Shown here one piece after another: positions 1-64,000 of a stretch of 64,000 nt of DNA. How positions within the stretch are numbered: the first letter of the stretch is position 1; every line of letters starts with the position of its first letter. The notes below the pieces were generated by a model. The model was not told the DNA's origin. It did no database searches and saw nothing but the letters and a program-made list of their open reading frames with translations. Source of the stretch: Candidatus Latescibacterota bacterium (GTDB taxonomy: Bacteria > Latescibacterota > UBA2968 > UBA8231); contig CBDCSU010000005.1 of assembly GCA_965221775.1 (NCBI GenBank), forward strand, positions 1,248,001 through 1,312,000, written 5' to 3'. The translations under genes and the position numbers were made by a program.

Positions 1-786
1 GAGGTCGTGACTCGCCAGCGGCACCAGCTCCGCCTCCTTGGCCGCCTGCACCCGGCGGCGCAGTTCAGCACACCTCTCCAAGTCGGCGACAGGATCAAGC
101 CTGAAGGGTTCAGCGTCGCTGTCGGTGGGGGTCGCCGACATCTCAACCAGGCCGTAGCGTTCAGGCGGCCCCCAGCACCGCAAGGCTCCTACCTGCGCCA
201 GTGTCTCTGCGAAGGGAAGGCCTGGATGGAGTTCGTCAAGGATCACCAGACAGTCGTTGCCTGCAAGGCCCGCGTGAATCGGCCACATTGTCGGCTTCAC
301 GCCCTGGCCACGGAAGAGCAAGCGGGAGCCGAACTGATCCACGGTGGAGACAGCCACCCATGGTTGATCCGGGCGGTGACTCCACTCGTCCACGGGAACG
401 CCGCCCCGCAAGGCGGCGCATCCCAACGGTTCTCCCGGGCTCAAGGTTTCAAGCCGTTGTCTCACTCTTCGCAGGATCGGCGTGTCGCCTGCCTCTATGC
501 GGTCGAGGATCCGTAGCGCCCGCTTGCATGCCTGATGGACGACGACGCGTCTGTCCACGACGAAGACGATTCGCCGTGGCGCATCTGCGGGCCTGAGGGC
601 AAGGGCAAAGACGGCCACATCGAGCACGGCGGTCTTCCCGGAGCCGGTGGGCAGGTCGATCACCTTCGGCCACTCTCCGCTCTCGAGGACCTGACTCGCC
701 AGACGTTGCTGCCAGGGGAAGGGACTCTGACCGTGCACGTCCTGGAAGAAGAACGGAAAGTGGCCGGGCAGGAGGTCTTCACTCAT
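1..786 (-). CDS. cas3: Type I-G CRISPR-associated helicase Cas3, N-terminal part (runs off window start)
   Basis: Not in the ORF track. Manual translation from ATG 786 (ATGA overlap with csb2 stop) gives MSEDLLPGHFPFFFQDVHGQSPFPWQQRL...LPTGSGKT (Walker A)...PRRIVFVVDRRVVV...STVDQFGSRLLFRG...LVILDELH, typical of I-G Cas3. Confidence 0.93.
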   Translation of the reverse strand, partial: MSEDLLPGHFPFFFQDVHGQSPFPWQQRLASQVLESGEWPKVIDLPTGSGKTAVLDVAVFALALRPADAPRRIVFVVDRRVVVHQACKRALRILDRIEAGDTPILRRVRQRLETLSPGEPLGCAALRGGVPVDEWSHRPDQPWVAVSTVDQFGSRLLFRGQGVKPTMWPIHAGLAGNDCLVILDELHPGLPFAETLAQVGALRCWGPPERYGLVEMSATPTDSDAEPFRLDPVADLERCAELRRRVQAAKEAELVPLASHDL

Positions 787-2318
787 CGAGACTCCGGCAC
801 TGGGCGCATCAGTCCCAGCCCCATGAATCGACCGGCCCCGAGCATCAGTGGCCCCTCTACGGGGTGCTTGAATGTCACCGCTGCGTGAACGAGCTGGCGT
901 CTGACCAGTGTGCCCTCCCGCCCTCTCTGGCTGAATGGCGGATAGCGCCCGGCCGGCGTGGACCCCGCGATGAACGGGCTCAGCGCAATCTCCACTGCCG
1001 AGGGTTCCGGCAATCCGACGTGCACGCAGGCGGCTGCGACGGCCCCCTCGGCCAGTCTCCAGGCCTCGGCTCGCGCACCGACCCTCCCCGCCCTCAGGCT
1101 GCCAGGATGTCTTGGCAGCGCAATGGGCGTCGCCGACACCCACCGCCGGGAAGGACGATGCCAGGCACTTGGCCGCAGGTCGGCCGCGTCGGGAGGCCCG
1201 CGGTGGCGGTCCATGCGGAGTACGCCCTGAGATCCCAGAGTGAGCCTGAGGGGATAGGGCTGCTGGGGAGCCCCCTGCTCCCACCTGCGGACCGCCCGGA
1301 AAAGGGCCCGGCGCGTGTCGTCTCCCAGGGATCTCGGCACGGACAGGGCGATACCGAGCAGACGCGCGTCCCCGCGCTCAGAGCCGATGTTCGGCAGAGG
1401 AAGGAACGCCACATGGGGGTCGCAGGTCGGCTTGCCATCCGGCCTGTGGCCGCTCAGCTCTTCGGGAATCGGATCCTCGGCGTGCTTGAGAGTGGCTCTT
1501 CGCATGGCCGCCGCAGAATCCACTGCTCGTGTAGCTGGAAGGAAGCGGCAGTTCTGCGCGAATGCGAAGACGATCCATTCGCCAAGAGTGTTGGGCTGCA
1601 AGGTTGGCTCATCCTGCACGGTCTCCGCTGTGGAACTGTATCGAACGTCCGTGTATGGCAGGGCTCGGGGCCTGACGCCCTGGTGTCGGAGATACTGCCG
1701 TTGGAGCGCTCCAAGTTGGCCCCGCCTTACAGCGCGCAGGCCATCTGTACCGCGGCCTGGCGTGTAACTGGCGCGAATAGACTCCCGCACCACACGGCAG
1801 GAAACGAGGGAAGAGGAGTGGCCCAGCCGGGCAACTCGGCTGAGAAGGTGGTCCATGGTCTCGCCCATGCCTCCTGGAGCAGCCTCTTCCCAGAGATATG
1901 TAGCCCGGGGCCGGCGGGGAGTCACGGACGGGAAGAACCGCTCCTGGGGGAGAAAGTTCCTGTCCTGTTTGTCCCTGCTGTCTCTTGGCTCAGTCCGATG
2001 GTCCGGGAGTATGCGCATCGATGAAGAGGGGTTCGAGTCGATGATGCGAACATCGTTCACCGGAACGAAATGCGAGACTACCCTGCGCGGCGCGGCTTCC
2101 GACGCGGCGATGGCGGGTGCTCCCTGGGCCTCGAGCCATTCCAGGGCATCGCGTTCCTCGGGATCGCGACCATCCTCGGCCCAGACCGCCACGAGTGCAG
2201 AGAACACACGCGCCGGGTGCGGTGGCCACTCCCCCCGCCGGCGGTCGTTGTGGAACGTGGCCACGTACCGCTCCGTCAGGAAGTTCACTTCGATGCCGAA
2301 ATTCGCCAAGCGAGACAT
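783..2318 (-). CDS. csb2: Type I-G Csb2 (Cas5/Cas6 fusion)
   Basis: N-terminal EWPPHPARVFSALVA motif, WVSATP motif, C-terminal Gly-rich Cas6 loop GPLMLGAGRFMGLG; lies between csb1 and cas3. Confidence 0.93.
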   Translation of the reverse strand: MSRLANFGIEVNFLTERYVATFHNDRRRGEWPPHPARVFSALVAVWAEDGRDPEERDALEWLEAQGAPAIAASEAAPRRVVSHFVPVNDVRIIDSNPSSSMRILPDHRTEPRDSRDKQDRNFLPQERFFPSVTPRRPRATYLWEEAAPGGMGETMDHLLSRVARLGHSSSLVSCRVVRESIRASYTPGRGTDGLRAVRRGQLGALQRQYLRHQGVRPRALPYTDVRYSSTAETVQDEPTLQPNTLGEWIVFAFAQNCRFLPATRAVDSAAAMRRATLKHAEDPIPEELSGHRPDGKPTCDPHVAFLPLPNIGSERGDARLLGIALSVPRSLGDDTRRALFRAVRRWEQGAPQQPYPLRLTLGSQGVLRMDRHRGPPDAADLRPSAWHRPSRRWVSATPIALPRHPGSLRAGRVGARAEAWRLAEGAVAAACVHVGLPEPSAVEIALSPFIAGSTPAGRYPPFSQRGREGTLVRRQLVHAAVTFKHPVEGPLMLGAGRFMGLGLMRPVPESR

Positions 2319-2323
2319 GCTGC

Positions 2324-3577
2324 CTACTCAGGGGAATGTTCGGTGGCCGACAACTTTCTGCTGCGGAGAATCAGTTCGATCAGCTTTGGTGCTGGTGTCA
2401 GGCGAAGGCCACCGGTTTCCCAACCGATTCCGACCGCTTCCGCGCGCTCGGCAGCAGAAGACAGGACTTCGGCAGCCATGCTCTTGTCCAACTGGACGAC
2501 CTCGCTGGCAGAGCCGTCGCGGGAGAGCATGCTGGCCCGTAGCGGGTGGGTTGGAAGGAGGAGACATCGTGACCGCAGGTCGAAGTCCTTCTCGTACTGA
2601 TAGGCAATGGCAGCGACGCCCAATGCTGCAACCGCGGTGCGGGCCGCTGTCTCTGCTTCGCTGTCGAACCCCTTGAACCTCAGGCGGCGAAGTGCCGCGA
2701 AAGAGATAACGGTGGTCTGCCGGGCCTTCGAGATCGTGACGCCGCCAGCCTCGGCGTCTATGGAAGGAACGATGTTCCCGTGGTTGATCTTTGACGGCTG
2801 ACCAGCCTCCCCGCTCATGCTGCCCCGCGAAGCGTATACAGGGTTCCCCTTCTTGTCCTTCTCCGCTGCCTCCGGGTCGTGAGTCCAGACCTCGGCCGGA
2901 TCCTCGCTGTTGAGCACGCGATCCTCCGGCGCAACCCTTTCGATCTGGAGTGGGTCTATGCGGCTTCCCACCTTCTTCCCCACAGCGGCGTCGAAACCGA
3001 CGATTTCCGATACATAGGCGCGTTGGAAACGCGGGCCGAGTCCGCCTTTCGGGCCCGTCGAATCCCACATACCGAACAACAGGGAGGTCGGCGAGTACCG
3101 GAACAGATCGGTAGCATTGCGCGGGGTTGCGTCGGTAATCGCTTGTCCCACATCCGACAGTCGAAACAGCGTTCCGCCGAACAGGCTGTCCCGGAAAATC
3201 GCATCTGCCAGGCGATGCGGCGCTTCGAGGACGGTGACCTTGTCATAGTCCGTTGCGTTCCCGGTCCCAGAGAAGTCCACGTACGGGACCGGGAAGGAGA
3301 GTTCCTCTCGCTCCCACCCCTCCAACAGGGCCAGCTCCGCCCTGTTGGCTTGTGACGCCACGGAGTCCAGCAGGACCGTAATGCTCGTCCTCTCCCCTTG
3401 TCCAACTTGACGCTCCTCAATGGCGTACCGGTGCTCGAGGCGTCCCTCCACCCTGTAAGATGGGGGGAAGACCTTGTCTCCCTCGCCACCAGCAGGCTGC
3501 AATGTCATGCGGGACCGCAAGGCCACCGCGCCGCCGGCGACAGCATCAAACAGGCGATCGAATGTGAGTCGCGACAC
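2324..3577 (-). CDS. csb1: Type I-G Csb1 (Cas7 backbone subunit)
   Basis: Motifs LQPAGG..DKVFPPSY, LLDSVASQANRAE, EAPHRLADA, PTSLLFGMWDS, GSRIDPL, DFDLRSRCLL; start re-assigned to GTG 3577, 6 nt after an AGGAGG RBS. Confidence 0.93.
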   Translation of the reverse strand: MSRLTFDRLFDAVAGGAVALRSRMTLQPAGGEGDKVFPPSYRVEGRLEHRYAIEERQVGQGERTSITVLLDSVASQANRAELALLEGWEREELSFPVPYVDFSGTGNATDYDKVTVLEAPHRLADAIFRDSLFGGTLFRLSDVGQAITDATPRNATDLFRYSPTSLLFGMWDSTGPKGGLGPRFQRAYVSEIVGFDAAVGKKVGSRIDPLQIERVAPEDRVLNSEDPAEVWTHDPEAAEKDKKGNPVYASRGSMSGEAGQPSKINHGNIVPSIDAEAGGVTISKARQTTVISFAALRRLRFKGFDSEAETAARTAVAALGVAAIAYQYEKDFDLRSRCLLLPTHPLRASMLSRDGSASEVVQLDKSMAAEVLSSAAERAEAVGIGWETGGLRLTPAPKLIELILRSRKLSATEHSPE

Positions 3578-3609
3578 CCTCAGCCTCCTGAAAAAGGCTG
3601 TGTGCGGCT

Positions 3610-4110
3610 TCAGGGAGGGCAGGCGCTGGGCGCGCGCCTCCGGGCGCAGGTGTGTGTACTCGCCACTGGAGTGCCCAGCTCCGCCTTTTCCTCGGGTGCA
3701 ATGCTGGCCCGAGCTTTGGCCAGTTGCCGCTTGATGCGTCCCTTCCGGCCTGCCTCCAGGGACCTCGTGCGCTTTTCCGCGCAGACGAGGCATCGCCGGG
3801 CCGCCGGTCCCCTGTGCTCGATAGAGACCCCGCAATCCGCACACTCCCGGCGGCGTCGGCCGAGGGCCAGGGCTCGGATCGTCTCGCGCACGAGACTACG
3901 GACGCGCACCGGCGAGATTCCGTGCCTTGCGGCGATGGCGTCGACTCGGAGCTCCTCCCCCTTGAGGCCGTAGTACTCCGAGAGGATCTGCCGCGCGCGC
4001 TCCGGCAGACCCGCGATCAGATCGAGCGCCCAGGAGCGGATCTCGGCATCGGGTACTCCCTCGTGAAACTGGCTCCACAGGAGTATGCGCAGGGAACGGT
4101 GATGGTTCAC
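3610..4110 (-). CDS. Small sigma-70 region-4-like HTH protein with C-terminal CxxC...CxxC zinc finger
   Basis: LPERARQILSEYYGLKGEELRVDAIAARHGISPVRVRSL resembles the sigma region 4 HTH; CADC...CLVC follows; AAGGAGG RBS 9 nt before GTG; ends 32 nt before csb1. Confidence 0.7.
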   Translation of the reverse strand: MNHHRSLRILLWSQFHEGVPDAEIRSWALDLIAGLPERARQILSEYYGLKGEELRVDAIAARHGISPVRVRSLVRETIRALALGRRRRECADCGVSIEHRGPAARRCLVCAEKRTRSLEAGRKGRIKRQLAKARASIAPEEKAELGTPVASTHTCARRRAPSACPP

Positions 4111-4236
4111 TTCACTTCGCCTCCTTCTGTTTCGTGGCAGAGCCTTCAGCCTCGAGAGAATTCCCCTATCAGCTGGCCGAGACTGCGTGCTTCGATTCCA
4201 GGCGCGTGGGATGGTATGGAAGGCCTGCCTCGAAGA

Positions 4237-4259
4237 GTGATTGATAACACGCTTATACC
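4237..4259. promoter_or_regulatory. Palindromic box 1 (GTGATTGATAACAC) with adjacent minus-strand TATAAG -10-like element
   Basis: The 20-mer ATTGATAACACGCTTATACC (4240-4259) recurs exactly at 4453-4472. Confidence 0.55.
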
Positions 4260-4302
4260 TTCAGAGCTGTCCACAACGATCCTGGTCCCTGAGTTTGAAG
4301 TC

Positions 4303-4388
4303 GGGACAGCAACCCCTCATGCCCGAGTAGCCCACCCGATTCGGGAGGCCGCCCTGTCGGGCAGGAGCCCGGGAGGGGTTGCTGTCCC
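4303..4388. ncRNA. Structured stem-loop element copy 1 (candidate RNA)
   Basis: Perfect 16-bp inverted repeat GGGACAGCAACCCCTC (4303-4318) / GAGGGGTTGCTGTCCC (4373-4388); inner stem TGCCCGA/TCGGGCA (4320-4326/4357-4363). Confidence 0.55.
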
Positions 4389-4449
4389 TTCGAGACGCAC
4401 ACACACAGACACATAACTCACGCAAAGTGGACACTTTCAAGGTTTTTCA

Positions 4450-4472
4450 TTTATTGATAACACGCTTATACC
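4450..4472. promoter_or_regulatory. Palindromic box 2 / repeat copy with TG-n-TATAAG extended -10-like element on the minus strand
   Basis: 4453-4472 is an exact 20-bp copy of 4240-4259. Confidence 0.55.
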
Positions 4473-4617
4473 ATTCATGCTGGCACCTGGCCAGTCAGGA
4501 GACCAGAAGGGCTCGATGCTCGACTCTGCAAACTGTACATAGGGCCGATTGTGAACCATTGCAAGAGCAGGACCCACGAGCGTGATCCCCTTGTATCGAT
4601 CCTCCTTTGAACGAATC

Positions 4618-4708
4618 GGGATAGCAGCCCCTCACTCCTACAGGAACCTCCCGGAGGAGGGACCGAGAGACCCTACTGGGTTTTGAGCCCGTGAGGGGTT
4701 GCTATCCC
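4618..4708. ncRNA. Structured stem-loop element copy 2 (candidate RNA)
   Basis: 18-bp stem GGGATAGCAGCCCCTCAC (4618-4635) / GTGAGGGGTTGCTATCCC (4691-4708) with one G-U pair; compensatory C:G to T:A change versus copy 1. Confidence 0.55.
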
Positions 4709-4797
4709 TCTCATCGCTACGATAGCAATTGCTGTGGGAGGTATGCAACTAACAATTACCCAGAGAGCGGCCATTGATTGCAGGTGGGCTTCGGAGA

Positions 4798-4811
4798 GTG
4801 TTTGATAACAC
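4798..4811. promoter_or_regulatory. Palindromic box 3 GTGTT-TGAT-AACAC
   Basis: Perfect 5-bp arms; 4792-4811 matches 4231-4250 at 18/20. Confidence 0.5.
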
Positions 4812-5024
4812 AATTGGTGAATTGCTACCTGTGGGTTCATCTTTTGGGGTGTGAGCGTGTGCTCAAGGACTTTTCCGCCTGGGCCTTGCGCGCTCGGCGT
4901 ACTGAGACCGGGCGACCCGGACCGCTGCCGAGATGGCATCCCGAGTCGGCGGAATCTCTCTGATGGGGAAAAACCTGCGAGAGACGCCCATCCACCGGGG
5001 ATGGCGAGGGGCGCCGGCCGGCCC

Positions 5025-6983
5025 TCAGCCCGGGCGGTACTCCAGCACCACCCGGTTCTCCGGCCCCCGCAGGCCCATGGTGTTCACCGCCCGCGCCCGC
5101 AGGCGGTTGCGCCCCGGGCGCAGCTCCCACTCGAAGACGGGACCGCTCGCCTCCCACTTCCCCCGGTCCAGGCTGACCTCGAAGCGGTCCAGGTGGGGGA
5201 TGGGGCCGGAGAGCCGCACCGTCAGCGCCGCCGCCGTCTCCGTGTCCTGCAGGTCGATCCGCGTGCGGTTCAGGTCCCAGTAGAAGTCCTCGGGCCGGTT
5301 GGTCTGCAGCGAGTACTCGGGATACCTCGGGTCGAGGCTGTCCGTCCACCACAAGTGGCCGTCCCAGTGGTACTGGTCCATCCCCTGCTCCAGCTCCTGC
5401 GGCTCGGGGCGGTAGAGGTGGTCGTTGCGCAACGGCATGCCGAAGCGCTGGTAGAGCTGAGCGAACATCGTCCGGAGCCGCTCGTCGGGGACGGGCGGCG
5501 GCGGCACGAACTCCAGGTCCTCCATCCGGCCGGCGGCGCCGAGGCGGTGCATCTCCAAGGCGTTGATCGGCACGCCGGCCTCCTCGTACTGGAAGGCGAC
5601 CTCGTGGCCGGGCAGGAGGCCCGGGTCCTGGAGGATCCACTTGCCGTGCTCGTCGGACCAGATCTCCGCCAGGCAGTGGTGGTCGACGATCACGGGCCGG
5701 GCGTGGTAGCCGAGGGAGCCGGCGCACTGGCTGAAGACGGCGGCGTAGTGGGTGCACATGCCCAGGGCCAGGTTCTGCGGCGCCAGCTCCAGGATCTCGA
5801 GGGCGTCCCACTGGGGGCAGTAGTTGTACTCGTTGTCGTTCCACCCCTCCCACTGCCGGCGGACCCACTGGCGCAGCAGGGCGAACCTCTCCATCTCGGT
5901 CTGCCCGGGGGCCACGACCTCCTCCAGGCGGTACTTCTCGCGCAGGTGGCGCATGCGCGGGTGGTGCGGGTCGGCGTAGTCGAAGGGGTAGGAGGAGACG
6001 GCCAGGTCGTTCTCCGGCGCCGAGATCACCTCGATCCGGCGGCGGTTCGCCCCGACGGCGCGCCCGGAGGCCTCGATGGTGACGCTCTTCAACAGCGGCG
6101 TGACGGCGGGATCGCCGCTGGAGAGGGTTGCCCGCCATTGCAAGAACCGCGCCCCGGGCAAGGGCTCCCCCGAATCGGCGGCGCGCCAGGAGGTCCACTC
6201 GTCCGAAGCGTACAACGCCGTCGAGCCGGATCTCACCTCGAAGCGCACCGAGGTCCTCGGCGGCATTTCGGTAGCGGCCGACAGGCGCAGGGCCTTCAGG
6301 TCAAGGCCGGGAGCGACCGCCTCCTCCGCGGCCAGGTCGATGACAGGAGAGGTGGCCACACCCTCCCGCGGATGGCCGCGGACCCTCAGGCGGACGACGT
6401 ATTCCCCCGAGAGGTCGTTGTCCGCTCCGAGCATGTCCCCCTTCCACTCGCCGCGGCCCTCGAGGCGCTTGAAGCTGTTGCGGCCGGGCTCGTCGGCGTC
6501 GATGACCAGCGACCCGGCGCCGGAGAAGACCAGCTCGTTGCGGCCCGGGCGCAGCCAGCGGCCGGGGATCGTCTCACGGTCCCAGCCGCCGGTGAGCATC
6601 CTCTCGAGGTCCTGCACGTGGCGGATCTCGTGCCCGTTGACCGAGATGAGCAGGGGCTCCTCCTCGGTGCCGCCGCCCCCGTGGAACAGGACCTCCGCCG
6701 ACTCCACCGCCGCCGGCAGGTCGAAGAGCTTCTTCGCCTCCACGGCGGGCGTCAGGCTCTCACGGATCTTGGAGCTGCGCGCCATGGCGTCGGCGATCAG
6801 CCACGTCGGCGCCAGGCAGAGCCCGCCCTCGTCGGCGCAGTAGCCGGTGAAGCGGTCGCGGGTGCAGCCGGCGAGGGCTTCGCCTTCGAGGGTGGTCTTC
6901 CACTCGGTCATGGGTGGTGCGGCGGAGGTGGTGCCGGCGGACACCAGCAGCGCGGCCAGGGCGAGGCGGGCGAGGCGGGGCAC
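5025..6983 (-). CDS. Secreted transglutaminase-like domain protein
   Basis: Signal peptide after GTG 6983 (AAGGAGG RBS); Cys-His-Asp-like triad GMCTHYA...HHCLAEIW...WILQDP. Confidence 0.7.
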   Translation of the reverse strand: MPRLARLALAALLVSAGTTSAAPPMTEWKTTLEGEALAGCTRDRFTGYCADEGGLCLAPTWLIADAMARSSKIRESLTPAVEAKKLFDLPAAVESAEVLFHGGGGTEEEPLLISVNGHEIRHVQDLERMLTGGWDRETIPGRWLRPGRNELVFSGAGSLVIDADEPGRNSFKRLEGRGEWKGDMLGADNDLSGEYVVRLRVRGHPREGVATSPVIDLAAEEAVAPGLDLKALRLSAATEMPPRTSVRFEVRSGSTALYASDEWTSWRAADSGEPLPGARFLQWRATLSSGDPAVTPLLKSVTIEASGRAVGANRRRIEVISAPENDLAVSSYPFDYADPHHPRMRHLREKYRLEEVVAPGQTEMERFALLRQWVRRQWEGWNDNEYNYCPQWDALEILELAPQNLALGMCTHYAAVFSQCAGSLGYHARPVIVDHHCLAEIWSDEHGKWILQDPGLLPGHEVAFQYEEAGVPINALEMHRLGAAGRMEDLEFVPPPPVPDERLRTMFAQLYQRFGMPLRNDHLYRPEPQELEQGMDQYHWDGHLWWTDSLDPRYPEYSLQTNRPEDFYWDLNRTRIDLQDTETAAALTVRLSGPIPHLDRFEVSLDRGKWEASGPVFEWELRPGRNRLRARAVNTMGLRGPENRVVLEYRPG

Positions 6984-7080
6984 CCGCGGGCCTCCTTCGC
7001 TATCGAGATACTCGCGCCGCCGAGAATCGCGCATGAGGGCTCGCCGTTTCATGTGTCGCGTTGTGCCGCTGCCATCCGGG

Positions 7081-7833
7081 CTACTGAGCGTCGGCCCGGG
7101 GAGAGGTGATCACCTCGGCAAGGCGGAATCCCTGACCCCCCGCGCGATGGCTGCGCCAGGTCTTGCGGGACTCCGGCCAGAGCAACCTCGCCGCCGGGTA
7201 CAGCACCGCGCCGCCGACGCCGCCCACCACCGACGCCGCCAGCAGGAACGCCCGGTCGTCGCTGTCCCAGGGGCTGAAACCTCTCGATGAGGCAGCGGCC
7301 ACTTCCCGGTCTCCCTTCCAGCGGTCCTTGTACAGGAAGGAACCCACGGCGGTGAATCCGGTGACAGCCCCCTGGAAGGACCAGCGCGGGACCTCCTCCA
7401 GCCGCTCGGGGACGGACGGCCATCCCCGCCTCCTCCCCTCGACGCGGATCTCCTCGATGGCGGCCAGGGACAGGGCGACGGTGGGCCTGTCGTGAACGGA
7501 ATTGGGCGAGCGGACGCGAACCTCGCGCATGGAGAGATAGCGGCGGGGGATCTGCCGCACGGTCTTCCACTCCTCCGATGACAGGAGGAGATACTCCCCG
7601 TCCGCCTCGATGGCGTTCACGGTGACGGGCCGGCTCTCGCCCTCATCAACTGCGCAGGTGCTGTCCACGCCTCCGTCCTCGCGGAAGAAGATGGACAGCC
7701 GGTCCTTGCTGGTCAGCTCGAACCGACGAGAGTCCGCCGGCCCCGGCCGTGCCGGGTCATGGAGGACGAAGCGGCTCTGCGAGCACCCCACGCAGAGCAG
7801 AACCGACAGTGGCAGGAAAATGTGTGTCTTCAT
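7081..7833 (-). CDS. Hypothetical lipoprotein/membrane protein
   Basis: MKTHIFLPLSVLLCVGC lipobox-like N-terminus; ATGA overlap with the upstream ORF; hydrophobic C-terminal segments. Confidence 0.55.
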   Translation of the reverse strand: MKTHIFLPLSVLLCVGCSQSRFVLHDPARPGPADSRRFELTSKDRLSIFFREDGGVDSTCAVDEGESRPVTVNAIEADGEYLLLSSEEWKTVRQIPRRYLSMREVRVRSPNSVHDRPTVALSLAAIEEIRVEGRRRGWPSVPERLEEVPRWSFQGAVTGFTAVGSFLYKDRWKGDREVAAASSRGFSPWDSDDRAFLLAASVVGGVGGAVLYPAARLLWPESRKTWRSHRAGGQGFRLAEVITSPRADAQ

Positions 7834-8249
7834 GGTGAGTCCTCCTTCGCGGCTCCATCCGCGAACGACTCCTCTCCCCTCTCCTCCTGCTTCCGCCTCA
7901 ACTCCGCGATCTCCCCGGCCGTCAGGCTCTCCTCCGCCGTCACCGTCGTCCGCTCGATCAACTCCAGCTTCAACTCCCGGCGGGTCAGCCACTCCCAGCG
8001 GGCGGCGTTGACCGGGTGGGGATGCGGATGAACGTCCTCCGGAGCGATCTCCTCGGCCACGATATGAAGATACCCCGGAGTGGCGCCGTCGTGTTTCAGG
8101 CTCGCCTCGGACATGGATAGGAGGGAGGGTCTGTGGGAGAAGGCCTTGGCCAAGTTCGCGCTCTGAGTGATCGAGCTGCCGGACCGCAGCCGCGTCAGTT
8201 CCTGCTGGGAGCCGTGATACCAGGTTCGGCTGTGGTCCCAGTCCGCCAC
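7830..8249 (-). CDS. Hypothetical protein, possible ADP-ribosyltransferase fold
   Basis: WYHGS...SSIT...EWL motif order reminiscent of ART/Arr-like proteins. Confidence 0.5.
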   Translation of the reverse strand: MADWDHSRTWYHGSQQELTRLRSGSSITQSANLAKAFSHRPSLLSMSEASLKHDGATPGYLHIVAEEIAPEDVHPHPHPVNAARWEWLTRRELKLELIERTTVTAEESLTAGEIAELRRKQEERGEESFADGAAKEDSP

Positions 8250-9056
8250 TCAGCTCGTCCTGTTCTTCTCCAGCCAGGAGACCGCGAAGTCCACCACGTC
8301 CCGCTGCGGCATCAGCTGGCTGTCGGCGAGACCGACCCGGCCGCGGCGGACCGCATGGCCCGCCTCCGACTGCAGGTAGTCCTCGCCCACGCGGTCGAAG
8401 TCGGAGCTGTCGGTCTCGAACTCGGAGAAAGCGACCCATCCCGCGGCGGCCGGCGCCCCGTCCTCGATGGTCCGCTTGGTGGCATAGTCGGCCCGGTACT
8501 CCGCCAGGTGCATGGAGGTGTTGCGCTCATGTCCCACGCCGAGGAGCAGGACATGGGCGTGCAGGTCGTAGAGCCGCCCGAGGGGCGAGTCCTCGCCCAG
8601 GCCGTTGGCCAGGGAGTGGTCGGCGGTGATCACCTGCGCCCGGGGGCCGCGCGCGCAGACCGAGACGTGGGGATGGTCGCTGCGCAGGACCCCCGCCTGC
8701 TTGCGGAAGGTCTCGGGGATGACGCCCATGGCGCGGGTCGGCGTGAGGTCCGGGTCGAAGGCCGGCATGCTCTCGCGGATGACCGGCCACCACGACTCGG
8801 GCACGGGCGGGTTCTCCCACCGGCTCGGCTCGGTCAGGTCGCTCGTGTGAGTGGGCATGACCAGGGTCCCGTCCGGGCCCAGGGCCTCCTGAAGGGCGAG
8901 GATGACGGCCACCGGCCCGCCGCAGACCCACCCCATGGCGCTCAGGGAGGAATGGACAAATGCGACCATGCCCGGCGTTACACCGAGGGCCCGGAGATCG
9001 GCGGTCAGCGATGCCACGGTGGCGGGGGTTTCCGTCTCTGAAACGAGTTTCTGCAT
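8250..9056 (-). CDS. AAC(3)-family (YokD-like) N-acetyltransferase
   Basis: VHSSLSAMGWVCGG, GTLVMPT, RSDHPHVS, SPLGRLY, LLGVGHERNTSMHLAE motifs; start likely ATG 9056. Confidence 0.9.
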   Translation of the reverse strand: MQKLVSETETPATVASLTADLRALGVTPGMVAFVHSSLSAMGWVCGGPVAVILALQEALGPDGTLVMPTHTSDLTEPSRWENPPVPESWWPVIRESMPAFDPDLTPTRAMGVIPETFRKQAGVLRSDHPHVSVCARGPRAQVITADHSLANGLGEDSPLGRLYDLHAHVLLLGVGHERNTSMHLAEYRADYATKRTIEDGAPAAAGWVAFSEFETDSSDFDRVGEDYLQSEAGHAVRRGRVGLADSQLMPQRDVVDFAVSWLEKNRTS

Positions 9057-9126
9057 GGTGAACAGAACGTAGGCATCCACCATGGGCGGGACCACGAGTC
9101 ACCCGCCGTTGGACTATCCTTGAGTG

Positions 9127-9924
9127 ATGACAACTCCGATCCAATCCCCCTGGGTCATCGCCGGCATCGACCTGGCCGGCTCGCCCGCGAGACCGACTGG
9201 CGTCTGCATCCTGACCGGGGACCGCGCACGCACGCAGCTGGCCTTCGAGGACACCGAGATCCTGGACCTGATCCGCGCCACCGGCCCGGACCTCGTGCCG
9301 ATCGACGCGCCCCTCAGCCTGCCGCCGGGCCGTCGGGAGATCGGCGACCGCAACGGCGAGCACTTCCGGCCGTGCGACCGCGAGCTGCAGCGGCGGGGCA
9401 TCCGCTTCTTCCCGATCACCCTGGGGCCGATGCGCATGCTCACCGAGCGCGGGCTCAGGCTCAAGGCTCAGATCGAGGCGGAGGGTTTCGTGCCCGTGGA
9501 GTGCTACCCGGGCGGAGCCCTCGACGTGTGGGGGCTGCCGCGGCAACAGCACGACCGCGAGGGGCTGCGCAGGGGTCTGGCCCGGCTGGGAGCGCGGGGG
9601 CTGCGGGCCGGACTGAGCGGACACGAGCTCGACGCGGTGGCCGCGGCCCTCGTGGGACGGGACTTCTACATCGGGACAGCCGACATGATCGGCGGCGAGG
9701 ACGGCATGCTGCTGCCGCTGGCGGAATGTTGCCTCCGCCAAGTTGCCGCGCCGGGAGGCGCGCCATACCCTCACGCCGAGAAGCAGGACGATACCCGAAA
9801 GAGGACACATGACAACTCCGATACAGTCCGGCGAGCGCTTCCCGGAAGAGAAGACGCGGGAGATCGCCGCCGCCTTCCGCAAGGACGGTTTCGCTCACGT
9901 CCCCGGCGTGCTCGAAGAGGGTGA
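9127..9924 (+). CDS. DUF429-domain (RNase H-like) protein
   Basis: AGIDLAG...PIDAPLSLP...RPCDREL...VECYP...HELDAVAAA; C-terminal tail overlaps the next gene. Confidence 0.8.
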   Translation: MTTPIQSPWVIAGIDLAGSPARPTGVCILTGDRARTQLAFEDTEILDLIRATGPDLVPIDAPLSLPPGRREIGDRNGEHFRPCDRELQRRGIRFFPITLGPMRMLTERGLRLKAQIEAEGFVPVECYPGGALDVWGLPRQQHDREGLRRGLARLGARGLRAGLSGHELDAVAAALVGRDFYIGTADMIGGEDGMLLPLAECCLRQVAAPGGAPYPHAEKQDDTRKRTHDNSDTVRRALPGREDAGDRRRLPQGRFRSRPRRARRG

Positions 9925-10657
9925 GATGCAGGCGCTGCGGGACAAGACGGACGAGCTGCTCGATGATCCCCAGCTCGCGGAAGTGGAAGATCCCTGCCTG
10001 CACGACCGCCGCCACGTGCAGATGTCCCGCGGCGACACGAGGCGCCCCTTCATCCTGCGCGGCACGATCGCCCTGGACGGGATCTTCAGGGACATGCTGG
10101 TGCGCGAGCCCATCCTGGGCCTGGCCGAGGCGGTGGTCGGACCGAACTGCCGGTTCTGCGGTCAGAACGTGCTGCGCAACGAGACCGGCGTGGCCATCGA
10201 GAGGTGGCACGTCGACGGCTCCCTCCACTTCCCGGTGCCCGAGGACGTGCCCCGCCACGACCCCCGGATCCCGCCGCCGGTGCTGTGGATCACGGTGCAG
10301 ATGGCCCTCACCGACATCGACCGGATGGAACACGGGCCCACACAATACGTCCCGGGGAGCCACCTCTCGGGGAAGGACCCCAACGACCCGGAGAACCCGG
10401 AGTTCGAGGGGTGCGGTCCGGTCTCCGTGCTCTGCAAGGCGGGAGACATCTACCTGCAGGATCCGCAGTGCTGGCACCGCGGGGCCCCGAACACATCCGG
10501 CCGCACCCGCTACCTGATGCAGTCACAGTACGCCGTGGACTGGGCCTACCGTCGATTCGGCTGGATGAACCGGGTCCCGGTCCCGGAGAGCGAGGGCCCG
10601 CCCGCCGGCAGCCGCCTGGAGCAGTTGCTCGGGGGGCGGCATCCGCCGCCGGCTTAG
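9809..10657 (+). CDS. Phytanoyl-CoA dioxygenase family (Fe/2OG) protein
   Basis: WHVD, GPTQYVPGSH, WHRG..N...R motifs; GAGGA RBS before ATG 9809. Confidence 0.88.
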   Translation: MTTPIQSGERFPEEKTREIAAAFRKDGFAHVPGVLEEGEMQALRDKTDELLDDPQLAEVEDPCLHDRRHVQMSRGDTRRPFILRGTIALDGIFRDMLVREPILGLAEAVVGPNCRFCGQNVLRNETGVAIERWHVDGSLHFPVPEDVPRHDPRIPPPVLWITVQMALTDIDRMEHGPTQYVPGSHLSGKDPNDPENPEFEGCGPVSVLCKAGDIYLQDPQCWHRGAPNTSGRTRYLMQSQYAVDWAYRRFGWMNRVPVPESEGPPAGSRLEQLLGGRHPPPA

Positions 10658-10678
10658 GGGGGAGTTCCCTGCGCGGGG

Positions 10679-11620
10679 TCAGGTGTTGAGAGCGGGCCCC
10701 CAGTACTTCCAGAGGTTCCGCGGCACGTCGTAGCGCTCGAGCTTCCGCCCCGGGTGATCCAGCGGCAGAAAGCCCGTCCCATGCGCCTTCTCCGCGGGCC
10801 GGTCCTTGTCCGGCGGCGGGGGCGTCCACGGCTTGCCGTCCTTGTCCGGGAACATGACCATCGGCGCCTGCTCGCGCATCTTCCGGTGGGAGTAGCGCGC
10901 GAACTGCGCCACCCGCGGCTGGCGTGACCCCGCCTCGTTCGCCGAGTTGACGTGGGTGGTGAGGCCGTGGAGCAGCATCGCGTCCCCCGCTCTCCCCGTC
11001 ATGCACTCGACCTCGCCCACACGCGGGTCCCCATCCAGGATCGCCCGGTGTCCGCCGCTGCGCACCGGCTCCGTGAACAGGTAGGAGCCGTCGAAGCGCT
11101 CCGGGTGCTCCAGGAAGTAGCGGTGGTTCGCCAGGTGTGACCTCGGCCAGTACGCGGTGCCGCCGCCCCTGGGGCTGCTCACGTCCCACAGCAGCACCAC
11201 GAAGAACGCCATGAACCCACCGCCCCAGCCCGTGGCGTACCCATCGAGGTGACCGTCGACAGGCGGGGCCCACTCCGTGCCCGGGGCGCTCGGCAGGATC
11301 ACCCGCGTCATCGGCACCTGCGGCGACCACGGCCGCCCCGCCGGATGGGAGGGAGCGAAGGCGCCGCCGCCGAGCTGCGCCACGATGGACTGGAGGCCGG
11401 GCAGGTCGTACAGGCACGGGCTCAGCTCCGGCCACCCGCCCTGGGGCGCATACCGCCCGGCCGGCCAAGTGGCCGGGTCGTCGAGATCGACGCCGTCGCC
11501 GGAGCAGGCGCGGCGGAACTCCCCCCGCCATCCCTCCAGCACATCGGGAGGCACCAGCCCCGGGACCGGGACCGCCCCTTCCGCCTTGAACTCGTCCAGT
11601 TGCGCGGTTGTCAGCAGCAT
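10679..11620 (-). CDS. Phytanoyl-CoA dioxygenase family protein
   Basis: GHLD, GGTAYWPRSH, GDAMLLHGLTTH motifs. Confidence 0.8.
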   Translation of the reverse strand: MLLTTAQLDEFKAEGAVPVPGLVPPDVLEGWRGEFRRACSGDGVDLDDPATWPAGRYAPQGGWPELSPCLYDLPGLQSIVAQLGGGAFAPSHPAGRPWSPQVPMTRVILPSAPGTEWAPPVDGHLDGYATGWGGGFMAFFVVLLWDVSSPRGGGTAYWPRSHLANHRYFLEHPERFDGSYLFTEPVRSGGHRAILDGDPRVGEVECMTGRAGDAMLLHGLTTHVNSANEAGSRQPRVAQFARYSHRKMREQAPMVMFPDKDGKPWTPPPPDKDRPAEKAHGTGFLPLDHPGRKLERYDVPRNLWKYWGPALNT

Positions 11621-12297
11621 GCTCGTCCTATCGCCGAGGGAAGGCCTTCCCAGTCGGAAGTCGTTTCGTCCGGGAGTTCATCCGGCACTCGCGGTTCCTG
11701 GGCAGCATATCTGCCCTGCCGGAACCAGATGGTCCGCATGCCCAGCCTCTTTGCCGGGATCACATCGTTGTCGAGCCGATCGCCAATCATGATCGCCTCT
11801 GAAGGCGGGAATCCTGCGTGGTCGAGTATTGTACGGAAGAACCCCTCATCAGGCTTCTTGATCCCGATGGTTCCCGACACCTCCCTGTGGCGGAACCAGC
11901 GCAGCACACCCAGCTCGTCGAGGACCTCCGTGATGCTGGCCGGAGCGTTTCCCGCCAGGGCAAGGGTGTACTCCTGGGCGAGCTGCTCGAGAGCTGCAGC
12001 GGCTCCGGGATACAGCTCCAATCCGAGGGCCCGGATCTCCGGGTAGTGCGATCGGACCTCGGCGGTGATCTCATCGAAGAGTCCCACGTCAGGCCTGGCG
12101 AAGTGCCAGGTGATGGCGTGCATGGGGCTTGGAACGAACTGCAGCATCTTCTCGCGATCCAACTGCTTGTACTCATCAACAGACAACTCGAAGCCGAACT
12201 GGGCGAGCGCGCCTCGATGGGCTTCCATGAGGGCGTCCTGGTGACCGACGGCGTCGAGAATCGTCTCCCCAACATCGAAGAGCAACACGGAACTCAT
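11611..12297 (-). CDS. HAD-family hydrolase
   Basis: LFDVGET, KKPD, MIGDRLDNDVIPAKRLGM. Confidence 0.88.
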   Translation of the reverse strand: MSSVLLFDVGETILDAVGHQDALMEAHRGALAQFGFELSVDEYKQLDREKMLQFVPSPMHAITWHFARPDVGLFDEITAEVRSHYPEIRALGLELYPGAAAALEQLAQEYTLALAGNAPASITEVLDELGVLRWFRHREVSGTIGIKKPDEGFFRTILDHAGFPPSEAIMIGDRLDNDVIPAKRLGMRTIWFRQGRYAAQEPRVPDELPDETTSDWEGLPSAIGRACC

Positions 12298-12728
12298 CCC
12301 ATTGACTCGCGGAGAAACTCGATCTTGTCCCCACAGTTGCCGGAAAGCTCGGGAAGCGCGTTGACATCCGCCCAGAAGAATTCGAAGGGGTGGATGACCG
12401 ATCCGTCCTCTGCGAATTCCCCATGGCACCAGATCTCCTTTGTCGGCCCTTCCACGGACAAATGATAGAACCACCGATACTGCAGCTCATCACTCCCCCA
12501 ATCCCGCATGTCCCGCGTATCCTGCGCCAGAAGCCGCTCAAGTCGGAGTCCAGTCAGACCGGTCTCCTCCCTTGCTTCCCGCATCACGGCATCGTCGGGA
12601 ATCTCGCCAGCCTCGATCGTCCCAGCGGGCACCTGAACGCCCGCTTCCGGCGCCCCGGGCTGAGTAAAGAGCAGAAGGCGGTGCCCCTTGGTGATATAGG
12701 CGTAGGCTCTGTGGCGGAGGGATCTCAC
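12294..12728 (-). CDS. NUDIX hydrolase
   Basis: Nudix box PAGTIEAGE...AVMREAREETGL. Confidence 0.9.
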   Translation of the reverse strand: MRSLRHRAYAYITKGHRLLLFTQPGAPEAGVQVPAGTIEAGEIPDDAVMREAREETGLTGLRLERLLAQDTRDMRDWGSDELQYRWFYHLSVEGPTKEIWCHGEFAEDGSVIHPFEFFWADVNALPELSGNCGDKIEFLRESMG

Positions 12729-12734
12729 GGCCGA

Positions 12735-13472
12735 CTACCTCTTCCTCACCACGAAGAATGCCCGTCTCCCCAGCTCGTAGGGATCGCAGTCGAGTGACGA
12801 ATAGACATCGCACACCTCGAAGCCCACCTCGGCAAAGAGATGCGTCAACTCCCGAAATCCGTAGACCTGCATCGAACTCGTCCTGGTCTCGGTGACTCCT
12901 TTCGCAATCAGGGTCCATTCACAATCGATGCGGGCCTCCTCGTGCCGGTAGTTCCTCTCCTCCAGGACAAGCGTCTCACCTGTCCTGCTCCAGCTGCGGG
13001 GCTCGAATCTTGGCAGCAGTGTCTCCGCCACGTTGGGAATGTCCAGGGCAAACCGCCCGTCCGTCTTCAGGGCTCGATGCACGGCTTCGAGAAACCGCCT
13101 GTTGCCGCTGTCGTCGAAGTATCCGAAGCTGCCCCAGAAGCAGAATGCCACATCGAACCTGTCGGACCACGGCAGGTCCCTCATGTCCGTCTCGACAAGC
13201 TCAAGATCGAGGTTCCCTTCCTCTGAAGCGGATCGCGCATCCTGAAGCAGGGCCGTGGTGATGTCGACACCGGTCGCGCTGCATCCCCTCTGAGCCAGGG
13301 GAATCGCCAGTCTGCCGTTGCCGCACGGCACATCGAGGACCCGGGATCCCGGCTTCAAGTCGAGGACGCGCTCGAGAAAGTCCACCTCCTCCGGGGTGCG
13401 GCCTGCCCGCACCTCTCTTTGAAGGTCCAGCCAGTGGCCTGCGAAGAAGGTCTCCCACCACTCGGCCGTCAT
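12735..13472 (-). CDS. Class I SAM-dependent methyltransferase
   Basis: VLDVPCGNGR motif I, DMRDL, SFGYF. Confidence 0.92.
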   Translation of the reverse strand: MTAEWWETFFAGHWLDLQREVRAGRTPEEVDFLERVLDLKPGSRVLDVPCGNGRLAIPLAQRGCSATGVDITTALLQDARSASEEGNLDLELVETDMRDLPWSDRFDVAFCFWGSFGYFDDSGNRRFLEAVHRALKTDGRFALDIPNVAETLLPRFEPRSWSRTGETLVLEERNYRHEEARIDCEWTLIAKGVTETRTSSMQVYGFRELTHLFAEVGFEVCDVYSSLDCDPYELGRRAFFVVRKR

Positions 13473-13573
13473 GGCAGTGCTCGGATTCGCTTCACAATGC
13501 TATCCATTGCGGGTGAGTATCCCTCTTCCGTCGAGACATGGGTGACGATGATGCACTTGGGTTTGCTGCTCAT
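13469..13573 (-). CDS. Possible 34-aa small ORF or gene fragment
   Basis: MSSKPKCIIVTHVSTEEGYSPAMDSIVKRIRALP; ATGA overlaps with both flanking genes. Confidence 0.35.
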   Translation of the reverse strand: MSSKPKCIIVTHVSTEEGYSPAMDSIVKRIRALP

Positions 13574-14985
13574 CGCTTGGAATGGGCCGCACTGGCCAGC
13601 TCCCGCAACACGTCGACCGCGAAGAGCACGTCCTCCCGCCGGCAGTCGAACTGTCCGACCTGGAAGCGGATGACGAACTGCCCCTCGTGGATGGTGTGGG
13701 TCAGGTAGATCCGGCCGTCGTCGTTGACCGCCCGGAGCAGGCCCTCGGTGGCGGCGTTGGCATCCTCGCCTTCGGGGGCGTACTGGAAGGTGAAGAGGGA
13801 GAGGTGGCACTCCGTCGTCAGGCGGAAGCCTTCCAGCGAGGCGATGGCGGCGGCGGCCTCCCCGCCCCAGGCGATGTGGTTCCGGATGCGTTGGCGGAGG
13901 TCCTCAAGGCCGTGGGCGCGCAGCAGGAACCAGAGCTTGAGGGCGCGGAACCGCCGCCCCAGGGGGATCGTCCACTCGCTGTAGTTGGTGATCTCGCTTT
14001 GGCCGAGGGTCTGGAGGTAGTCCGGGCGGACGCCGAGGGTGCGGATCTGCGGTTCGGGGTCCGCCAGGAACTGGATCGAGCAGTCGAACTGCGCACCGAG
14101 CCACTTGTGGGGATTGAAGGCGATACTGTCGGCTCCCTCGACGCCGTCCCACAACTCCCGCAGCTCGGGACAGATCATCGCCGAACCCGCCCACGCGGCG
14201 TCGACGTGAACGTAGAGATCGTGCTCACGCGCCACTTCGATGGACTCGCGCATTCGGTCAGAGGCACCGATCGATGTGCCGCCGACGCACAGGACGACCC
14301 CGGCCGGGAGGAGCCCCGCCGCGCGATCCACCTCGATTGTCGTGTGCAGGGCCTCCGGATCGAGGGCCCACGAACCATCGGTCGGAACCTTGACGAGGTG
14401 CTGCTGGCCGATGCCGGCGATGCGGACCGCCTTGTCGATCGACGAGTGGGTCTCGGGTGAAGCGTATACGCGGAGCTGCTGCTCCGCCGCCACCCCGGAG
14501 TCGTTCCCTCGCCAGCCGAGGGCGCGCTCGCGCATGGTCAGCACGGCGCAGAGATTCGCAGTGGTCCCCGTATCCTGAATGACCCCCTGGAACCCCTCCG
14601 GCAGCCCGAGGGCCTGGCGCATCCAGTCGACCATGCGGCTCTCGATCTCGGTAGCGGCCGGGGAGGTCTGCCAGAGCATGCACTGGGCCGCCATGGCCGA
14701 CGTCAGGTTCTCCGCGATCATCGAGACCGGCGCGGCGTTGGCGGGGAAGTAGGCGAAGAAGCGCCGCTGCTGCCAGTGGGTCATGCCGTCCGGGACGATG
14801 CGCTCGAAGTCGGCGAAGATCGTCTCCATCTCCACCGGCTCCTCCGGTGGAGCGGCCGGCAGCATCGCCGCGATCTCACCCGGTGACGTCTGGGCCCGAA
14901 CGGGCCGCTCCTCGAGCGTGGCCAGGTACTCGGCGCCCCACCGGGCCGCCCGCTCAGCCCATGGATAGTAGTCTTCCCGTCGCAT
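13570..14985 (-). CDS. PLP-dependent aromatic L-amino-acid decarboxylase (group II)
   Basis: THWQ...FFAYFP, SPAATEIE, HVDAAWAG, FNPHKW (PLP lysine), LGRRFRALKLW. Confidence 0.92.
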   Translation of the reverse strand: MRREDYYPWAERAARWGAEYLATLEERPVRAQTSPGEIAAMLPAAPPEEPVEMETIFADFERIVPDGMTHWQQRRFFAYFPANAAPVSMIAENLTSAMAAQCMLWQTSPAATEIESRMVDWMRQALGLPEGFQGVIQDTGTTANLCAVLTMRERALGWRGNDSGVAAEQQLRVYASPETHSSIDKAVRIAGIGQQHLVKVPTDGSWALDPEALHTTIEVDRAAGLLPAGVVLCVGGTSIGASDRMRESIEVAREHDLYVHVDAAWAGSAMICPELRELWDGVEGADSIAFNPHKWLGAQFDCSIQFLADPEPQIRTLGVRPDYLQTLGQSEITNYSEWTIPLGRRFRALKLWFLLRAHGLEDLRQRIRNHIAWGGEAAAAIASLEGFRLTTECHLSLFTFQYAPEGEDANAATEGLLRAVNDDGRIYLTHTIHEGQFVIRFQVGQFDCRREDVLFAVDVLRELASAAHSKR

Positions 14986-14996
14986 GAGGCCGGCCG

Positions 14997-15929
14997 TCAC
15001 CCCTCGAGACCTTCGATGCGCCCGAACTCCTTCAGCGCCTTCAGTATCTCCACGGTCAGGCAGCTCTTCCACTGCTGTTCCGCCTGCTCCCAGGCTTCCT
15101 CATACTGGCCATACCAACTCCACGCGGGCGACCAGGACCCATCCGGGTTCTGATGCTCGATGTCGAAGTCCAGGTTCATGTCCACTTCGCTCTTCAGCGC
15201 GTCTGCCAGCATGGAGGTGGGCGCAGGGGCCAACCAGAGGGGTCTGGCCGAAGGCTGCTCCAACTCCTCGGGTGAGCCCGCGGCCACGTACCGGGCCCTC
15301 CGAGCCAGCACTTCCGTCAAGGTGCCTTTCCACGGTTGCGGCAGGCCCGCTGTCTCGGCCAGATGAACATAGCAGAGGAAATCGTACATGTTCATCTCGT
15401 CCGGCAGTGCTCCTGCATGCTCCACGACCTCTTCCGTGAGCTGCTCGACCAGAGCTGCGGGTGCAAGCTCGCGATACTCATGCAGGTAACCCACGACCTC
15501 GGCGCGAGGATTGGCCAGGAAATGGCCGAAGGTATCCGCCGTATTCTCGAAGTTCCACCACGGCGCATGGGGGAAGTCATCCACCTCGGGCGGAACGATG
15601 GGCCAGATCCTGCGGGTCGAGTCGTATTGCGCCATCAGGTATTCGATGGCCTTCTGCACAATCTCATCCTCGCTGGTTGCGCCGACCTCCCTGAGAATGC
15701 GCAGCGCCATCGTTGTCGTAAGGACGGATGAGCCAGGCATCTGGACATCGGGCTCAAGGCCATTGCCGAAACCGCCATCGTCATTCTGATAGTTGGGGAG
15801 TTCCTCCATGACCGCGGCGGCGGGACCGTTGTCGAAGTAGTGGGACAGAAGCCGTCGATCCAGGTCGCGCCCCTGCTCGGCCACGAAGGTCCTTGCTCTC
15901 TCGAATGCCTCACCCTTCAACAGCTTCAT
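14997..15929 (-). CDS. Prenyltransferase/squalene-cyclase-repeat-like hypothetical protein
   Basis: YQNDDGGFGNGLEPD and HQNPDGSW QW-type repeats; HAPWW motif. Confidence 0.7.
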   Translation of the reverse strand: MKLLKGEAFERARTFVAEQGRDLDRRLLSHYFDNGPAAAVMEELPNYQNDDGGFGNGLEPDVQMPGSSVLTTTMALRILREVGATSEDEIVQKAIEYLMAQYDSTRRIWPIVPPEVDDFPHAPWWNFENTADTFGHFLANPRAEVVGYLHEYRELAPAALVEQLTEEVVEHAGALPDEMNMYDFLCYVHLAETAGLPQPWKGTLTEVLARRARYVAAGSPEELEQPSARPLWLAPAPTSMLADALKSEVDMNLDFDIEHQNPDGSWSPAWSWYGQYEEAWEQAEQQWKSCLTVEILKALKEFGRIEGLEG

Positions 15930-15932
15930 GTC

Positions 15933-16544
15933 TCATGGCTCCTGAGGCGTCAGCCCATTCGCTTGATAGAATCCCTCGACCTCGGCCGATGACCCAAGAC
16001 GCAGGAACCGGATGTGCCGCCAGCGGGGCTCGGACATGTAGAGGCGCATGTCGCGGCGCTTGCGCGCGTGCTGGGTGACGATCCACCACACGAGGGAGTC
16101 CTCCTTCTTCCAGACCATCAGCTGCGGCCAGAACCGCTCGTAGTTGGTGCCCCACAGCAGCTCCTTCGACCGCCAGCGGGTCCACGATCGCCGGAGCACG
16201 CGCCAGACGAGGAGGTGCATGGGCAGGTCCAGCCAGATGACAGTCTCCAACCGCGGCCAGAAGACGCGCTGCGAGAAGCTCGAGTACGAGCCGGCCACGA
16301 CCCATGCATCCCCAGCCGTCGCCTTCGCTATGAGACTCTCGAACTCCTCGGGATCCGTCTCGTTCCGGCCCACCCAGCCGGGCTGCCAGTTGAGCGCATC
16401 CAGCTCCACGAAGGGGACTTGGAGGGCGGCCGCCAGCCGTTCGCCAAAGACGCTCTTGCCGGAGCAGCTGTTGCCCATCACGTGGATGCGCCGGCCGATC
16501 TTGCCCGAGCCTAACTCGTCCATCGCCCGCGCTTGCTCAAGCAC
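15933..16544 (-). CDS. Adenylate kinase-like / topology modulation (FlaR-like) P-loop protein
   Basis: GNSCSGKS, ELDALNW.PGW, WVVAGSY, IWLDLP; start uncertain. Confidence 0.8.
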   Translation of the reverse strand: MLEQARAMDELGSGKIGRRIHVMGNSCSGKSVFGERLAAALQVPFVELDALNWQPGWVGRNETDPEEFESLIAKATAGDAWVVAGSYSSFSQRVFWPRLETVIWLDLPMHLLVWRVLRRSWTRWRSKELLWGTNYERFWPQLMVWKKEDSLVWWIVTQHARKRRDMRLYMSEPRWRHIRFLRLGSSAEVEGFYQANGLTPQEP

Positions 16545-16655
16545 TCAACGATCGCGCCACTGTCTCGTGCGCCCCGGCTTCAACTTGCCACGCTTGATCG
16601 CGCCGGCCTGATTGACGCTGGCCACAAGGTGGTCGAGGTCGGGCTCACTCATCAT
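16545..16655 (-). pseudogene. N-terminal fragment of an XRE/NadS-like antitoxin lacking its HTH
   Basis: MSEPDLDHLVASVNQAGAIKRGKLKPGR behind an AGGAGG RBS, terminates early. Confidence 0.4.
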
Positions 16656-16733
16656 GCGCCTCCTATGCGCAAGTGACGCATAGCGCACAAGACGCTGTGG
16701 TCGGCAGTCAGACGCTGACTGAGTTCCCACACT

Positions 16734-18458
16734 CTATGTTGACGAGCCAAGCAGGTTACGCAGCTTGGCGAGAATTCGGTCTCGTCGTGCCTCATAGAAC
16801 ACAATGAAGCCAGGGATATCCTCCGGGATCTCCTCAAGGTTTCCAAGATCATGAAGGGATACATACTCTATCGCTTTTGCCTTGGAATCAAAGGCACTAC
16901 TGATCCACTCCGTGGGCATCTTATCGCGCTTGCTCTGATTCTCGTTTCCAGCGAGAAGTTGCAGGTTTGGCAGGCGGTTCGCACAGTCCTGGAAGGTTTC
17001 GATGTCATCTTCGGCTACGCCCGCCCGCCTCAGTTTGCTGGGCGAGAACCGGCTCTTCGGAAATACGTGGTCGATATGGAAGTGGTTGTTTCGGAGATCC
17101 ACGAACGGGTACAACAAGGAAAGCAGCCCGAACGTGCGGTCTCCAGACTCAGCGAGGTCTTGGAGCTCTTCATCGACAAATGTCAGGATCTTGCCCTGGT
17201 CACGCATTGCTTCTTCCATACGGGCAACCGGGAACGCTTCACTGCCGTGCTCATCGATTACGCTCCGAAGCCGAGTGAGGAGCGTATCCAGACCCGCGCC
17301 CCAGATACCACGCTTAAGCAGGGATCGTATCAGCCAGCTTCGGATGGCCTCTCGGTCCTCTCGGTGTAGATCCCCGGACATCTTTCGCTGGTATACGTAG
17401 TGAGCGATGGGCAGAACCGCGTTGTCTGCCGTAAGGCTCTGCCGAGAAAAGCCGAAGTCTACGATCAGTCCCACAGCTGTGACGATCGCGTGCGTGATAT
17501 GATCCCATCTCTCTTCCAGACGTTGCATGTTGCGAGTGTTGAAGTTGGTTACCCTGAATCCGACACTCTGTATGCCAGCGAGCATTAGGCCTGCCTTCAG
17601 CACGAAGTCCCTGGAAAAGTTGAAGCCATCTCCGAGCCGGTTGATTTGGTCCACTGTACTGTGGATTGCCTCTCGGGCATCCCGTGTCCACTGGGCGATG
17701 GAGATGCTCATAAGTATGTCCGAATTGCTCAGGGGCGTACCGCCGCTGTTCGTGCGGACGAAGATGTCCAATACCTTGCCGACATCTTGTCCCTCTTCCT
17801 CATAGTAAGCGATGACTGGATTGGTGTGCACCATGCGATGAAGCCCATCGAGGACATCTAAGGCTTGGCTTTCGTCGCCCAGGTTCCTCTCGATCAAGAA
17901 TCGATGGAGATCGATGCCTCTGGCACTAAGTATGTCGCGGACACGATACCAATGGTGTGTTTTGTCGTTGTCCTTCGCCTCGTCCTCTGTGAGGAATTGG
18001 AAATCGTACTTCAATCCGTCTTCGTTCTCCTCCGCATCGGCAAGGATATTCAAATACAGATGTCTCTCGGGATAAGCATGGTCACTCTTTGCCGAGTAGT
18101 ATGGGAGTTTGTAGGCATAGCTCCCTCGCAAACCTATGTTCAGAGCGGTCAACCGCTGTTGGCCGTCCAATACCGCGACGATCTGTTCACGTGTGATCCG
18201 GCCTGTTCTCTGCAAACGCCGGTTGTCCTTCTCGTGATAGTGGAGCATGAAATCGTAGAACCTGTACTTCATGATGTCACGTTGGACCTTCCAGAATAGG
18301 AAGGACCCTATTGGATATCCGCGCATCAGGCTGTCAAAGAGCCTCTCAATCTGGTCAGTGGACCAGACCACCTCGCGCTGAATGTCGGGCAGCACGTACT
18401 TGCGCTCTTCGATAGAGCGCAGGGCCGTCATGATCGTGATAGGAATATGAAACGCCAT
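16734..18458 (-). CDS. DUF262 + C-terminal HNH (DUF1524-like) GmrSD-family restriction protein
   Basis: LPDIQREVVW, LFDSLMRGYPIG, LDGQQRLT, FVRTNSGG; HIDHVFP...NLQLL...NQSK. Confidence 0.88.
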   Translation of the reverse strand: MAFHIPITIMTALRSIEERKYVLPDIQREVVWSTDQIERLFDSLMRGYPIGSFLFWKVQRDIMKYRFYDFMLHYHEKDNRRLQRTGRITREQIVAVLDGQQRLTALNIGLRGSYAYKLPYYSAKSDHAYPERHLYLNILADAEENEDGLKYDFQFLTEDEAKDNDKTHHWYRVRDILSARGIDLHRFLIERNLGDESQALDVLDGLHRMVHTNPVIAYYEEEGQDVGKVLDIFVRTNSGGTPLSNSDILMSISIAQWTRDAREAIHSTVDQINRLGDGFNFSRDFVLKAGLMLAGIQSVGFRVTNFNTRNMQRLEERWDHITHAIVTAVGLIVDFGFSRQSLTADNAVLPIAHYVYQRKMSGDLHREDREAIRSWLIRSLLKRGIWGAGLDTLLTRLRSVIDEHGSEAFPVARMEEAMRDQGKILTFVDEELQDLAESGDRTFGLLSLLYPFVDLRNNHFHIDHVFPKSRFSPSKLRRAGVAEDDIETFQDCANRLPNLQLLAGNENQSKRDKMPTEWISSAFDSKAKAIEYVSLHDLGNLEEIPEDIPGFIVFYEARRDRILAKLRNLLGSST

Positions 18459-18939
18459 CTCAGTTAATCCTCCTCCCCGTTGCTGGACTCAAAGAGCTCC
18501 ATCTGTCGGTTGTCCCTGGCAAGACACACTCGATTTCCTCAAGTTATGATGCCGTGGCAGCCTCTTCACTCCCTAGTTCCTTGCCCATCTTTCCTTGCCG
18601 GAGAAGCGCTCCAGTACTCTGCTTTGGGAAGATAGTGGACTCTCCCCGACCCGCCAAGGGAAGGGAGCTACCCTTCCGCCGGCGCGGCGAGGATCGGGCC
18701 GGCGGCCAGGAGGCCGAGGACGAGGGCTCTCACTCGAACTTGACCCGCCGCTCTCCCCAACCCTCAGGGGTGACACCTTGCTGCCAAGCCATGGCCTTTC
18801 GGGCTCGGTGACCTGCACGAAGGCAATCAGGATGGTGTAGGTGTTGCCTCCCGGATGCCTTATTGGATCACCCAGCGAGGAGCGTCGGCCGTGCCCCACT
18901 TCCCCAAAGAACAGGGGAGTCAAGAGTGAGGATCTCCTG

Positions 18940-19213
18940 TTAGGCCCGGCCGAGGCTCACAAACCCGTCGCTGTTGACTTCCTCCGCCAAATCTTCAGCC
19001 AGATCTCCCTTCCAGTTCCAGGCCTTGCCGATGACTACCCGATTGAAATCGCGTTCAGCTGCCGCATCCTTGATGGACACTGTGAACTTCTCTCCCGTCT
19101 CCCTATCGAAGGCGAACACCTGCTCTCGCCCCTGGACAGTGACGAAGTATTGATGCACGGCGCGCGGCACGAAATGGGTGTATCCTGGCTTCTGGCGGCA
19201 CCTTTTTCTCCAT
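18940..19213 (-). pseudogene. Degraded DUF4238-like gene
   Basis: MEKKVPPEARIH then a +1 shift into HFVPRAVHQYF...VFAFDRETGEKF..SIKDAAAERDF (HHxVP N-terminal motif); early stop. Confidence 0.5.
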
Positions 19214-19286
19214 GGTCTCTATCGTTTCTCCGTTACCCAACCCTCAAACGGTACACTTCACTTCTCTCACATCTTGCGCAAGGTCC

Positions 19287-19736
19287 TCAACTGTCCGCCC
19301 TCAGACGTTCGTTGAGCTCCCAGAGGGCGGTCTGGTTGCTATCCCATGTCAGCAGCCGCATGGCTTCCTCAAAGGACGACCAAGTCACCTTGTCATGTTC
19401 ATGGGACAATCCAAGCTCTTGATCCAATACCTCAACGGCAAACGAGTACTCGGGAACCACGAGGAGGTCCTTCGGCCAGTGTTCTGTCGGACAGAACGCG
19501 GTCCTGGGGACGGATGCACGAGAGTCCAGCCGCAGGAACCGCGCCCCCTCGGCAATTCCCGCCTCCTCCGCCGCCTCACGCCGGGCGGCCTGCTCGGCCG
19601 TCTCGCCCTCCTCGGCGCCACCCGCGATGAACTGCCACATGGAGCCGTCCGCCCGATGGAAGACGGCAAACTGGTACCCGGCCTCCTCGCTCTCCCTGAA
19701 GGGTATCACGATCACCTGCAGTGGTTGCCTCGCCAT
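19287..19736 (-). CDS. NUDIX pyrophosphatase
   Basis: WQFIAGGAEEGE...ARREAAEEAGI, LSHEH. Confidence 0.9.
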   Translation of the reverse strand: MARQPLQVIVIPFRESEEAGYQFAVFHRADGSMWQFIAGGAEEGETAEQAARREAAEEAGIAEGARFLRLDSRASVPRTAFCPTEHWPKDLLVVPEYSFAVEVLDQELGLSHEHDKVTWSSFEEAMRLLTWDSNQTALWELNERLRADS

Positions 19737-19742
19737 TGCCAC

Positions 19743-20222
19743 TCAGTCCGAGAGACCCGCCTCCCTGGCATCGCGCACGATGGCATCTCTGTTCGCTTCG
19801 ATCAGCTGCCGCTGCTCCGGCCACAGAGTTTCGGGAAGTCCATCGATCGGAAACCAGCCCATCTCCCGGTGATTGTCGGTCTCGGTAGGCGTGGCGTCGA
19901 CCTGATCTGTCCGGAACAGGTAGAAGTGCATGACATTCCACCAGCGCCTGTCGAACGTCAAGCGTGCCACCACGCCGAGCTTCCTGATCAAGGTGATCTC
20001 CGACAGCCCGGTCTCCTCTTCGACCTCGCGCCTTGCAGCCGCCAGTAGACTCTCGCCAGGCTCGACCCCGCCCTTCGGCAGGACAAACCCCCGAATGTCG
20101 CCTTCGCGGGTGAAGGCGACGAAGGCCTGACCGCCCGATACACGGACAACGACCCCGCCGCTTGCTATGCGCTCAGGTGTACCCTCGGGGCGTTGATACC
20201 AGGACTCATCGATGTGGGTCAC
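19743..20222 (-). CDS. NUDIX hydrolase
   Basis: LPKGGVEPGE...AARREVEEETGL. Confidence 0.9.
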   Translation of the reverse strand: MTHIDESWYQRPEGTPERIASGGVVVRVSGGQAFVAFTREGDIRGFVLPKGGVEPGESLLAAARREVEEETGLSEITLIRKLGVVARLTFDRRWWNVMHFYLFRTDQVDATPTETDNHREMGWFPIDGLPETLWPEQRQLIEANRDAIVRDAREAGLSD

Positions 20223-20531
20223 TGTCGCTCCAGCAAGCGTGTCGGCGCCAGACCTGCTCTCCCCGAGGCCTAGCTCGACCTTGAGGGTAACCGCATCTCA
20301 CACCTGCATCAACTTCACAGCCCCGCTTCCCTGTTGCCGTGCGGGACACCCCTAAGTCCAAGGACCGCCCCCGCCGTCGCCGACCCCAAATTGAGCTCAG
20401 CGCTATCCTCAGGGGGAGGTGGCGGACAAGTAGACACCAAAGCGCTGTAACCGAAATTGAGCGGACATCGCCGGCACATGCAACCCACCTTCCTTGGATC
20501 CGGTGATGGAACCCCCCGACTCGATCCCGTC

Positions 20532-21617
20532 CTACAGGTGCTCCTTCTTGCCCCAGAGACGAGAGACAAACCCCTCTACCCCGTCCTGTACAATGTTGAC
20601 GTTGTCAGCACCAAAGAACGTTGAGTAGGAGGTCTCCGCCTCACAGTCTTCCTTCAGAACAACATCGATCTGTTTTCGTCGCATACTAGCAGTCTTGAGT
20701 TCGGCAACCTTGAGCAGGTGCTTAAACTCAAAATCGGCCTCGGGTAGTGAGTACCCAATGAAGATCCATCGCTGAGCTTCGCTGAGAATCCACTCAGCAG
20801 CCTGCCAAGTTGCAGCAAAGGCATGGGTCCGGTACGATTTCGCATACGAGAAGGTTGCAATGTGAGGGCCAACTGCACACTGACAGTTCCTGCAACAACG
20901 GTCCACGTCCGGGAGCCCGACTTCTCCATCGAAGGTGCTGTCCTGCAGGTTTTCCTCATACAACCGGAAATCGGCCTTAACTAGACCTGCCCGAATCTCT
21001 ACCGGAAGCTGCCTCGCCATATCGAAGAAAAGCATGTGGCAATTGTCACAGTAGGCCCAGTTTCCGGAGCCGTGAACCTTTGCGACCTTGACAAGCGGGT
21101 GAGGGGTGGGTGGGTTTGGGTTCCATGGATGCGCCCTGAATCCGTAATCGACTCCCATCTCAGTTAGTGACCTCAAGTGCGTCTCGAGAACGATATCCCA
21201 ATTCAAGACGACAAAACTGCATGAGGGATTCTCGGTGGAGACAAAGTGCTGGAGGAGCGTGGTCAGGCTTGCCTGCATCGCTTTGGGCGGCCGCAAAATG
21301 GTCAGGACTCGGTAGATCATCATTCGTCGTAGCGCTCGAAGTCGCTTTGGCTGAAACGGTCGCCCAAGGTTATGGCCATTGTTGGCGGAGAGGTCAAGCA
21401 TTGTAAACATCTCCTCCAGGGACGGCGGAGGGCTCCTTGGATCCCAGCCGAAGCAGTGGTCGAGGTACTCCCCTATTGCCCGGGTAATGGTTTGCTCTAG
21501 CTGGTTGGACTCTTGGTTCTCGATCAGTGCATTGGAGAGTTCACTTTGGAGAGGAAGTCCAGCTGCCTTAGAGAATCCGGCACCGAGTATCATCACTGTG
21601 TCACAGGTCATGGCCAC
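20532..21617 (-). CDS. SIR2-like domain protein (SIR2_2 type)
   Basis: ILGAGFS..AGLP, VLNWD, KVHGS, two Cys pairs, FIGYSLPEAD; lower GC than neighbours. Confidence 0.85.
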   Translation of the reverse strand: MAMTCDTVMILGAGFSKAAGLPLQSELSNALIENQESNQLEQTITRAIGEYLDHCFGWDPRSPPPSLEEMFTMLDLSANNGHNLGRPFQPKRLRALRRMMIYRVLTILRPPKAMQASLTTLLQHFVSTENPSCSFVVLNWDIVLETHLRSLTEMGVDYGFRAHPWNPNPPTPHPLVKVAKVHGSGNWAYCDNCHMLFFDMARQLPVEIRAGLVKADFRLYEENLQDSTFDGEVGLPDVDRCCRNCQCAVGPHIATFSYAKSYRTHAFAATWQAAEWILSEAQRWIFIGYSLPEADFEFKHLLKVAELKTASMRRKQIDVVLKEDCEAETSYSTFFGADNVNIVQDGVEGFVSRLWGKKEHL

Positions 21618-21686
21618 CTCCGAATTTCCATCGATAGAAAATGTGATGGTTCCATTGCGGTCTCTCTAGTCGGCAGGTCTGCGGAC

Positions 21687-21714
21687 TTGACCACGGGATC
21701 AGAATGGCTATATT
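21687..21714 (+). promoter_or_regulatory. Sigma70-like promoter TTGACC-N16-TATATT
   Basis: Consensus-like -35/-10 in an AT-rich patch. Confidence 0.45.
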
Positions 21715-21720
21715 GTATAC

Positions 21721-21874
21721 TTGTTGTTCGAATGTAGGCAACTCCCGGGCCTTCCTTCGGGAGGGTGACGGTCGAGGACCTATCTCGTCGGGGTCGTTTG
21801 TTGCCCCGACGGGATGGCCGGGTCTAATTGGTTGGATTTGGTACGCGGGCCCCTACGTAGGGGCCCGCGTTTTT
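21721..21874 (+). ncRNA. Candidate structured sRNA or leader
   Basis: C(UUCG)G hairpin 21750-21765, 12-bp hairpin 21782-21815, terminal hairpin plus U-tract. Confidence 0.4.
21843..21874 (+). terminator. Intrinsic terminator-like hairpin
   Basis: 28-bp perfect palindrome ACGCGGGCCCCTACGTAGGGGCCCGCGT followed by a T run. Confidence 0.55.
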
Positions 21875-22078
21875 CGAAGTTCTTTGGCTCTATTCCCTCT
21901 ACCTGCCGCCAAGGTGTCTAGGCGTCCACAGCCTTTGGACCCAGGATAGGCGCCAGGTCGGACGCACCTGCGATCCCTTGCCCCCACTGCGGACTGCTTC
22001 CCTACTTGGACCCCTTCCCCGAGCCCGCTGGCCTTCGGGGAGCTCTCGGTGGCAAGGAGATCATCAGGAGAATCCCCC

Positions 22079-22966
22079 ATGACCCAGCCCACCCTGCCGC
22101 CCCCGAAACGGATCACCGACGACCAGCGCGACTCGTACCAGAGGAACGGATACCTGCTGGTCGAGTCGTACATCCCCCCCGACGAGCTGGAGCAGCTGCT
22201 CGCCGCCACGGAGGAGATGGTGGAGCGCAGCCGCGCCGTCACCGTCTCGGACGAGATCTTCGACCTGGAGCCGGGGCACACGGCCGAGGCGCCGCGTCTG
22301 CGGCGGGTGTCGAGCCCGGTGGACCACCATCCCCTGTTCTGGGAGTTCGCCTCCAAGGGGGCCATCGTCGACCTGGCCGCCGACTTGGTGGGTCCCGATG
22401 TCCGCTACCACCACTCGAAGCTGAACTTCAAGTGGTTGGAGGGCGGCGAGGAGGTGAAGTGGCACCAGGACATCACGTTCTGGCCCCACACCAACTACAG
22501 CCCCCTGACGATCGGCGTGTATCTCACCGACGTGGGGCCCGACCAGGGGCCGCTGGCCGTGGTCGAGGGCAGCCACGAGGGCGAGTTGTTCAACCAGTAT
22601 GACGAGGACGACAACTGGGTCGGCTGTCTCAGCGACGAGGACGCGGCGCGGATTCCGGCGGACAGGGTGCGCTACCTCGAAGGGCCGGCGGGGTCGGTGA
22701 CGGTGCACAACTGCCGCGCCATCCACGGCTCGAAGAAGAACCTCTCCGCGCGGGGGCGGCCCCTGCTGCTCAACGCCTACTCCGCGGCCGACGCCTTCCC
22801 CTACACGTCGCCGGGCATCACCAGCCCCCACCTTGGCGACATCGTGCGCGGCCGGCCGGCCCGCTGGGCGCGCCACGATCCGCGGCCGTGCCTGGTGCCG
22901 CCGGACTGGTCGGGGGGCTACACCTCGATCTACGCCCTGCAGCAGGAGGAAGAAGAGGAGGGCTGA
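22079..22966 (+). CDS. Phytanoyl-CoA dioxygenase family protein
   Basis: SKLNFK, WHQD, GPLAVVEGSH, IHGS..N...R. Confidence 0.92.
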   Translation: MTQPTLPPPKRITDDQRDSYQRNGYLLVESYIPPDELEQLLAATEEMVERSRAVTVSDEIFDLEPGHTAEAPRLRRVSSPVDHHPLFWEFASKGAIVDLAADLVGPDVRYHHSKLNFKWLEGGEEVKWHQDITFWPHTNYSPLTIGVYLTDVGPDQGPLAVVEGSHEGELFNQYDEDDNWVGCLSDEDAARIPADRVRYLEGPAGSVTVHNCRAIHGSKKNLSARGRPLLLNAYSAADAFPYTSPGITSPHLGDIVRGRPARWARHDPRPCLVPPDWSGGYTSIYALQQEEEEEG

Positions 22967-22969
22967 CCC

Positions 22970-23845
22970 TCAGGGGAGGGCGCGGGCCAGCTTCTCCACC
23001 AGGGCCCGCAGCCGCTCCTCCCCCTGGTCCTCCGGGTCGCCTTCCCCGCCGCCGGCGGCGTCGTGGACGTAGCGGTAGACGTCGGCGGCTCCGGCGAACA
23101 TCTCCGGCGTCAGTCCCATGCTGCCGAAGGTGGCAGCGATCTCCTCCATCTCGCCGACCCAGCGACCCGCCTTCGACGGGATCCCCGGCAGGGACCGCCG
23201 GGTGTCGCCCAGGACCGCCTCCTGGCTGAGCTGCAGCTCCTCCACGAGAGCGTCGTAGAGGCCGAGCTTCGCCGCCGTCACCAGGGATTCGAGGTAGATG
23301 GCGTAGCGGCCCTTGGTCTGGGCGGCGTAGCACATCTTGAAGGCCGAGGCCTGGCCGATGTCGGGTCCCAGCACTCGCACGTCGAGACCATGGTCGCCGA
23401 GGACGGCGAAGCGCGCGGCGTGCTCCCCCGAGGCGTAGAAGCGGGTGATGCCGGGACGCTTGGGAGGGCCGCCGATGATGCCGGCGTCGACCGGCAGCCC
23501 CCCGGCGGCGGCGATGACCTCCGCCACTTCCCGCCCGGTTTCCGGCGCCACGGCGTTGCAGTCGACGTACACGAGGTCGGCGCCCGTGGCCTCGAGGGCG
23601 GCGGCCATGCGCCGGGCGGTGCTCACGGCCTCGGAGGGCACGAGGATCGACAGCAGCAGGTCGGCTCGCTCCACGAGGGCGGCATCGTCGGCCACCGCCT
23701 CGATCCCGGCCTCCCGGGCGCGGGCGGCGGTGGCGGGGCTGCGGCCTTCGAGGCAGGTGATCACCTCGGCCCCGTGCCGGCGTAGCACCCCGCCGACGAC
23801 GGCGCCCATCGATCCGGGGCTCAGCAGCGCGACGGTGGGCGCCAT
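22970..23845 (-). CDS. NAD(P)-dependent oxidoreductase (6PGD/3-hydroxyisobutyrate dehydrogenase-like, DUF1932 C-terminus)
   Basis: SPGSMG, VDCNAVAP, DAGIIGGPP, ASAFKMCYA, RWVGEMEEIA. Confidence 0.85.
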   Translation of the reverse strand: MAPTVALLSPGSMGAVVGGVLRRHGAEVITCLEGRSPATAARAREAGIEAVADDAALVERADLLLSILVPSEAVSTARRMAAALEATGADLVYVDCNAVAPETGREVAEVIAAAGGLPVDAGIIGGPPKRPGITRFYASGEHAARFAVLGDHGLDVRVLGPDIGQASAFKMCYAAQTKGRYAIYLESLVTAAKLGLYDALVEELQLSQEAVLGDTRRSLPGIPSKAGRWVGEMEEIAATFGSMGLTPEMFAGAADVYRYVHDAAGGGEGDPEDQGEERLRALVEKLARALP

Positions 23846-24786
23846 CAGTACCCCTTCTCCTTGTCGATGAGGCCCACCAGCGGTTCGCCGGCCTGGTAGC
23901 GGCGCAGGTTGTCGCACAACTGGTCGACGGCGCGGGCGTCGCGGGCCGGGGAGGCGCCGGCGGTGTGGGGCGTGAGGACGACGTTGTCCATCGTCCACAG
24001 GGGATGGTCGTCGGGCAGGGGCTCCACGGGAACCACGTCGAGACAGGCGCCGGCGATCCGGCCCTCGCGCAGGGCCTCGAGCAGGGCCTCCTCGTCGACG
24101 ATGCGGCCCCGGGTGACGTTGACGAGCAGGGCGTCGGGGCGCATGCGGGCGAAGGCGTCGCGGTCGAACATGCCCTCCGTCTCCGGCGTCAGGGGCGCGC
24201 ACACGGCCACCACCCGCGAGCGCTGCAGCAGGTCGTGGAAGCGGTCCATGGAGCCGCACTCGGAGACGCACTCGGGGACCTCCACCGGCTCGGGGTCGAC
24301 GGCGATCACCTCCATGCCGAAGGCGGCGGCGCGCACCGCCAGCTCGCGGCCGGTGCCGCCGAGGCCGACGATGCCCATGCGCTCGCCGTAGAGCTCGATG
24401 GAGGAGTCGCGGATCGGCCACTTGTCCTCCCAGGTGCGGGTGCGCGCGGCGCGGGCGATGCGCCGGCTCAGGGCCAGGAGCAGGGCCATGGCGTGCTCGG
24501 CGAGGTGGATGCCGACGAAGCCCTTGGCGCTGGTGAGGATCACGTCGCTGGCGCGCAGCTCCGGCGACAGCACCCCGTCGACGCCGGCGGCCGGCGCCTG
24601 GACCCAGCGCAGGGACCCGGCGCGGCGGAGCTCCTCGCGGGAGATGCCGCCGAAGACGACCTCCACCGAGGGCACGACCTCGGCCCGGGCGTCGTCCGTG
24701 GCCGGTTGCAGGACCTCCACCCCTTCGACGGCGCGGATACGCTCCACGAGATCGGCTTCGAGATCGCCAGGGACGAGCAGTTTCAT
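23845..24786 (-). CDS. D-2-hydroxyacid dehydrogenase
   Basis: GIVGLGGTG, VNVTRG, LDV.PVEPLP, TPHTAG. Confidence 0.92.
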   Translation of the reverse strand: MKLLVPGDLEADLVERIRAVEGVEVLQPATDDARAEVVPSVEVVFGGISREELRRAGSLRWVQAPAAGVDGVLSPELRASDVILTSAKGFVGIHLAEHAMALLLALSRRIARAARTRTWEDKWPIRDSSIELYGERMGIVGLGGTGRELAVRAAAFGMEVIAVDPEPVEVPECVSECGSMDRFHDLLQRSRVVAVCAPLTPETEGMFDRDAFARMRPDALLVNVTRGRIVDEEALLEALREGRIAGACLDVVPVEPLPDDHPLWTMDNVVLTPHTAGASPARDARAVDQLCDNLRRYQAGEPLVGLIDKEKGY

Positions 24787-24910
24787 GGGGGTTCCTCCTC
24801 TCGGCCGGTGGATTGAGCGGCGGCAATGTACGCCGCTCGGCGGCCACCGGCCCATCCCCTTTGACGCGCCGGACCGCCGGGCCTAGTCTGCGCGCCAACA
24901 GGAGGGCGAC

Positions 24911-25771
24911 ATGGCGGAACGCATCAACAAGGCGATCGAGCTGCTGGCGCAGGACCAGCCCGTGTACTATGCCAGCGCCCACGAGGTCGACTACGAGACC
25001 GGCCGGCAGATGGCCGGCACCCTGGCCGACTACATCAACGTCAGCATGGAGCACGGCGCCTTCGACATGCCGGGACTGGCCGCCTTCATGCGCGGTCTCG
25101 TCGACGGCGGGCCCACCGCCAGCGGCCACCGCACGCCGGCGGTGATCGTCGACCTGCCCCCGGAGGGCACGAGCGCCGCCGACATCCGCGCCAACGCCTG
25201 GGTCTTCAAGCAGGCCCTGGCCCGCGGCGTCCACGGCATCCTGCTGTGCCACGCCGAGGACCCGGAGGCGGTGCGCACCCTGGTGCAGGTCTGCCGCTAC
25301 GCCTTCCGCGGCGAGACCGGGGGCGCCCCCGAAGGCCGGCGCGGCGCCGGCGGCCAGGGGATGGCGGCCCACGCCTGGGGCGTCGACGTGGACGAGTACG
25401 CCCGCCTCGCCGACCCGTGGCCCCTCAACCCCGAGGGCGAGCTGCTGATCGGGCTGAAGATCGAGAACCGCCGCGCCGTCGAGCGCGTAGACGAGACCCT
25501 GAGCGTGCCCGGCGTCGCCTTCGCCGAGTGGGGGCCGGGGGACATGCACATGTCCTTCGGCCACATGTCGGCCGACCGCAGCTACTCGGAGGAGATCATG
25601 GAGGCGCGGCAGCGGGTCTTCGACGCCAGCCGCCGGAACGGCCTGTTCTTCCTCGACGGCACCGGCGGCCTGGTGGAGCGCATCGACGAAGGGGTGCGCA
25701 TCATCCCCGGCGCCGGCGAGGAGCAGACCCGCCTCGGACGGGCCCACACCGGGCGAATGATGCCGGTCTAG
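24911..25771 (+). CDS. HpcH/HpaI aldolase family protein
   Basis: MEHG, LKIE, WGPGDM motifs; AGGAGG RBS. Confidence 0.8.
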   Translation: MAERINKAIELLAQDQPVYYASAHEVDYETGRQMAGTLADYINVSMEHGAFDMPGLAAFMRGLVDGGPTASGHRTPAVIVDLPPEGTSAADIRANAWVFKQALARGVHGILLCHAEDPEAVRTLVQVCRYAFRGETGGAPEGRRGAGGQGMAAHAWGVDVDEYARLADPWPLNPEGELLIGLKIENRRAVERVDETLSVPGVAFAEWGPGDMHMSFGHMSADRSYSEEIMEARQRVFDASRRNGLFFLDGTGGLVERIDEGVRIIPGAGEEQTRLGRAHTGRMMPV

Positions 25772-25772
25772 G

Positions 25773-27398
25773 TCAGTCCCCCTCGTCCCGCCCCAGGGCG
25801 CGGGCCTCGAAGGCGGCGGCCATGAGCGCCTTCGTGTAGTCGCTGGCCGGCGCCTCGAAGAGCTGCCGCGCGGGGCCGGCCTCCACCACCCTCCCCTCCT
25901 TCATGACGATCAGATCCTCGGCCAGGGCGCGGACCACGCGCAGGTCGTGGCTGATGAGCAGGTAGCCGAGGCCGCGCTCGTCCTGCAGGCGGCGGAGCAG
26001 CTCCAGGATCTGCAGCTGCACGGTGCGGTCGAGGGCGCTGGTGGGCTCGTCGAGGACCAGGAACCGCGGCTCCAGGACGACGGCCCGGGCGATGGCCAGC
26101 CGCTGGCGCTGGCCGCCGGAGAACTCGTGGGGGTAGCGGTCCATCGCCTCCGGGTCCAGATCGACCTCGCCCAGGACCCGGGCCACCAGCTCCCGGCGCT
26201 CGGCGGCGGTGGCGCCGATGCCGTGGACGAGGAGCCCCTCCTCGACGATCTGGAACGCCGTCAGCCGCGGGCTCAGGGAGCTGAAGGGGTCCTGGAAGAC
26301 GATCTGCATGCGCCGCCGCAGGGGCCGCAGCCGCGCGGAGGGCATCGATTGCAGGTCCCGCCCGTCGAAGCGCAGCTCGCCCTCGCAGGCCTGCAGCCGC
26401 AGCAGGGCCAGCCCGAGGGTGGTCTTGCCGGAGCCGGACTCGCCGACGACGCCGACGCTGCGCCCGGGGCGCACCGCGAGGCTCACGTCCTCCACGGCGC
26501 GCACGTGGCCGGTGGTGCGGCGCAGGACGCCGGTGCGGATCGGGAAGTGGACGCGCACGCCGCTGGCCTCCACCAGGGGCGGTCCCTCCGCCTCGCCGGC
26601 GGACTCGCGGGGCGGGGGCTCGCTGGCCAGCAGCCGCCGCGTGTAGGCGTGCTGCGGGTCCGCCATCAGGGGGCCGGCCTCGCCGTGCTCGACGATCCGG
26701 CCCTCGGTCATGACGAAGACGCGGTCCGCCAGCCGGCCGACGATCGTCAGGTCGTGGGTGATCAGCAGGATCGACATGCCCAGGCGCCGCTGCTGGCTCC
26801 GCAGCAGCTCCAGGATGCGGGCCTGCACGGTCACGTCGAGGGCGGTGGTCGGCTCGTCGGCGATAAGCAGGTCCGGCTCGTTGGCCAGGGCCATGGCGAT
26901 CATCACCCGCTGCCGCTGCCCTCCCGACAACTGGTGGGGCCAGGCCTCCAGCATGCGCTCCGGCTCGGGCAGGCGCACCTCGTCGAGCAGCTCCAGCACC
27001 CGGCGGCGGGCCTCGCCGCGGTCCAGGCCCCGGTGCACGCGCAGGGTCTCGGCCACCTGCCGCTCCACCGTGTGCAGCGGGTTCAGCGACGTCATCGGCT
27101 CCTGGAAGATCATGGAGACGCGGTCGCCGCGGACCTCGCGCAGCCGGTCGGCGGGGGCCCCGAGCAGCTCCTCCCCCCGCAGGCGGACCGAGCCGCCGGG
27201 GTGATGGGCCTTCGGGTAGGGCAGCAGCCCGAGCACCGAGAGGGCGGTCACCGACTTGCCGCAGCCGGACTCGCCCACGAGGGCCACGGTCTCGCCCTCG
27301 CCGATGTCGAGGCTGGCGCCGCGCACGGCGTCGACGTCGGGCTGGCCGCCTTCGCCGTGGAAGGAGACGTGGAGATCGTCGACGGCGAGGAGGCTCAT
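25773..27398 (-). CDS. yejF: Peptide ABC transporter double ATPase
   Basis: Two ABC domains (GESGCGKS and GESGSGKT, LSGGQRQR and FSGGQRQR). Confidence 0.88.
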   Translation of the reverse strand: MSLLAVDDLHVSFHGEGGQPDVDAVRGASLDIGEGETVALVGESGCGKSVTALSVLGLLPYPKAHHPGGSVRLRGEELLGAPADRLREVRGDRVSMIFQEPMTSLNPLHTVERQVAETLRVHRGLDRGEARRRVLELLDEVRLPEPERMLEAWPHQLSGGQRQRVMIAMALANEPDLLIADEPTTALDVTVQARILELLRSQQRRLGMSILLITHDLTIVGRLADRVFVMTEGRIVEHGEAGPLMADPQHAYTRRLLASEPPPRESAGEAEGPPLVEASGVRVHFPIRTGVLRRTTGHVRAVEDVSLAVRPGRSVGVVGESGSGKTTLGLALLRLQACEGELRFDGRDLQSMPSARLRPLRRRMQIVFQDPFSSLSPRLTAFQIVEEGLLVHGIGATAAERRELVARVLGEVDLDPEAMDRYPHEFSGGQRQRLAIARAVVLEPRFLVLDEPTSALDRTVQLQILELLRRLQDERGLGYLLISHDLRVVRALAEDLIVMKEGRVVEAGPARQLFEAPASDYTKALMAAAFEARALGRDEGD

Positions 27399-28429
27399 GT
27401 CGGCTCCGCCGTCCGCCGCGGGTCGAAGGCGTCGCGCACGGCCTCGCCGATGAAGACGAGCAGCGACAGCAGCACGGCCAGCGCGAAGAACCCGGTCAGC
27501 CCCAGCCACGGGGCGTGGAGGTTGCGCTTGCCCTGGCCGAGAAGCTCGCCGAGGGAAGGGGAGCCGGCGGGCAGGCCGAAGCCGAGGAAGTCGAGGGAGG
27601 CGAGGATCGCCACCGACCCGGTGAGGACGAAGGGCAGGAAGGTGAGGGCGGCCACGGCGGCGTTGGGCAGGACGTGCCGGAAGAGGACCTTCCCCTCGGG
27701 CACGCCGAGGGCGCGGGCGGCGCGCACGAAGTCGAAGTTGCGGGCCCGCAGGACCTCGGCGCGGACCACCCCCACGAGCTGGATCCAGCTGAAGAGCAGC
27801 ATCAGGCCGAGGAGCCACAGGAAGTTGGGCTCCACGAGGCTGGCCAGGATGATCAGCAGGTAGAGGGTGGGCATGCCCTGCCAGATCTCGATGAGGCGCT
27901 GCAGCAGCAGGTCGACCCAGCCGCCGAGGTAGCCCTGCACGGCGCCGGCGGCGACGCCGACGACGGAGCTGACCGCGGTCAGGCAGAACCCGAAGAGCAC
28001 GGAGAGGCGGAAGCCGTAGATCAGCCGCGCCAGGACATCGCGGGCCTGGTCGTCGGTGCCGAGCCAGTTGGCCGCCGACGGCGGCGCCGGCGCCGGGCGG
28101 CGCAGGTCGAAGTTGACGGTGCGCGGGCCGTAGCGGACCGGCGGCCACAGCATCCACCCGTCCCCGGCCTCGACCAGTCCGGCCACGAAGGGGTCGCGGT
28201 AGTCGGCCTCGGTCTCGAACTGGCCGCCGAACTCGGTCTCGGCGTACTCGGCGAAGACCGGGAAGTACCAGCGCCCGCCGCAGGAGACCAACAGGGGGCG
28301 GTCGTTGGCGACGAACTCCGCCGGCAGGGTGACGGCCACCAGTGCCAGGAACAGCCACAGGCTCCACCACCCCCGGCGGTGGCCGCGGAAGACGGCGAGG
28401 CGGCGGCGGTTCAGAGGCGACAGCTTCAC
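27395..28429 (-). CDS. yejE: Peptide ABC transporter permease
   Basis: [35 protein letters not shown]. Confidence 0.9.
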
Positions 28430-29520
28430 GAGCGCGCCTCGAAGTCGATGCGGCGGTCGACGAGGGTGTAGGTGAGGTCGCCCACCAGCTGCAGGACCAG
28501 GCCGAGGAGGGTGAAGACGTAGAGGGTGCCGAAGACGACGGGGTAGTCGCGGTTCACGGCCGACTCGTAGCCGAGGAGGCCGAGGCCGTCGAGGGAGAAG
28601 ATGATCTCGGTGAGCAGGGCGCCGGTGAAGAGGATGCCGACGAAGGCGGCGGGGAAGCCGGCGATGACGATGAGCATGGCGTTGCGGAAGACGTGGCCGT
28701 AGAGGACGCGCCCCTCGCCGAGGCCCTTGGCCCGGGCCGTGACCACGTACTGCTTGCCGATTTCGTCGAGGAAGGAGTTGCGCGTCAGCAGGGTGAGGCC
28801 GGCGAAGCCGCCGATGACGAGGGAGAGGACCGGCAGGCACAGGTGCCAGAGGTAGTCGAGGATCTTGCCCGCCAGGGACAGCTCCTCCCAGTTGGCCGAG
28901 ACCAGCCCCCGCAACGGGAACCACTGCCAGTACTGGCCGCCGGCGAAGAGCACCACCAGCAGGATGGCGAAGAGGAAGGTGGGAATGGCGTTGCCCACGA
29001 CGATCGCCCCCGAGGTCCACACGTCGAAGCGCGACCCCTGGCGCACCGCCTTGGCCACGCCGAGGGGGATGGAGATGGCGTAGATGAGCAGGGTCGTCCA
29101 CAGGCCGAGGGAGATCGACACCGGCAGCTTGTCGAGGACCAGGTCGACGACGGAGCGGTCCCGGAAGAAGGAGGTGCCGAAGTCGAAGCGCAGGTAGCGG
29201 CCCATCATCTCGACGAAGCGCGCGGGGGCCGGCTTGTCGAAGCCGTAGAGGGCCTCCAGCTCGGCGATCAGATCCGGGTCGAGGCCGCGGGCGCCGCGGT
29301 AGCGGGCGGTGGCCTCGGTGCCGGCGATGTCGGCGGCGGCGACCTCTCCCGCGCCCCCGGTGACGCGTCCGGCGGCGCCGAGGTCGTGGCCCTGCATGCG
29401 GGCGATGACCTGCTCCACCGGACCGCCGGGGGCGGCCTGGACGATGATGAAGTTGAGGACCATGATGCCGAGCAGGGTCGGCACCATGAGCAGCAGCCGC
29501 CGCAGGATGTAGGCGGTCAC
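28426..29520 (-). CDS. yejB: Peptide ABC transporter permease
   Basis: [35 protein letters not shown]. Confidence 0.9.
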
Positions 29521-31526
29521 CGCGTCTCCTCCAGGGCCCGCGCCAGGGCCGGGTCGATCCACCAGGTCTCGGGGAAGCCGAGGGAGATCATCGGCACGAC
29601 CGCCGGCCGCGCGAACCGGTTCCAGTAGACCAGGCGGTGGACGGTGGTGTGCCAGTGGGGGATCACGTAGTGGCCCCAGGTCAGCACCCGGTCCAGGGCG
29701 CGGGCGGCGGCGACCTGATCGGGGCGGGTCTGGGCGGCGATGAGGCCCTCCACCAGCTCGTCCACCACCGGGTCGCGGACCCCGGCGTAGTTGCGGGTCC
29801 CCGGCGTATCGGCCGCCGCCGAGGACCAGTAGTTGCGCTGCTCGTTGCCCGGCGACAGGTACTGGTTCCAGGCGCGGACGATCACGTCGTAGTCGTACTC
29901 CTGCAGCCGCCGGTAGTACTGCGACGCGTCCACGGTGCGGCTCGTGGTGGCGATGCCGAGCCGCTCCAGGTGCAGCCGCACCGGTCCCACGACGCGCTCG
30001 TACGAGGGCCGCACGAGGAGGAACTCGAAGGCCATGGCCTCCCCCGTCTCCTCGTGGACCAGGACGCCGTCGCGCAGCACCCAGCCGGCGTCGCGCAGCA
30101 TGCGCCGCGCCTTGCGCAGGTTGGCGCGGATCGAGCCGTCGCCGTCGGTGGACGGCGCCCGGTAGGCCTCGCCGAAGACATCGTCCGGCACACGGCCCCG
30201 GTAGCTCTCCAGGATCTCAAGCTCACGGCCTTCGGGCCTGCCCGTGGCGGCCAGCTCGGAGTTGGCGAAGTGGCTCTCGGTGCGCGTGTAGAGTCCGTGG
30301 AAGAGGGTGGCGTTGGTCCACTCGAAGTCGAAGGCGTGGCTTAGCGCGTGGCGCACGCGGGGGTCGGCGAAGCGGGCGCGCCTCGTGTTGAAGACGAACC
30401 CCGACATGCCGCGGATGCGGCGGTTGGGCAGCTCCGCCATCACCAGGCGGCCCTCCCGCACCGCGGGATGGTCGTAGCCGGTGGCCCACTCGCGGGCCGA
30501 GCCGACGGCGCGCAGGTCGTACTCGCCGGCCTTCAGCGCCTCCTGGGCGACCGTGTCGTCGCGGTAGTAGTCGTAGGTGATGCGGTCGAAGTTGTGCTGC
30601 CCCCGCCGCGCCGGCAGGCCCTCGTCCCAGTTGCCGTCGACCCGGGCGTAGGTGATGGAGCGCCCCGGGTCGACCGACTCGATGCGGTAGGGGCCGCTGC
30701 CCAGGGGCGGCTCCAGCGTCGTCTTGGTGAAGTCCCGCGCCTCCCAGTAGTGCTTCGGCAGGGCGCGCAGTTGGCCGAGGACAACGGGCAGCTCGCGGTT
30801 GTCGGTGGCGGCCAGCTCGAAGGTGACGGTGCGGTCGTCCTCGGCGACGGCCGTGTCCACGTCGGCGTAGAAGGTGCGGTAGAAGGGGGTGCCGTGGAGC
30901 ACGAGGGTGTAGAAGGAGAACACGATGTCGTGGGCGGTGACCGGCTCGCCGTCGTGCCAGCGCGCCTCGGGGCGCAGGAAGAAGGTGACCGAGCTGCGGT
31001 CCGGAGCCAGCCACATCGACTCGGCCAGGTGCCCGTACTCCGACAGCGGCTCGTCCTGGGCCTTCTCGCAGAGGCGGCTGTAGATCAGGCTCCAGGTACC
31101 GGCGGCGGCGACCCCCTTGAGGATGAAGGGGTTGAGGCTGTCGAAGGTGCCCACCCGCGCCAGCCGCACCTCCCCGCCACGGACCGCCTGCGGGTCGGTG
31201 TACTCGAAGTGGGTGAAGCCAGGCCCGTACTTGAGGTCGCCGGTCACGGCGAGGGCGTGCACGGCCGGGGTGCGGGTTGGGGTTCCGGTCTCGGCGGCGA
31301 CGGGGGTGAGGGTGAGGGGGATGGCGGCCAGCAGGCCCGCCAGGGAAGCCACGTGGATCGAGGTGAAGCGGATCACCGAGTTCGGCGCCAGGAGGGCGGC
31401 GGCCAGCAGGCCCGCCAGAGAAACCACGTGAAGCGAGGTGAAGCGGATCACCGAGTTCGGCGCCAGGAGGGCAGTGGCGAGGGTGGTGGCGCGGGTGCGC
31501 AGGGGTACCGGGGCCAGGCGGATCAC
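29517..31526 (-). CDS. yejA: Peptide ABC transporter substrate-binding protein
   Basis: [39 protein letters not shown]; start uncertain. Confidence 0.88.
31323..31472. repeat. 75-bp tandem duplication within the yejA signal-peptide region
   Basis: Two near-identical units encoding [12 protein letters not shown](L/I)HV(V/A)SLAGLLAA. Confidence 0.9.
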
Positions 31527-31930
31527 TGTCGGGAGGGGCCGCGGCCTGCAGTCGCTGGCGATTCTGACGTGGGAGGGCACGGAGGCCACCTGTTCTGGCG
31601 AGAGGATCCCGTCGCCCTCGCAGGCGGCCGATGGCCGGCAGCCGCAGGGGCGCGGAAAGGCACTGGTTCCACTGTTTGAGGAGATCCCGGCGTTCCCAGG
31701 GAGGAGGAAACACCGGCCGGGAGCCCGCGCCGCGGCATCACCGGGAGGGGACCCCGGACCGCCGGCGGCGAGAATCAACGGCGAGCCCGCGCGAGGCCGA
31801 GGGCGGCGGCCGGAGGCTGCGGGCGCGATCTATTGTACTGTCAGGCGCGGGATTTCGCCCACCCGCGTCCAACCGGGAAGGTCCATGCGCTGGCGCAGCG
31901 TGTTCTGCGGCGGGGAGTTGGTGGCCGAGG

Positions 31931-31957
31931 CAACTACCAAGGATTCCTTGGTAGTTG
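31931..31957. repeat. 27-bp palindrome CAACTACCAAGGA-T-TCCTTGGTAGTTG
   Basis: Perfect 13-bp arms with a 1-nt centre in a divergent intergenic region. Confidence 0.8.
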
Positions 31958-32124
31958 AGACCGAAGGCCAGTGGCGAGCCAGACACGGCCGACCGGATGC
32001 CGTGCGGCCTTCGCTTCCCAGGGCTCGCCCTTCGACGGTGCCACTCGGTTCGGCGAACGGCCGGCGGGTGATGCCTCGCTCCAGCCAGCCCGTTCCTGCC
32101 CGCCCTTCTGTTTACTCGATCTAC

Positions 32125-32182
32125 TGAGTATTATTACTCATCATGTTGAGTAATTCGTATATATGTTGAGTAATTCGTATAT
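32125..32182 (+). promoter_or_regulatory. Operator-like palindrome TGAGTA-N4-TACTCA plus exact 20-bp tandem duplication over the start codon
   Basis: 32125-32140 palindrome; ATGTTGAGTAATTCGTATAT at 32143 and 32163. Confidence 0.6.
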
Positions 32183-33371
32183 CCGCCCCCAGGCCGCGGA
32201 TCTCCTCCGGCGGCTCCAGGAGCCGCGGCGATTCCTCCAGGTCGTCACCGGGCCCCGGCAGGTCGGCAAGACGACCCTGATCACCCAGGTCGCCGGCCAG
32301 TCCGGGCTGCCCCACCGCTTCGGCAGCGCCGACGAGCCGACCCTGCGAGGCCCGGACTGGATCGCCCAGCAATGGGAGGCCGCGAGGCTGGCAGCGGCCG
32401 ATGCCGGACCCGGGGGGGCGCTTCTCGTGATCGACGAGGTGCAGAAGGCCCCCAACTGGGCGGAGTCCGTCAAGCGGCTGTGGGACGAGGACACCCGCAG
32501 CGGGCTCTCCCTCAAGGTCGTGCTCTCCGGCTCGGCGCAGCCGCTGATCGGGCGCGGGCTCACCGAGAGCCTCGCTGGGCGCTTCGAGCTGCTCCACCTG
32601 CCCCACTGGAGTTGGTCGGAGATGAGGACCGCCTTCGGCTGGTCCCTGGAGCAGTTCCTGTTCCACGGCGCCTATCCCGGCGCGGCGCCGCTGGTGGATC
32701 AGCCCGACCGCTGGGCCCGCTACATCCGCGATTCCCTCGTGGAGACGACCCTGGCCCGGGACGTGCTGCTGCTCTCGCGGGTGGACAAACCGGCCCTCCT
32801 GCGGCGCCTCTTCGATCTGGGCTGCGAGTACTCGGGCCAGATCCTCTCCTACACGAAGATGCTGGGCCAGCTCCAGGACGCCGGGAACACGACCACCCTG
32901 GCCCACTATCTCCAGCTGCTGGCCGGCGCCGGCATGTTGACGGGTCTGCAGAAATACTCGGGCGCCACAGTGCGCCGGCGGAGTTCCAGCCCCAAGCTCC
33001 AAGTGCTGAACACGGCCCTGATGACCGCCGGATCGCGCCTCACGCCGGAGCAGGCCCGCGCCGACGCCGAGTTCCGGGGGCGCTTGGTCGAGTCGGCGGT
33101 GGGCGCCCACTTGGCGAATGCCGCGGCCGGCGGCTCCTGCGAGCTGTTCTACTGGCGGGACCGCAACCGCGAGGTCGACTTCGTGGTGCGCTCGGGAGGG
33201 TTCCTGACCGCGATCGAGGTGAAGAGCGGACGGGCTCGCGGGTCCCTGCCGGGAATGGCCGCCTTCGCGGAGGCCTTCGGGCCGAACCGCAGGCTGCTCG
33301 TCGGCGGTGACGGGATCCCCGTCGAGGAGTTTCTTTCCAGGCCGGCGGAGCACTGGGTCGGTCCGGGATAA
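32163..33371 (+). CDS. AAA_14 ATPase with DUF4143 / PD-(D/E)XK-like C-terminus
   Basis: GPRQVGKTT, IDEVQK, LSGS, ESLAGRF, EVDFV...IEVKSG. Confidence 0.92.
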   Translation: MLSNSYIRPQAADLLRRLQEPRRFLQVVTGPRQVGKTTLITQVAGQSGLPHRFGSADEPTLRGPDWIAQQWEAARLAAADAGPGGALLVIDEVQKAPNWAESVKRLWDEDTRSGLSLKVVLSGSAQPLIGRGLTESLAGRFELLHLPHWSWSEMRTAFGWSLEQFLFHGAYPGAAPLVDQPDRWARYIRDSLVETTLARDVLLLSRVDKPALLRRLFDLGCEYSGQILSYTKMLGQLQDAGNTTTLAHYLQLLAGAGMLTGLQKYSGATVRRRSSSPKLQVLNTALMTAGSRLTPEQARADAEFRGRLVESAVGAHLANAAAGGSCELFYWRDRNREVDFVVRSGGFLTAIEVKSGRARGSLPGMAAFAEAFGPNRRLLVGGDGIPVEEFLSRPAEHWVGPG

Positions 33372-33418
33372 CCCGCAGACGTGGGCAGGCTCAGCCTGCC
33401 TCGCGGAGACAGGAGACC

Positions 33419-34342
33419 ATGAACGACTACGAGTTCAAGATGGGGATCTACCTCGGGGAGTTGCAGCAGCCTTGGGAGCAATCGCTGGCCACGGCGCGCG
33501 ACCTCGGCGCCCGCTACGTCTGGTGCGGCGCCCACTCCAACGGCCGCAGCCTCTACGAGCTCTCCGACGCCGAGATCGACGTCGCCGCCGGCCAGGTCGC
33601 CGCCCACGGGCTGGAGTTCTTCCTCCTCGACGGCGCCGGGCTGTTCAAGACGGTGCACCTGGCCGAACTGGCGCCGGGCCGCATGCTGGAGCACGAACAG
33701 TTCCGGGAGCAGTTCTCCAGGCTGGAACGGGCGATGCAGGTCTCCGCCCGCCTGGGGATCGGCGCGGTCGGCTGCAGCAGCTTCGCCTGGCCCGCCGAGT
33801 ACACCGGCGGCAAGCCGACCTGGCCCATGCGCTGGGCCACCCGCGGCGGCATCATCTCCGACGGCGACATGGCCAAGCTGGTGGAGGCCTTCTCCATGTT
33901 CGCCGACCTCGCCGAGAAGCACGACGTGGACATCGCCTTCCTGATGATGCAGTGGAACTACGGCAACACGAGCCGCAACTTCCGGCGCATCGTCGAGGCC
34001 GTGGGCTCGCGCCGGTTCAAGGCCCTGTGGTGCCCCGCCGACAGCCTCAACTGCGGCGAGGTCGACAACGCCACCGCCGGCTTCGAGAACCTGCGCCCCT
34101 ACCTCCACGGAGTGCACGCCAAGGACCTGCGCACCCTCGACGGCTCGAAGCTCGACTTCGAGTACACCCCCATCGGCGAGGGGGACGTGGACTACTCCGC
34201 GATCCTGCGCAACCTGCGCGACAACCGCTGCGACGTCATCCTCTCCATCGCCACCCACTTCCTGCCGGCCAGCGGCTCCCGCCTCGAGGCGATGGAGACG
34301 AACTACGCCAACATCCGCCGGCTCATCGGGGAGCTGTCGTAG
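33419..34342 (+). CDS. Sugar phosphate isomerase/epimerase (xylose-isomerase-like TIM barrel)
   Basis: HGVHAKD, PIGEGDVDY motifs; AGGAG RBS. Confidence 0.8.
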   Translation: MNDYEFKMGIYLGELQQPWEQSLATARDLGARYVWCGAHSNGRSLYELSDAEIDVAAGQVAAHGLEFFLLDGAGLFKTVHLAELAPGRMLEHEQFREQFSRLERAMQVSARLGIGAVGCSSFAWPAEYTGGKPTWPMRWATRGGIISDGDMAKLVEAFSMFADLAEKHDVDIAFLMMQWNYGNTSRNFRRIVEAVGSRRFKALWCPADSLNCGEVDNATAGFENLRPYLHGVHAKDLRTLDGSKLDFEYTPIGEGDVDYSAILRNLRDNRCDVILSIATHFLPASGSRLEAMETNYANIRRLIGELS

Positions 34343-35831
34343 CCGCCAGCCCCGCCGGATACGGGCTGTAGCGGACCTCCACCTCGACCTCCTGGATGGT
34401 GACGCTGCCGGTGAGGCCCTCCGGCCGGCTCTCCAGCGACACCCGCAGGACGTTCTCCCCCTTGCGGGGCAGGACGTCGACGAGGTCGAACTCCAGCCAG
34501 TGGTTCCGCGGGTTGGTGAAGGGGAAGGCGTCGTCGCTTTCCTTCTCCTTCCAGACGCGGCGGCAGGTCTCGCCCTCCAGGGACTGCCCGTTCAGGGACA
34601 CCTTGAAGCGGTCCGCGGAGACCGTGTTGGTCAGATAGAGTCGCAACTTCGTCCCGCTGACGCGGCTGTCGGCGGCGGCGATGTCGTCGGCGATGGTGAA
34701 GGGGATCTCGTGGGCCGCGGTGGGAAGGGGCGGGGACAGCTCGTGGGGTATGTGATGGTGATAGTCGACCCGCGCCGCACCGTCGTACTGGCGGGCCAGG
34801 ACGTAGTGCTTGTCGCGGCCGCGGACCAGCTCCGGAGACCCCACCATGGTGAGGAGGTTGCGCTCGGCGTCGCCGAGGGGCCAGTCCAAGGCCCAGGTGT
34901 AGAGGCCGTCCACGCCCTTCTCCCAGTAGTTGGCCGCGGCGGCCCGGAACTGCTCCAGGTTGGCGTACCGCCGGCCGCTGGCTCCGACCATGCTGTCCTG
35001 CGTGTAGTGCTGCAGGAACCCGTAGACCGAGGCGCCCGCGTCGTGGGCGGGTTCGACCACCCAGTCGAAGGGCATGTCCGGGTCGAGGGCGGTGTAGACG
35101 TAGGCCACGGGCACGACGAAGTCGAGCAGCCCCTCGGCGAGCCACGTCCTCACGTCGAGGCCCTGCTCGAGGTTGCCCTTCTCCGTGGGGAAGATGCGGG
35201 CGCCGATCAGCCCCGGCTCCCCCGGCCGTGAGCGCACCATCTCGGCCGAGCGCCGGACCCACTCGGTCATGGTGGCCGTGTTCTCGGGGGTCCCCCCGTC
35301 CCTGAAGTAGAAGTACCCACTCTCGCTGAAGGCGGCGGTGTAGTCCAGCTCGACACCTTCGATGGGGTACCCGACAGCCAGCTCGCGCAGCACCTCGAGC
35401 TTGAGGTCCCGGACGCGCTCGTCGGCCCAGCCGGGGCCGCCGTTCTCGATCTCCAGCTCCGGGTAGACCCCGCCGAGCCGCTGCAGGCGCACGTCGGCGA
35501 GGAAGTCCATGCCGTGCTCGTGAGCGCGGTCGACGAGCACCCGCAGCGGGTCGAGACCGCGCTCCATGAGGCTGAGCATGCACGCGGCGGCCCTCCACTC
35601 GTAGTTGTGCTTCGACCGCGGCTTGCCGTCCTCGACGGAGAACAGCTTCCCCACCTTCGTCGGGTAGTAGGCGCCGTCCCCTCGCTCGACACAGTAGCTG
35701 AAGGTGTCGACCGCCGTCCCCGCCACCTCGTCGACGGGAATCCAGGCGTCCTCGAGCCGCATGGGCGGCTCGAAATACCAGAGATAGGAGTGCCGCGCGT
35801 CGTTGTGGTAGATCGTCCTGCGCCGTCTCAT
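34323..35831 (-). CDS. Hypothetical glycoside-hydrolase-like TIM-barrel protein
   Basis: IYHNDA, DPLRVLVDRAHEHGM, EGVELDY, GVDGLY pattern. Confidence 0.6.
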   Translation of the reverse strand: MRRRRTIYHNDARHSYLWYFEPPMRLEDAWIPVDEVAGTAVDTFSYCVERGDGAYYPTKVGKLFSVEDGKPRSKHNYEWRAAACMLSLMERGLDPLRVLVDRAHEHGMDFLADVRLQRLGGVYPELEIENGGPGWADERVRDLKLEVLRELAVGYPIEGVELDYTAAFSESGYFYFRDGGTPENTATMTEWVRRSAEMVRSRPGEPGLIGARIFPTEKGNLEQGLDVRTWLAEGLLDFVVPVAYVYTALDPDMPFDWVVEPAHDAGASVYGFLQHYTQDSMVGASGRRYANLEQFRAAAANYWEKGVDGLYTWALDWPLGDAERNLLTMVGSPELVRGRDKHYVLARQYDGAARVDYHHHIPHELSPPLPTAAHEIPFTIADDIAAADSRVSGTKLRLYLTNTVSADRFKVSLNGQSLEGETCRRVWKEKESDDAFPFTNPRNHWLEFDLVDVLPRKGENVLRVSLESRPEGLTGSVTIQEVEVEVRYSPYPAGLAATTAPR

Positions 35832-35852
35832 GCAGCTTCTCCTGTTCGTGGC

Positions 35853-37016
35853 TCAATCGATGATGGCGTCGGACCAGAGTCTCTCGAAGAACCGCTCCCA
35901 GGGCAGGATCCAGATCCCGTCGCTGGCGCGCCTGGCCTTGCGCTCGTTGCACACGACGATGGCGTGACGCGGACGATGCTCGTCCACGTAAGCCCGGATG
36001 CTCCTCAGGTCCGCCGGCCGCGGACTGGCGCTGCCCTTGACCTCGATGGCGATCTCGCCGCCGCGGCCGAGGACGAAGTCGCATTCGAGACCCGACTTGG
36101 TCCGCCAGAACCGCAGCGGGAAATCGCGTTCACGGTAGCTGCGGTAGGCGAGCAGTTCCATGAGCACCAGATGCTCGAGGGCGCGACCGAACTCTGGTCC
36201 CGCCGGGCGTTCGATCCGGCGGCCCGTCAGGTGCCCGGCCACGCCGACGTCGAAGAGATAGAACTTGGGCGCCCGGGTGATGACCTGGCGCGAGCGCCGA
36301 CGGCTGAAGGGCTCCACCAAGGTGCCTAGGAGCGTGTCCACCAGAATCTGGAAGTACTCCCGCACCGTCTTGGAATCGACGCCGCAGTCCCTGGCGATAT
36401 TGCTGTAGTTCAGTAGCTCCCCATGGCTGAAGGAGAGGGCGTCGAAGAACCGGGAGAAGGCAGCGGTGTTGCGGGCCAGCCCTTCGTCGAAGACCTCCTC
36501 CTTCAGATAGTCGTCCACGTAGCCGGCGAGGGCCCGGCGGTACCGGGGGCTGTCGTAGTGCTGCGGAACCAGGCCGCGGTTGAGGGCCCGCAGCAGATCG
36601 AATCCGGGGACTTCCGGCCAGGCCAGAGGGTGGAGCCCGAAGCGCCAGGCCCGTCCGCCGAGCAGGTTCGAGCGCCCCCGCTTCAGCTTGCGGGCGCTGG
36701 AGCCGCACAGCACGAAGCCGAAGCCCTCGCTCTCGATGAGCCGGTGGACCTCGTCGAGAAGGGCCGGCACCTTCTGCACTTCGTCGATGATGACGGGGCC
36801 GGCGAGGGCGGCTCCACCGAGGGCCCGCAGGCGGTCGGCCAGCACCCACGGGGCGCGGGTGAACTCCAGCAGCTGGCGCGTGTCCAGGAGATCGAAACGC
36901 GGGGCCTCCGGAAACCGCTGGCGAAGCAGCGTCGACTTGCCGGTCTTGCGGGGCCCCCACAGAAAGGCTGACTGCCCCCGGGGGAGGTCCAGACGGAGGT
37001 TGCGGATGTAGGGCAC
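35853..37016 (-). CDS. AAA_14 ATPase with DUF4143 C-terminus (second copy)
   Basis: GPRKTGKST, IDEVQK, CGSSARKL, KFYLFDVG, ECDFV...IEVKG. Confidence 0.92.
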   Translation of the reverse strand: MPYIRNLRLDLPRGQSAFLWGPRKTGKSTLLRQRFPEAPRFDLLDTRQLLEFTRAPWVLADRLRALGGAALAGPVIIDEVQKVPALLDEVHRLIESEGFGFVLCGSSARKLKRGRSNLLGGRAWRFGLHPLAWPEVPGFDLLRALNRGLVPQHYDSPRYRRALAGYVDDYLKEEVFDEGLARNTAAFSRFFDALSFSHGELLNYSNIARDCGVDSKTVREYFQILVDTLLGTLVEPFSRRRSRQVITRAPKFYLFDVGVAGHLTGRRIERPAGPEFGRALEHLVLMELLAYRSYRERDFPLRFWRTKSGLECDFVLGRGGEIAIEVKGSASPRPADLRSIRAYVDEHRPRHAIVVCNERKARRASDGIWILPWERFFERLWSDAIID

Positions 37017-37042
37017 AGGGGGAATCTATTCCTGATTGGTCA

Positions 37043-37072
37043 GACCAAATCGGAATATAGTCCGATCTGGTC
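37043..37072. promoter_or_regulatory. Operator-like inverted repeat GACCAAATCGGA-N6-TCCGATCTGGTC
   Basis: 11/12 arm match just upstream of the ATPase start. Confidence 0.55.
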
Positions 37073-37188
37073 CGGGCGCCAAGGGAGCCCCCGGCGCTTC
37101 GGCCATCGCCGCAACCACCTGCGCGGCAAAAGGGCTTCCGGTGGCTGCCCGGGTCCGTCGGCACCGCCTCACCAGGGCGTCCCTTCAA

Positions 37189-37665
37189 TCAAGGGTCCGC
37201 TTCATCACCAGTTCCTCCCCCCTCTGCCTCGCCCGTATGCTCGAAGCCCAGCTTGCGGTAGAAGCCCTCCGGACTGCCAGCCCCGGGAACATGGCTGAGG
37301 GTGAGTTCCTTCGCGTTCGGTTGTCCCTTCACGTGCTCGATCAGGAGCTTCATGGCGCGGCGTCCGTAGCCCTTCCCCTGATGCCGGGCATCGATCATGA
37401 AGCGCCACAGGTAGTACTCCCCGTGCTCCGGGTTGACGGACATCATCAGGAATCCGACGGGTGTCTCTCCCGCATGGATGGCGCGAAACCATGCCTCCAG
37501 CGAGAAATGGGCCTGGGCGATGGAGACCGCATTCGAAGCGACGAACCGTCTCTGCCCCCTGGTCACCCGAAGCTCCAGAATGGACATGAGGGTTTCCGCC
37601 GTGACCTCGCGCAGGCTGACCGTTGCCCCGGCGCCAGGTGGTGCCTTCGAGCGGGTCGGGTTCAT
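37189..37665 (-). CDS. GNAT N-acetyltransferase (polyamine acetyltransferase-like)
   Basis: FVASNAVSIAQA, LWRFMID..HQGKGYG, FYRKLGF. Confidence 0.88.
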   Translation of the reverse strand: MNPTRSKAPPGAGATVSLREVTAETLMSILELRVTRGQRRFVASNAVSIAQAHFSLEAWFRAIHAGETPVGFLMMSVNPEHGEYYLWRFMIDARHQGKGYGRRAMKLLIEHVKGQPNAKELTLSHVPGAGSPEGFYRKLGFEHTGEAEGGGTGDEADP

Positions 37666-38786
37666 TTGACGAGGAGCAGCGGCGAACCTGCCCACCGGCG
37701 GCGGTCGGCAGCCCTCGGCTTGTCGAGCATCGACTCAGGGCCCTGACCGGCCAGCTTGCCCAGGGTCGCGTGCAGCAGCTCGGCGTTGGCCATCGCGTCC
37801 TCGCCGGTGCAGCGGGGCCGCTCCCCGGTGCGGACGCAGCGCAGGAAGTGCTCGGCCTGGGCGCGGAAACACCAGGGCCCGGCCACCAGGGGCCGCTCGA
37901 TCACCGGCGACGGTCCGGCGCCGCGCAGCAGCTCCACCCGGGCGTGCTCGTCGCGGCGGAAGTTGGACGAGGGCCGGATCGTCAGGCGCCCCTTCTCGAA
38001 GTAGACGACCATGCTCTCGTCGCGGGGGCCCACCACCGACCGGCTGCCGGTGTGCACGCTCTTGTAGCCGCCGTGGTCGTAGATGAACATGCGGCTGCGG
38101 GTCTCCGGGTCCATGTCGGCGAAGAGGATCTCGCGGACCGGATCGAGGAGGTGGATCAGCATGTCGCTGAGGTGGGTGTCGAAGAAGTTGGTGCTCCACG
38201 ACAGCTCGTGGACCTCGGCGGGAAGGCCGTCGTCGGGGCCGGTCGGCACGGGCGGCTTCTCCTCCGCCGTCGTCACCGGTTCGCTGGAGCCGAACTCGTG
38301 GCCGGATCCGCCGCCGCCGTGAATGTGCAGTCTCACCTGCACGACCCGGCCCAGCTCCCCGGAGGCGCGCACCTCGGCCAGCAGCTCGCGGGCCTTGTCG
38401 ATGCCGGGGTCGTAGCGGCGCATGTAGCCCACCATCAGCAGGCGGCCGGTCTCTGCCGCGGCGTCGACGAGCCGGCGCGCCTCGGGCAGCCGGTCCGACA
38501 GGGGCTTCTCGGTGAAGACGTGCTTGCCGGCACGCAGCAGGTCGATCCCGACCGGCGCGTGCAGCGGCTCGCGCAGGATCATGACCACCGCCTCGATGTC
38601 GGGATCGTCGCACAGCACGCGGTGATCGCCGGCGATCTTGCCGATGCCGTACCGCGAGGCCAGCTCGGAGGCCAGCTCCACCCGCCGGTCCACCAGGGTG
38701 GTGATCTCGCACTGGCCGGAGGCGGCGAACCAGGGCAGGTGCACGGTCTGCGCCGCCCGGCCGCAGCCGATGAATCCGATCTTCAT
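37662..38786 (-). CDS. Gfo/Idh/MocA oxidoreductase
   Basis: IGFIGCG, GKHVFTEKP, VGYMRRYDP. Confidence 0.92.
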   Translation of the reverse strand: MKIGFIGCGRAAQTVHLPWFAASGQCEITTLVDRRVELASELASRYGIGKIAGDHRVLCDDPDIEAVVMILREPLHAPVGIDLLRAGKHVFTEKPLSDRLPEARRLVDAAAETGRLLMVGYMRRYDPGIDKARELLAEVRASGELGRVVQVRLHIHGGGGSGHEFGSSEPVTTAEEKPPVPTGPDDGLPAEVHELSWSTNFFDTHLSDMLIHLLDPVREILFADMDPETRSRMFIYDHGGYKSVHTGSRSVVGPRDESMVVYFEKGRLTIRPSSNFRRDEHARVELLRGAGPSPVIERPLVAGPWCFRAQAEHFLRCVRTGERPRCTGEDAMANAELLHATLGKLAGQGPESMLDKPRAADRRRWAGSPLLLVK

Positions 38787-39472
38787 TCGAGCAGGGCCGG
38801 CAGGTCCTCGATCCTCCGGCACCGGGGAAAGGCGTCCGACGTCCTGGCCGCCTTGCCCACCCAGTTCCAGGGCCACCTCTCGATGAACCAGGTGGCCCAG
38901 ATCGCCGTCAGGCCCGCCGCGTCGGCGCCGCGCAGCTCGTCGCTGCCGCCGTCCCCCGCGAAGGCCGCGGAACCGGCGTCGACGCCCAATCTGTCGCAGG
39001 CCACGTGATAGATGGCGGGATTCGGCTTGATCAACCCCTCCACACAGGAGAAGACCGACTCCTCGACCAGGGCCGAGAGCCCGCAGGAGTCCCAGGCGGC
39101 GGTCTCGTCATGGGAGCAGTTCGAGATCATCCCGACGCGGTATCCCTCCGCCTTCAGGGCCCGCAACGTCTCCACGACCGCCGGGTCCAGCCGCTCGAAG
39201 GGCCGTGCCTTGGCGGCCACCCGCTCCGCCTGCATCGCGGCGATCTCCTCCTCGGGCGGGTCGATTCGGCAGGCACGGCAGATGTCCCTCAGCACGTCGC
39301 CGTAGAGGGGCAGCCTGCCGGACATGCGCGCCCCGTAGCGGGCCGCCCACTCGCGGTTGAATTCCTCCCGCGGCAATCCGAGCCGCTCGCCCGGCGTCGG
39401 CGCCGGGACATGCCACTCCGGGTGGTTCTCGGTGACGAGGGTCTCGTAGAGATCGAACAGGACGGCCTTCAT
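38783..39472 (-). CDS. HAD-family hydrolase
   Basis: LFDLYETL, ISN, KPNP.IY, GDGGSDEL. Confidence 0.88.
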   Translation of the reverse strand: MKAVLFDLYETLVTENHPEWHVPAPTPGERLGLPREEFNREWAARYGARMSGRLPLYGDVLRDICRACRIDPPEEEIAAMQAERVAAKARPFERLDPAVVETLRALKAEGYRVGMISNCSHDETAAWDSCGLSALVEESVFSCVEGLIKPNPAIYHVACDRLGVDAGSAAFAGDGGSDELRGADAAGLTAIWATWFIERWPWNWVGKAARTSDAFPRCRRIEDLPALLE

Positions 39473-39504
39473 AAATTCCACCGGATAGGGAGAAACCCAA
39501 GGTG

Positions 39505-39945
39505 ATGCGGCCCGAGCACACAAATGAGAGACCGGCCGGGAAGGCCCTGGATGCGTTCTTCCACCGGGAGCGCCCTCCCGGAGTGGCGTCGGTCTATCTC
39601 TACGGAAGCGCGGCCCGGGGGCAGGAGCATTCGCAGAGCGACGTCGACGTGGCCGTGCTTCTGGACCGCGCCTGCTTCCCCTCGCGGGAGCAGCGGGCCG
39701 ACGAGCGGGTGCGGCTAACCGCCGAGCTGATCCACGCGCTCGCGAGAAACGACGTGGACCTCGTCGTTCTCAACGATGTCCCGCCGGGCCTCGGACGCCA
39801 TGCGATCACCGCGGGCGTCCGCGTGTACGTGGCCGACCACGAGGCCGATCACGCCTTCTGCCGCGACGTGCAGTTGCTCGCCGCTGATCTCGATCCATTC
39901 CTGCGACGAATGCGGGAGATCAAGCTCAGGGCTCTTTCCACGTGA
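39505..39945 (+). CDS. mntA: Minimal nucleotidyltransferase antitoxin (type VII TA)
   Basis: YLYGSAARG...SDVDVAV, VDLVVLN; coupled to a HEPN gene. Confidence 0.85.
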   Translation: MRPEHTNERPAGKALDAFFHRERPPGVASVYLYGSAARGQEHSQSDVDVAVLLDRACFPSREQRADERVRLTAELIHALARNDVDLVVLNDVPPGLGRHAITAGVRVYVADHEADHAFCRDVQLLAADLDPFLRRMREIKLRALST

Positions 39946-40358
39946 CCTACCTCGTGGAACGGCTCGCCGAGCTGCGCAAACACCTTGATCACCTGAGGGT
40001 GCTGGAGCCGAGGGTTGACGGGCCCGAGTTCCTGCAGCGGGACCTGAGCCTGCACAACGATGTCCTGTTCTCCCTGCTGATCACAGCGCAACGCGTCATC
40101 GACATCTCGGGAGAACTGTCCGCCCGCCGCGGGCAGCGCTTCGAGGACTACACCAAGGCGGTACGGAGTCTGTCGGCGTACGAGGAGTTCCCGCCGGACC
40201 TGGTGGACCAGCTCGCCCGCCTCCCCGGGTTCCGCGATACCCTGATCCACGAGTACGTCGCCCTCGACTACGAGCAGGTGGTCCGGGCGATCCGCGATCT
40301 CGAGCCCGTCGCGGAGTTCGTCCGCCGCGCGCCGGCCCTCGAGCAGGACCAGGGTTAG
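39942..40358 (+). CDS. hepT: HEPN/DUF86 RNase toxin
   Basis: GFRDTLIHEY Rx4HxY motif; GTGA overlap with mntA. Confidence 0.85.
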   Translation: MTYLVERLAELRKHLDHLRVLEPRVDGPEFLQRDLSLHNDVLFSLLITAQRVIDISGELSARRGQRFEDYTKAVRSLSAYEEFPPDLVDQLARLPGFRDTLIHEYVALDYEQVVRAIRDLEPVAEFVRRAPALEQDQG

Positions 40359-41530
40359 CCCAGGGCCGAGTCGCGCGCGGCGCCTGCCGGGACAGCCGCC
40401 GCGGTCCCCGTCTTCGCGCAGCGCTCTTCGAGCGCCACCCACTCTCCGTCCCCGCGTCCCACGTACTCCGACTGGGGCCGGAAGATCCGGCCCGTGGCTT
40501 CCTGCTCCCGGCAGTGGGCGATCCAGCCGGCCATGCGGCTCACGGCGAAGGTGCAGGTGAACAGCCCCGGCGGGACTCCGAGTTCGTGGAGCAGCACGGC
40601 CGTGTAGAACTCGGCGTTGGCGAACAGGCGCCGGCCGGGCTTGTACTCCGCCAACAGTCTCACCGCCTCTGCTTCCACGGTCCCCGCCAGATCGAGCAGG
40701 CCCGCCTCTCCCCTGGCCGCGCACAGATCTTCGGCGGCTTGTGCGAGGACCGCCGCCCGGGGGTCCCGCACCTTGTACTCGCGATGCCCGAAGCCCATCA
40801 GGCGTTCGCCGCGCTCGAGGGCGGCTCGGATGGACGGCTCAGCCCGGTCTGGAACCCCGATCGCCTGCAGCATGGCCAGGGCCGGCTCGGGTGCGCCGCC
40901 GTGGAGCGGGCCCTTCAAGGCGCCGAGGGCGCCGACGACGGCCGACTTCAGATCGGAGCGCGTCGAGGTGATGACGCGGGCGGTGAAGGTCGACGCGTTC
41001 ATGCCGTGGTCGACCATGGTGTTGAGGTAGGTGTCCAGCGCCCGCGCCCGGGCCTCCGTCGGCCGCCGGCCCGTCAGCATGTAGAGGAAGTTCGCCGCCA
41101 GGTGGAGTCCCGGGTCCGGCTGGACCACCGGTCTCCCTTCCATCGATCGCGATACCGCGGCGACGATGACGGGAGTGGCGCCCACGAGGGTGACATCCGC
41201 CTCCGGGTCTTCGACAGACAGCGAGTCGAGAGCCAGGCGCAGAACGTCGATCGGTCTCTGGCCTGCCGCCGCGGCGGCCTCGATCAGGGACCGCGTGTCT
41301 GCGGGCAGGGTCCAGCCCGACATCCGCCCCTGGAACTGGCGAAGCTGCTCGCGGTCCGGGAGCTCACCGTTCCACAGCAGGTGGACCGTCTCCTCGAAAC
41401 AGGCCTTCGGCGCAAGTTCCTCGACCGGGAATCCGCCCAGCCAGAGCCGGCCCTCCTCCCCGTCGATCCCGCTCAACCGCGTGCGCGCGGCGACCACTCC
41501 TTCCAGCCCTTCCTCGATCGCAACCGTCAT
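40355..41530 (-). CDS. Citrate synthase family protein
   Basis: GLEGVVA, DHGMNASTF, GPLHGGA, MGFGHR.YK..DPRA. Confidence 0.92.
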   Translation of the reverse strand: MTVAIEEGLEGVVAARTRLSGIDGEEGRLWLGGFPVEELAPKACFEETVHLLWNGELPDREQLRQFQGRMSGWTLPADTRSLIEAAAAAGQRPIDVLRLALDSLSVEDPEADVTLVGATPVIVAAVSRSMEGRPVVQPDPGLHLAANFLYMLTGRRPTEARARALDTYLNTMVDHGMNASTFTARVITSTRSDLKSAVVGALGALKGPLHGGAPEPALAMLQAIGVPDRAEPSIRAALERGERLMGFGHREYKVRDPRAAVLAQAAEDLCAARGEAGLLDLAGTVEAEAVRLLAEYKPGRRLFANAEFYTAVLLHELGVPPGLFTCTFAVSRMAGWIAHCREQEATGRIFRPQSEYVGRGDGEWVALEERCAKTGTAAAVPAGAARDSALG

Positions 41531-41621
41531 GCCCGGCTCCCTTCGATCGGGTTCGATTGACGATTGTACCGCGAGCTCATACATTGTCAATGTTGATTCA
41601 ATAATCAATCTATCTGCCTCC

Positions 41622-42890
41622 ATGCCCCCTTCCCGTTACCTCTCCTCCACCGAGGCCTGCTCCGAGCTGGGAATCCGGCCGCAGACCCTCTACTCCTACG
41701 TGAGCCGCGGCCTGGTCCGCTCCGAGACCGGGGATCAGCGGCGCCGCACCCGCCAGTACCACCGCGAGGACATCGAGCGGCTCCGCCACCAGAAGGAGCT
41801 GCGGGCCCATCCCGAGGCCGCCGCCGGGCGCGCCCTGCGGGCCGGGGACCCGGTCCTGGAGTCCGCCCTCAGCCGCATCGACGACGACGACCTCCACTAC
41901 CGGGGGATCAGCGTCGGCGAGCTGGCGCGAGGGGGCACCGCCGAGGAGGTGGCGGCCCTGCTGTGGACGGGGGACCGGTCGCGGCCCATCGAGGGATTCA
42001 CCGGCGAGATCCGGATGCAGGGGGTGGGACCGGGGCTCGGCGCGGAACTGGCGCCGCTGTCAGCCATCGAGCGGATGCAGGCGCTGCTCCCGGTGATCGC
42101 GGCGGCCGATCCCGCGGCCTACGCCACGGCGCCTCCGCAGATCCATCGCTGCGGGGCCCGCATCCTGCGGCTCATGACCCTGATCGCCGCCGGCCGGGCG
42201 CGGACCCGCGACGGAATCGCCCGGACCCTGCAGACCGCCTGGCTGCCGGAGAGGCCGGAGACCACCCCGCTCATCGAAGCCGCCCTGATCCTCTGCGCCG
42301 ACCACGAGCTGAACGTCTCCACCTTCACCTGCCGCACCGTGGCGTCGAGCGGGGCCAGCCTCTACGCGGTGGTGACGGCGGGACTCAGCGCCCTGCAGGG
42401 GCCCCGTCACGGCGGATCGACCGGGCGCCTGGAGGCCCTCTGGGACGAAGCCGAAGCGAGCGGCGCCGGGGAGACGGTCGACAGCAGGCTGAGGAGAGGG
42501 GATCCCGTCGAGGGCTTCGGACACGTGGTCTACCGAGGCGTCGACCCACGGGCGAAGATCCTCATGGGACTACTGGATGAAGCGGTCCCCGAGGCCCGCC
42601 AACTGGAAACGGCACGGGCCTTGATCGAGGAAGTTGGAAAGCGGACGGGACTCTCTCACAACGTGGACCTGGCGCTGGTGGCTTTGCGCCGGGCCCTGGG
42701 ACTGGAGAGAGGAGGCGCCCTGCTGCTGTTCTGCCTGGGGCGGACCATCGGCTGGATCGCCCATGCCATTGAGCAATACCAGACCGGGCGGCTGATACGC
42801 CCGCGCGCCCGGTACACCGGACCGGATCCCGGATCCATGTCCGCTACTGCGACGGCATCGGCTGCAACGCCTCCACGAAGACGGCGCTGA
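41622..42890 (+). CDS. HTH-citrate synthase family fusion protein
   Basis: N-terminal LGIRPQTLYSYVSRGL HTH; ADHELNVSTF, GPRHGG, GFGH, NVD. Confidence 0.88.
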   Translation: MPPSRYLSSTEACSELGIRPQTLYSYVSRGLVRSETGDQRRRTRQYHREDIERLRHQKELRAHPEAAAGRALRAGDPVLESALSRIDDDDLHYRGISVGELARGGTAEEVAALLWTGDRSRPIEGFTGEIRMQGVGPGLGAELAPLSAIERMQALLPVIAAADPAAYATAPPQIHRCGARILRLMTLIAAGRARTRDGIARTLQTAWLPERPETTPLIEAALILCADHELNVSTFTCRTVASSGASLYAVVTAGLSALQGPRHGGSTGRLEALWDEAEASGAGETVDSRLRRGDPVEGFGHVVYRGVDPRAKILMGLLDEAVPEARQLETARALIEEVGKRTGLSHNVDLALVALRRALGLERGGALLLFCLGRTIGWIAHAIEQYQTGRLIRPRARYTGPDPGSMSATATASAATPPRRRR

Positions 42891-43015
42891 AGCTGCTCAC
42901 TCTGGGCTTTGAGGTGCGCGAGCTGATCGGCGGGCTGGACTGGTGGAAGCGCGACGGCTACGCCACGGCGGGGACCGGGGGGCGGCCCGGGACCGAGATC
43001 AAGTGCGGGTGTTGA
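42845..43015 (+). pseudogene. 5'-truncated rhodanese-domain gene
   Basis: Start-less frame YCDGIGCNASTKTALKLLTLGFEVRELIGGLDWWKRDGY...CGC*. Confidence 0.7.
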
Positions 43016-43033
43016 GTCGCGTGGCCGCCCGCG

Positions 43034-43330
43034 TCAGGTGGGCGATGCGCCGGCGAGCTCCCGGTCGATGACATCGCCCTTCGTGGCTTCGACGAGAGAG
43101 ACGTCGAACTGGCTCTGCAGATTCATCCACAAGGCGGCCCCCGTGCCGAGGTAGCGCCCGAGGCGGACGGCCGTATCGGCGGTGATCGACCGCTCGGCAC
43201 GAAGGATCGCCGTGATCCGGTTTGCGGGCACCCGGATGGCGAGGGCCAGCTGATTCGCGCTCATGTCCCGGGCGTCGAGCTCGGCCCGGAGTAGTTGTCC
43301 GGGGTGTGTCTTGATGCGTGGCATTGGCAA
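43034..43330 (-). CDS. higA: HigA-family antitoxin
   Basis: HPGQLL...LA.AIRVPANRIT...RSITADTAVRL..LWMNLQ. Confidence 0.92.
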   Translation of the reverse strand: MPMPRIKTHPGQLLRAELDARDMSANQLALAIRVPANRITAILRAERSITADTAVRLGRYLGTGAALWMNLQSQFDVSLVEATKGDVIDRELAGASPT

Positions 43331-43336
43331 TCCTCC

Positions 43337-43624
43337 TCAGCCCTTGTGATAGTCCTCGATGGCGACGTCGTGCGCGTTGCCGTCATGGAAGCGGAACGTG
43401 ACCCGCCACCGGCCATTCACGGTCATTGCCCATTGGCCTTGCCTTGAGCCCTTCAGCGCATGCAGGCGAGCTGCTCTCACCGATCGGAGCGGCTCCAGCG
43501 CAGGAGTCGCGTCCAAGGCGTCGAGCAGTATGAGCGCCCGACTGTAGTCCAGACCCCGAAAACCCCGTTGCCGACCCTCCTCGAAGAGCCGCCGGGTTCC
43601 ACTGTTGGCGAAAGACAGAATCAC
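43337..43624 (-). CDS. higB: HigB/RelE-family toxin
   Basis: MILSFA...RLHALKG.RQGQWAMTVNGRWRVTF.F...DVAIEDYH. Confidence 0.92.
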   Translation of the reverse strand: MILSFANSGTRRLFEEGRQRGFRGLDYSRALILLDALDATPALEPLRSVRAARLHALKGSRQGQWAMTVNGRWRVTFRFHDGNAHDVAIEDYHKG

Positions 43625-43630
43625 CCTCAG

Positions 43631-43659
43631 ACGTTAGGACGGGTCTCGTAGCACGTCAA
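43631..43659 (-). promoter_or_regulatory. higBA promoter TTGACG-N17-TAACGT, probably leaderless
   Basis: The -10 ends 6 nt before the GTG start; no clear SD. Confidence 0.55.
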
Positions 43660-43753
43660 GCGTAGTAAGAAAGCAAGGGGTCCGAAGGTTGGCTGCCTTC
43701 AGAGGCGGCGGCGGAGAATGACGCTGCTACTGCGAACCCTGGCTTGGAGGCAG

Positions 43754-46234
43754 CTACAGAGGATCAGCCTCACTCGTCCCGATGACGAAACAGGGTGTCC
43801 GGGTGCGCCAGTTGGGCCAGCGGGTGGACCGCCCATCCTCGAAATGGAACTCGAAGAACACCATCAGGTCCCAGGCGGGATCGATGGCCTCTCCCGGGAT
43901 CACCGCTCGATGCGCGTCCCCGGCGGGTCCCATGTCCACGCAGCTGAAGTCCATGGCCTGATGGGCGATCCGGTGGTGGCAGCGAACGGCGCGCGGCGTT
44001 GGTGATTCGCACCGGATGCGGAGCTCCAGGTCGCGACCCACCTCGGCGCGGTCTGGAGGAACGAAGGTCACCTCCGGCGGGTCGGGATGGACCTCGCCGC
44101 CGGGGAAAGGCCCCGGGTCCGCGGATCCGATCTCCGGCTGTTCCGCCATGAGCGCATCCACGACCTCCAAGTCGCGCTCGACCACCCGCAGGTCATCCCT
44201 CCAGTGGCCGGTATGGCCCTTCTCGCGGAACCCGAAGATCAGGTCGCCGCTGTAGGCGCTCTCCGCCGCCGATGAGAGGGCGATCCAGTGGCCGCGCGCC
44301 TGTAGCAGCAACTCGCGCACAGCGGGCAGGCGGTGAGTCTCCCCCGCCTTGCGGTGCAAGGCCAGGTGCACGGCCGCCAGCAGACGGCAGGCATGGTACT
44401 CCGCCAAGTGCGCGAGCAGGGTGAAGTCGAGGAGGATGTGTCGCAGCTCCGGCTGCTCCGAATGTCCTCCATCGAGGCCGGACAGAAGGCCGCGTACCTC
44501 TGCGGCAATCCGGCGCAGGTGATGGGACACCTGGGGCGGCGTCCACTTGCCGCGGAGCCGGTCACCCATGGCATCCTCCACGTACTCGTCGATCCCGTAG
44601 AACCGGGTGGGGTCGCTGGGCTCGGTGCGCGCGTCCTCCTCCAGGCCGCGGCCGGCGAAGCGCTCGGGCCAGAAGGTCCAGAGGCTGGCCGAGTGCTGCA
44701 GCACTACCGTCAGCAGAGGCAGGATCTTGCCCCCGGTGGTGTAGAGCTCCTCCACCGCCGCCGCGGACTCCCCGAAGCGATGGCGCAGCTCCCGCCGCCA
44801 GACCTCGGGCGAAGCCTCCGGGTCGTAGCCGAGGCGGCCGAAGAGCAGGTGGAACATCCAGTGGCGCCGGTGCTCGGCCGCGGGCGACGCGAAGGCAGGA
44901 TCGATGCTCACCGCCCACGGCGGCCCGTCGTCGCGGACTCCCTTGTTGGTGAGCGGCGCCATCACCTCGAAGCCGTCGCCGCCGAAGGTGCAGGAACGGG
45001 CGAAGCGCCTCACCCACTCCGGATCGCCCCACGGCAGCACGCGCTGGCTGCCCGCGCTCCAGAGTCGGTGGATCAGCGGAAAGGAGCGCGGCTTGCGCAG
45101 CAGGTCCCAGGTGCCGTAGCGCCGGTAGTTCCTCCGGTCGAACCGCTGAATCGCCGGCATCGGGTAGGGCATGCCGAGGTGCTCGCACCAGTGCTTGGTG
45201 GAGACCACCGTGTCGGGGACCAGCTGCCGCGCCAGCCGGATGGTGTCGTCGGCGAGTCCCTTGGCGCGCAGGTCCAGGCGGATCCGCCGGCCGCACCCGG
45301 CGATGGCGCGGAACTGCGGCTCGTAGTACCCGGCCTGGCGGTCCTCGGCGACGCCGGACTCGTGGTTCATGCGGAACTGCACGCCGTCGATCCCCGGGCA
45401 CGCCGCGAGCAGCCGCCCCAGGCCGGCGGCGTTGTACTCCGCCAGGATCTCCGGCGTGAGGCCCTCCACCTGGGGATCGCCGTAGTCGTGGGCGTGCTGG
45501 GACCAGACGCCGAAGGTGAAGTGCAGGCCCCGCCGGCGGGTGAGCCCGGCGACGCGGACCAGCATCTCCAGGTGACGATCCCGCTGCTGCGCGCTGAAGC
45601 CGATGGCACGGACCCGCGGGAACCCCGGGACCTCCAGCAGGAAGGGATAGGGCGGCGACAGGTAGGCGATCTGGTGGCCGAAGGTGAGGCTCAGGTTGTT
45701 GTATCGGCTGCGCGCCAACCGGCCCAGGTACTCCTCCCAGAACGCGTCGTCGTAGAACCACTCCTCCTCGAGGCGGCGGTTGCAGAGGAAGAGCTGCATG
45801 CTGCGCCACTCCAGGTGCGGAGACTCGACCGCGGGATGGATCGCCGCGAGAGCGCGGGTCTCCGGCGGCGCCAGCTCGACGGCGCGAGCCGCTTCGAGGA
45901 GGGCGTACGTCAGGCCGCGCTCGTCGCGGCCGCAGACGAGGAACCCGCCGCCGGCCAGGGGCTGAAGGACCAGGGATTCAGGCGCATCGGGGCAGGAGAC
46001 CCCGGCGCGGGCGAGGGCGTCCGCCGCGGCCGGAGATCCTCCGGCCAGGCCGACGACGATGGCCGGACCCGCGCCGGGGGCGGCGGTGATCCCGGGGGAT
46101 TCGCCGCGGGCTCGGAGGACGCGCGTCAGCTCGTCGAGGGCCCGGTGGGCGGCCGGGGGCAGCCCCGTGTCGACGAGGAGGTTCACCGTGTCTGGCCAGC
46201 GCCGGGCCGGGGCATCCTGGTCAGGAAGGACCAC
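43754..46234 (-). CDS. Large hypothetical protein, glycoside-hydrolase-like
   Basis: PESLVL...GRDERGLTYA N-terminal domain resembling GH20/GH67/GH115 N-domains; GC-biased codon usage. Confidence 0.6.
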   Translation of the reverse strand: MVLPDQDAPARRWPDTVNLLVDTGLPPAAHRALDELTRVLRARGESPGITAAPGAGPAIVVGLAGGSPAAADALARAGVSCPDAPESLVLQPLAGGGFLVCGRDERGLTYALLEAARAVELAPPETRALAAIHPAVESPHLEWRSMQLFLCNRRLEEEWFYDDAFWEEYLGRLARSRYNNLSLTFGHQIAYLSPPYPFLLEVPGFPRVRAIGFSAQQRDRHLEMLVRVAGLTRRRGLHFTFGVWSQHAHDYGDPQVEGLTPEILAEYNAAGLGRLLAACPGIDGVQFRMNHESGVAEDRQAGYYEPQFRAIAGCGRRIRLDLRAKGLADDTIRLARQLVPDTVVSTKHWCEHLGMPYPMPAIQRFDRRNYRRYGTWDLLRKPRSFPLIHRLWSAGSQRVLPWGDPEWVRRFARSCTFGGDGFEVMAPLTNKGVRDDGPPWAVSIDPAFASPAAEHRRHWMFHLLFGRLGYDPEASPEVWRRELRHRFGESAAAVEELYTTGGKILPLLTVVLQHSASLWTFWPERFAGRGLEEDARTEPSDPTRFYGIDEYVEDAMGDRLRGKWTPPQVSHHLRRIAAEVRGLLSGLDGGHSEQPELRHILLDFTLLAHLAEYHACRLLAAVHLALHRKAGETHRLPAVRELLLQARGHWIALSSAAESAYSGDLIFGFREKGHTGHWRDDLRVVERDLEVVDALMAEQPEIGSADPGPFPGGEVHPDPPEVTFVPPDRAEVGRDLELRIRCESPTPRAVRCHHRIAHQAMDFSCVDMGPAGDAHRAVIPGEAIDPAWDLMVFFEFHFEDGRSTRWPNWRTRTPCFVIGTSEADPL

Positions 46235-46541
46235 CGTCCTGGTCGGTCAGATCGAACAGAGCAGAGCTATCGTCCAGATCGACGCCGGGTCTCACACCTC
46301 GCCCCTTGAAGGTCTTCAAGGAGACGCGCCCCGATCTCTTCGCCTGGTCGAAGTGGCGGATCGCAGTCTCGAACTTGTCTCGGCAGCCGGGACTGCAGAA
46401 CCCGACGACCTGGCCGTCATACTCGGTCAGCGAGTCTGCCTGCACCGGCTTGCCCGACCACGGGCAGGTCTTGTTGATGCAGTCGGCGATGTCGAGAGCG
46501 GGCATTGTGTCTCCCATGGATTCGTGGTCGTGGTCGAGCAC
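46221..46541 (-). CDS. YHS-like metal-binding protein fused to an antitoxin-like tail
   Basis: INKTCPWSGKPV...VGFCSPGCRDKF; tail GVRPGVDLDDSSALFDL. Confidence 0.6.
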   Translation of the reverse strand: MLDHDHESMGDTMPALDIADCINKTCPWSGKPVQADSLTEYDGQVVGFCSPGCRDKFETAIRHFDQAKRSGRVSLKTFKGRGVRPGVDLDDSSALFDLTDQDGGPS

Positions 46542-46542
46542 C

Positions 46543-47238
46543 TTACTTCGGCGATACTCGCTTGGTCAATCGCTCCTTCACGGCCTTGTAGCGCAGACCC
46601 GTTGACTCCAGGACCCGCGCCGCGAATCCAACCCGATCCCTGAGCAGCCCGAGAAGGAGGTGCTCGACGTGCACGTCATGACGGCCGGAGCCCCGGGCCT
46701 CGTCTGCGGCACTTTCGAGGACCCTCCTGAGGGCTGGGTTGAATCGGCTCTCGTCGCAATGGGAGCTTCCACTGGACACCCGGCTCTCCGCAAGGCGCCG
46801 GACCTCGTCGGGCGCGACGCCCAGTCCCTCCAGCAAGGGACCGGCAAGGGGCCGGATCTCCTCTCCCGCCAGGGCCAGCAGCAGATGCCCGGGGCCCACC
46901 TCGGGGCTGCCTCGACGCGTGGCTTCCGCGTTGGCCAACTCGATGATCTTCTTCACCGACTCGGCAAAGCGGAACTGGGCGGCCTGTTCATCGACGAAGG
47001 CCATCATCTTCGGCCAGCTCTCGAAGCCGTAGTCCCGGGCCAGCGTGAACTGCGCCTCCTGAACGGTGACGCCGGTGTGCCAGCCACCACCATCGCGAGG
47101 TTGGCCGGCCAGGCGCGGAAGGTGTGCGCGCAGCAGCCGGATGGCGGACACCTGGCCGGAGCGGCAGGCGCGCTGAAGTTGCCGCGCCTGGTTCCTGAGA
47201 TGCTCCCTGTTTGGACGACCGGGAAGGGAACGGGACAT
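46543..47238 (-). CDS. Clp N-terminal-repeat protein with an N-terminal helical domain
   Basis: LP.RPN.EHLRNQAR...AQFTLARDYGFESW, then two Clp_N repeats (GHLLLAL, EHLLLGL). Confidence 0.75.
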   Translation of the reverse strand: MSRSLPGRPNREHLRNQARQLQRACRSGQVSAIRLLRAHLPRLAGQPRDGGGWHTGVTVQEAQFTLARDYGFESWPKMMAFVDEQAAQFRFAESVKKIIELANAEATRRGSPEVGPGHLLLALAGEEIRPLAGPLLEGLGVAPDEVRRLAESRVSSGSSHCDESRFNPALRRVLESAADEARGSGRHDVHVEHLLLGLLRDRVGFAARVLESTGLRYKAVKERLTKRVSPK

Positions 47239-47497
47239 GCCTACCCTCTTTCCGAAGCGCCGGGGGGTTCGCCAGGACCGGCAGAAAGAAGGTCGGGAAG
47301 TGGAGCGAGGTGGGGTGGGCTGTGCCCTGACCGCGAACGTGGACGCTCCCCCGGAGCACTGTTTCTCAAGGTACCCCGGCTCGAGGTCTGCGGTCAACGC
47401 GAAGCCACTGGCCGGGCCGCTCCGGGATGACGGGCAAGAGGGTTTTCCGTTCATTCAGGACAGGCCGTATACGGGCGATTGGAACAGAGAGTCGGGA

Positions 47498-48442
47498 GTG
47501 CATCTGGCACAAGGCATCTCCGCGAACGATCCGGATCAGCACATTCGAGCCGCGGCTCTCGCCGCCATCGAACGGCTCTCCCGCCAGCATGGTGGCAGGG
47601 TCCACTGGGGCGAGATCGAGAGAGGATTCGACGCGGGCGGTCAACGAGTCCACTTCGCCACTCGTGCGAAGGGCATCTTCAAACCGAAACAGATGAGCGC
47701 CGCCCTCAGTATCAAGACAGTCATCCCCCGATCCGGGCGCGATGTCTGGTACCGCGATCAGGGCCTCGCAGCACGGAACACCGATCAGGAAACGGGCCTC
47801 TTGCGCTATGACCTCGCGCGTGGCGGCCCGGATGAGCCTACCAACCGGTCTCTGAGAAGAGCGATGGAACGGGGCGCACCGCTGATCTACTTCGCCGGTC
47901 TCTCACCATCGGAGTATCAGCCGGTGTTTCCCGTCTGGGTCGAAGAGTTCCACGAGAGCGAGGTGCTGCTCGCCACGGCCGACAATCCGGATTCCGCGGC
48001 GAGTCTTGCACACGAAGGACCGGAAAGGTCGTACTCACTTACGACCGCCCGATCGAGGAACCATCAGGCATGGTTCAGCGCCCGCACCAAGGCCGCCTAT
48101 GGGTATCAGTGCGCCTTCAGTGGCCTGCCGGTGCGTGAACTATTGGTGGGGGCCCATATCATTCCCGACGCCGACGGGGGGCCTGCCTCCGTGAAGAATG
48201 GAATCTGTATGTCCACGCTTCACCATACCGCCTTCGACACGCACTTGATCGGGGTTGATCCCGACTTCCGAATCCACATTTCTCCGCCCCTCAAGGAACG
48301 CAGGGACGGCGACTTGCTTGCCACCCTCAAGGGACTTGAGGAAACCCCCATCCACCTGCCTTCGGACCGGGAAGATTGGCCGAGACCCGCCTTTCTGGAG
48401 CATCGGTTCTCTCGATTCCTGTCCCAGGCCGATTCCCCATGA
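47498..48442 (+). CDS. HNH endonuclease (predicted restriction endonuclease)
   Basis: AYGYQCAFSG...AHIIP...NGICMSTLHHTAFD; start uncertain. Confidence 0.85.
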   Translation: MHLAQGISANDPDQHIRAAALAAIERLSRQHGGRVHWGEIERGFDAGGQRVHFATRAKGIFKPKQMSAALSIKTVIPRSGRDVWYRDQGLAARNTDQETGLLRYDLARGGPDEPTNRSLRRAMERGAPLIYFAGLSPSEYQPVFPVWVEEFHESEVLLATADNPDSAASLAHEGPERSYSLTTARSRNHQAWFSARTKAAYGYQCAFSGLPVRELLVGAHIIPDADGGPASVKNGICMSTLHHTAFDTHLIGVDPDFRIHISPPLKERRDGDLLATLKGLEETPIHLPSDREDWPRPAFLEHRFSRFLSQADSP

Positions 48443-48455
48443 TCAAGGAACCCAG

Positions 48456-49199
48456 ATGACCAGCTCCTCACCCACCGACAGCGTCGTCATCCTCTTCAAG
48501 GGCGGGCGGCTGCCCACGTGGCACCTGCTCGACGACGCCCAGCAGACCGACTACGAACGCCTCCACGTGGACCTGATGCTCGCGGTCTCGGAGCGGCACG
48601 GCCTGATGGGGCTGCACGGCTACCGGCTGCTGGCGCCCCTGGGCGACTGGGTGCGATTCTGGACGATCGAGTTCCCGGAGCTGGCCGGCGCCGAGGCATG
48701 GATCACGGCGGAGATGGAGCCGCCCTACGGACGCTACGGCCACTACGACTACTGCCTCGCCCGGCGCTGGCAGCCGGAGGGCCTGTCCTGGCTGCCCCGC
48801 CGCCCCGAACCCCCCGTGCCGCCGGACGCCGACCCGCACGTGATCGCGCCCCTGGCGCCCGATCCCTCCTCCGTCGTGGTCCTCGCCTTCGGCGGCTGGC
48901 GCCGCGGCTCCGACCAGATCGACCCGCGAACCCGGGGCGACGAGGAGCGCCGTCAGCTGCTGCGCCAGACGGCCGAGGACCACGGCCTGATCCACGGGGA
49001 GGTCTTCCGCCTCTGCGCTCCCAGCCCCGAGGGCGAGTTCGCCTGGATCCTGGAGTTCCCCGAGCTGGCCGGCGCCGAGGCCTGGATCGAGGCGGAGTCG
49101 GCGCCGCCCGCCGCGGCCCACCAGGAACGCCGCTTCCACCTGGCCCGGCGCTGGGCGCCGGAGTACTTCGTCACCTGGCCTCCGCGGAGGGACGGCTGA
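48456..49199 (+). CDS. Hypothetical protein with internal duplication
   Basis: Two halves, each with EFPELAGAEAWI.AE...LARRW. Confidence 0.7.
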   Translation: MTSSSPTDSVVILFKGGRLPTWHLLDDAQQTDYERLHVDLMLAVSERHGLMGLHGYRLLAPLGDWVRFWTIEFPELAGAEAWITAEMEPPYGRYGHYDYCLARRWQPEGLSWLPRRPEPPVPPDADPHVIAPLAPDPSSVVVLAFGGWRRGSDQIDPRTRGDEERRQLLRQTAEDHGLIHGEVFRLCAPSPEGEFAWILEFPELAGAEAWIEAESAPPAAAHQERRFHLARRWAPEYFVTWPPRRDG

Positions 49200-49406
49200 A
49201 GGGCGGGAGCCCGCGGGCAGGACGGATCGCCCTGGGCGCCGCCGCCGTCCCGCGCCACGGCTCTGACCTCGTGCGGTCTCGCCTTTCACCAGGACCTTCG
49301 CCGGCGACCGCCTTGCCACTGCCCGCCGAGACTCCGGCTCTCGCCTGGGGCTCCGGCCTGCCTTCTCTGCTGGATCTTCGCCTGCGCCGGTCCGCGGCCC
49401 GGCCTC

Positions 49407-52400
49407 GTGCTGGCCACGTCCGGCGCATCCCGCCGCCCGACCCAGCTCTTCCCTGTGCCTGATCTGCCTGCCCTCCTGACCTTCGTCGGGTCCGCCCGGG
49501 CCGCGCGCGCAGGCGGGACCCTGCTCCGGCCTGGCGCACTGATCTGGCTCTGCTGCTCCCTCGCCGGCGCCGGGCCCGCCGGCTCCCGGGGTCGGCCGTG
49601 GGCGCTGATCTGCCTCCTGGGCTGGACCTCCCTCGGCGCCGCGCCTGCAGCTTCGGCCGGGATCGACCTCTACCCCCGCGAGCCCCTGCGGGTGCACAAG
49701 ATCCAGCCCGTGGACTGCCGCCTCGTCCGCGGCTTCACCCACGCGCCGGTGGACGGGCGGGTGGACACGCGCTACCCCACCGGCACCGTCGGCGAGTGGC
49801 AGGGGCTGCACGGGACCCCGGCGGTGAACTACCGCCTCTTCAACGGCAACGACGGACTGCACGTGACCCTGGCGGAAGCTGGCTTCGACGCGATCCAGAT
49901 CCGCGGCCTCTGGCGGGGCGGGGTCTACGCCGGCCGCGAGGGACTGCACCCGCCCGACGGACCGCCCCTGTGCGAGGTGAGGCCCCGGGATGGCGCGTTC
50001 CACCGGCGGTTCGAGCCGCGCGTGGAGTCCCGCCGCCTCTCCTTCTTCCAGGAGCCGGGCCAGGACGGGGCGCTGAGGGACCTCACCGTCCTCCGGGTCG
50101 ACCCGGGCGAGATCGGTCTCCCGGCCGCGGACCTGGGAGACCTGGCCGGCGCCGCAGGCCTCGAGCTGGCGCCCGGCACTCCGGCGGAGCTGTCTGCACC
50201 CTGGACCGACCCCGCCCTGGCGATGGCGGCTCTCACCCTCGAGCTGGAGATCCTCCAGGCCGATCCGGGCCTGGTCCTGTCCGTCCGCGTGGGCGACGTC
50301 CTCGACGCCCGCCGCGACGCCATCCGCGTCGTCTTCCGGCTCCACGGTCCGGGCCGCTACGCGGCCAGCCTCGATCTGCCCGACCAGGTCTTCCTGCCGC
50401 GGCGGCACGAGTGGGCGCGGCCCCCGAGGATGGCGGGACCCTTCACCCCCGAGCCGCGGGTCCGGGTGTCGATCGAGTCCGGCTCCCCCTGCCGGCTCGC
50501 GTCGGTGAAGCTGAAGGCGCACCCGGTGCCGCGCGAGGAGGCGCTTCCCGAGGCGGCGGCCTGGCGGAAGTTCCTGCTGCGGGGGCTGTTCTCGGCCATG
50601 AGCGAGCCCCGGCCGTGGATGCATCTGCGGCACGGCCCGCCGGTGCGGGAGCAGATCGCCTCAAGCCCCGCCATCGAGCGCTACCGGACCTCGCTGACCG
50701 AGCTGCTGGAGACGGTGGAGGCCGCCCGGCTGCTGGCGCCGGGGGACTCCCTCATCGCGCAGTACCACGACTGGATCTACCAGAACATGGACCGCCGCAA
50801 ACCCCTGCCTTCGCCGGTCCTGCCCGAGGAGCCGGGCGCGCCCCGCTGGGCGGTGCTGGTCCGGGAGAACTGGAAGGAGCAGGCCCGCATCGCCCGGTGG
50901 TGGCTGGACCACCGGCTGGTGATCAACGGCGAGTTCGGCGGAGGGCCGCAGGACGACACCGATCTGTTCCAGGTCTGGCAGTGCCTGCCCATGATCGAGA
51001 GCGAGCCCCTGGGCGCGCGGCTGCGGGCGGCGGCCGCCAAGCTGGCGGACCTCGTGGTGGAACACCGCCTCGAGGAGGGGATCAACAAGCGCTCCATGGA
51101 CGCCCTCCACGCCTACGAGGAAGGGGTGAACCAGCTCGCCCTGAACGCCTGGTGGAACTACGGCGATCCCCTCCACTTCGAGCGGATCCTGGCGTCGGCG
51201 CGCTCGGCCATGCGGTTGATGGTGGAGACAGAAGACGGGCGCGTGCACTTCGGCGGCGGCCGTCTCGGCATCGAGGAGGCGCGCCGTGGTTTCGCCGAGA
51301 TCGGCGCCAGCCCCGGCGCCTTCGGATGGGCGCCGGCCCGCCTCTTCCTCCATCCCATGCACGTCGTGGCCGACTACAACGGACACCCGGCGGTCCTGGA
51401 GCGCTACGCGGCGTGGGGACGCACCTGGCTCGACTACCAGAAGCCCGGCGCCTTCGTCGAGAAGGTGGACATCCCCACCGGCGAGCCCATCCGGGTGACG
51501 GACCTGCCCTCGTCGGCCAACATCGCGCCCCTCATCGAACTGCTGGGGCTCTATGTGCTGACGGGGGACCCCGAGTGGCACCGGGCCTACCGCATGGGCG
51601 TCGACGGCGGCGGGTTCACCGGCGTCCAGGCCAGGTACGGCCGCACCCCACACGCCCTGGTGCCCTGGGAAGAGCCCTACACAAGCCACCTGCGCGAGAA
51701 GCTCTCGGGTCTGCAGAGCGGCTATGCCGGGTTCTTCGTCAACCAGGACCAGGTTCTGCTGGAGCGCTGGCTCTCCGACTCCCTCACCTGGTACCGCCGC
51801 TACCGCTACATGACCACCGCCGCCGAGCAGAAGACCGACCGCATCCTCACCTACCGGGCCACCACCGCCATCTCCTGCTACCTCGGCGACGCCCCGAACC
51901 GCAACCGCTGGCTGAACCTGACGGCGGTGAGCTACGAGGGCCTGAAGGGAGAGGACTTCGCTGGTCTCGTCTGGGAGGCTGGGCCCCGGTCGCTGCGGGT
52001 GGCCCTCTACAACTTCCGCGAGGAAGAGGTCAGGGGCCGCATGCGCGTCTGGCGCCTCGAGCCGGGCCGCTACCGCGTCGAGGCCGGCCCCGACCTCGAC
52101 GACGACGGGCGCTTCGAGGAGGCGGCCAGCCAGGCAACACGGACCCTGCAACGGTACTCGGCCATTCCCCTCGCCCTGCCGCCGCGGCAGGTGACGGTGG
52201 TCCGCGTCGAGCAGCTGCAGGCCCTGGGCGGCCTCCGCCGGAGGCCGGACCTGGCCCTGTCGCGGGGTGACTCCGGCAGCGTGCGGGTGCACAACATCGG
52301 CAGCGTGGAAGCCGAGGAGATCCGGGTGGAGCTCCGGCGCGGGGATCGTGTGGTTGGGAGCCGGATCATCGACAGGATCGAGGCCCCCCTCGACCTCCAT

Positions 52401-52520
52401 CCCCGCCGGGTGACTGTGAGCTTCGAGGGAGTCCGCGCCGGCGACGTGATCGTCGTCGATCCCGACGACCGCATCCCCGAGATCACCGAGCACAACAACC
52501 GGCTGGTGCTGGCCCGCTGA
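49407..52520 (+). CDS. Large secreted hypothetical protein with C-terminal CARDB-like domain
   Basis: RPDLAL...VHNIGS...VDPDDRIPEITEHNN; true start probably downstream of 49407. Confidence 0.65.
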   Translation: MLATSGASRRPTQLFPVPDLPALLTFVGSARAARAGGTLLRPGALIWLCCSLAGAGPAGSRGRPWALICLLGWTSLGAAPAASAGIDLYPREPLRVHKIQPVDCRLVRGFTHAPVDGRVDTRYPTGTVGEWQGLHGTPAVNYRLFNGNDGLHVTLAEAGFDAIQIRGLWRGGVYAGREGLHPPDGPPLCEVRPRDGAFHRRFEPRVESRRLSFFQEPGQDGALRDLTVLRVDPGEIGLPAADLGDLAGAAGLELAPGTPAELSAPWTDPALAMAALTLELEILQADPGLVLSVRVGDVLDARRDAIRVVFRLHGPGRYAASLDLPDQVFLPRRHEWARPPRMAGPFTPEPRVRVSIESGSPCRLASVKLKAHPVPREEALPEAAAWRKFLLRGLFSAMSEPRPWMHLRHGPPVREQIASSPAIERYRTSLTELLETVEAARLLAPGDSLIAQYHDWIYQNMDRRKPLPSPVLPEEPGAPRWAVLVRENWKEQARIARWWLDHRLVINGEFGGGPQDDTDLFQVWQCLPMIESEPLGARLRAAAAKLADLVVEHRLEEGINKRSMDALHAYEEGVNQLALNAWWNYGDPLHFERILASARSAMRLMVETEDGRVHFGGGRLGIEEARRGFAEIGASPGAFGWAPARLFLHPMHVVADYNGHPAVLERYAAWGRTWLDYQKPGAFVEKVDIPTGEPIRVTDLPSSANIAPLIELLGLYVLTGDPEWHRAYRMGVDGGGFTGVQARYGRTPHALVPWEEPYTSHLREKLSGLQSGYAGFFVNQDQVLLERWLSDSLTWYRRYRYMTTAAEQKTDRILTYRATTAISCYLGDAPNRNRWLNLTAVSYEGLKGEDFAGLVWEAGPRSLRVALYNFREEEVRGRMRVWRLEPGRYRVEAGPDLDDDGRFEEAASQATRTLQRYSAIPLALPPRQVTVVRVEQLQALGGLRRRPDLALSRGDSGSVRVHNIGSVEAEEIRVELRRGDRVVGSRIIDRIEAPLDLHPRRVTVSFEGVRAGDVIVVDPDDRIPEITEHNNRLVLAR

Positions 52521-52533
52521 CCGATTCGCGCCG

Positions 52534-53634
52534 CTACCCCATCCGCAGGTCCCGATCCGACAGCGGCAAGTCCACCCGCCCATGGCCCTGCCGATGCGAC
52601 TCTCGCAAGCCGATGGCGACTTCCAGCGCCTCCCGCCCGAACTCTCCCGGGCAAGTCCGCTCTTCCCCCTCCTCGATCGCCCGACAGACGCCCTCCATCG
52701 CATCGACCATGGACGAGCGCGGGTGCCACGGGTTGGGGAAGGGCCGCTGGATCGGCTCGCCGGTCTCCGGGTGCGCTGCCCACAGCTCGAACTGCGCGTG
52801 GGCGTTGCGCGAGACGATCCTCCCGCCCTCGCCGATGAACTCCAGGGTCCACGCATGCCCCGAGCGGTCGGCGCGGGAGTTCAGGAAACCGCGCACGCCA
52901 TTGGCGTAGGCGATGTAGCCCGATCCGGACAAGTCCCCGTCGGCCGCGGCCTGATCCTCGTCGTCCATCTCGCCCATCACCCACTCGGCCGGCGCTCCGG
53001 CAAAGAGCCGAAACAAGGCCAGCGTGTGACTTTGCAGATTCGACAGGCTGTGCGGGCTGTGGCAGACCATGGAGCGCAACCGGCCGATCGCTCCGTCCGC
53101 CATGACCTGCCGCGCATTGGTGTACCAGTTGTACCAGTTGAGATGACAGGCGATGGACAGAATGGTGCCCTTGGCCTTGCACGCCGCGATCATGGCATCG
53201 GCTTCGTCCAGGGAGCGGCACATCGGCTTGGTGGCGAAGATCGCCCGCACTCCGGCCTCGGCCAGACCGACGACCACCTCGGCCCGCTCGTCGGGCCGCG
53301 TCGTCACCGCCACTACGTCGGGCTGCTCCTGGGTGACCAACTCGCGGTAGTCCTCGTACAGGGCGCCCACCCCCCAGCGCCGGGCAAAGTCGTCCAGTCT
53401 GGCCCGGTCCACGTCGGCCGCGGCGATCAGCTCAATGCCCCGCGCCTCGATCATGGCCGGGGCGTGGGCCCACGGCCACGGATAGTGCGGCATCCCGATG
53501 TGCTCGTCGTCGATGGTGCTGCCCATCCGTCCGCAGCCGACCACTGCACCGCGATACGTCCCGCGCGGCTGCGTCGCCGCAATCTGCCTGTACGCCTCGC
53601 CCAACGGTTGTGCCATGCCGTGCCTCCTCTGCAT
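52534..53634 (-). CDS. Gfo/Idh/MocA oxidoreductase
   Basis: VVGCGRMG, IFATKPM motifs. Confidence 0.88.
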   Translation of the reverse strand: MQRRHGMAQPLGEAYRQIAATQPRGTYRGAVVGCGRMGSTIDDEHIGMPHYPWPWAHAPAMIEARGIELIAAADVDRARLDDFARRWGVGALYEDYRELVTQEQPDVVAVTTRPDERAEVVVGLAEAGVRAIFATKPMCRSLDEADAMIAACKAKGTILSIACHLNWYNWYTNARQVMADGAIGRLRSMVCHSPHSLSNLQSHTLALFRLFAGAPAEWVMGEMDDEDQAAADGDLSGSGYIAYANGVRGFLNSRADRSGHAWTLEFIGEGGRIVSRNAHAQFELWAAHPETGEPIQRPFPNPWHPRSSMVDAMEGVCRAIEEGEERTCPGEFGREALEVAIGLRESHRQGHGRVDLPLSDRDLRMG

Positions 53635-53644
53635 AATTTGAGCT

Positions 53645-54454
53645 ATGCGCCTCGCCTTCTACACATACAGCTACACCGACCGGCTCGGAATGCCGCTCGA
53701 GCCGGCACTGACAAAGATCGCCGCCACCGGCTACGACGGCATCGACATTTCGGGCACCCACGGGCCGTCGGCGGACCCGCGCTCGGTGACGCCCGAGTTG
53801 CGCGCGCAGACGCGGGGCACTGCCGAGCGGCTGGGCCTCACCATCGAAGCCGTCATCACCCACGCCAATCTCGCCGACTCGCTCTTCACCGCCGAACCGC
53901 TCGACCTCAAGGGGTCCGTCGATCTGGCCGCGGACGTTGGCGCACCGCTCGTCGTGTTCCACATGGGCGGCCCCAAGGACGATGCCGCCCGGCGAGCCGA
54001 GGCCTGGCGGCGGGTGGTCGCCCATCTCCAGGATGCGCTTGCCTACGCGGAGCCGCGCAGCGTGCGGTTGGCCGTCGATGGCGTCTGGGCCGGTTGGCTC
54101 ACCGACACCCCCGAGCGCTTCCTGGAGATGCACGACGAAGTCGGCAGCGCGTCCTTCGGCGTCAACTTCGATCCGTGCTATCTGACGCTCCTCGGCCTGG
54201 ATCCGGTGGCGGTCGCCCACCAGTGGCAGGCGTGCATCGTTCACGCCCATCTCAAGGACCACATCGGCGCCCATCCGGACTGGGACCACAAGATCCCCGG
54301 TCAGGGGAGTCTCGACTATCCGCGCATCGTGCAGGGGCTCCGGGAGATCGGCTTTGCGGAAGCCCTGGCCATAGAGACGTTCGTCACCATGGACTTCGAC
54401 GAATCCTGCGCGGCCGGCTACGCGGCGTTGGCACCGGCGATGGGCCCGAATTGA
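53645..54454 (+). CDS. Sugar phosphate isomerase/epimerase
   Basis: GYDGID, VNFDP, HAHLKD, PGQGSLDY. Confidence 0.85.
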   Translation: MRLAFYTYSYTDRLGMPLEPALTKIAATGYDGIDISGTHGPSADPRSVTPELRAQTRGTAERLGLTIEAVITHANLADSLFTAEPLDLKGSVDLAADVGAPLVVFHMGGPKDDAARRAEAWRRVVAHLQDALAYAEPRSVRLAVDGVWAGWLTDTPERFLEMHDEVGSASFGVNFDPCYLTLLGLDPVAVAHQWQACIVHAHLKDHIGAHPDWDHKIPGQGSLDYPRIVQGLREIGFAEALAIETFVTMDFDESCAAGYAALAPAMGPN

Positions 54455-54503
54455 CGGCCCCGGCCCGTATCCCGCAAGTCTCAACCGAAGGAGCGGCATC
54501 CCC

Positions 54504-55322
54504 TTGACGACTTTCGACTTCCACGGCAAGAAGGCGGTGGCCACCGGCGCCGGCGGTGCCATCGGCGGCGAGATCGCCCGCAGCCTCGCCCGGGCCGGCG
54601 CCGAGGTGGCGATCTGGGACATCTCACCCGAAGCGGCCCGCGCCAAAGCCGACGAGATCAACCAGGATTTTCCCGGCAAGGTCCTCCCCGTCGAGTGCAA
54701 TGTCGTCAACAAGGACAGCGTCGCATCCGCTCTCGCGGAGACCATCGAGCACTTCGGCACCATCGACTTCCTGCTCAACGGGGCTGGCGGCAGCCACAAG
54801 GATACCACCACTTCTCCGGAGCTCGAGTTCTTCGATATTGATCCGGAGGCGGTCAAGATGGTGATGGATCTCAACTATCTGAGCGCCGTCCTGCCCTCGC
54901 AGGCCGTGGGCCGCGTCTTCGCCGACAAAGGCGATGGGGCGGTCGTCAACATCACCTCCATCGGCGGCGGTTTGCCGCTGTCGCGGGCCCTGGCGTATTC
55001 CAATGGCAAGGCGGCCGCCGACAGCTTCACCCGCTGGCTGGCCGTGCACATGGCCACCACCTACGCGCCCAGGATCCGCGTCAATGCCGTGGCCCCGGGC
55101 TTCATGATCACCACGCAGAACCGCTTCCTGCTCCTCGACGAAGCCAGCGGCGAGCTGACCGATCGCGGCCAGACCATACTCGAGAACGTCCCCATGGCCC
55201 GCTTCGGCGACCCCCACGAAGTCGTCGGCGCGGCGCTCTGGCTTTTCTCGGACGCCGCCGCCTTTGTCACCGGTGCCATCGTGCCCATCGACGGCGGCTT
55301 TTCCGCCTTTTGCGGCGTATAG
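54504..55322 (+). CDS. SDR oxidoreductase (D-mannonate oxidoreductase-like)
   Basis: TGAGGAIG, LNGAGG, YSNGK, RVNAVAPGF.T.QNRFLL, PIDGGFSA. Confidence 0.88.
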   Translation: MTTFDFHGKKAVATGAGGAIGGEIARSLARAGAEVAIWDISPEAARAKADEINQDFPGKVLPVECNVVNKDSVASALAETIEHFGTIDFLLNGAGGSHKDTTTSPELEFFDIDPEAVKMVMDLNYLSAVLPSQAVGRVFADKGDGAVVNITSIGGGLPLSRALAYSNGKAAADSFTRWLAVHMATTYAPRIRVNAVAPGFMITTQNRFLLLDEASGELTDRGQTILENVPMARFGDPHEVVGAALWLFSDAAAFVTGAIVPIDGGFSAFCGV

Positions 55323-55344
55323 CGGATGTAACAGGAGAGAAACC

Positions 55345-56208
55345 ATGGCCAGGAAGAAGCGACCGCAACTCAAGCTCTGTGCTGCGGCATGGACGCTGAC
55401 CAACTACCCGTCAGAGGACAAGCAGTGGTCGATGGACCGCAAAGTCCGCGCCGCCAGGGACGCCGGCTTTGTCGGCTTCAGCGCCGGGGCGGATCCCGAG
55501 ATCGCCGAGGCCTGCGCCAGGCACGGGCTGCAACTCGTCGGCGGAGTCGACATAGCCACGGTAGAAGAAGCCGGGCCGAAGCTGGCCGCCTTCAAGGAGG
55601 CCGGTGCCATTCACATCAACGTCCAACTCTGCGACCACGACACGGCGATTCCCAGGGCGGTGACGGTGGCACGGGCGGTCATGCAGGCGGGTCAGGAGCT
55701 CAAGCTCAAGCCGGCGATCGAGTGGCACCGCGATACCTGTACCGAGACGCCGGAGAAGGGACTGGCCCTGGCCGCGCAGTACGAGAAGCGCTACAAGGAG
55801 CCGCTGCGCACGAATTTCGACCACTCCCATCCGGCGATCATCAAGCAGCTGCGGCCCGAGAGTTTCTGGGAGCGCATTGCCGAGTACCGCCCGGACCTGC
55901 TCAAGATGAGTGAGCTGATTCACTTTCGCACCTTCACCGGCAGCCATTGCCAGACACCGGTCACCAATGGCCGCGGGGTGCTCGACGCGGACTTCATCAC
56001 CTGGCGCGACAACTTCCTCAAGCACCTGCTCTACAACTGGGTCAAGGGCCAGCACGGAGCCACCGAGCTGTGGGCGGTCGTCGAGTTGGGGCCCAGGGGT
56101 TCCGGCTATGCCCTCGCCTGTTTCCCTGACGTGTGGAAGGACGCCATCGTCGCACGCGGCGAGATCGAGAAGGCCTTCAGGGGGGCGCTGAGGAAAGCGA
56201 CGCAGTAG
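55345..56208 (+). CDS. Xylose-isomerase-like TIM barrel protein
   Basis: IEWHRDT.TETPE, FDHSH, ELGP motifs. Confidence 0.75.
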   Translation: MARKKRPQLKLCAAAWTLTNYPSEDKQWSMDRKVRAARDAGFVGFSAGADPEIAEACARHGLQLVGGVDIATVEEAGPKLAAFKEAGAIHINVQLCDHDTAIPRAVTVARAVMQAGQELKLKPAIEWHRDTCTETPEKGLALAAQYEKRYKEPLRTNFDHSHPAIIKQLRPESFWERIAEYRPDLLKMSELIHFRTFTGSHCQTPVTNGRGVLDADFITWRDNFLKHLLYNWVKGQHGATELWAVVELGPRGSGYALACFPDVWKDAIVARGEIEKAFRGALRKATQ

Positions 56209-56324
56209 TGCATGGATCGGATTTGGAGCGCATCAACACATGATGGCGCTGCAAGAGGCGGCACCGTCGTGCAGGTCGGCTTGGACATTTCCGGCGAAGA
56301 GAGCCGGGGAAGGAGGGAGAGAGT

Positions 56325-56837
56325 GTGAAGAGGCGACCGATAGAATACTGTTACTGGGTGGAGCCGGGCCAACTCCTGGCCGGAGAGTATCCCATGGTCA
56401 AGGACGACGAGGCGGCGTCCAAGGCCAGACTGGCGGCGCTCACTGAAGCAGGGGTCACGACCTTTATCGACCTGACCGAGGCTGGAGAGCTCTCGCCCTA
56501 TGCCCAGTGGCTGGAGTCGGAGAGCCAGACGCATCACCGTTTCCCAATCGAGGACGTGCGTATTCCGGACACGCCGGAGACGACCGTAGAGATCCTCGAC
56601 ACCATCGACACCCACATCGCCCAGGGCGAGGTTGTGTACCTGCATTGTTGGGGTGGGGTGGGGCGCACGGGGACCATAGTGGGCTGCTGGCTGGCCCGGC
56701 ACGGGGCGCCCGGGGCTGCGGCCTTGGAGCACTTGGCGGAACTCTGGGTCAAGTGTCCCAAGTCCGTTACCAAGCCCCGCTCACCGGAGACTGAGGAACA
56801 GCGCCGATATGTCAGAGAGTGGGCCGAAGAGGGATGA
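56325..56837 (+). CDS. Dual-specificity/tyrosine protein phosphatase family protein
   Basis: CX5R motif HCWGGVGRTG; FIDLTE, FPIED, SPET.EQ. Confidence 0.9.
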   Translation: MKRRPIEYCYWVEPGQLLAGEYPMVKDDEAASKARLAALTEAGVTTFIDLTEAGELSPYAQWLESESQTHHRFPIEDVRIPDTPETTVEILDTIDTHIAQGEVVYLHCWGGVGRTGTIVGCWLARHGAPGAAALEHLAELWVKCPKSVTKPRSPETEEQRRYVREWAEEG

Positions 56838-56886
56838 GTGGTTCTGATGAATGGCCCGGCTTTGCCGAAGAGGGAAGGAGACCCAC

Positions 56887-57915
56887 ATGCCCAATGGTCA
56901 TGCCGCATCTGAGACCTGGTTTGAGAAACTGACCGGCTTTGCCGAAGAGTCCCCCGAGCAAGTGCGGGCGAATCTCAGCGTCAATGGGCGAGTCCTGGAA
57001 TCTCGGGTCAACGGCAGGACTCTGACTTTCGGAGAGCTGGAGACGCCGTCCTTGGCCGAGCTACGCCACCGGGTTCAAACGAGCGGCTATGAGACCGGAG
57101 TCCTGACGATCCGCGAAGTCGTTGCAGACGTCCAGGACCTGCACGCGGATGCGGAGAATGTAGGTGCGCTCTTTCAGGTCGCCTCCCAGTTCAATCTGCT
57201 CGAAATGGTCTGCCCGGATGTCACCCCAGAGGACGGGGTCACCCGGTATAGGGAGGACCGCACCCAAGGACCAGCGTGTGCCATTGCGGCGGGAGCAGGC
57301 ACGATCTATCGCAACTACTTTGTCCCCGTGAATGGGCGGGCCGGGCAATCCGCCACCAACCAGATCGATTGCCTGGCCGATATCGGCGTAGCCTTGGGCA
57401 ATACCGAGAACCGTCTGTGGGACATGCGCAATGGGTATGCGTTGCCTTCACAGGAGGGGTTGGTCGAGATCCGACAGCGTCTGAGAGCATCGACTGAAGC
57501 GGAGCTGGATGCGTTGCGCGCCTTGCTTCGCATCGGCCTGCAGTGGGGAACGCAAGTGACACTCGCTGGCTGCACACACTTGGTCTCTCAAGCCTATTGC
57601 TCTGCCTTGCCGATCGCCTATCGTGCGTCGACTCCTGAAAATTGGGCGGAGTTCGCGCGGCTCATTCTGGAGGCGACCTATGAGGCCACGCTCTGCGCGG
57701 CCCTTGTGAATGCGCGCCAAACCGGCAGCAACACGGTATTCCTGACCCTGATCGGAGGCGGAGCGTTTTGCAACGAAGCCGCTTGGATCATGGATAGCCT
57801 CCACCGCGCCTTGGATCTCTACAAGCAGGCTGCTCTTGACGTCGCCATCGTCAGCTATGGGTCGTCAAATCAAGGTATCCAGCATCTTGTGAGCCACACG
57901 GAACATTGCATGTAG
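56887..57915 (+). CDS. Conserved hypothetical protein, possible macro/PARG-like fold
   Basis: FQVASQFNLLEM, DRTQGPACA, LTLIGGGAF.N. Confidence 0.65.
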   Translation: MPNGHAASETWFEKLTGFAEESPEQVRANLSVNGRVLESRVNGRTLTFGELETPSLAELRHRVQTSGYETGVLTIREVVADVQDLHADAENVGALFQVASQFNLLEMVCPDVTPEDGVTRYREDRTQGPACAIAAGAGTIYRNYFVPVNGRAGQSATNQIDCLADIGVALGNTENRLWDMRNGYALPSQEGLVEIRQRLRASTEAELDALRALLRIGLQWGTQVTLAGCTHLVSQAYCSALPIAYRASTPENWAEFARLILEATYEATLCAALVNARQTGSNTVFLTLIGGGAFCNEAAWIMDSLHRALDLYKQAALDVAIVSYGSSNQGIQHLVSHTEHCM

Positions 57916-58204
57916 ACATGACGAGCACAGTATCAACGAACCAAGGCGACTGCCAAGGACCCCGCTCTGGTCCGTCGGGCTCCCGCTCTGGTTCGCTTCC
58001 TCGGCTCCGTCCAAGCAGCCCACTGTGGAGGGGCGCACCGCGGCCCAGCTAACGGCGTCCTCCTGAGTCTCGGCGGAGAAGGCCTGCGGTCCTACGAGAT
58101 GCCCGACCGGTGTCCCGGTGGTCATTGCGCCAAGCCCGAGAGAGTAGGAAGAGGCTCATCCGGGCTGAGAGTGGGCTGCCCAAGGGACTGGTGAGGAGAA
58201 GGGC

Positions 58205-60259
58205 ATGGGCCATAGCGATCCAAGACATGGTGAGACCCTGGGCTTAGACTTGGACGACGGGACAGGCCTGCGGGTGGCCCGCGCCCGTTTCCAGTCCGAT
58301 ACAGGGTTCTCCTGGGCTTTCTTCGACGGTTACGACCGTATCCGCATCCTCACCTACTCTGCGGGGGTGAGCGCTATCGTCCGCCTCCTGGACGAGCACG
58401 GATTCAGCGACTTCGAGTGCGTGTTCGGCTGCGAGAACACCCTGCGCACCCTGACGGACGTCATGGCCTTCCAGCAAGTCGCCATCGGCGACGCCAGGGC
58501 GGCCATCAAGAACCTGCCCGGCGAGCGCCACGCCTTCATCCTGAGGCGGGTCCGGAAGGGGCAGGCCCGCTTCCGGGTGCTGCGCAAGCAGATAGCCCAC
58601 GCCAAGCTGTACCTGCTGGAGAATACGGAGTCCGGCCGCACCCGCGTCCTCATCGGCTCGGCCAACCTGTCGGAGACCGCCTTCGGCGGCCGCCAGCACG
58701 AGACCCTGGTCTGCTTCGACGATGACGATGCTGCCTGGGGCCACTACATGGGCATGTACCAGTCCATCAGGGATCGTGCCTCAGACGAGATGCCCCTGCC
58801 GCCGGAGCGGGTCGACCATGCGGAGATAAGCCTCGTCGAGGTCCCCGTCCTGGCCCCCGACGACCACTCGACCCTGGTGATCGACTCGGCGGAGGATGAG
58901 GCGGAGGGCAACGTCGTCCACGTAAACGTGCCCCACCAGATAGAGCGGATAGAGAGGATGAAGGAGGCCATGCCCCCGGTGGTGGCCAGCCTCATCCCTG
59001 CGCCCCGCAACGGACGGCAGCAGGTGCCCCGCGACATCCGACGCCGGATCGTCAAGGAGTACAGCCGCATTCGCGTGGTCCAGACCGAGGAGGAAGCCGA
59101 CCACCGGGAGTTGTCCATCGACCGGGACGCGAAGACAGTCACATTCCTCCGCGAGCCCTTCTCGCTGGACGCTGATCTCGCCGCCGCCAGGAAGGACGCG
59201 GCGCTGCTGGTGGAGTTCTTCGGCAACTACGAGGGCACCTTCGAGGGCGGCATGGGGGTAGAGAGGCTCCAGCGGGACTACTTCATCCTCTGGTCCTGGC
59301 TCTACTTCTCGCCCTTCATGTGCGACATGCGGACCCTGGCCGGACACGAGGGGGACATCTTCCGGTACCCGTCCTTCGCCATCGTCTACGGCAAACCCTC
59401 CTGCGGCAAGTCCAGCCTCATCGACACGCTGATGACCTCCATGTTCGGCAGGGCCCACAACGTGGACAAGCGGGAGTTCACCAAGGGCAGGCTCCGGGAC
59501 ATCCAGCACGCTTACCGGCGGTTCCCTGCCGTCTTCGACGACATCGGCAGGCCCGCCATACGCAACCACGGGGAGGAGGTGATCAAGGACGAGGTGCCCC
59601 CACCGGTCTCCGAGTACCCCTGCTTCGTCCTGTCCATGAACCAGGATCTCCAAGCCTTCACCGACCAGATCGTCAAGCGGAGCCTGATGATCTACACGAC
59701 CACGGCACTCCCCTCCTACAAGGAGAGCCTGCGGCACGAACTGCACCTGAAGATACAGGAGGTTCGTCGAGGCCTGTCCACCAACCTGTACCGGGAGTAT
59801 CTCGCGAGGGCGCTGGACCGGCTCGACGACACCCCCGTGCCCGACGACTGGCTGGAGTTCTCCTCCACCCTCCTCTCCGGGCTTGTCGCCGACCTGCTGG
59901 AGGAGAGCCCGCCCAAGTGGTGCTCCCCCATCAGGTGGAACGACTACGCCGAGAAGCGCCATGAGCGGGTCAAGGCCCAGGTAGACCACCTGCTGCGGCG
60001 TGCCACGAGGATGAAGAAGGAGGGGCACCAGCCCACTGGCTGGATACTGGAGGGCGACAAGGTCATCGTCATCGAGCAGACTGACACCTTCGGGCGTCGG
60101 GAGTTCGAGTGGGAGAACGTGCCCTCCACCCTTATTGACGACAACGCCAGCGTCGGAGGCCGGACAGTCCTGAACCGCCCCGAGCTGGAGGAGTTCCTGG
60201 GCCGGAATCTCGCTGGCCGCGGCACCGGCCTGCTGGGCAGGATGCTTGGCCGAGGTTGA
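58205..60259 (+). CDS. PLD-family (HKD-type) nuclease fused to a P-loop NTPase
   Basis: HAKLYLLE...GSANLS...QHE; GKPSCGKSS Walker A; AVFDD Walker B. Confidence 0.75.
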   Translation: MGHSDPRHGETLGLDLDDGTGLRVARARFQSDTGFSWAFFDGYDRIRILTYSAGVSAIVRLLDEHGFSDFECVFGCENTLRTLTDVMAFQQVAIGDARAAIKNLPGERHAFILRRVRKGQARFRVLRKQIAHAKLYLLENTESGRTRVLIGSANLSETAFGGRQHETLVCFDDDDAAWGHYMGMYQSIRDRASDEMPLPPERVDHAEISLVEVPVLAPDDHSTLVIDSAEDEAEGNVVHVNVPHQIERIERMKEAMPPVVASLIPAPRNGRQQVPRDIRRRIVKEYSRIRVVQTEEEADHRELSIDRDAKTVTFLREPFSLDADLAAARKDAALLVEFFGNYEGTFEGGMGVERLQRDYFILWSWLYFSPFMCDMRTLAGHEGDIFRYPSFAIVYGKPSCGKSSLIDTLMTSMFGRAHNVDKREFTKGRLRDIQHAYRRFPAVFDDIGRPAIRNHGEEVIKDEVPPPVSEYPCFVLSMNQDLQAFTDQIVKRSLMIYTTTALPSYKESLRHELHLKIQEVRRGLSTNLYREYLARALDRLDDTPVPDDWLEFSSTLLSGLVADLLEESPPKWCSPIRWNDYAEKRHERVKAQVDHLLRRATRMKKEGHQPTGWILEGDKVIVIEQTDTFGRREFEWENVPSTLIDDNASVGGRTVLNRPELEEFLGRNLAGRGTGLLGRMLGRG

Positions 60260-60433
60260 ATCTCTGCCGAGGGGCCTGGTGGGATATGATGCACTGCAGG
60301 CACGATGCGCTATGACGAGAGGGGAAGAGAGAGCGACCGCCCCCAGGCTCGCTCAACTCGTCAGGCATGTCCTGAGCCGCATCCACCAGCGACCGGACGC
60401 GGAAGGCATTCACGCCGCTGAGGCATTGGACCC

Positions 60434-61366
60434 ATGATGAACGAGCCGCTGTTCATGGGCATCGATGGCGGCGGCACCAAACTCCGCATCGCTGTCACCG
60501 ACGCGGACCTCCAGTCCCTCGCTTCGATTGAGAGCTCCTCCGCCAATCCGAGTGTCATCGGACACGACAAGGCGCGACCCCACATACGACACGAGGTCGC
60601 CCACGCCTTGCGGCAAGCGCGCCTCCAGCCTCAGGACATCGCCGCCGCGGCGATCGGCATCGCCGGCGCTTCCAACCTCCACAGCGAATACTGGCTGCTC
60701 GAGACCCTGGAGCCGACCCTGCCCGGCGCATTGATCGTGCCCAGCTCCGATCTCGAGATCGCCCTGGTCGGCTCTCTTGGGCAGCGCCAGGGCATCCTGC
60801 TCCTGGCCGGGACCGGCAGCGCCGTCTATGGCGCCGCGCCCGGCGGTCAGCGCCTGCAGATCGGCGGCTGGGGCTACCTGCTGGGCGATGAAGGCAGCGG
60901 CTACTGGATTGGTTCGCAGCTCTTGCGCCACATCATCGCCCGGCACGACCGGGGCGCATCAAGCGAGGAGGACGCGCTCACCCGCGCTTGCATGGATGTG
61001 CTTGGCTTGACGGATCCGCGCGAGCTGATCGCGTGGCTGTACAGGTCGAAGGAGGCGCCGGCCACACGTGTAGCAGGCCTCGCCGAGCTCGTTCTCAACG
61101 AGGCGGCGGATTGCAGGTGGGCAACAACGTGCGTTGAATCGGCGGCCGAGCAGCTCACCCGGCAGGTCGATCTGATGCGCTCCCGCCTCGACTACGAGAA
61201 CGCGCCCATCGCTTTCGCCGGCGGCTTGCTCGACAACGACAACGCGCTCTCGCGGCGGGTGACGCAGCGCCTGGGCCTGCCGCGGCGCCCCGTGGCCAGG
61301 CACTCGCCGGTCATGGGCGCCGCCCTGCTGGCGACGACGGCCTGGCGTGCAAGAGGAGCGACCTGA
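60434..61366 (+). CDS. BadF/BadG/BcrA/BcrD ATPase (N-acetylglucosamine kinase-like)
   Basis: GIDGGGTK, AGTGS, GGWGYLLGDEGSG. Confidence 0.92.
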   Translation: MMNEPLFMGIDGGGTKLRIAVTDADLQSLASIESSSANPSVIGHDKARPHIRHEVAHALRQARLQPQDIAAAAIGIAGASNLHSEYWLLETLEPTLPGALIVPSSDLEIALVGSLGQRQGILLLAGTGSAVYGAAPGGQRLQIGGWGYLLGDEGSGYWIGSQLLRHIIARHDRGASSEEDALTRACMDVLGLTDPRELIAWLYRSKEAPATRVAGLAELVLNEAADCRWATTCVESAAEQLTRQVDLMRSRLDYENAPIAFAGGLLDNDNALSRRVTQRLGLPRRPVARHSPVMGAALLATTAWRARGAT

Positions 61367-61369
61367 CGC

Positions 61370-62815
61370 TCATCCCTTGGGAAAGTGGGGCAGTTCGAGA
61401 CCGGAGATGTGCTGCAGGATGCGGATCACCTGGGCGCTGTACCCGTACTCGTTGTCGTACCACACGTACAGCACGCAGCGTCTGCCCTGGGTAATGGTCG
61501 CTCCCGAGTCGACGATGCCCGCTCTCTCACTGCCGACGAAGTCGCTCGATACCACCTCGGGCGAGCTGGTATAGTCGATCTGGCCTCCCAAGGGCACATC
61601 GAGAGAGATATCCCGCAGGTAGGTATTGATCTCCTCTGTGCCGACTTCCCGTTCCAGGTTCAGGTTCAAGATGGCGAGGGAGACATTGGGGGTGGGCACG
61701 CGGATGGCATTGGCCGTGACCCTGCCTTCCAGTTCCGGCAGGACCTTGGCCACGGCGCTGGCCGCCCCCGTGTCCGTTATGACCATGTTCAGCGGGGCCC
61801 CCCGCCCCCGCCGTTCGTGCCTGTGAAAGTTGTCGATGAGATTCTGGTCGTTGGTGTAGGAGTGGCAGGTCTCGATGTGGACGCTGGCGATGCCGTAGCG
61901 ATCATGCACGACCTTGAGCACCGGCGTGATGGCATTGGTGGTACAGCTGCCGGCAGAGAGGATCCGCTCTTCCTCCACAATGCAGTCGTTGTTGATGCCG
62001 TAGACGATATTGGGAACATCGCCCTTGCCGGGCGCGGTGAGGACGACCTTGGCGACCCCTGGGGCCTGGAGGTGGCGCCCGAGGCCCTCGCGGTCCCGCC
62101 AGACACCGGTGTTGTCGAGGACAATGGCGTTCTCGATGCCGTAGCTGCTGTAATCCACGTCCTCCGGGCTATCCGAATAGAGGAGGCGGATCATGTTGCC
62201 ATTGGCGACGATGGCGTTCTCCTCCGGGTCCATGACGATGGTCCCCCTGAAGGGGCCGTGAATGGAGTCTCGCCGCAGCAGACTGGCCCGCTTCACCAGG
62301 TCGTCCTCCGAGCCCGTGCGCACCACCACGGCCCGCAGCCGCCACTTGTCGCCCCCGCCGCTGCGAGCGATCAGGATCCGCGCCAGTATGCGTCCGACCC
62401 GGCCGAAGCCGTAGAGCACCACGTCCTGCGGCTTGCCGGGCAGCGTCTTCCCGCCATTGACTTCAGCCAGTTCCCGGCGCACGAAAGCGTCCACATCCCC
62501 CTTCGCTTCGCTTTCCTGGAACCTGGTGGTCAACTTGCCGATATCTATCCGCGTCGGGGCCAGGTTCAGCCGGGACAGGGCCTGGAGGACCGCAGAGCTC
62601 GAAGACATGCAGAGTTCGTCCTTGATCACCTGGCGGGCAAAGCGATGAGCCTTGAGGATGTCGATGGCGGAGTTGTGCACCAGGGAGCGGCCGTAGATCG
62701 TGGTGACCACGCCGTAGTCCCGATAGAGTCTGCCGATGAGCGGGACCATGGACTCGGCGACCTCTTCCCGCCTGGACCAGTCGGCAAAGTAGCTTTCCAT
62801 CTTCGCGTCGATCAT
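61370..62815 (-). CDS. gap: Glyceraldehyde-3-phosphate dehydrogenase (long form with N-terminal extension)
   Basis: DVVLYGFGRVGR, SCTTN, HSYTNDQ, RVPT, YVWYDNEYGY. Confidence 0.92.
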   Translation of the reverse strand: MIDAKMESYFADWSRREEVAESMVPLIGRLYRDYGVVTTIYGRSLVHNSAIDILKAHRFARQVIKDELCMSSSSAVLQALSRLNLAPTRIDIGKLTTRFQESEAKGDVDAFVRRELAEVNGGKTLPGKPQDVVLYGFGRVGRILARILIARSGGGDKWRLRAVVVRTGSEDDLVKRASLLRRDSIHGPFRGTIVMDPEENAIVANGNMIRLLYSDSPEDVDYSSYGIENAIVLDNTGVWRDREGLGRHLQAPGVAKVVLTAPGKGDVPNIVYGINNDCIVEEERILSAGSCTTNAITPVLKVVHDRYGIASVHIETCHSYTNDQNLIDNFHRHERRGRGAPLNMVITDTGAASAVAKVLPELEGRVTANAIRVPTPNVSLAILNLNLEREVGTEEINTYLRDISLDVPLGGQIDYTSSPEVVSSDFVGSERAGIVDSGATITQGRRCVLYVWYDNEYGYSAQVIRILQHISGLELPHFPKG

Positions 62816-62939
62816 CTCTCCTGCTCCCCTCTCTACGGAACGGCCGGCGGGATGGCATCCGACGTTAGCGCGGCGCATCCGCAGCGGCAAGGTTCGCGCG
62901 ACGGGCGCGCCCCCGGGCAGGATCGGAGCCCGAGAGGCC

Positions 62940-63758
62940 ATGACTGAGACCCCACACCAGCAGCTCAACGTCTACGCGCCCACCACCCTTGACATCTACG
63001 TGAACGAGCCGCGGATCGCCCCCGAGCGCGCGGCTCCGGCCAACCTCCTGCGCCTGTGGTTTCCAGAGTCGCTCCAGGCGTACGACGCCGGGGACAACCT
63101 GCTGTGGGAGCACACCTTCGAATCCCAGCCCTCGTGGCGCTACGTGAACGAGTCCATGGGAGACATGAAGGGCGGCAGAGAGATCCACAAGAGCCTGCGG
63201 AGCGTGGAGACGGTCGATGGACTGGCCCTGATCGATTGCAGCGTGCGATGGCGGGGCGTCGACATCGATCTCGACCTCACGATCACCAACGTCGGGCCCA
63301 TGGCATGGGAGCGCGTGGTCACCAGCACCTGCCTGCAGCGCCCGGCGGCCCCGGACTACCTGGACGCGGATGACACCCGCACCTGGCTCTGCACCGACGA
63401 GGGCTTCGTCTCCGCGGCCGACCTGGCCTTTCCGCCGCGGCGCGACTCCCTCTACGGCTGGGTCGGCGAGGAGCTGCCGATGAAGAGCGGCGCCCGGAGG
63501 CGGCTGGTTGAGCCGCCGGTCTTCGCCGTCTCCCTCGACGGGCGCTTCGTGCTCGGCTACGCGTGGCGGCAGGCGCGGCGGCTCTTCCTGGGCGCCGGGC
63601 GCGCCCGCTGCCTGCACTCGGACCCCGAGTTCGGGACGGTCGAGCCGCGGCGCCAGGTCCGGCGGCAGGGGATCCTCTTCGTGCAGGAGGGCACGCTGCA
63701 GGACGCCTACCGCCGCTACCGCTCCTGGAGTGACGAGCTGGGGGCGGGCGACGGGTGA
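62940..63758 (+). CDS. Hypothetical protein
   Basis: Open 272-aa frame with GC-rich third positions; CLHSDP motif; no family recognised. Confidence 0.6.
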   Translation: MTETPHQQLNVYAPTTLDIYVNEPRIAPERAAPANLLRLWFPESLQAYDAGDNLLWEHTFESQPSWRYVNESMGDMKGGREIHKSLRSVETVDGLALIDCSVRWRGVDIDLDLTITNVGPMAWERVVTSTCLQRPAAPDYLDADDTRTWLCTDEGFVSAADLAFPPRRDSLYGWVGEELPMKSGARRRLVEPPVFAVSLDGRFVLGYAWRQARRLFLGAGRARCLHSDPEFGTVEPRRQVRRQGILFVQEGTLQDAYRRYRSWSDELGAGDG

Positions 63759-63853
63759 GGTGCCGGTCCGCAGGCGCCGATGGCCAGGGCCAGGACGGTC
63801 AGCCGGTTGCGGCGCGAGGTCCACGCTTCGACGGCCCGGACCCGGACCCCCTC

Positions 63854-64000
63854 TCATCCCATGCCGGGTTCGTCAGGCGGCCGGGCCCAGGGCCGGTCCC
63901 CGCCGTCGTCCAGCTCGGCCAGACGCCGGCGCTGCCCCGCCAGGTCGACGCCCAGGGCGAGGAAGAGGACGATGGCGGTCAAGGTGGCCGGGACGAGGAA
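63854..64000 (-). CDS. C-terminus of a membrane protein (possibly a transporter), truncated by window end
   Basis: FLVPATLTAIVLFLALGVDL hydrophobic helix, then a stop at 63854. Confidence 0.45.
   Translation of the reverse strand, partial: FLVPATLTAIVLFLALGVDLAGQRRRLAELDDGGDRPWARPPDEPGMG

Follow-up and report, generated by a model that had tools for sequence, protein, structure and literature searches.

The left end of the window, a 64,000-nt stretch of a Candidatus Latescibacterota genome, carries type I-G cas genes headed by an open reading frame (ORF) with a sigma-70 region-4-like domain and a Zn ribbon, and by a non-coding block of boxes and hairpins. Does this block supply guides to the CRISPR-Cas system, regulate it, or merely accompany it? 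The original prediction proposed non-canonical guide or decoy RNAs or, alternatively, a dedicated regulatory circuit governed by the sigma4-like protein. The locus is a horizontally acquired, otherwise ordinary type I-G cassette with its own small array. We propose, with moderate confidence, that this adaptation-less cassette is accompanied by a sigma4/Zn protein, with the boxes as its operators and the hairpins as a leader.

Cassette, array, and insertion site

Pfam and NCBIfam models name csb1, csb2, and cas3, all on the minus strand as predicted, and the expected sigma-region-4-like Zn ORF lies ahead of csb1 (Table 1). The island reads sigma4/Zn ORF, csb1 (Cas7g), csb2 (Cas5-Cas6), cas3g, a short Cas8g, and the array, and its genes are tightly coupled and have Shine-Dalgarno sequences. 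Within ORF 2324..3844(-), csb1 was assigned the GTG start at 3577, which has AGGAGG 7 nt upstream, by alignment to relatives beginning MPQLTFDRL. Csb2 matches TIGR02165 over residues 7-507, and its C-terminal Cas6-type G-rich loop (G489...P506), predicted to be intact, is invariant in seven aligned homologues. The full cas3g (936 aa; L001 7976..10786) reaches ~2.0 kb beyond window base 1 and has its helicase N-terminal and its HD domain C-terminal (TIGR02621, residues 10-899; Cas3_HD, residues 728-833). The flanking contig, suggested earlier as the place to look for cas8g and an array, contains both past cas3. The Cas8g (Csx17) large subunit characteristic of type I-G is present in short form, as a 308-aa protein directly after cas3 that matches NF049934 (1.1e-84) and PADLOC Cas8g 'effector_LS' (2.3e-54) and no Pfam or Csx17 model. 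Thus Cas7g, the Csb2 fusion, Cas3g, Cas8g, and a repeat-spacer array are all present, and the adaptation module is absent: Cas1, Cas2, and Cas4 models (PF01867, PF09827, PF01930) have no match in the 96.8%-complete genome. The locus is an interference-only member of type I-G.

Table 1. Positions of island and flanking features in the window
Feature	Position	Strand	Basis or remark
cas3g, 5' part	1..786	-	TIGR02621 3.9e-213 (full ORF); Cas3_HD and HD Pfam matches
csb2, Cas5-Cas6 fusion (Cas5/6g), 511 aa	783..2318	-	TIGR02165 1.1e-84; PADLOC Cas56g 2.7e-116
csb1 (Cas7g), 417 aa	2324..3577	-	PF09617 1.1e-48; TIGR02570 1.2e-18; PADLOC Cas7g 1.4e-44
Orphan sigma4/Zn ORF, 166 aa	3610..4110	-	Sigma70_r4 1.1e-8, residues 32-81; CxxC-14-CxxC
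Box 1	4216..4259	+	Core TTGATAACAC at 4241-4250; genome-unique
Hairpin 1	4303..4388	.	16-bp perfect stem, 54-nt structured loop
Box 2	4445..4472	+	20-mer identical to box 1
Hairpin 2	4618..4708	.	18-bp stem, arm sequence as in hairpin 1
Box 3	4777..4811	+	Left half and core in common with box 1
Box 4, inverted degenerate copy	4848..4875	-	21/28 positions (75%) complementary to box 1
Right island junction and soxR remnant	4929..5024	.	blastn against G006/G007/G002/G004, junction reading
Transglutaminase-like gene, host flank	5025..7052	-	PF01841; 85-95% orthologues in 4 same-genus genomes

The claim that no array lies on this side holds inside the window only: an array of four repeats and three spacers lies ~2.9 kb outside it, to the left of base 1 (L001 6878-7133), beginning 5 nt past the Cas8g stop on the same strand as the cas genes. 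Its repeats (35-37 nt, ending CCTCAYTGAAGC, each slightly different from the others) have periods of 70-76 nt and are separated by spacers of 35-39 nt; the genome has no significant repeat match besides them. Their layout is that of type I-G, with a hairpin (6-7 bp stem, 7-8-nt loop) followed by 4 nt and an 8-nt handle. In one type I-G system, Csb2 cut 4 nt 3' of the repeat hairpin and left an 8-nt handle, according to excerpts of PMC9638904. Because the array layout agrees with that description, we infer that Csb2 here likewise cleaves 4 nt past the repeat hairpin, which would leave an 8-nt AYTGAAGC handle. Guides would then be supplied by the ordinary route from the cassette's own array. The premise of an operon lacking a normal guide source fails because this array follows cas3 and the short Cas8g. 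The spacers do not point to the block either: neither a seed with a TTN PAM nor a significant spacer match was found in the block or in the rest of the genome, a 10-nt seed with this PAM is missing from the block, and spacer-block alignments score 8-10 against shuffle means of 8-9.

The island measures ~8.1 kb, beginning ~3.1 kb to the left of the window's first base and ending at 4929. Its left join lies 22 nt past the last CRISPR repeat; the right junction (~4929/4930) falls within a duplicated soxR 3' fragment, a host remnant also present at this site in same-genus genomes. The site is empty in two of these (G002 and G004) and holds other cargo in two (G006 and G007). In two same-genus genomes the transglutaminase-like gene directly abuts the DUF6785 gene, the island's left neighbor here, and the island probably interrupts a host operon. 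All five island genes, the sigma4 ORF included, have a GC3 of 0.71-0.78 as against 0.86-0.95 in host genes, and GC is lowest within the island in the non-coding block (0.54-0.58, compared with 0.61-0.73 in cas genes and ~0.70 in the flanks). No transposase or integrase occurs in the island. The whole island is also covered, at about 99.3% identity, by a contig of a second strain from a separate study.

Eight related loci with a short Cas8g (L014-L021) occur in metagenome-assembled genomes from several phyla, in Latescibacterota, Pseudomonadales, Acidimicrobiales, Spongiisociaceae, and Nitrosopumilaceae, and csb1-csb2-cas3 precede it in seven. Identities to them are 61-83% for Csb1, 46-64% for Csb2, 48-68% for Cas3, and 50-78% for the short Cas8g. 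Normal arrays, of up to about 136 repeats, occur in five, with repeats ending CTCATTGAAGC in four of those. DNA-level homology ends where csb1 begins. The sigma4/Zn ORF was found by tblastn in none of the eight loci, the boxes are absent from all eight, and none of seven has a comparable hairpin upstream of csb1. Block elements have no copy in five related-locus genomes or in plasmid or phage collections, nor, by exact pattern, in JGI metagenome contigs. Since the ORF and block occur in no other locus found, conservation lends them no support.

The leading ORF and the non-coding block

The sigma4/Zn ORF is the operon's first gene, with GGAGG 9 nt ahead of its GTG start, and its GC3 of 0.78 is in the range of the other island genes. 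It encodes a sigma-70 region-4-type helix-turn-helix (residues ~28-90), one Zn-ribbon module, and a basic tail. The module matches repeated modules of HNH-domain (HNH-endonuclease) proteins. No full-length relatives were found among 1.84 billion representative proteins; the nearest protein-language-model cluster, to be taken as a lead only, is viral and contains Sigma70_r4 (score 0.89). Single-sequence AlphaFold modeling gave a poor structure (pLDDT 59.6), and an RNA-library contig weakly covers 3721-4158, over the ORF. We considered and rejected a sigma-70 family sigma factor. Among Pfam and NCBIfam models Sigma70_r4 alone matched; the NCBIfam sigma70-ECF profile aligns only over positions 105-161 of 165, and its 27.8 bits fall short of the 42.9 cut-off. 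With region 4 but no region 2, the part for core binding and -10 recognition, the protein cannot be a sigma factor.

Upstream of this ORF lies the 0.82-kb GC-poor block, in which the two hairpins and three direct boxes of the original prediction were all found and a fourth, inverted box was added. The boxes measure 28-44 nt. Boxes 1 and 2 share an identical 20-mer (at 4240 and 4453), and 4216-4250 matches 4777-4811 over 35 nt at 77%. All three genomic copies of the 10-nt core fall within the block, and a 28-mer search allowing up to 8 mismatches gives three genome-wide matches, all in the block and box 4 among them; in 5.36 Mb, every box copy thus falls within the ~650 nt immediately preceding the ORF. 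The spacing is irregular (213, 348, and ~40 nt), which, like the box lengths, is unusual for simple operators. Boxes 1 and 4 form an inverted outer pair enclosing 588 nt, an arrangement that also fits a transposon-like remnant.

The two hairpins are the only such paired arms in the genome. The 16-nt arms of hairpin 1 (4303-4318/4373-4388) are 100% complementary and 54 nt apart, and it folds at -59 to -62 kcal/mol (z about -5); those of hairpin 2 (4618-4635/4691-4708) are 18 nt, 94% complementary, and 55 nt apart. Fold z-scores range from -4.9 to -6.0, and none of 200 shuffles folds equally well on either strand. The loops are unrelated to each other, and the stems differ by one compensatory change (C-G to T-A) and by an A-to-G change in hairpin 2 that gives G-U on the plus strand and A.C on the minus strand. 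This asymmetry favors a plus-strand RNA, antisense to the operon, a preference that the leader reading leaves unexplained. In the strain contig, differences fall between the elements, with none in hairpins or box cores among the 40 of 44 substitutions listed. Predictions over 3900-5200 give neither a sigma-70-type promoter nor an intrinsic terminator, and the block has no terminator-like site (stem plus U-tract), no tRNA or tmRNA gene, and no element belonging to an Rfam family. The sole Rfam match, to a eukaryotic snoRNA model and below threshold, lies within the sigma4/Zn ORF.

We infer that the ORF and block constitute a lineage-specific regulator with its operator/leader region. The sigma4/Zn-ribbon protein would be a small DNA-binding protein joined to the head of this single cassette, and the block would be the promoter/operator/leader region of its gene. 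The four boxes are predicted binding sites through which the protein may control the operon, and the two long hairpins may act as structured leader or insulator elements; the direction of transcription through the block and its start sites are likewise presumed. Such a local circuit, specific to the island, would be the most economical account of the four boxes. What is established in this explanation is what each gene encodes, the presence of the array, where the island ends on either side, and that the block is unique and conserved within the species. The regulatory option of the original prediction survives as the most economical one. Its guide/decoy option lacks support, and two of three findings named in advance as counting against the proposal were obtained: a normal array past cas3, and an ORF and hairpins that are not conserved beside other I-G loci.

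Alternative readings of the block

The strongest competitor, which we regard as possible yet clearly less probable, is that the block came along from the donor as passenger DNA, a decayed MITE or a transposon-end-like or REP-like element with no CRISPR role. On this view boxes 1 and 4 would serve as terminal inverted repeats, with boxes 2 and 3 as copies of a binding site inside them and the hairpins as palindromic units; the ORF could be a leftover mobile-element DNA-binding gene. The inverted outer pair, the low GC of the block, island borders that resemble illegitimate joins rather than att sites, the recurrence of the Zn-ribbon module in HNH-endonuclease proteins, the viral cluster (as a lead only), and the absence of ORF and block from all cassette relatives agree with this. 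But the island carries no transposase or integrase, and no other copy turned up in the genomes and collections searched. Moreover, stem pairing is kept through compensatory change, and the substitutions listed for the second strain leave the elements unchanged while the intervening sequence varies, which hints at constraint.

Another idea, to which we give little credence, is that each box-hairpin unit is a small-RNA gene combining a promoter-like box with a stable RNA hairpin of about 90 nt, the units serving the cassette as a safeguard/addiction module or sensor similar to CreT/CreA or CreR but built differently. Such genes would suit the presence of two units that combine a constant stem with unrelated loops, fold extremely stably, and show a compensatory change, and an adaptation-less cassette at a variable hotspot would gain from an addiction module. 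Regulation of cas or toxin genes by cas-associated mini-arrays is also described in excerpts of published work (10.1101/2023.03.10.532045, 10.1101/2024.10.29.618823). A metatranscriptome contig (X20) runs from box 2 into hairpin 2 (4433-4638), but its depth is 2.5, it is unstranded, and DNA can occur in RNA libraries. Against it, too, stand the lack of predicted promoters, terminators, Rfam families, and tRNA-like genes, the lack of spacer matches described above, and a block without repeat-like sequence, whose alignment scores to repeats from five related arrays, including one close to the repeat of this locus, stay within shuffles. A similarly improbable extension joins the sigma4/Zn protein, the four boxes, and both hairpin RNAs with their constant stem into a self-contained control or safeguard module grafted onto the cassette. 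If true, a transcription factor might drive or gate hairpin small RNAs that sense or protect Cascade, a protein-plus-RNA counterpart of CreTA/CreR circuits without repeat mimicry.

Least probable is that the hairpins are guide or decoy RNAs, processed or bound by the Csb2 Cas6 domain and loaded into Cascade: they adjoin the operon, and on the plus strand 8 of the 12 bases after hairpin 2 match the repeat's linker and handle, but that match runs opposite to the array strand and falls to 2 of 12 after hairpin 1, a canonical array is present, and no such hairpins occur in seven related loci whose Csb2 is 52-71% identical. This reading is unsupported because the stems have no significant similarity to the repeats and their geometry (16-18 bp, 54-nt loops) is unlike that of the repeat hairpin recognized by Csb2.

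Comparison with known systems

The cassette resembles the type I-G (formerly I-U) system of Thioalkalivibrio sulfidiphilus, as excerpted from PMC9638904, in its Cas7g/Csb1, its Csb2 Cas5-Cas6 fusion, a Cas3 with C-terminal HD domain, and repeats of about 36 nt with a hairpin, 4-nt linker, and 8-nt 5' handle. It differs in its large subunit, which belongs to the NCBIfam 'Cas3-extension family' rather than the longer Csx17 type, in the order csb1-csb2-cas3-cas8g without cas4-cas1 or cas2, and in an array of only three spacers with slightly differing repeats, set 5 nt past cas8g. Its closest relatives, L014-L021, share the same four genes in the same order, but have unrelated upstream regions and long arrays, and three of the eight carry cas4-cas1 and cas2.

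For regulation, a parallel is the type III-B system of Myxococcus xanthus, which excerpts of PMC6061681 and PMC11506125 describe as controlled by the ECF sigma DdvS and anti-sigma DdvA. There, too, a sigma-related gene beside a cas operon acts as a dedicated regulator, the role we suggest here; however, DdvS has an anti-sigma partner and is itself a complete ECF sigma, whereas our ORF has region 4 only, a Zn ribbon, and no partner gene. The degenerate mini-CRISPRs CreR and CreA, as outlined in excerpts of 10.1101/2023.03.10.532045 and 10.1101/2024.10.29.618823, likewise place non-canonical RNA elements by cas promoters, and a small array with degenerate repeats occurs at our locus as well. Unlike them, the block contains no repeat-like units and no spacer seed plus PAM match, and we rejected a regulatory mini-CRISPR of this type, in which repeat-like units surround a spacer-like segment that partly matches a nearby promoter beside a PAM, after repeat and spacer alignments scored at shuffle level.

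A compact type I-G cassette in a variable hotspot

The cas genes belong to the short-Cas8g variant of type I-G and form an interference-only cassette that carries its own mini-array and lies in a hotspot island. Each of the four minus-strand genes is preceded by a Shine-Dalgarno sequence and the gaps between them are short (32 nt from the stop of the sigma4/Zn ORF to the start of csb1), and we therefore read them as one operon. On the same contig to the left of the window (L001), the full cas3g encodes 936 aa (TIGR02621, 3.9e-213) with a C-terminal HD domain. The cas3 frame overruns the start codon of the following gene, a short cas8g, by 89 nt (L001 7976-8064); in relatives the two genes abut. 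The 308-aa product of this gene matches the NCBIfam 'type I-G CRISPR-associated protein, Cas3-extension family' (1.1e-84) and, by PADLOC, Cas8g, the large subunit (2.3e-54). The NCBIfam name suggests that cas3 and short cas8g can be fused elsewhere.

Features of the operon and of the non-coding block upstream of it, in window positions
Feature	Position	Strand	Basis or remark
cas3g	runs off window base 1	-	ORF list and family scans
csb2	783..2318	-	ORF list and family scans
csb1	2324..3577	-	GTG start set by alignment to relatives
sigma4/Zn ORF, 166 aa	3610..4110	-	ORF list and family scans
Three direct boxes	4216-4259, 4445-4472, 4777-4811		
Hairpin 1	4303-4388		stem common with hairpin 2
Hairpin 2	4618-4708		stem common with hairpin 1
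Fourth box, inverted and degenerate	4848-4875		absent from the list in the original prediction

A small CRISPR array starts 5 nt after the short cas8g stop, on the same strand and left of the window. That the Cas operon seemed to lack an array in the original prediction is thus a window-edge effect, which removes the case for a new RNA-guided module. The flanking contig supplies the expected cas8g, in its short form, and an array, but not the adaptation genes: models for Cas1, Cas2 and Cas4 found no match in the 96.8%-complete genome (six contigs, 5.36 Mb), and the system is therefore interference-only and its array static.

The four repeats of the array, 35-37 nt long, vary slightly in sequence but all retain the stem and the CCTCAYTGAAGC end, and they enclose three spacers of 38, 35 and 39 nt; no other repeat match in the genome is significant. 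It was located by reading the island junction. A genome k-mer array scan reported no CRISPR, its matches being LRR-gene and tandem repeats; for this locus it was wrong, missing the array because the four repeats are not identical. The spacers have no self match anywhere in the genome at up to 10 mismatches, the block included, and gave nothing significant against phage and plasmid collections (best E-values 0.06-0.8), with the sole exception of a repeat-level match to another array. In a contig from sequencing run X8, 210 additional letters stand precisely at the distal end of the array (L001 6855/6856, ~3.1 kb left of base 1). They amount to about three repeat-spacer units and suggest that this strain has a longer array, so that strains seem to vary in the length of their arrays.

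The island, about 8.1 kb long, starts 22 nt past the last repeat and ends at window ~4929, where its right join falls inside a duplicated soxR 3' fragment that relatives also carry. This partial duplicate of the neighbouring soxR 3' end lies at the right junction (window 4930-5010, and L001 ~4594-4760), and the same-genus genomes G006 and G007 have the same fragment at this site. The flanking transglutaminase-like gene has orthologues in same-genus genomes. In two of them (G002, G004) the site is empty, and ~20 nt separate the stop of this gene from the start codon side of the DUF6785 gene; in the present genome the DUF6785 gene lies left of the array. G006 has 0.35 kb at the site, including the soxR 3' fragment, and G007 has 1.2 kb of other cargo, in which two small low-GC ORFs of 165 and 93 aa lie on the minus strand. 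In this genus the interval from the transglutaminase-like gene to the DUF6785 gene is a variable hotspot (window ~4929-5024 to L001 ~6700-6856; loci L032-L035). GC3 is 0.71-0.78 in all five island genes and 0.86-0.95 in three host genes used for comparison, soxR and the two genes that flank the island. The sigma4/Zn ORF has the island-like value, and so this ORF and the block upstream of it belong to the insert and not to the host.

Boxes, hairpins and an orphan gene at the operon head

The stretch 4111-5024 has no convincing ORF, and the GC content of the block is 0.54-0.58. The two hairpins have the same 16-18-bp stem and unrelated loops of 54-55 nt, with fold z-scores of -4.9 to -6.0 and equally good folds in none of 200 shuffles. 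The 10-nt box core has three copies in the genome, the box 28-mer at up to 8 mismatches likewise has three matches, and all lie within the block; no further paired-arm hairpin occurs in the 5.36 Mb. Boxes and hairpins are not chance, and the features described in the original prediction are real. The two stems differ by one compensatory change (C-G to T-A) and by a second change (A to G) that keeps a G-U pair on the plus strand only.

Outside the genome the block has no recognizable counterpart among the collections searched. Exact-pattern scans of JGI metagenome contigs returned neither the paired stem nor the box, and the genomes of five related loci gave one trivial 36-nt match and nothing more. 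The 16-nt stem arm matches more than 120 IMG/VR contigs, and all 80 that were fetched (L036-L115) carry one conserved element beside a TATTTATT motif upstream of a phage gene. This element, ~30 nt long (…CAGAACTTTTAGAGGGGTTGCTATCCCT…) and placed between the motif and the gene start, has 17 nt in common with the 3' arm of hairpin 2. The partner arm was found within 130 nt in 0 of the 80 contigs and Rfam gave nothing on three of them; we judged the similarity a chance match to one family and dropped the element as a relative of the hairpins.

The sigma4/Zn ORF matches sigma-70 region 4 only (Pfam 1.1e-8, residues 32-81); an NCBIfam ECF-sigma match, under cut-off, spans profile positions 105-161 of 165. 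Because region 2 is absent, the protein is not a sigma factor. Its N-terminal part aligns with region-4 domains. Its C-terminal module, the one CxxC-14-CxxC module in the protein, aligns with a Zn-ribbon unit (consensus, read by eye, ~RxCxDCGxxIxxRGxxAxRCxxCA) that recurs several times in proteins often bearing HNH endonuclease domains. In a word-indexed search with 946 candidates the ORF matched itself alone, and a full HMMER scan of 1.84 billion representatives found no full-length relative, its 26 matches all being partial and to tandem region-4 or Zn-ribbon/HNH proteins. A search of 40 relatives yielded nothing beyond weak region-4 similarity to frames of ordinary sigma size; the ORF was found in none of nine other same-genus genomes and in none of five related-locus genomes. 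The AlphaFold model is poor (mean pLDDT 59.6). Judged by its sequence, the product is best called a putative small two-module DNA-binding protein.

Conservation within the species and absence from related cassettes

A 2-kb stretch of the island was found in 20 sequencing runs from 10 studies among the matches listed, and 12 of these runs contain half or more of the sampled words; runs with an uncoded label are mostly sponge metagenomes. Sponge metagenome runs of several studies repeatedly contain the island sequence of this host bacterium. A 19,975-nt contig from run X5 covers the island from end to end and differs by 44 substitutions and 16 gap positions. Among the substitutions listed (40 of 44), those in the block are at 4205, 4532, 4583 and 4777. 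The block also has a tandem duplication of 10 nt after 4521, an insertion of 4 nt after 4772 and a 1-nt deletion at 4915; none of the differences listed, which include 40 of the 44 substitutions, falls in the hairpins or box cores. The interval 4512-4559, between box 2 and hairpin 2, is indel-prone, with the duplication in X5 and a 6-nt insertion in an RNA-library contig from run X20; the elements flanking it are unchanged in both contigs. The operon head is a real and unique feature, conserved within the species.

A scan for short Cas8g returned eight related MAG loci, titled Latescibacterota (three), unclassified bacterium, Pseudomonadales, Nitrosopumilaceae, Acidimicrobiales and Spongiisociaceae, so that relatives of the cassette spread over several phyla. 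The order csb1-csb2-cas3-cas8g is the same in seven of the eight, L016 having only cas8g and part of cas3. Ordinary arrays with 36-nt repeats occur in five, four of these with the repeat end CTCATTGAAGC, and cas4-cas1 and cas2 lie between cas8g and the array in three of the eight. The sigma4 ORF and stem that the original prediction proposed to seek beside csb1 homologues are missing there: the ORF from all eight loci (tblastn, E <= 1e-3), box and stem likewise apart from scattered matches at three or more mismatches, and a comparable inverted repeat upstream of csb1 from all seven loci concerned. DNA homology of the related loci to the window ends at 3569-3590, the csb1 start. Together, these absences and this boundary indicate that the operon head is a one-off graft.

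Two of the Latescibacterota MAGs carry a second, more distant I-G-like set (cas3, csb1, csb2; 26-44% identity) a few kb downstream of the related cassette (L014 13540-19778, L015 15111-20473). In L019, titled a Nitrosopumilaceae archaeon MAG, the cassette is 46-62% identical to the bacterial one, and ~100 nt after cas8g begins an oppositely oriented array with about 136 repeats; this locus reflects either cross-domain transfer or a binning error.

Readings of the operon head

The orphan sigma4/Zn gene and its private boxes make a candidate dedicated cas regulator, one with no conservation behind it. We give about an even chance to the reading in which the ORF is a putative dedicated DNA-binding regulator, the boxes would be its operators and the hairpins leader or insulator structures. 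A passenger remnant of a mobile element is a rather unlikely source of the operon head; the island holds no integrase or transposase, and plasmid and phage collections hold no copies of the block. Integron attC sites, invertible switches, IS200/IS605 ends and retron ncRNA were set aside because the island has no gene for a recombinase, transposase or RT and because their geometry is a poor match.

A small-RNA safeguard module is a still less probable identity. No Rfam family, tRNA-like gene, sigma-70 promoter or intrinsic terminator was detected in the block. Two metatranscriptome runs yielded five short, unstranded, low-depth contigs over csb2, csb1, the ORF (3721-4158) and 4433-4638; their uncovered parts are uninformative and DNA carry-over is possible, and they are at most a weak hint that these stretches are transcribed.

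That the hairpins are non-canonical guide or decoy RNAs, as first suggested, is highly improbable: the system has its own array, and similarity of the block to the repeats of five related arrays, a set that includes the L017 repeat, close to this locus's own, is no better than in shuffles. No 10-nt spacer seed with a TTN PAM occurs in the block. On the plus strand, 8 of the 12 bases that follow hairpin 2 resemble the repeat linker and handle, against only 2 of 12 for hairpin 1; we treat the match as chance.

Whatever the operon head does, the locus offers a clean case of a compact interference-only type I-G cassette, with short Cas8g and a static three-spacer array, as hotspot cargo. Its repeats are laid out as a hairpin, 4 nt and an 8-nt handle, and the main text of PMC9638904 describes Csb2 processing in type I-G with this layout; by that main-text description of the layout alone, the array presented here has the same repeat organization as the type I-G system of that study.

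What the first reader, a model, noticed from the sequence alone, without database searches (positions are those of the whole stretch)
3610..4110. Stand-alone sigma-70 region-4-like HTH plus C4 zinc finger as first gene of a Cascade operon
Seen: a region-4-like segment LPERARQILSEYYGL..EELRVDAIAARHGISPVRVR followed by CADC-x14-CLVC and a basic helix, with a strong RBS and a 32-nt gap to csb1. No sigma region 2 is present, so it is not a complete sigma factor. Known: region 4 binds -35 DNA and the RNA polymerase beta-flap; familiar cas regulators are WYL, CARF-HTH or XRE types. Inference: a new cas-operon regulator, or a Cascade accessory that links RNA-guided binding to RNA polymerase.
Basis: partly seen in the sequence, partly recalled or inferred. 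Interest (0 to 1): 0.7.

Follow-up and report, generated by a model that had tools for sequence, protein, structure and literature searches.

The report
Orphan sigma-region-4 zinc-ribbon gene heading cas operon
A small, one-of-a-kind DNA-binding protein, built from the promoter-binding end of a sigma factor plus a zinc ribbon, sits just in front of a horizontally acquired type I-G CRISPR operon; it is most likely a local regulator picked up from a mobile element, not a conserved CRISPR part.

Summary
Window 3610-4110 (minus strand) is a real 166-aa gene with a GGAGG ribosome-binding site. It ends 32 nt before csb1/cas7g. An alignment-based AlphaFold model matches solved sigma region 4 domains.

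The gene lies inside an ~8.3-kb island that two same-genus genomes lack: 4-repeat array, short cas8g, cas3g, csb2, csb1, this gene, and an ~800-bp structured leader. Its codon composition is foreign, like that of the cas genes. No terminator-like site was found before csb1.

It is an orphan, however. None of 80 related csb1 loci carries it, and DNA homology between five aligned loci starts at the csb1 ribosome-binding site. No protein among 1.84 billion representatives shares the two-domain architecture.

The separate domains resemble phage-type stand-alone sigma-4 proteins and zinc-ribbon repeats of HNH and integrase-linked mobile-element proteins.

Best reading (about 0.45): a strain-specific transcription factor of mobile-element origin, co-transcribed with the cas operon. 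Nothing supports a Cascade-to-RNA-polymerase adaptor. Interest is modest.

The parts
3610..4110 (-). Gene X: 166-aa protein with a sigma region 4 HTH, a C4 zinc ribbon, a basic helix and a disordered tail
   Evidence: ORF and translation; Pfam PF04545 at 34.8 bits against a cut-off of 24.1; the same product is in public gene calls
4120..4124 (-). Ribosome-binding site GGAGG, 9 nt before the GTG start of X
   Evidence: read from the sequence
3859..4059 (-). Sigma region 4 domain (residues ~18-84; helices 22-32, 37-47, 56-63, 67-82)
   Evidence: Pfam and NCBIfam; PDB phmmer FliA region 4, E 0.12; AlphaFold model; Foldseek top hits are all sigma region 4, e.g. 4g6d_A with TM 0.75 by target and rmsd 1.4 A over 53 columns
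3778..3846 (-). C4 zinc ribbon (residues 89-111; C90, C93, C107, C110)
   Evidence: translation; invariant in 5 of 5 cluster members; 70% identical to the N-terminus of L128:4998-5426; the same motif is repeated in HNH proteins P0005, P0011, P0013 and P0020; Pfam zf-dskA_traR only 11.1 bits, below the cut-off
3706..3777 (-). Long basic helix after the zinc ribbon (residues ~112-135)
   Evidence: AlphaFold model, block pLDDT 87-93
3613..3675 (-). Low-confidence C-terminal tail (residues ~146-166). A 1-nt insertion here in a related assembly fuses X in frame to csb1.
   Evidence: pLDDT below 50 for residues 148-166; P0029, 595 aa
3578..3609 (-). 32-nt gap between X and csb1, holding the csb1 ribosome-binding site (3584-3588). 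No terminator-like site on this strand.
   Evidence: sequence; scan
2324..3577 (-). csb1 / cas7g
   Evidence: PF09617 E 7.4e-49; TIGR02570
783..2318 (-). csb2 (cas5-cas6 fusion)
   Evidence: TIGR02165, 285 bits
1..786 (-). 5' part of cas3g. Its ATG overlaps the csb2 stop (ATGA). The gene runs on beyond the left edge of the window and is followed there by short cas8g and a 4-repeat array.
   Evidence: TIGR02621 at 709.9 bits, full length, with the HD domain TIGR01596; cas8g NF049934 and PADLOC Cas8g; array
4111..4928 (.). ~800-bp non-coding leader of the island (GC ~55%). It has two ~90-nt hairpins (4303-4388, 4618-4708) and three copies of a 20-bp box (4240-4259 and 4453-4472 identical; 4777-4811 degenerate).
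   Evidence: no Rfam hit at E up to 0.1; no other copy in the genome
4929..5015 (.). Right edge of the island. Homology to same-genus genomes starts here.

Best explanation
X is a small sequence-specific DNA-binding protein assembled from two parts of mobile-element type. One is a stand-alone sigma-70 region 4 helix-turn-helix. The other is a C4 zinc ribbon followed by a basic helix. It lies at the 5' end of an ~8.3-kb horizontally acquired type I-G interference island that has no adaptation genes. It most likely acts as a transcription factor on the promoter region in the ~800-bp leader upstream of it. Because csb1-csb2-cas3-cas8g follow with no terminator, that would also set the expression of the cas genes in this strain. 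Shown: the domains, the position, island membership, foreign codon composition, and the lack of conservation elsewhere. Inferred: DNA binding, autoregulation, co-transcription, and the leader boxes as possible operators.
For: Domains: PF04545 is above its cut-off. Foldseek top hits are all sigma region 4. The zinc-ribbon cysteines are invariant in 5 of 5 cluster members.

Operon position: the gap to csb1 is 32 nt, X has its own ribosome-binding site, and no terminator-like site was found on the minus strand of 3400-5100.

Same island: in G002 and G004 (same genus) the flanks L003:14711 and window ~5016 are directly adjacent. X therefore lies in the insertion together with the cas genes.

Same foreign composition: GC3 is 0.78 for X and 0.70-0.74 for the cas genes, against 0.91-0.95 for three host genes.

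Stability: contigs of two DNA runs from other studies carry the whole of window 1-5400 at about 99.3% identity. Four of 5 cluster members keep the 166-aa frame at 98-99% identity.

Weak hint of expression: contigs of one metatranscriptome library lie on csb2, on csb1 and on X (3721-4158, reaching 48 nt 5' of the start codon).

The leader holds two identical 20-bp boxes and a third degenerate one, which are candidate operators.

Precedent: sigma-type regulators of CRISPR loci are described in the abstracts shown in the search listing for PMC6061681 and PMC11506125.
Against: There is no conservation. 0 of 80 related csb1 loci hold a relative (best tblastn E 0.19). Homology among the five aligned loci begins at the csb1 ribosome-binding site. 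No orthologue was found in 60 related genomes, nor with either of the two wide protein searches.

The position upstream of csb1 is occupied by unrelated genes elsewhere (transposases, toxin-antitoxin genes, housekeeping genes, other cas genes). Only 1 of 142 upstream ORFs carries Sigma70_r4.

No promoter-like site was found by the sigma-70 consensus scan, and no operator has been shown.

The RNA evidence comes from low-depth contigs (word depth 2.3-3.8 per contig) in a library where DNA carry-over cannot be excluded.

In the recognition helix only 3 of 13 positions match the host-type sigma factors in alignment A5, so the DNA target is unknown.
Confidence: 0.45

Rival explanations
1. Hitch-hiker. 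X is a leftover regulator or DNA-binding gene of a phage or integrative element that recombined next to the cas cassette. It may still bind DNA, but it has no role in CRISPR function. Read-through into csb1 would be incidental.
For: X is unique to this locus. Its parts look like mobile-element proteins. The nearest Atlas cluster is viral with Sigma70_r4, score 0.89, a lead only. phrog_351 matches at 1.7e-6. Many small phage proteins named Sigma70_r4 appear in BFVD. Zinc-ribbon relatives stand in HNH proteins and next to an integrase and XRE genes. The island is a compositional mosaic: X 69% GC, leader 55%, cas genes 62-66%. The cassette works without X in other hosts: 74 of 80 loci have the same four-gene order with no X.
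Against: The tight 32-nt spacing without a terminator makes transcriptional coupling hard to avoid. The frame is kept intact in 4 of 5 cluster members and in two independent metagenome assemblies. No other mobile-element genes (integrase, transposase) are left in the island.
Confidence: 0.3
2. RNA polymerase-directed factor. The sigma-4 domain docks on the beta-flap like a sigma factor's region 4, and the zinc ribbon and basic helix bind DNA or another polymerase site. X would then act as a sigma-4 mimic or appropriator that redirects or blocks host polymerase. In the boldest form it would bring polymerase to Cascade-bound DNA.
For: The fold is that of sigma domain 4, whose known partners are the beta-flap tip and -35 DNA (established knowledge of sigma factors). 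There are weak, sub-threshold likenesses of the zinc ribbon to DksA/TraR-type fingers: PF01258 E 0.41, TIGR02419 E 0.047, phrog_54 E 0.34. RNA-guided transcription by dCas12f with an ECF sigma is a published precedent (PMC13472631, abstract and passages read). A second, unrelated sigma-like gene is translationally coupled to csb1 in L114.
Against: Cas3g here is full length with its HD nuclease domain, so the effector is a degrading one and not a nuclease-dead binder. X is absent from all 80 related loci. The three spacers match nothing else in the host genome (best other match 18 nt with 1 mismatch), so no host promoter target is evident. Two sigma-like neighbours in 81 loci, one of them the index case, is about what sigma-rich genomes would give by chance.
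Confidence: 0.1
3. Decaying fragment. X is the C-terminal remnant of a once complete sigma factor gene and no longer has a function.
For: It aligns only to the last third of sigma models. It has no region 2. The tail is low-confidence and is frameshifted in one related assembly.
Against: It has its own strong ribosome-binding site and start. No region 2 remnant is visible upstream: only short ORFs of 59 aa or less in 4111-4928. The added zinc ribbon and helix are well predicted (pLDDT 80-93). The domain part (residues 1-144) is intact in 5 of 5 cluster members.
Confidence: 0.08
4. Structural Cascade subunit, for example a stand-in for the Cas11-like part that the short Cas8g lacks.
For: Cas8g here is the short ~308-aa form. 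Passages read in the type I-G structure preprint (10.1101/2022.08.08.503147) describe a predicted Cas11-like helical C-terminal part in its Cas8g. X is mostly helical. One assembly encodes an X::Csb1 fusion frame.
Against: 74 of 80 loci carry the same short-cas8g cassette without X. X is homologous to sigma region 4, not to Cas11. The fusion is a single 1-nt insertion in one contig and leaves the csb1 start intact.
Confidence: 0.03

Closest known systems
Region 4 (domain 4) of sigma-70 family factors, e.g. the sigma A domain 4 structures 4g6d_A, 1ku3 and 1rio_H
   Same: Same fold and family signature: PF04545 above its cut-off; TM 0.74-0.75 by target and rmsd 1.4-1.6 A over 53-54 columns.
   Different: No region 2 or 3, so it cannot be a sigma factor. 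The recognition helix is diverged (3 of 13 positions shared with host-type sigma factors in A5). It carries a C-terminal zinc ribbon and a basic helix.
Small stand-alone Sigma70_r4 proteins of phages (BFVD entries named 'Sigma70_r4 domain containing protein' or 'Sigma-70, region 4', 50-136 aa)
   Same: Single sigma-4 domain, small size, mobile-element flavour.
   Different: Matches are weak (E 0.006-0.3). None was shown to carry the zinc ribbon. X is chromosomal and heads a cas operon.
Zinc-ribbon repeats (C-x-D-C-G ... R-G ... R-C-x-x-C) of HNH-endonuclease proteins and of the 142-aa protein at L128:4998-5426
   Same: Same motif; 70% identity over residues 88-117 to L128.
   Different: Those proteins have no sigma-4 domain and lie in integrase/XRE or HNH contexts. 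No Pfam family covers the motif; DZR scores are below the cut-off.
ECF sigma regulators of CRISPR-Cas (DdvS/DdvA of Myxococcus xanthus, PMC6061681 and PMC11506125; abstracts shown in the search listing only)
   Same: A sigma-family protein that controls cas expression.
   Different: DdvS is a complete sigma factor with an anti-sigma partner. X has only region 4 and no partner gene.
dCas12f with ECF sigma: RNA-guided transcription (PMC13472631; abstract and passages read)
   Same: Genetic linkage of a sigma-type protein with an RNA-guided DNA binder.
   Different: There the linkage is conserved, the effector is nuclease-dead and the sigma is complete. Here the linkage is a singleton, Cas3g has its HD domain and X lacks region 2.

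Membership tests
Sigma-70 family sigma factor | Region 2 (core binding, -10 recognition) | tested here: not met
   No Sigma70_r2 hit at E up to 1. Only ~30 residues precede region 4. TIGR02937 scores 27.8 bits against a cut-off of 42.9 and matches only positions 105-161 of 165.
Sigma-70 family sigma factor | Region 4 helix-turn-helix | tested here: met
   PF04545 at 34.8 bits against 24.1; Foldseek hits to sigma domain 4.
DksA/TraR C4 zinc-finger proteins | Family profile match, and four cysteines in CxxC...CxxC | tested here: not met
   The four cysteines are present, but PF01258 scores 11.1 bits against 24.9 and TIGR02419 scores 14.3 against 59.7.
CRISPR-associated (cas-linked) accessory or regulator gene | Recurrent presence next to cas loci in different genomes | tested here: not met
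   0 of 80 related csb1 loci. 0 PADLOC families. Outside its own 5-member cluster, none of the 25 other representative hits is a single-copy match covering both domains.
Type I-G (I-U) CRISPR-Cas, for the operon X heads | Cas7g/Csb1, Csb2, Cas3g with HD, Cas8g | tested here: met
   TIGR02570, TIGR02165, TIGR02621 (709.9 bits) with TIGR01596, and NF049934 / PADLOC Cas8g.
Type I-G (I-U) CRISPR-Cas, for the operon X heads | Adaptation module (cas1, cas2, cas4) and a regular array | tested here: not met
   No further cas family was found among the six neighbouring ORFs scanned beside the island, and the ORF lists show no gene besides X between cas8g and the host flank. No PF01867 match in the whole genome, which is 96.8% complete. 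cas2 and cas4 were not searched genome-wide. The array has only 4 degenerate repeats and 3 spacers.
Transcription factor acting on the island leader | Specific binding to operator DNA and an effect on transcription | not testable with these tools
   Only candidate boxes were seen.

The most novel reading that the evidence does not exclude
X is a portable sigma-4 mimic. Its sigma-4 domain takes the beta-flap site of host RNA polymerase, while the zinc ribbon and basic helix bind island DNA. A horizontally transferred, adaptation-less type I-G cassette would then bring its own means of being transcribed in a foreign host. In the boldest form, X would couple polymerase to Cascade-bound DNA.
Probability: 0.06. 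Interest if true: 0.7.

Novelty: new variant of a known kind. Interest (0 to 1): 0.3.

Why it matters
If X does control the operon, it would show how a widely transferred CRISPR interference cassette gets wired into a new host, by capturing a small regulator of mobile-element type at its 5' end. The domain pair (sigma region 4 plus this zinc ribbon) has no second example in the libraries searched, so it adds one architecture to the little-studied class of stand-alone sigma-4 proteins. As it stands, it is a strain-specific orphan beside an otherwise ordinary type I-G system. It offers no general insight into CRISPR biology.

Tried and rejected
1. Complex prediction of X residues 15-90 with the host RpoB flap segment (L130:2482-2931) gave no verdict: score 0.10 against a mark of 0.32. 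It counts neither for nor against binding.

2. The single-sequence AlphaFold model was poor (pLDDT 59.6). It was replaced by the alignment-based model.

3. Searches for orthologues:
- Word-seeded search of 5.8 billion proteins: only its own cluster.
- HMMER against 1.84 billion representatives: 26 hits at E up to 1e-3, one of them X itself; the others examined were multi-repeat sigma-4 proteins, multi-repeat zinc-ribbon proteins or an ordinary sigma factor.
- 60 related genomes: only region 4 of ordinary sigma factors.
- Metagenome contigs: one zinc-ribbon-only hit, L128.
- Earlier findings of this scan: nothing relevant.

4. The metagenome scan for relatives of the L114 sigma-like protein found none. 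Whether a sigma-csb1 pairing is conserved in that lineage stays open.

5. X against the L114 sigma-like protein, and L115 against L114: no significant similarity.

6. tRNA genes or known RNA families in the leader: none. The only Rfam row is a sub-threshold trypanosomatid snoRNA match inside X, taken as chance.

7. The promoter consensus scan found nothing. The organism's promoter type may not be covered.

8. Spacer self-targets in the host genome or in fetched loci: none beyond chance-length matches.

9. Parts of the operon without RNA contig cover in runs X15 and X20 are not evidence of silence.

10. Literature searches for a published link between a sigma-type or stand-alone sigma-4 protein and type I-G or CRISPR neighbourhoods found only the precedents cited.

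Full report

Yes. The minus strand of window 3610-4110 holds a 166-aa ORF that starts at a GTG, preceded at 9 nt by GGAGG.
- Pfam places Sigma70_r4 (PF04545) on residues 32-81 at E 1.1e-8 and 34.8 bits, above the curated cut-off of 24.1. No region 2 or 3 is found.
- NCBIfam sigma models match only with their last third.
- The cysteines are C90, C93, C107 and C110, so the motif is CxxC-x13-CxxC.
- The stop codon is 32 nt from the GTG of csb1, which has its own GGAGG.
- Third-position GC is 0.78 in this frame, against 0.71 and 0.57 in the other two frames of the strand.
- The same 166-aa product stands in public gene calls from four contigs.

The gene is therefore real.

**2. Structure**

A single-sequence AlphaFold model was poor (pLDDT 59.6). 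With a 15-row alignment (A5) the model reached pLDDT 72.5.
- Residues ~20-140 lie mostly at 70-93.
- It shows four helices of a sigma-4 domain, a short beta zinc ribbon at 89-107, a long helix at 108-135, and a tail below 50.
- Foldseek against the PDB returned sigma region 4 structures as all the top hits. Examples are S. aureus sigma A domain 4 (4g6d_A: TM 0.75 by target, rmsd 1.4 A over 53 columns), 1ku3 and 1rio_H.
- The E-values are weak (0.04-0.2) because the domain is short; probabilities are about 1.
- In A5 the recognition helix of X shares only 3 of 13 positions with the host-type sigma factors, so its DNA target need not be a -35 box.

**3. What surrounds it**

Downstream on the same strand lie, in order:
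- csb1/cas7g and csb2;
- cas3g, full length with its HD domain (709.9 bits);
- a short cas8g of 308 aa (NF049934 and PADLOC Cas8g);
- directly after that, four degenerate 36-nt repeats with three spacers.

The six neighbouring ORFs scanned beside the island gave no further cas family, and the whole genome (96.8% complete) has no Cas1 match. The spacers match nothing else in the genome.

Upstream of X is about 800 bp without a credible ORF, at 55% GC. It contains two very stable ~90-nt hairpins (-62 and -58 kcal/mol, z about -5) and three copies of a 20-bp box, two of them identical. It has no Rfam or tRNA match and no second copy in the genome.

**4. The island**

In two same-genus genomes (G002, G004) the host flanks L003:14711 and window ~5016 are directly adjacent. 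Everything between them is therefore a strain-specific island of ~8.3 kb: array, cas8g, cas3g, csb2, csb1, X and the leader.
- GC3 of three host genes is 0.91-0.95. The cas genes have 0.70-0.74 and X has 0.78, so X is as foreign as the cas genes.
- Contigs of two DNA runs from other studies, labelled sponge metagenome, carry the whole of window 1-5400 in one piece, with 38 and 40 differing letters.
- One metatranscriptome library has contigs on csb2 (1905-2288), csb1 (3052-3330) and X (3721-4158, reaching 48 nt beyond the start codon). A second has one on the leader (4433-4638).
- Depth is low and DNA carry-over cannot be excluded, so this is only a hint of expression.

**5. Is X linked to cas genes elsewhere?**

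No.
- The csb1 of this island has relatives of 62-83% identity in MAGs labelled as many different phyla, and even one archaeon.
- 74 of the 80 fetched loci share the order csb1-csb2-cas3-short cas8g. The six exceptions are mostly cut contigs.
- Many of these loci also have large arrays about 9 kb downstream.
- None of the 80 loci encodes a relative of X within the fetched flanks (best tblastn E 0.19).
- In an alignment of five loci, DNA homology begins at the csb1 ribosome-binding site. Only L037 and L038 share about 100 nt further upstream.
- The two closest loci (82-83% Csb1 identity, another family of the same class) differ upstream. One has a 63-aa ORF with only sub-threshold winged-helix matches; the other has a transposase.
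- 142 candidate upstream ORFs were scanned (at most two per locus, same strand, ending within 700 nt of csb1). One carried Sigma70_r4. The rest that matched were transposases, toxin-antitoxin genes, housekeeping genes or other cas genes.
- That one case is L114, a Planctomycetia MAG with Csb1 only 46% identical. Its 198-aa ECF-like gene ends 1 nt before the csb1 ATG. It is not detectably similar to X beyond the family, and no relatives of it were found.
- Two sigma-like neighbours in 81 loci, one of them the index case, is not clearly more than sigma-rich genomes give by chance.

**6. Where do the parts come from?**

X has no full-length relative.
- The word-seeded search of 5.8 billion proteins gave only its own 5-member cluster, at 98-99% identity.
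- HMMER over 1.84 billion representatives gave 26 hits at E up to 1e-3. One is X itself. The ones examined are proteins with many sigma-4 repeats, proteins with several copies of the same zinc-ribbon motif (four of them carrying HNH nuclease domains), or an ordinary sigma factor.
- The best zinc-ribbon match is 70% identical over residues 88-117. It is the N-terminus of a 142-aa protein that lies about 1.4 kb from a phage-type integrase gene, with XRE-type genes on either side.
- PHROGs gives a phage sigma family at 1.7e-6.
- The nearest Atlas cluster is viral with Sigma70_r4, score 0.89, a lead only.
- BFVD holds many small phage proteins named as Sigma70_r4-only.
- Likeness of the zinc ribbon to DksA/TraR fingers is below every cut-off.

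**7. Reading**

The best-supported account is this. X is a chimeric small DNA-binding protein of mobile-element origin. It was joined to this copy of a widely transferred type I-G cassette and is co-transcribed with it. It plausibly acts on the leader upstream of itself.

This is inference from anatomy, not from conservation. I put it at about 0.45. The near rival is that X is a bystander from a lost mobile element (0.3). An RNA polymerase-directed role is allowed by homology but has no positive evidence (0.1). The published dCas12f-sigma system differs in being conserved, nuclease-dead and built on a complete sigma factor (PMC13472631, abstract and passages read). A decaying fragment (0.08) or a Cascade subunit (0.03) is unlikely.

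**8. Novelty and score**

The CRISPR system is a known type I-G form. Stand-alone sigma-4 proteins are a known, poorly studied kind. The sigma-4 plus zinc-ribbon pairing is new but is a singleton. I file it as a new variant of a known kind, with interest 0.3.

Noticed in passing
L037-L102 (csb1 at ~10001 in most loci): The csb1 of this island is 62-83% identical to copies in MAGs labelled as many different phyla (Latescibacterota, Chloroflexota, Thermodesulfobacteriota, Gammaproteobacteria, Acidimicrobiia, Gemmatimonadota, Spirochaetia, Binatia and others) and one Nitrosopumilaceae archaeon. Several of the taxon names are sponge-associated. This points to very wide recent horizontal spread of one type I-G cassette (csb1-csb2-cas3-short cas8g in 74 of 80 loci).
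   Followed up: partly
window 4240-4811: The non-coding leader holds two ~90-nt hairpins with shared stems but different loops (4303-4388 and 4618-4708; -62 and -58 kcal/mol, z about -5). It also holds three copies of a 20-bp box (two identical at 4240-4259 and 4453-4472, one degenerate at 4777-4811). There is no Rfam match and no other copy in the genome. One contig of an RNA library lies on 4433-4638.
   Followed up: partly
L003:14878-15131 (left of the window, same island): A mini-array of four degenerate repeats and three spacers lies directly after the cas8g stop. No Cas1 match exists anywhere in the genome, and the spacers have no match in the host genome. This is an interference-only type I-G island with fixed guides of unknown target.
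   Followed up: partly
window ~3675 (X residue ~145); protein P0029: One related assembly has a 1-nt insertion that fuses X residues 1-144 in frame, through the gap, to full-length Csb1 (595 aa). The csb1 frame is open back to window 3844. The two DNA runs laid here list no insertion or deletion in that stretch. This could be a sequencing error or a strain variant.
   Followed up: partly
L114:1582-2178 and 2180-3445: In a Planctomycetia MAG, a 198-aa ECF-like sigma gene (Sigma70_r4 and r4_2 above their cut-offs, region 2 weak) ends 1 nt before the csb1 ATG of a complete type I-G locus with cas4/1, cas2 and an array. It is unrelated to X beyond the family.
   Followed up: partly
L003:14711 / window ~5016; window 4929-5015: G002 and G004 have an empty site. 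G006 and G007 carry other short inserts at the same place, bounded by copies of a ~80-bp host element that also occurs at L003:12672-12749. This intergenic spot may be a recurrent insertion site.
   Followed up: partly
window 16734-18458 (minus strand): A 574-aa GmrSD-type restriction endonuclease (GmrSD_N E 6e-31, GmrSD_C E 5.7e-6) lies ~12 kb from the island: a second defence gene in the neighbourhood.
   Followed up: no
L043:3261-3527, L050:4127-4468, L015:3338-3670: A similar small ORF (conserved stretch RHVANSMAMEGEPVDE; weak DUF4172 likeness) lies just upstream of csb1 in two Rhodothermales loci, and about 600 nt upstream of csb1 in the closest Latescibacterota locus. It may be a recurrent neighbour of this cassette.
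   Followed up: no

Follow-up and report, generated by a model that had tools for sequence, protein, structure and literature searches.

CreR and CreA RNAs are degenerate mini-CRISPRs through which the effector represses cas or toxin promoters. For subtype I-U, passages of a preprint report creA-like elements that were found by hand (10.1101/2023.03.10.532045). In type I-G, passages of PMC9638904 give TTN as the PAM. They describe tight binding of Csb2 to the hairpin of the repeat and cleavage 4 nt 3′ of its base; the 8-nt handle, which Csb2 does not bind, makes contact with Cas7.1 alone, so that handle loss would be less damaging in type I-G than elsewhere.

Single-spacer mini-arrays lie just upstream of csb1 in the closest relatives of the type I-G locus studied here (G106 and G109, 81-83% Csb1 identity) and in several relatives at about 50% identity. 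They comprise a degenerate first repeat with ..CCTC[A/G]TTGAAG, a spacer-length stretch and a full or hairpin-only second repeat, and together with a small wHTH gene they form the relatives' counterpart of the position that the regulator gene P0001 holds at our locus. A rule-based scan of 93 upstream regions recovered 16 with a handle-plus-hairpin mini-array. In 8 rows of these 16 (7 distinct places, L026 and L037 being one place) the start of the pseudo-spacer matches a site at most 250 nt upstream, with no more than one mismatch in 9 positions, and a TTN flank is present at all eight matched upstream sites (8/8). To judge from the sequence, such TTN-flanked partial targets are a signature of CreR/CreA-type autoregulatory RNAs.

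The locus lies in a window of 64,000 nt, the whole stretch of DNA analysed, whose positions are used throughout. Two minus-strand genes enclose a gap of 914 nt (4111-5024) that contains the two stem-loops of interest, SL1 and SL2, at one end of an island with the following features:

1..780, minus strand: 5′ part of cas3g, a gene that continues past the window start.
783..2318, minus strand: csb2, a Cas5-Cas6 fusion, the pre-crRNA nuclease of type I-G in the passages of PMC9638904.
2324..3577, minus strand: csb1 (Cas7g), with a probable start at 3577.
3610..4110, minus strand: P0001, first gene of the operon, an orphan of 166 aa that combines a helix-turn-helix of sigma-70 region 4 with a CxxC..CxxC stretch.
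4111..5015, no strand assigned: non-coding right end of the island, which spans window positions -3288..5015.

Beyond cas3g, the operon continues with a Cas8g-like 'Cas3-extension' gene, right after which lie the four repeats of the system's own array (C5:1244878-1245133, minus strand, 24-42 bits), found with a covariance model for which 14 canonical repeats from relatives served as input. The repeat measures 36 nt, has a 6-bp stem and ends in CCTCATTGAAGC or CCTCACTGAAGC, with ATTGAAGC or ACTGAAGC as the handle end. Because the system has this ordinary array, SL1 and SL2 are not its main guides. Array spacers were also considered as matching the gap, and this candidate was rejected: as queries, the 12 nt at the start of each of the three spacers and of the stretch past the last repeat found no match in 4111-5024 and only scattered matches in the genome. 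Neither cas1 nor cas2 nor cas4 occurs among the ORFs scanned at the locus.

The array, four cas genes, P0001 and the whole hairpin region make up the 8.3-kb island, with the stem-loops at its promoter-side end, 190-600 nt upstream of the first operon gene and thus adjacent to cas genes as CreR/CreA elements are. Three same-genus genomes (G002, G006 and G007) lack window positions -3288 to 5015; in G002 the two flanks join exactly, and in G006 and G007 other short DNA is found there. We conclude from this absence in congeners that the stem-loops are part of a horizontally acquired island. Csb1 relatives at 62-83% identity, among the best 80 of 259 found, belong to MAGs labelled as many different phyla, one of them an archaeon. 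P0001 is absent from all 91 related loci examined; a word-indexed search returned no relative of it beyond its own cluster, and an exhaustive search gave distant matches only, mostly to long proteins with several such domains. No sigma-70-like promoter was found in the gap at the set threshold, the best at a looser threshold scoring 8/12. Unstranded contigs from two RNA libraries cover 3721-4158 and 4433-4638, and the parts of the gap without contig cover in these libraries were not counted as evidence.

The two stem-loops and the motif that they share are laid out as follows:

4303..4388: SL1, arms 4303-4318/4373-4388, 16 nt and 100% complementary, with a 54-nt loop.
4618..4708: SL2, arms 4618-4635/4691-4708, 18 nt and 94% complementary, with a 55-nt loop.
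4388..4303, SL1 read on the minus strand: 5′ strand of the stem at 4388-4373, constant part with GGGCTC at 4372-4354, variable part of ~33 nt, 3′ strand of the stem at 4318-4303.
4708..4618, SL2 read on the minus strand: stem, GGGCTC at once (4690-4685), constant part to 4673, variable part from 4672, stem.
4365..4372, minus strand: motif directly 3′ of the SL1 stem, GAGCCCGG on the plus and CCGGGCTC on the minus strand, also present in SL2 and in the related loci L089 and L091.
4685..4692, minus strand: SL2 counterpart of the SL1 motif, GAGCCCGT on the plus and (AC)GGGCTC on the minus strand.

On the minus strand, both copies therefore read as a stem, GGGCTC after 0-2 nt, a semi-constant stretch of ~19 nt, a variable one of 33-35 nt and the returning stem. 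An earlier sequence-only reading of this DNA had described the essentials of the two hairpins, and its observations hold: a perfect 16-bp stem (4303-4318/4373-4388) and an 18-bp one (4618-4635/4691-4708), a compensatory pair between them (GGGAC..GTCCC in SL1 versus GGGAT..ATCCC in SL2), a wobble that works on the plus strand only, GAGCCCG immediately before the 3′ arm in both copies, and TTTGAAG (4294-4300) or TTTGAAC (4606-4612) located 2 nt before the 5′ arm of SL1 and 5 nt before that of SL2, respectively. The arms are 91% alike overall, with 17/19 and 23/25 identical positions in the two arm blocks, whereas the loops (45 and 50 nt compared) resemble each other at chance level, 43% of 1000 shuffles aligning as well, in agreement with the earlier statement that they share no obvious identity.

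In the 5.36-Mb genome, SL1 is one of just three perfect inverted repeats whose arms are 16 nt or longer and whose gap is ~22-80 nt. Both hairpins are predicted to fold stably on the plus strand (SL1 -57.8 kcal/mol, z -5.3; SL2 -57.5 kcal/mol, z -6.0) and on the minus strand (SL1 -62.0 kcal/mol, z -5.7; SL2 -56.0 kcal/mol, z -5.5), and none of 200 shuffles folded as well in any of these four folds. We estimate the chance probability of finding one compensatory pair among the three arm differences at roughly 0.03-0.06. The only non-Watson-Crick pair of the SL2 stem, G-T on the plus and A.C on the minus strand, results from an A-to-G change; since any single transition in a stem yields a wobble on one strand, this lone G-U says little about the strand. 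Small ORFs across the arms and boxes were inspected on both strands, and their frames and stops are not kept between the copies. Strain variants from other sponge metagenomes, in small counts, alter the loop of SL1 and the sequence separating the elements but leave arms and boxes unchanged.

Further repeated elements surround the hairpins:

4240..4259: box 1, 20 nt, identical to box 2, 43 nt from SL1.
4453..4472: box 2, identical to box 1, 145 nt from SL2 and 64 nt from SL1.
4801..4819: box 3, a partial copy with the core and left flank; a 35-nt repeat, 4216-4250/4777-4811, is 77% identical.
4848..4866: anti-box, an inverted degenerate box, complementary to boxes 1 and 2 at 15/19 positions.
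4719..4736: loop-less palindrome just past SL2 that repeats the outer arm motif GATAGCAA / TTGCTGT, recognised partly by inspection.

The 10-nt box core TTGATAACAC has three occurrences in the genome, all at this locus, and in the cas direction box 3 precedes SL2, box 2 precedes SL1 and box 1 precedes the operon. By inspection, the box in reverse complement and the promoter box of L091 have in common the core AGCGTGTT and a terminal CAAT. The anti-box and its flanks form with 4231-4275 an imperfect inverted repeat of 44 columns, 31 of them Watson-Crick, 7 G-T on the plus strand (0 on the minus) and 6 other mismatches, the wobble excess on the plus strand not being significant (p ~0.15, bases of the mismatched columns shuffled). 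The predicted fold of the whole 661 nt reaches -258 kcal/mol (z -4.3) on the plus strand versus -249.9 (z -3.1) on the minus strand, and a helix of box 1 and the anti-box closes it, in both the MFE and centroid structures, on the plus strand only. The SL2 wobble and 7 of the 13 non-Watson-Crick box/anti-box columns work on the plus strand and none on the minus (p ~0.15), an observation that runs against the minus-strand reading preferred below. The boxes may be promoters, P0001 operators or former guide/target pairs.

Copies of SL1 and SL2 occur nowhere else in the genome. Sixteen arm-like 16-mers with at most 2 mismatches are present, four of which are the hairpins' own arms and the other 12 isolated single arms. 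A covariance model of the two copies, run on 151 genomes, gave true matches in the own genome only, namely the two copies, and no homologue in 150 genomes of the phylum; weak matches in 3 of these 150 were rejected as unrelated sequence with no cas genes nearby. A DNA search for the element in 60 relatives found none. Rfam 15 returned for 3800-5300 (E ≤10) one unrelated match inside the regulator gene, at 29.2 bits versus a threshold of 50. A metagenome pattern for both inner arms retrieved 28 stretches, all unrelated palindromes and none with the outer arms or GAGCCC, and a 19-nt pattern had 0 matches in viral contigs. Searching 4200-4900 with blastn gave no phage match; against plasmids it yielded 41 records and one 36-nt match (E 0.05), taken as chance. 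The Rfam, covariance-model and BLAST checks that the sequence-only reading had proposed thus returned no known family, no outside homologue and no phage target, and its own counter-hypothesis, a MITE/REP or riboswitch family, finds two copies only and no Rfam family. Indeed, SL1 and SL2 do not have the many genome-wide, cas-independent copies of REP/MITE elements, and REP/MITE-like relatives of them were found neither in the 60 genomes searched as DNA, nor in the 150 searched with the model, nor in the metagenome and viral pattern scans. Nor are the hairpins spaced as in a CRISPR array, the copies lying 315 nt apart with no repeat-model match, and a scan for intrinsic terminators in 4000-5100 on both strands found 0 sites, the loops measuring 54-55 nt and no U-tract following either hairpin on its 3′ side. 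Three other kinds of element were set aside on general features: integron attC sites, as an integrase gene is missing nearby and no bases are bulged; nut-like sites with a box and a hairpin, as no plus-strand gene lies downstream; and hok-type toxin mRNAs, as there is no convincing hydrophobic peptide.

Scanning the regions upstream of csb1 for long inverted repeats, we came first upon L091 and next upon L089; the repeats of their arrays, 47 and 55 in number, end in CATTGCGGC. In the cas direction, the element at these loci consists of a stem, GGGCTCC[A/G]TTGCGG[C/T], a 44-nt stretch starting TTGACC.., the returning stem, 3-4 nt and TTGACAGC.., the latter containing a TTGACA -35-like hexamer ahead of the operon. 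The handle, that is, the last 8 nt of the own repeat, is full in L091 and has two changes in L089. GGGCTCC differs from the letters of the own repeat at both loci and is therefore a feature of the element, not of the arrays. The first ~21 nt of the pseudo-spacer agree with the promoter box at 18/21 positions in L091 and 16/21 in L089, and at two positions pseudo-spacer and box have changed together between the two; the target is flanked by TTA in L091 and by AAC, which is not TTN, in L089. The stems have 10-11 bp, and all three pairs that differ between the genomes are compensatory (3/3, counted by hand). These units would constitute an ordinary CreR circuit aimed at the promoter.

The same arrangement links these loci to the window. 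We scanned 138 GGGCTC motifs (93 upstream regions, 2.5 kb each, both strands), and only in the window, L089 and L091 is the motif preceded, at a distance of no more than 3 nt, by the first strand of a stem (≥9 bp) whose closing strand lies 35-85 nt further downstream, always in the cas direction. GAGCCC on the plus strand of the window is the reverse complement of GGGCTC and hence has the same place and orientation as in L089 and L091, where the enclosed stretch measures 59 nt versus 54-55 nt in the window. The sequence-only reading had favoured the plus strand, which is probably wrong, as the shared GGGCTC points to the minus strand. A MAFFT alignment of four elements, those of the window and of L089/L091, made no structural sense and was discarded. 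A search of 301 genomes with the pattern GGGCTCCRTTGCGG gave 23 matches, with a similar rate for the reversed-pattern control and a stem at only the two known places among 20 loci inspected. The family link itself consists of a single 6-nt motif and of geometry, both shared with just one further lineage, and this counts against the reading that we prefer.

We further assessed the guide features of SL1 and SL2. TTTGAAG/C had been likened to the end of CRISPR repeats that forms crRNA 5′ handles; at 4293-4310, however, the score under the covariance model for the cognate repeat is 1.4 bits, the best match of this model in 4100-5030 on either strand reaches 2.7 bits, and a search of the whole window returned nothing in the gap, whereas the degenerate repeats of relatives, used as controls, score 12-34 bits. 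At most 10 of 14 positions align to the repeat end, with gaps, and the offset to the stem is 2 versus 5 nt, so this assignment was rejected. The arms as a guide:target pair were likewise rejected, no TTN flank being seen by inspection in the four strand/arm assignments. Low repeat score, unequal offset and the lack of TTN at the arms thus leave the handle claim unsupported. The 8 nt that come next to GGGCTC(C/A) on its 3′ side, read on the minus strand, agree with the own handle at 2/8 and 1/8 positions (hand count), and the repeat model detects no canonical hairpin at spacer distance. The long-range stem could substitute for the second repeat, as in L089 and L091. The broader proposal of a guide-like constant scaffold with a variable insert stands in part: the design recurs in L089 and L091, and in the window it is placed beside type I-G genes but has lost the handle.

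The variable stretches of SL1 and SL2 show no promoter match, and that of SL1 no target in the island. One short match was found for SL2:

4661..4672, minus strand: first 12 nt of the SL2 variable stretch, identical to a TTC-flanked site in cas3.

This site (C5:1247170-1247181, plus strand, window -830..-819 and therefore outside the window) is mid-gene and is the only TTN-flanked 12-nt match to the start of the SL2 variable stretch in the genome. By our estimate, about 0.02-0.05 PAM-flanked 12-mers would be expected by chance in the locus search, and the published 4+8-nt rule would put the first nucleotide of the 12-mer at position 7 of the spacer instead of position 1.

Our leading, if tentative, interpretation is that SL1 and SL2 are eroded or repurposed stem-enclosed crRNA-like units of the CreR/CreA kind, belonging to the type I-G locus and read on the minus strand. 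Most likely, they descend from guide-like RNAs with which relatives turn down their own cas genes, and their guide features have eroded. The window keeps the stem (16-18 bp), the adjacent GGGCTC, the ~19-nt semi-constant and ~33-35-nt variable stretches and the position upstream of the operon; it has no 8-nt handle of the own repeat, and no promoter target was seen in it. With stem and GGGCTC kept but handle and promoter match lost, the units are relics or otherwise used. A CRISPR-derived origin and a guide-like design are partly supported by sequence comparison, a guide function being putative. In the intact units of L089 and L091, the stem would take over from the repeat hairpin as the structure to which Csb2 binds and next to which it cuts, and the RNA product would guide the effector to its own promoter, resulting in repression. 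With linker and handle after its 5′ strand and the spacer ahead of its 3′ strand, such a stem would resemble the base of a repeat hairpin in the topology of its inner end, and one split repeat could serve both for cutting and as 3′ hairpin. In the window, the stem-loops would be transcribed with, or just ahead of, the operon; Csb2 may still bind them at the stem and GGGCTC, with feedback on cas expression, and SL2 possibly guides the effector to the 12-nt TTC-flanked cas3 site. Control of the promoter may have been taken over by the sigma-region-4 protein and the boxes.

A more active role is decidedly doubtful, namely that SL1 and SL2 are working, handle-less Csb2 substrates whose stem is a circularly permuted repeat hairpin, with the effector or Csb2 alone tuning the operon and cas3. 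The 3′ strand of the stem would correspond to the first half of the hairpin and the 5′ strand to the second. A single half-repeat/spacer/half-repeat unit could then be cut and loaded in the absence of a canonical repeat, and Csb2 alone would act on the leader of its own operon.

Other explanations start from the same observations. SL1 and SL2 might be functionless, decayed crRNA-like units left behind after P0001 took over, the likeness of their arms reflecting descent from one repeat sequence or template-switch repair of palindromes. The missing handle, repeat score and promoter target are consistent with such decay, as are the orphan regulator sitting where relatives have a small wHTH gene and mini-array, the occurrence of the element in this lineage only and the strain variants, none with an informative arm change. 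Simple decay, however, is not expected to leave the loops at chance level while arms, GGGCTC and boxes stay 91-100% alike; the one compensatory pair and stems of 16-18 bp, longer than the 10-11 bp of the intact relatives, also argue against it, and we regard it as somewhat unlikely. The region could instead encode a structured plus-strand non-coding RNA of ~650 nt (~4227-4882), divergent from the operon and unrelated in role to crRNA, in which the box 1/anti-box helix closes the molecule around SL1 and SL2 as internal hairpins. The stronger plus-strand fold (z -4.3 vs -3.1), the closing helix present on that strand only in the MFE and centroid structures, the wobbles found there alone (1 in SL2, 7 vs 0 in box/anti-box) and the RNA-library contig over 4433-4638 all point in this direction. 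Against them, the wobble excess drops to p ~0.15 once base composition is kept, a strain variant at 4235 changes a wobble position with no compensation, and the contigs are unstranded and come from RNA libraries, which can contain DNA. Rfam is empty here, no sigma-70-like promoter was found and none of the 150 phylum genomes has a homologue, all of which makes this RNA unlikely.

The conserved elements may also act at the DNA level, with the arms, the 4719-4736 palindrome and/or the four boxes as operators for P0001 or another regulator and looping between half-sites ~70 bp apart. This would suit a neighbouring gene that encodes a sigma-region-4 type DNA-binding protein, a 10-nt box core found three times in the genome, always here, plus one inverted copy, the outer arm motif that recurs as an adjacent palindrome, and the centre-to-centre distance of the arms, 70-73 bp, near 7 helical turns by our arithmetic. 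Complementarity over 16-18 nt, well past a half-site, and a compensatory change are nevertheless more typical of a nucleic-acid stem, the stems of L089 and L091 covary freely, which suggests pairing rather than protein recognition, and the box is not palindromic, leaving candidate sites only; operators are a decidedly unlikely explanation of the hairpins. Very unlikely, finally, are insulators or terminators that would keep transcription of the upstream host gene from running on into the cas operon. The island does lie between two co-directional host genes, ~25 nt apart in the congener G002, and the high stability of the hairpins extends to the minus strand, but neither is followed by a U-tract on either strand, the terminator scan gave 0 sites, and the conserved GGGCTC, the boxes and the presence of two paralogous copies would be left unexplained.

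If the preferred interpretation is true, type I-G systems regulate themselves through single-unit crRNA-like genes in which a covarying long-range stem replaces the second repeat, a compact design relevant to Cas autoregulation and to minimal guide cassettes, and the window copies show the fate of such a circuit after a protein regulator was recruited. A permuted hairpin, if real, would represent a new way to make guide or decoy RNAs from one split repeat, and relics alone would be of value mainly as a worked example. As a by-product, the analysis provides a set of clear CreR-like units with TTN-flanked promoter targets for a Cas family spread across many phyla, mostly in sponge-associated microbes.

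Among known systems, REP/MITE palindromes resemble the hairpins in that inverted repeats flank a short non-coding core, but the window has two copies only, both at one locus. With canonical type I-G crRNAs, SL1 and SL2 have in common the same effector genes, and the hairpin-dependent Csb2 step in the passages of PMC9638904 could apply to them; they do not match the own 36-nt repeat with its 6-bp stem and end CCTCATTGAAGC. The stem-enclosed design did not appear in the literature passages searched. CreR/CreA elements share with the window the intergenic cas position beside effector genes and the combination of a repeat-derived constant part with a spacer-length variable one, and relatives of the same Cas family carry clear examples with TTN-flanked partial targets. 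The window differs from them in that it has neither the conserved 8-nt handle nor a second repeat nor a promoter target flanked by a PAM, and in the 16-18 bp long-range stem that encloses each unit; as handle and PAM-flanked promoter target are two defining features, we do not claim membership of that class. L089 and L091 have an own-array handle, a pseudo-spacer copying the promoter -35 box, stems of 10-11 bp and one unit per locus, unlike the window. They are like it in their orientation to the cas genes, in GGGCTC right after the stem, in the 54-59 nt enclosed and in a nearby box with the core AGCGTGTT.

The type I-G locus sits between two co-directional host genes, with its own array placed immediately 3' of the cas8g-like gene, as follows.

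Window −3288 to 5015 (C5:1244712-1253015): complete type I-G locus, an 8.3-kb insertion between the two host genes.
C5:1244878-1245133 (L001 12878-13133), minus strand, outside the window: CRISPR array of four slightly differing repeats and three spacers.

No adaptation genes were seen near this four-repeat array. In the congener G002, the host genes flanking the island site lie ~25 nt apart. Since two further same-genus genomes (G006 and G007) carry different short DNA at this position, the insertion site looks like a variable hot spot. Large ankyrin-repeat proteins adjoin the island (L001 1411-3504 and 4070-6181), and coding-like DNA elsewhere in the genome holds tandem repeats with a period of 66 nt (C5:457700-458100 and C6:2458850-2459600), which, judged from sequence, resemble leucine-rich repeats. 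Eukaryote-like repeat proteins of the ankyrin and leucine-rich kinds are typical of host-associated bacteria.

Scanning with the covariance model built from canonical type I-G repeats of relatives returned, as the top match of the whole window, the minus-strand stretch 12221-12262 (11.2 bits, E 1.5), which ends in CCUCAUGGAAGC and is probably a chance match. The window also contains a tandem duplication of a 75-nt unit with 94% matches (31323-31472) and a perfect A+T-rich tandem repeat of 2 x 20 nt (32143-32182; ATGTTGAGTAATTCGTATAT), conspicuous in a genome of 70% G+C.

Within the Csb1 family (loci L037-L116), identity ranges from 62 to 83%, and the MAG labels include Latescibacterota, Chloroflexota, Gammaproteobacteria, Acidimicrobiia, Spirochaetia, Binatia, Thermodesulfobacteriota and one Nitrosopumilaceae archaeon. 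Such identity across so varied a set of labels points to wide horizontal spread of the family, and many of the MAG names suggest sponge symbionts as the source. The locus of the close Csb1 relative G109 is disrupted, as follows.

L027 5636-7831 (G109): fragment of a cas3-like gene plus an ORF for a 455-aa transposase, which together separate the mini-array from csb1.

Stems that enclose a single crRNA-like unit were found in two of the relatives' loci.

L089 5535-5619, + strand of the locus: stem-enclosed single-unit crRNA-like element.
L091 5529-5619, + strand of the locus: stem-enclosed single-unit crRNA-like element.

All three stem differences between these elements are compensatory, and the cas-promoter −35 box is the elements' predicted target. 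The large downstream arrays of the same genomes (L166 and L167) have repeats ending in CATTGCGGC and escape detection by the repeat model of the ATTGAAGC type. Inspection further revealed, upstream of csb1 in L057, L061 and L072, that the 8 nt immediately 5' of the CCTCATTGAAG handle (CTTGGCAT) are complementary to the pseudo-spacer end (ATGCCAAG), L061 carrying a wobble variant; these loci provide a second case of a stem around handle and pseudo-spacer.

Single-spacer mini-arrays upstream of csb1 occur in L026/L037, L029, L030, L031, L041, L072, L112 and others. In such mini-arrays the beginning of the pseudo-spacer matches a site that is flanked by TTN and lies 38-168 nt further upstream; in L030 this site is immediately downstream of a perfect TTGACA-17-TATAAT promoter. 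Collectively, these mini-arrays resemble type I-G autoregulators of the CreR kind, crRNA-like RNAs that would direct the effector to its own cas promoter.
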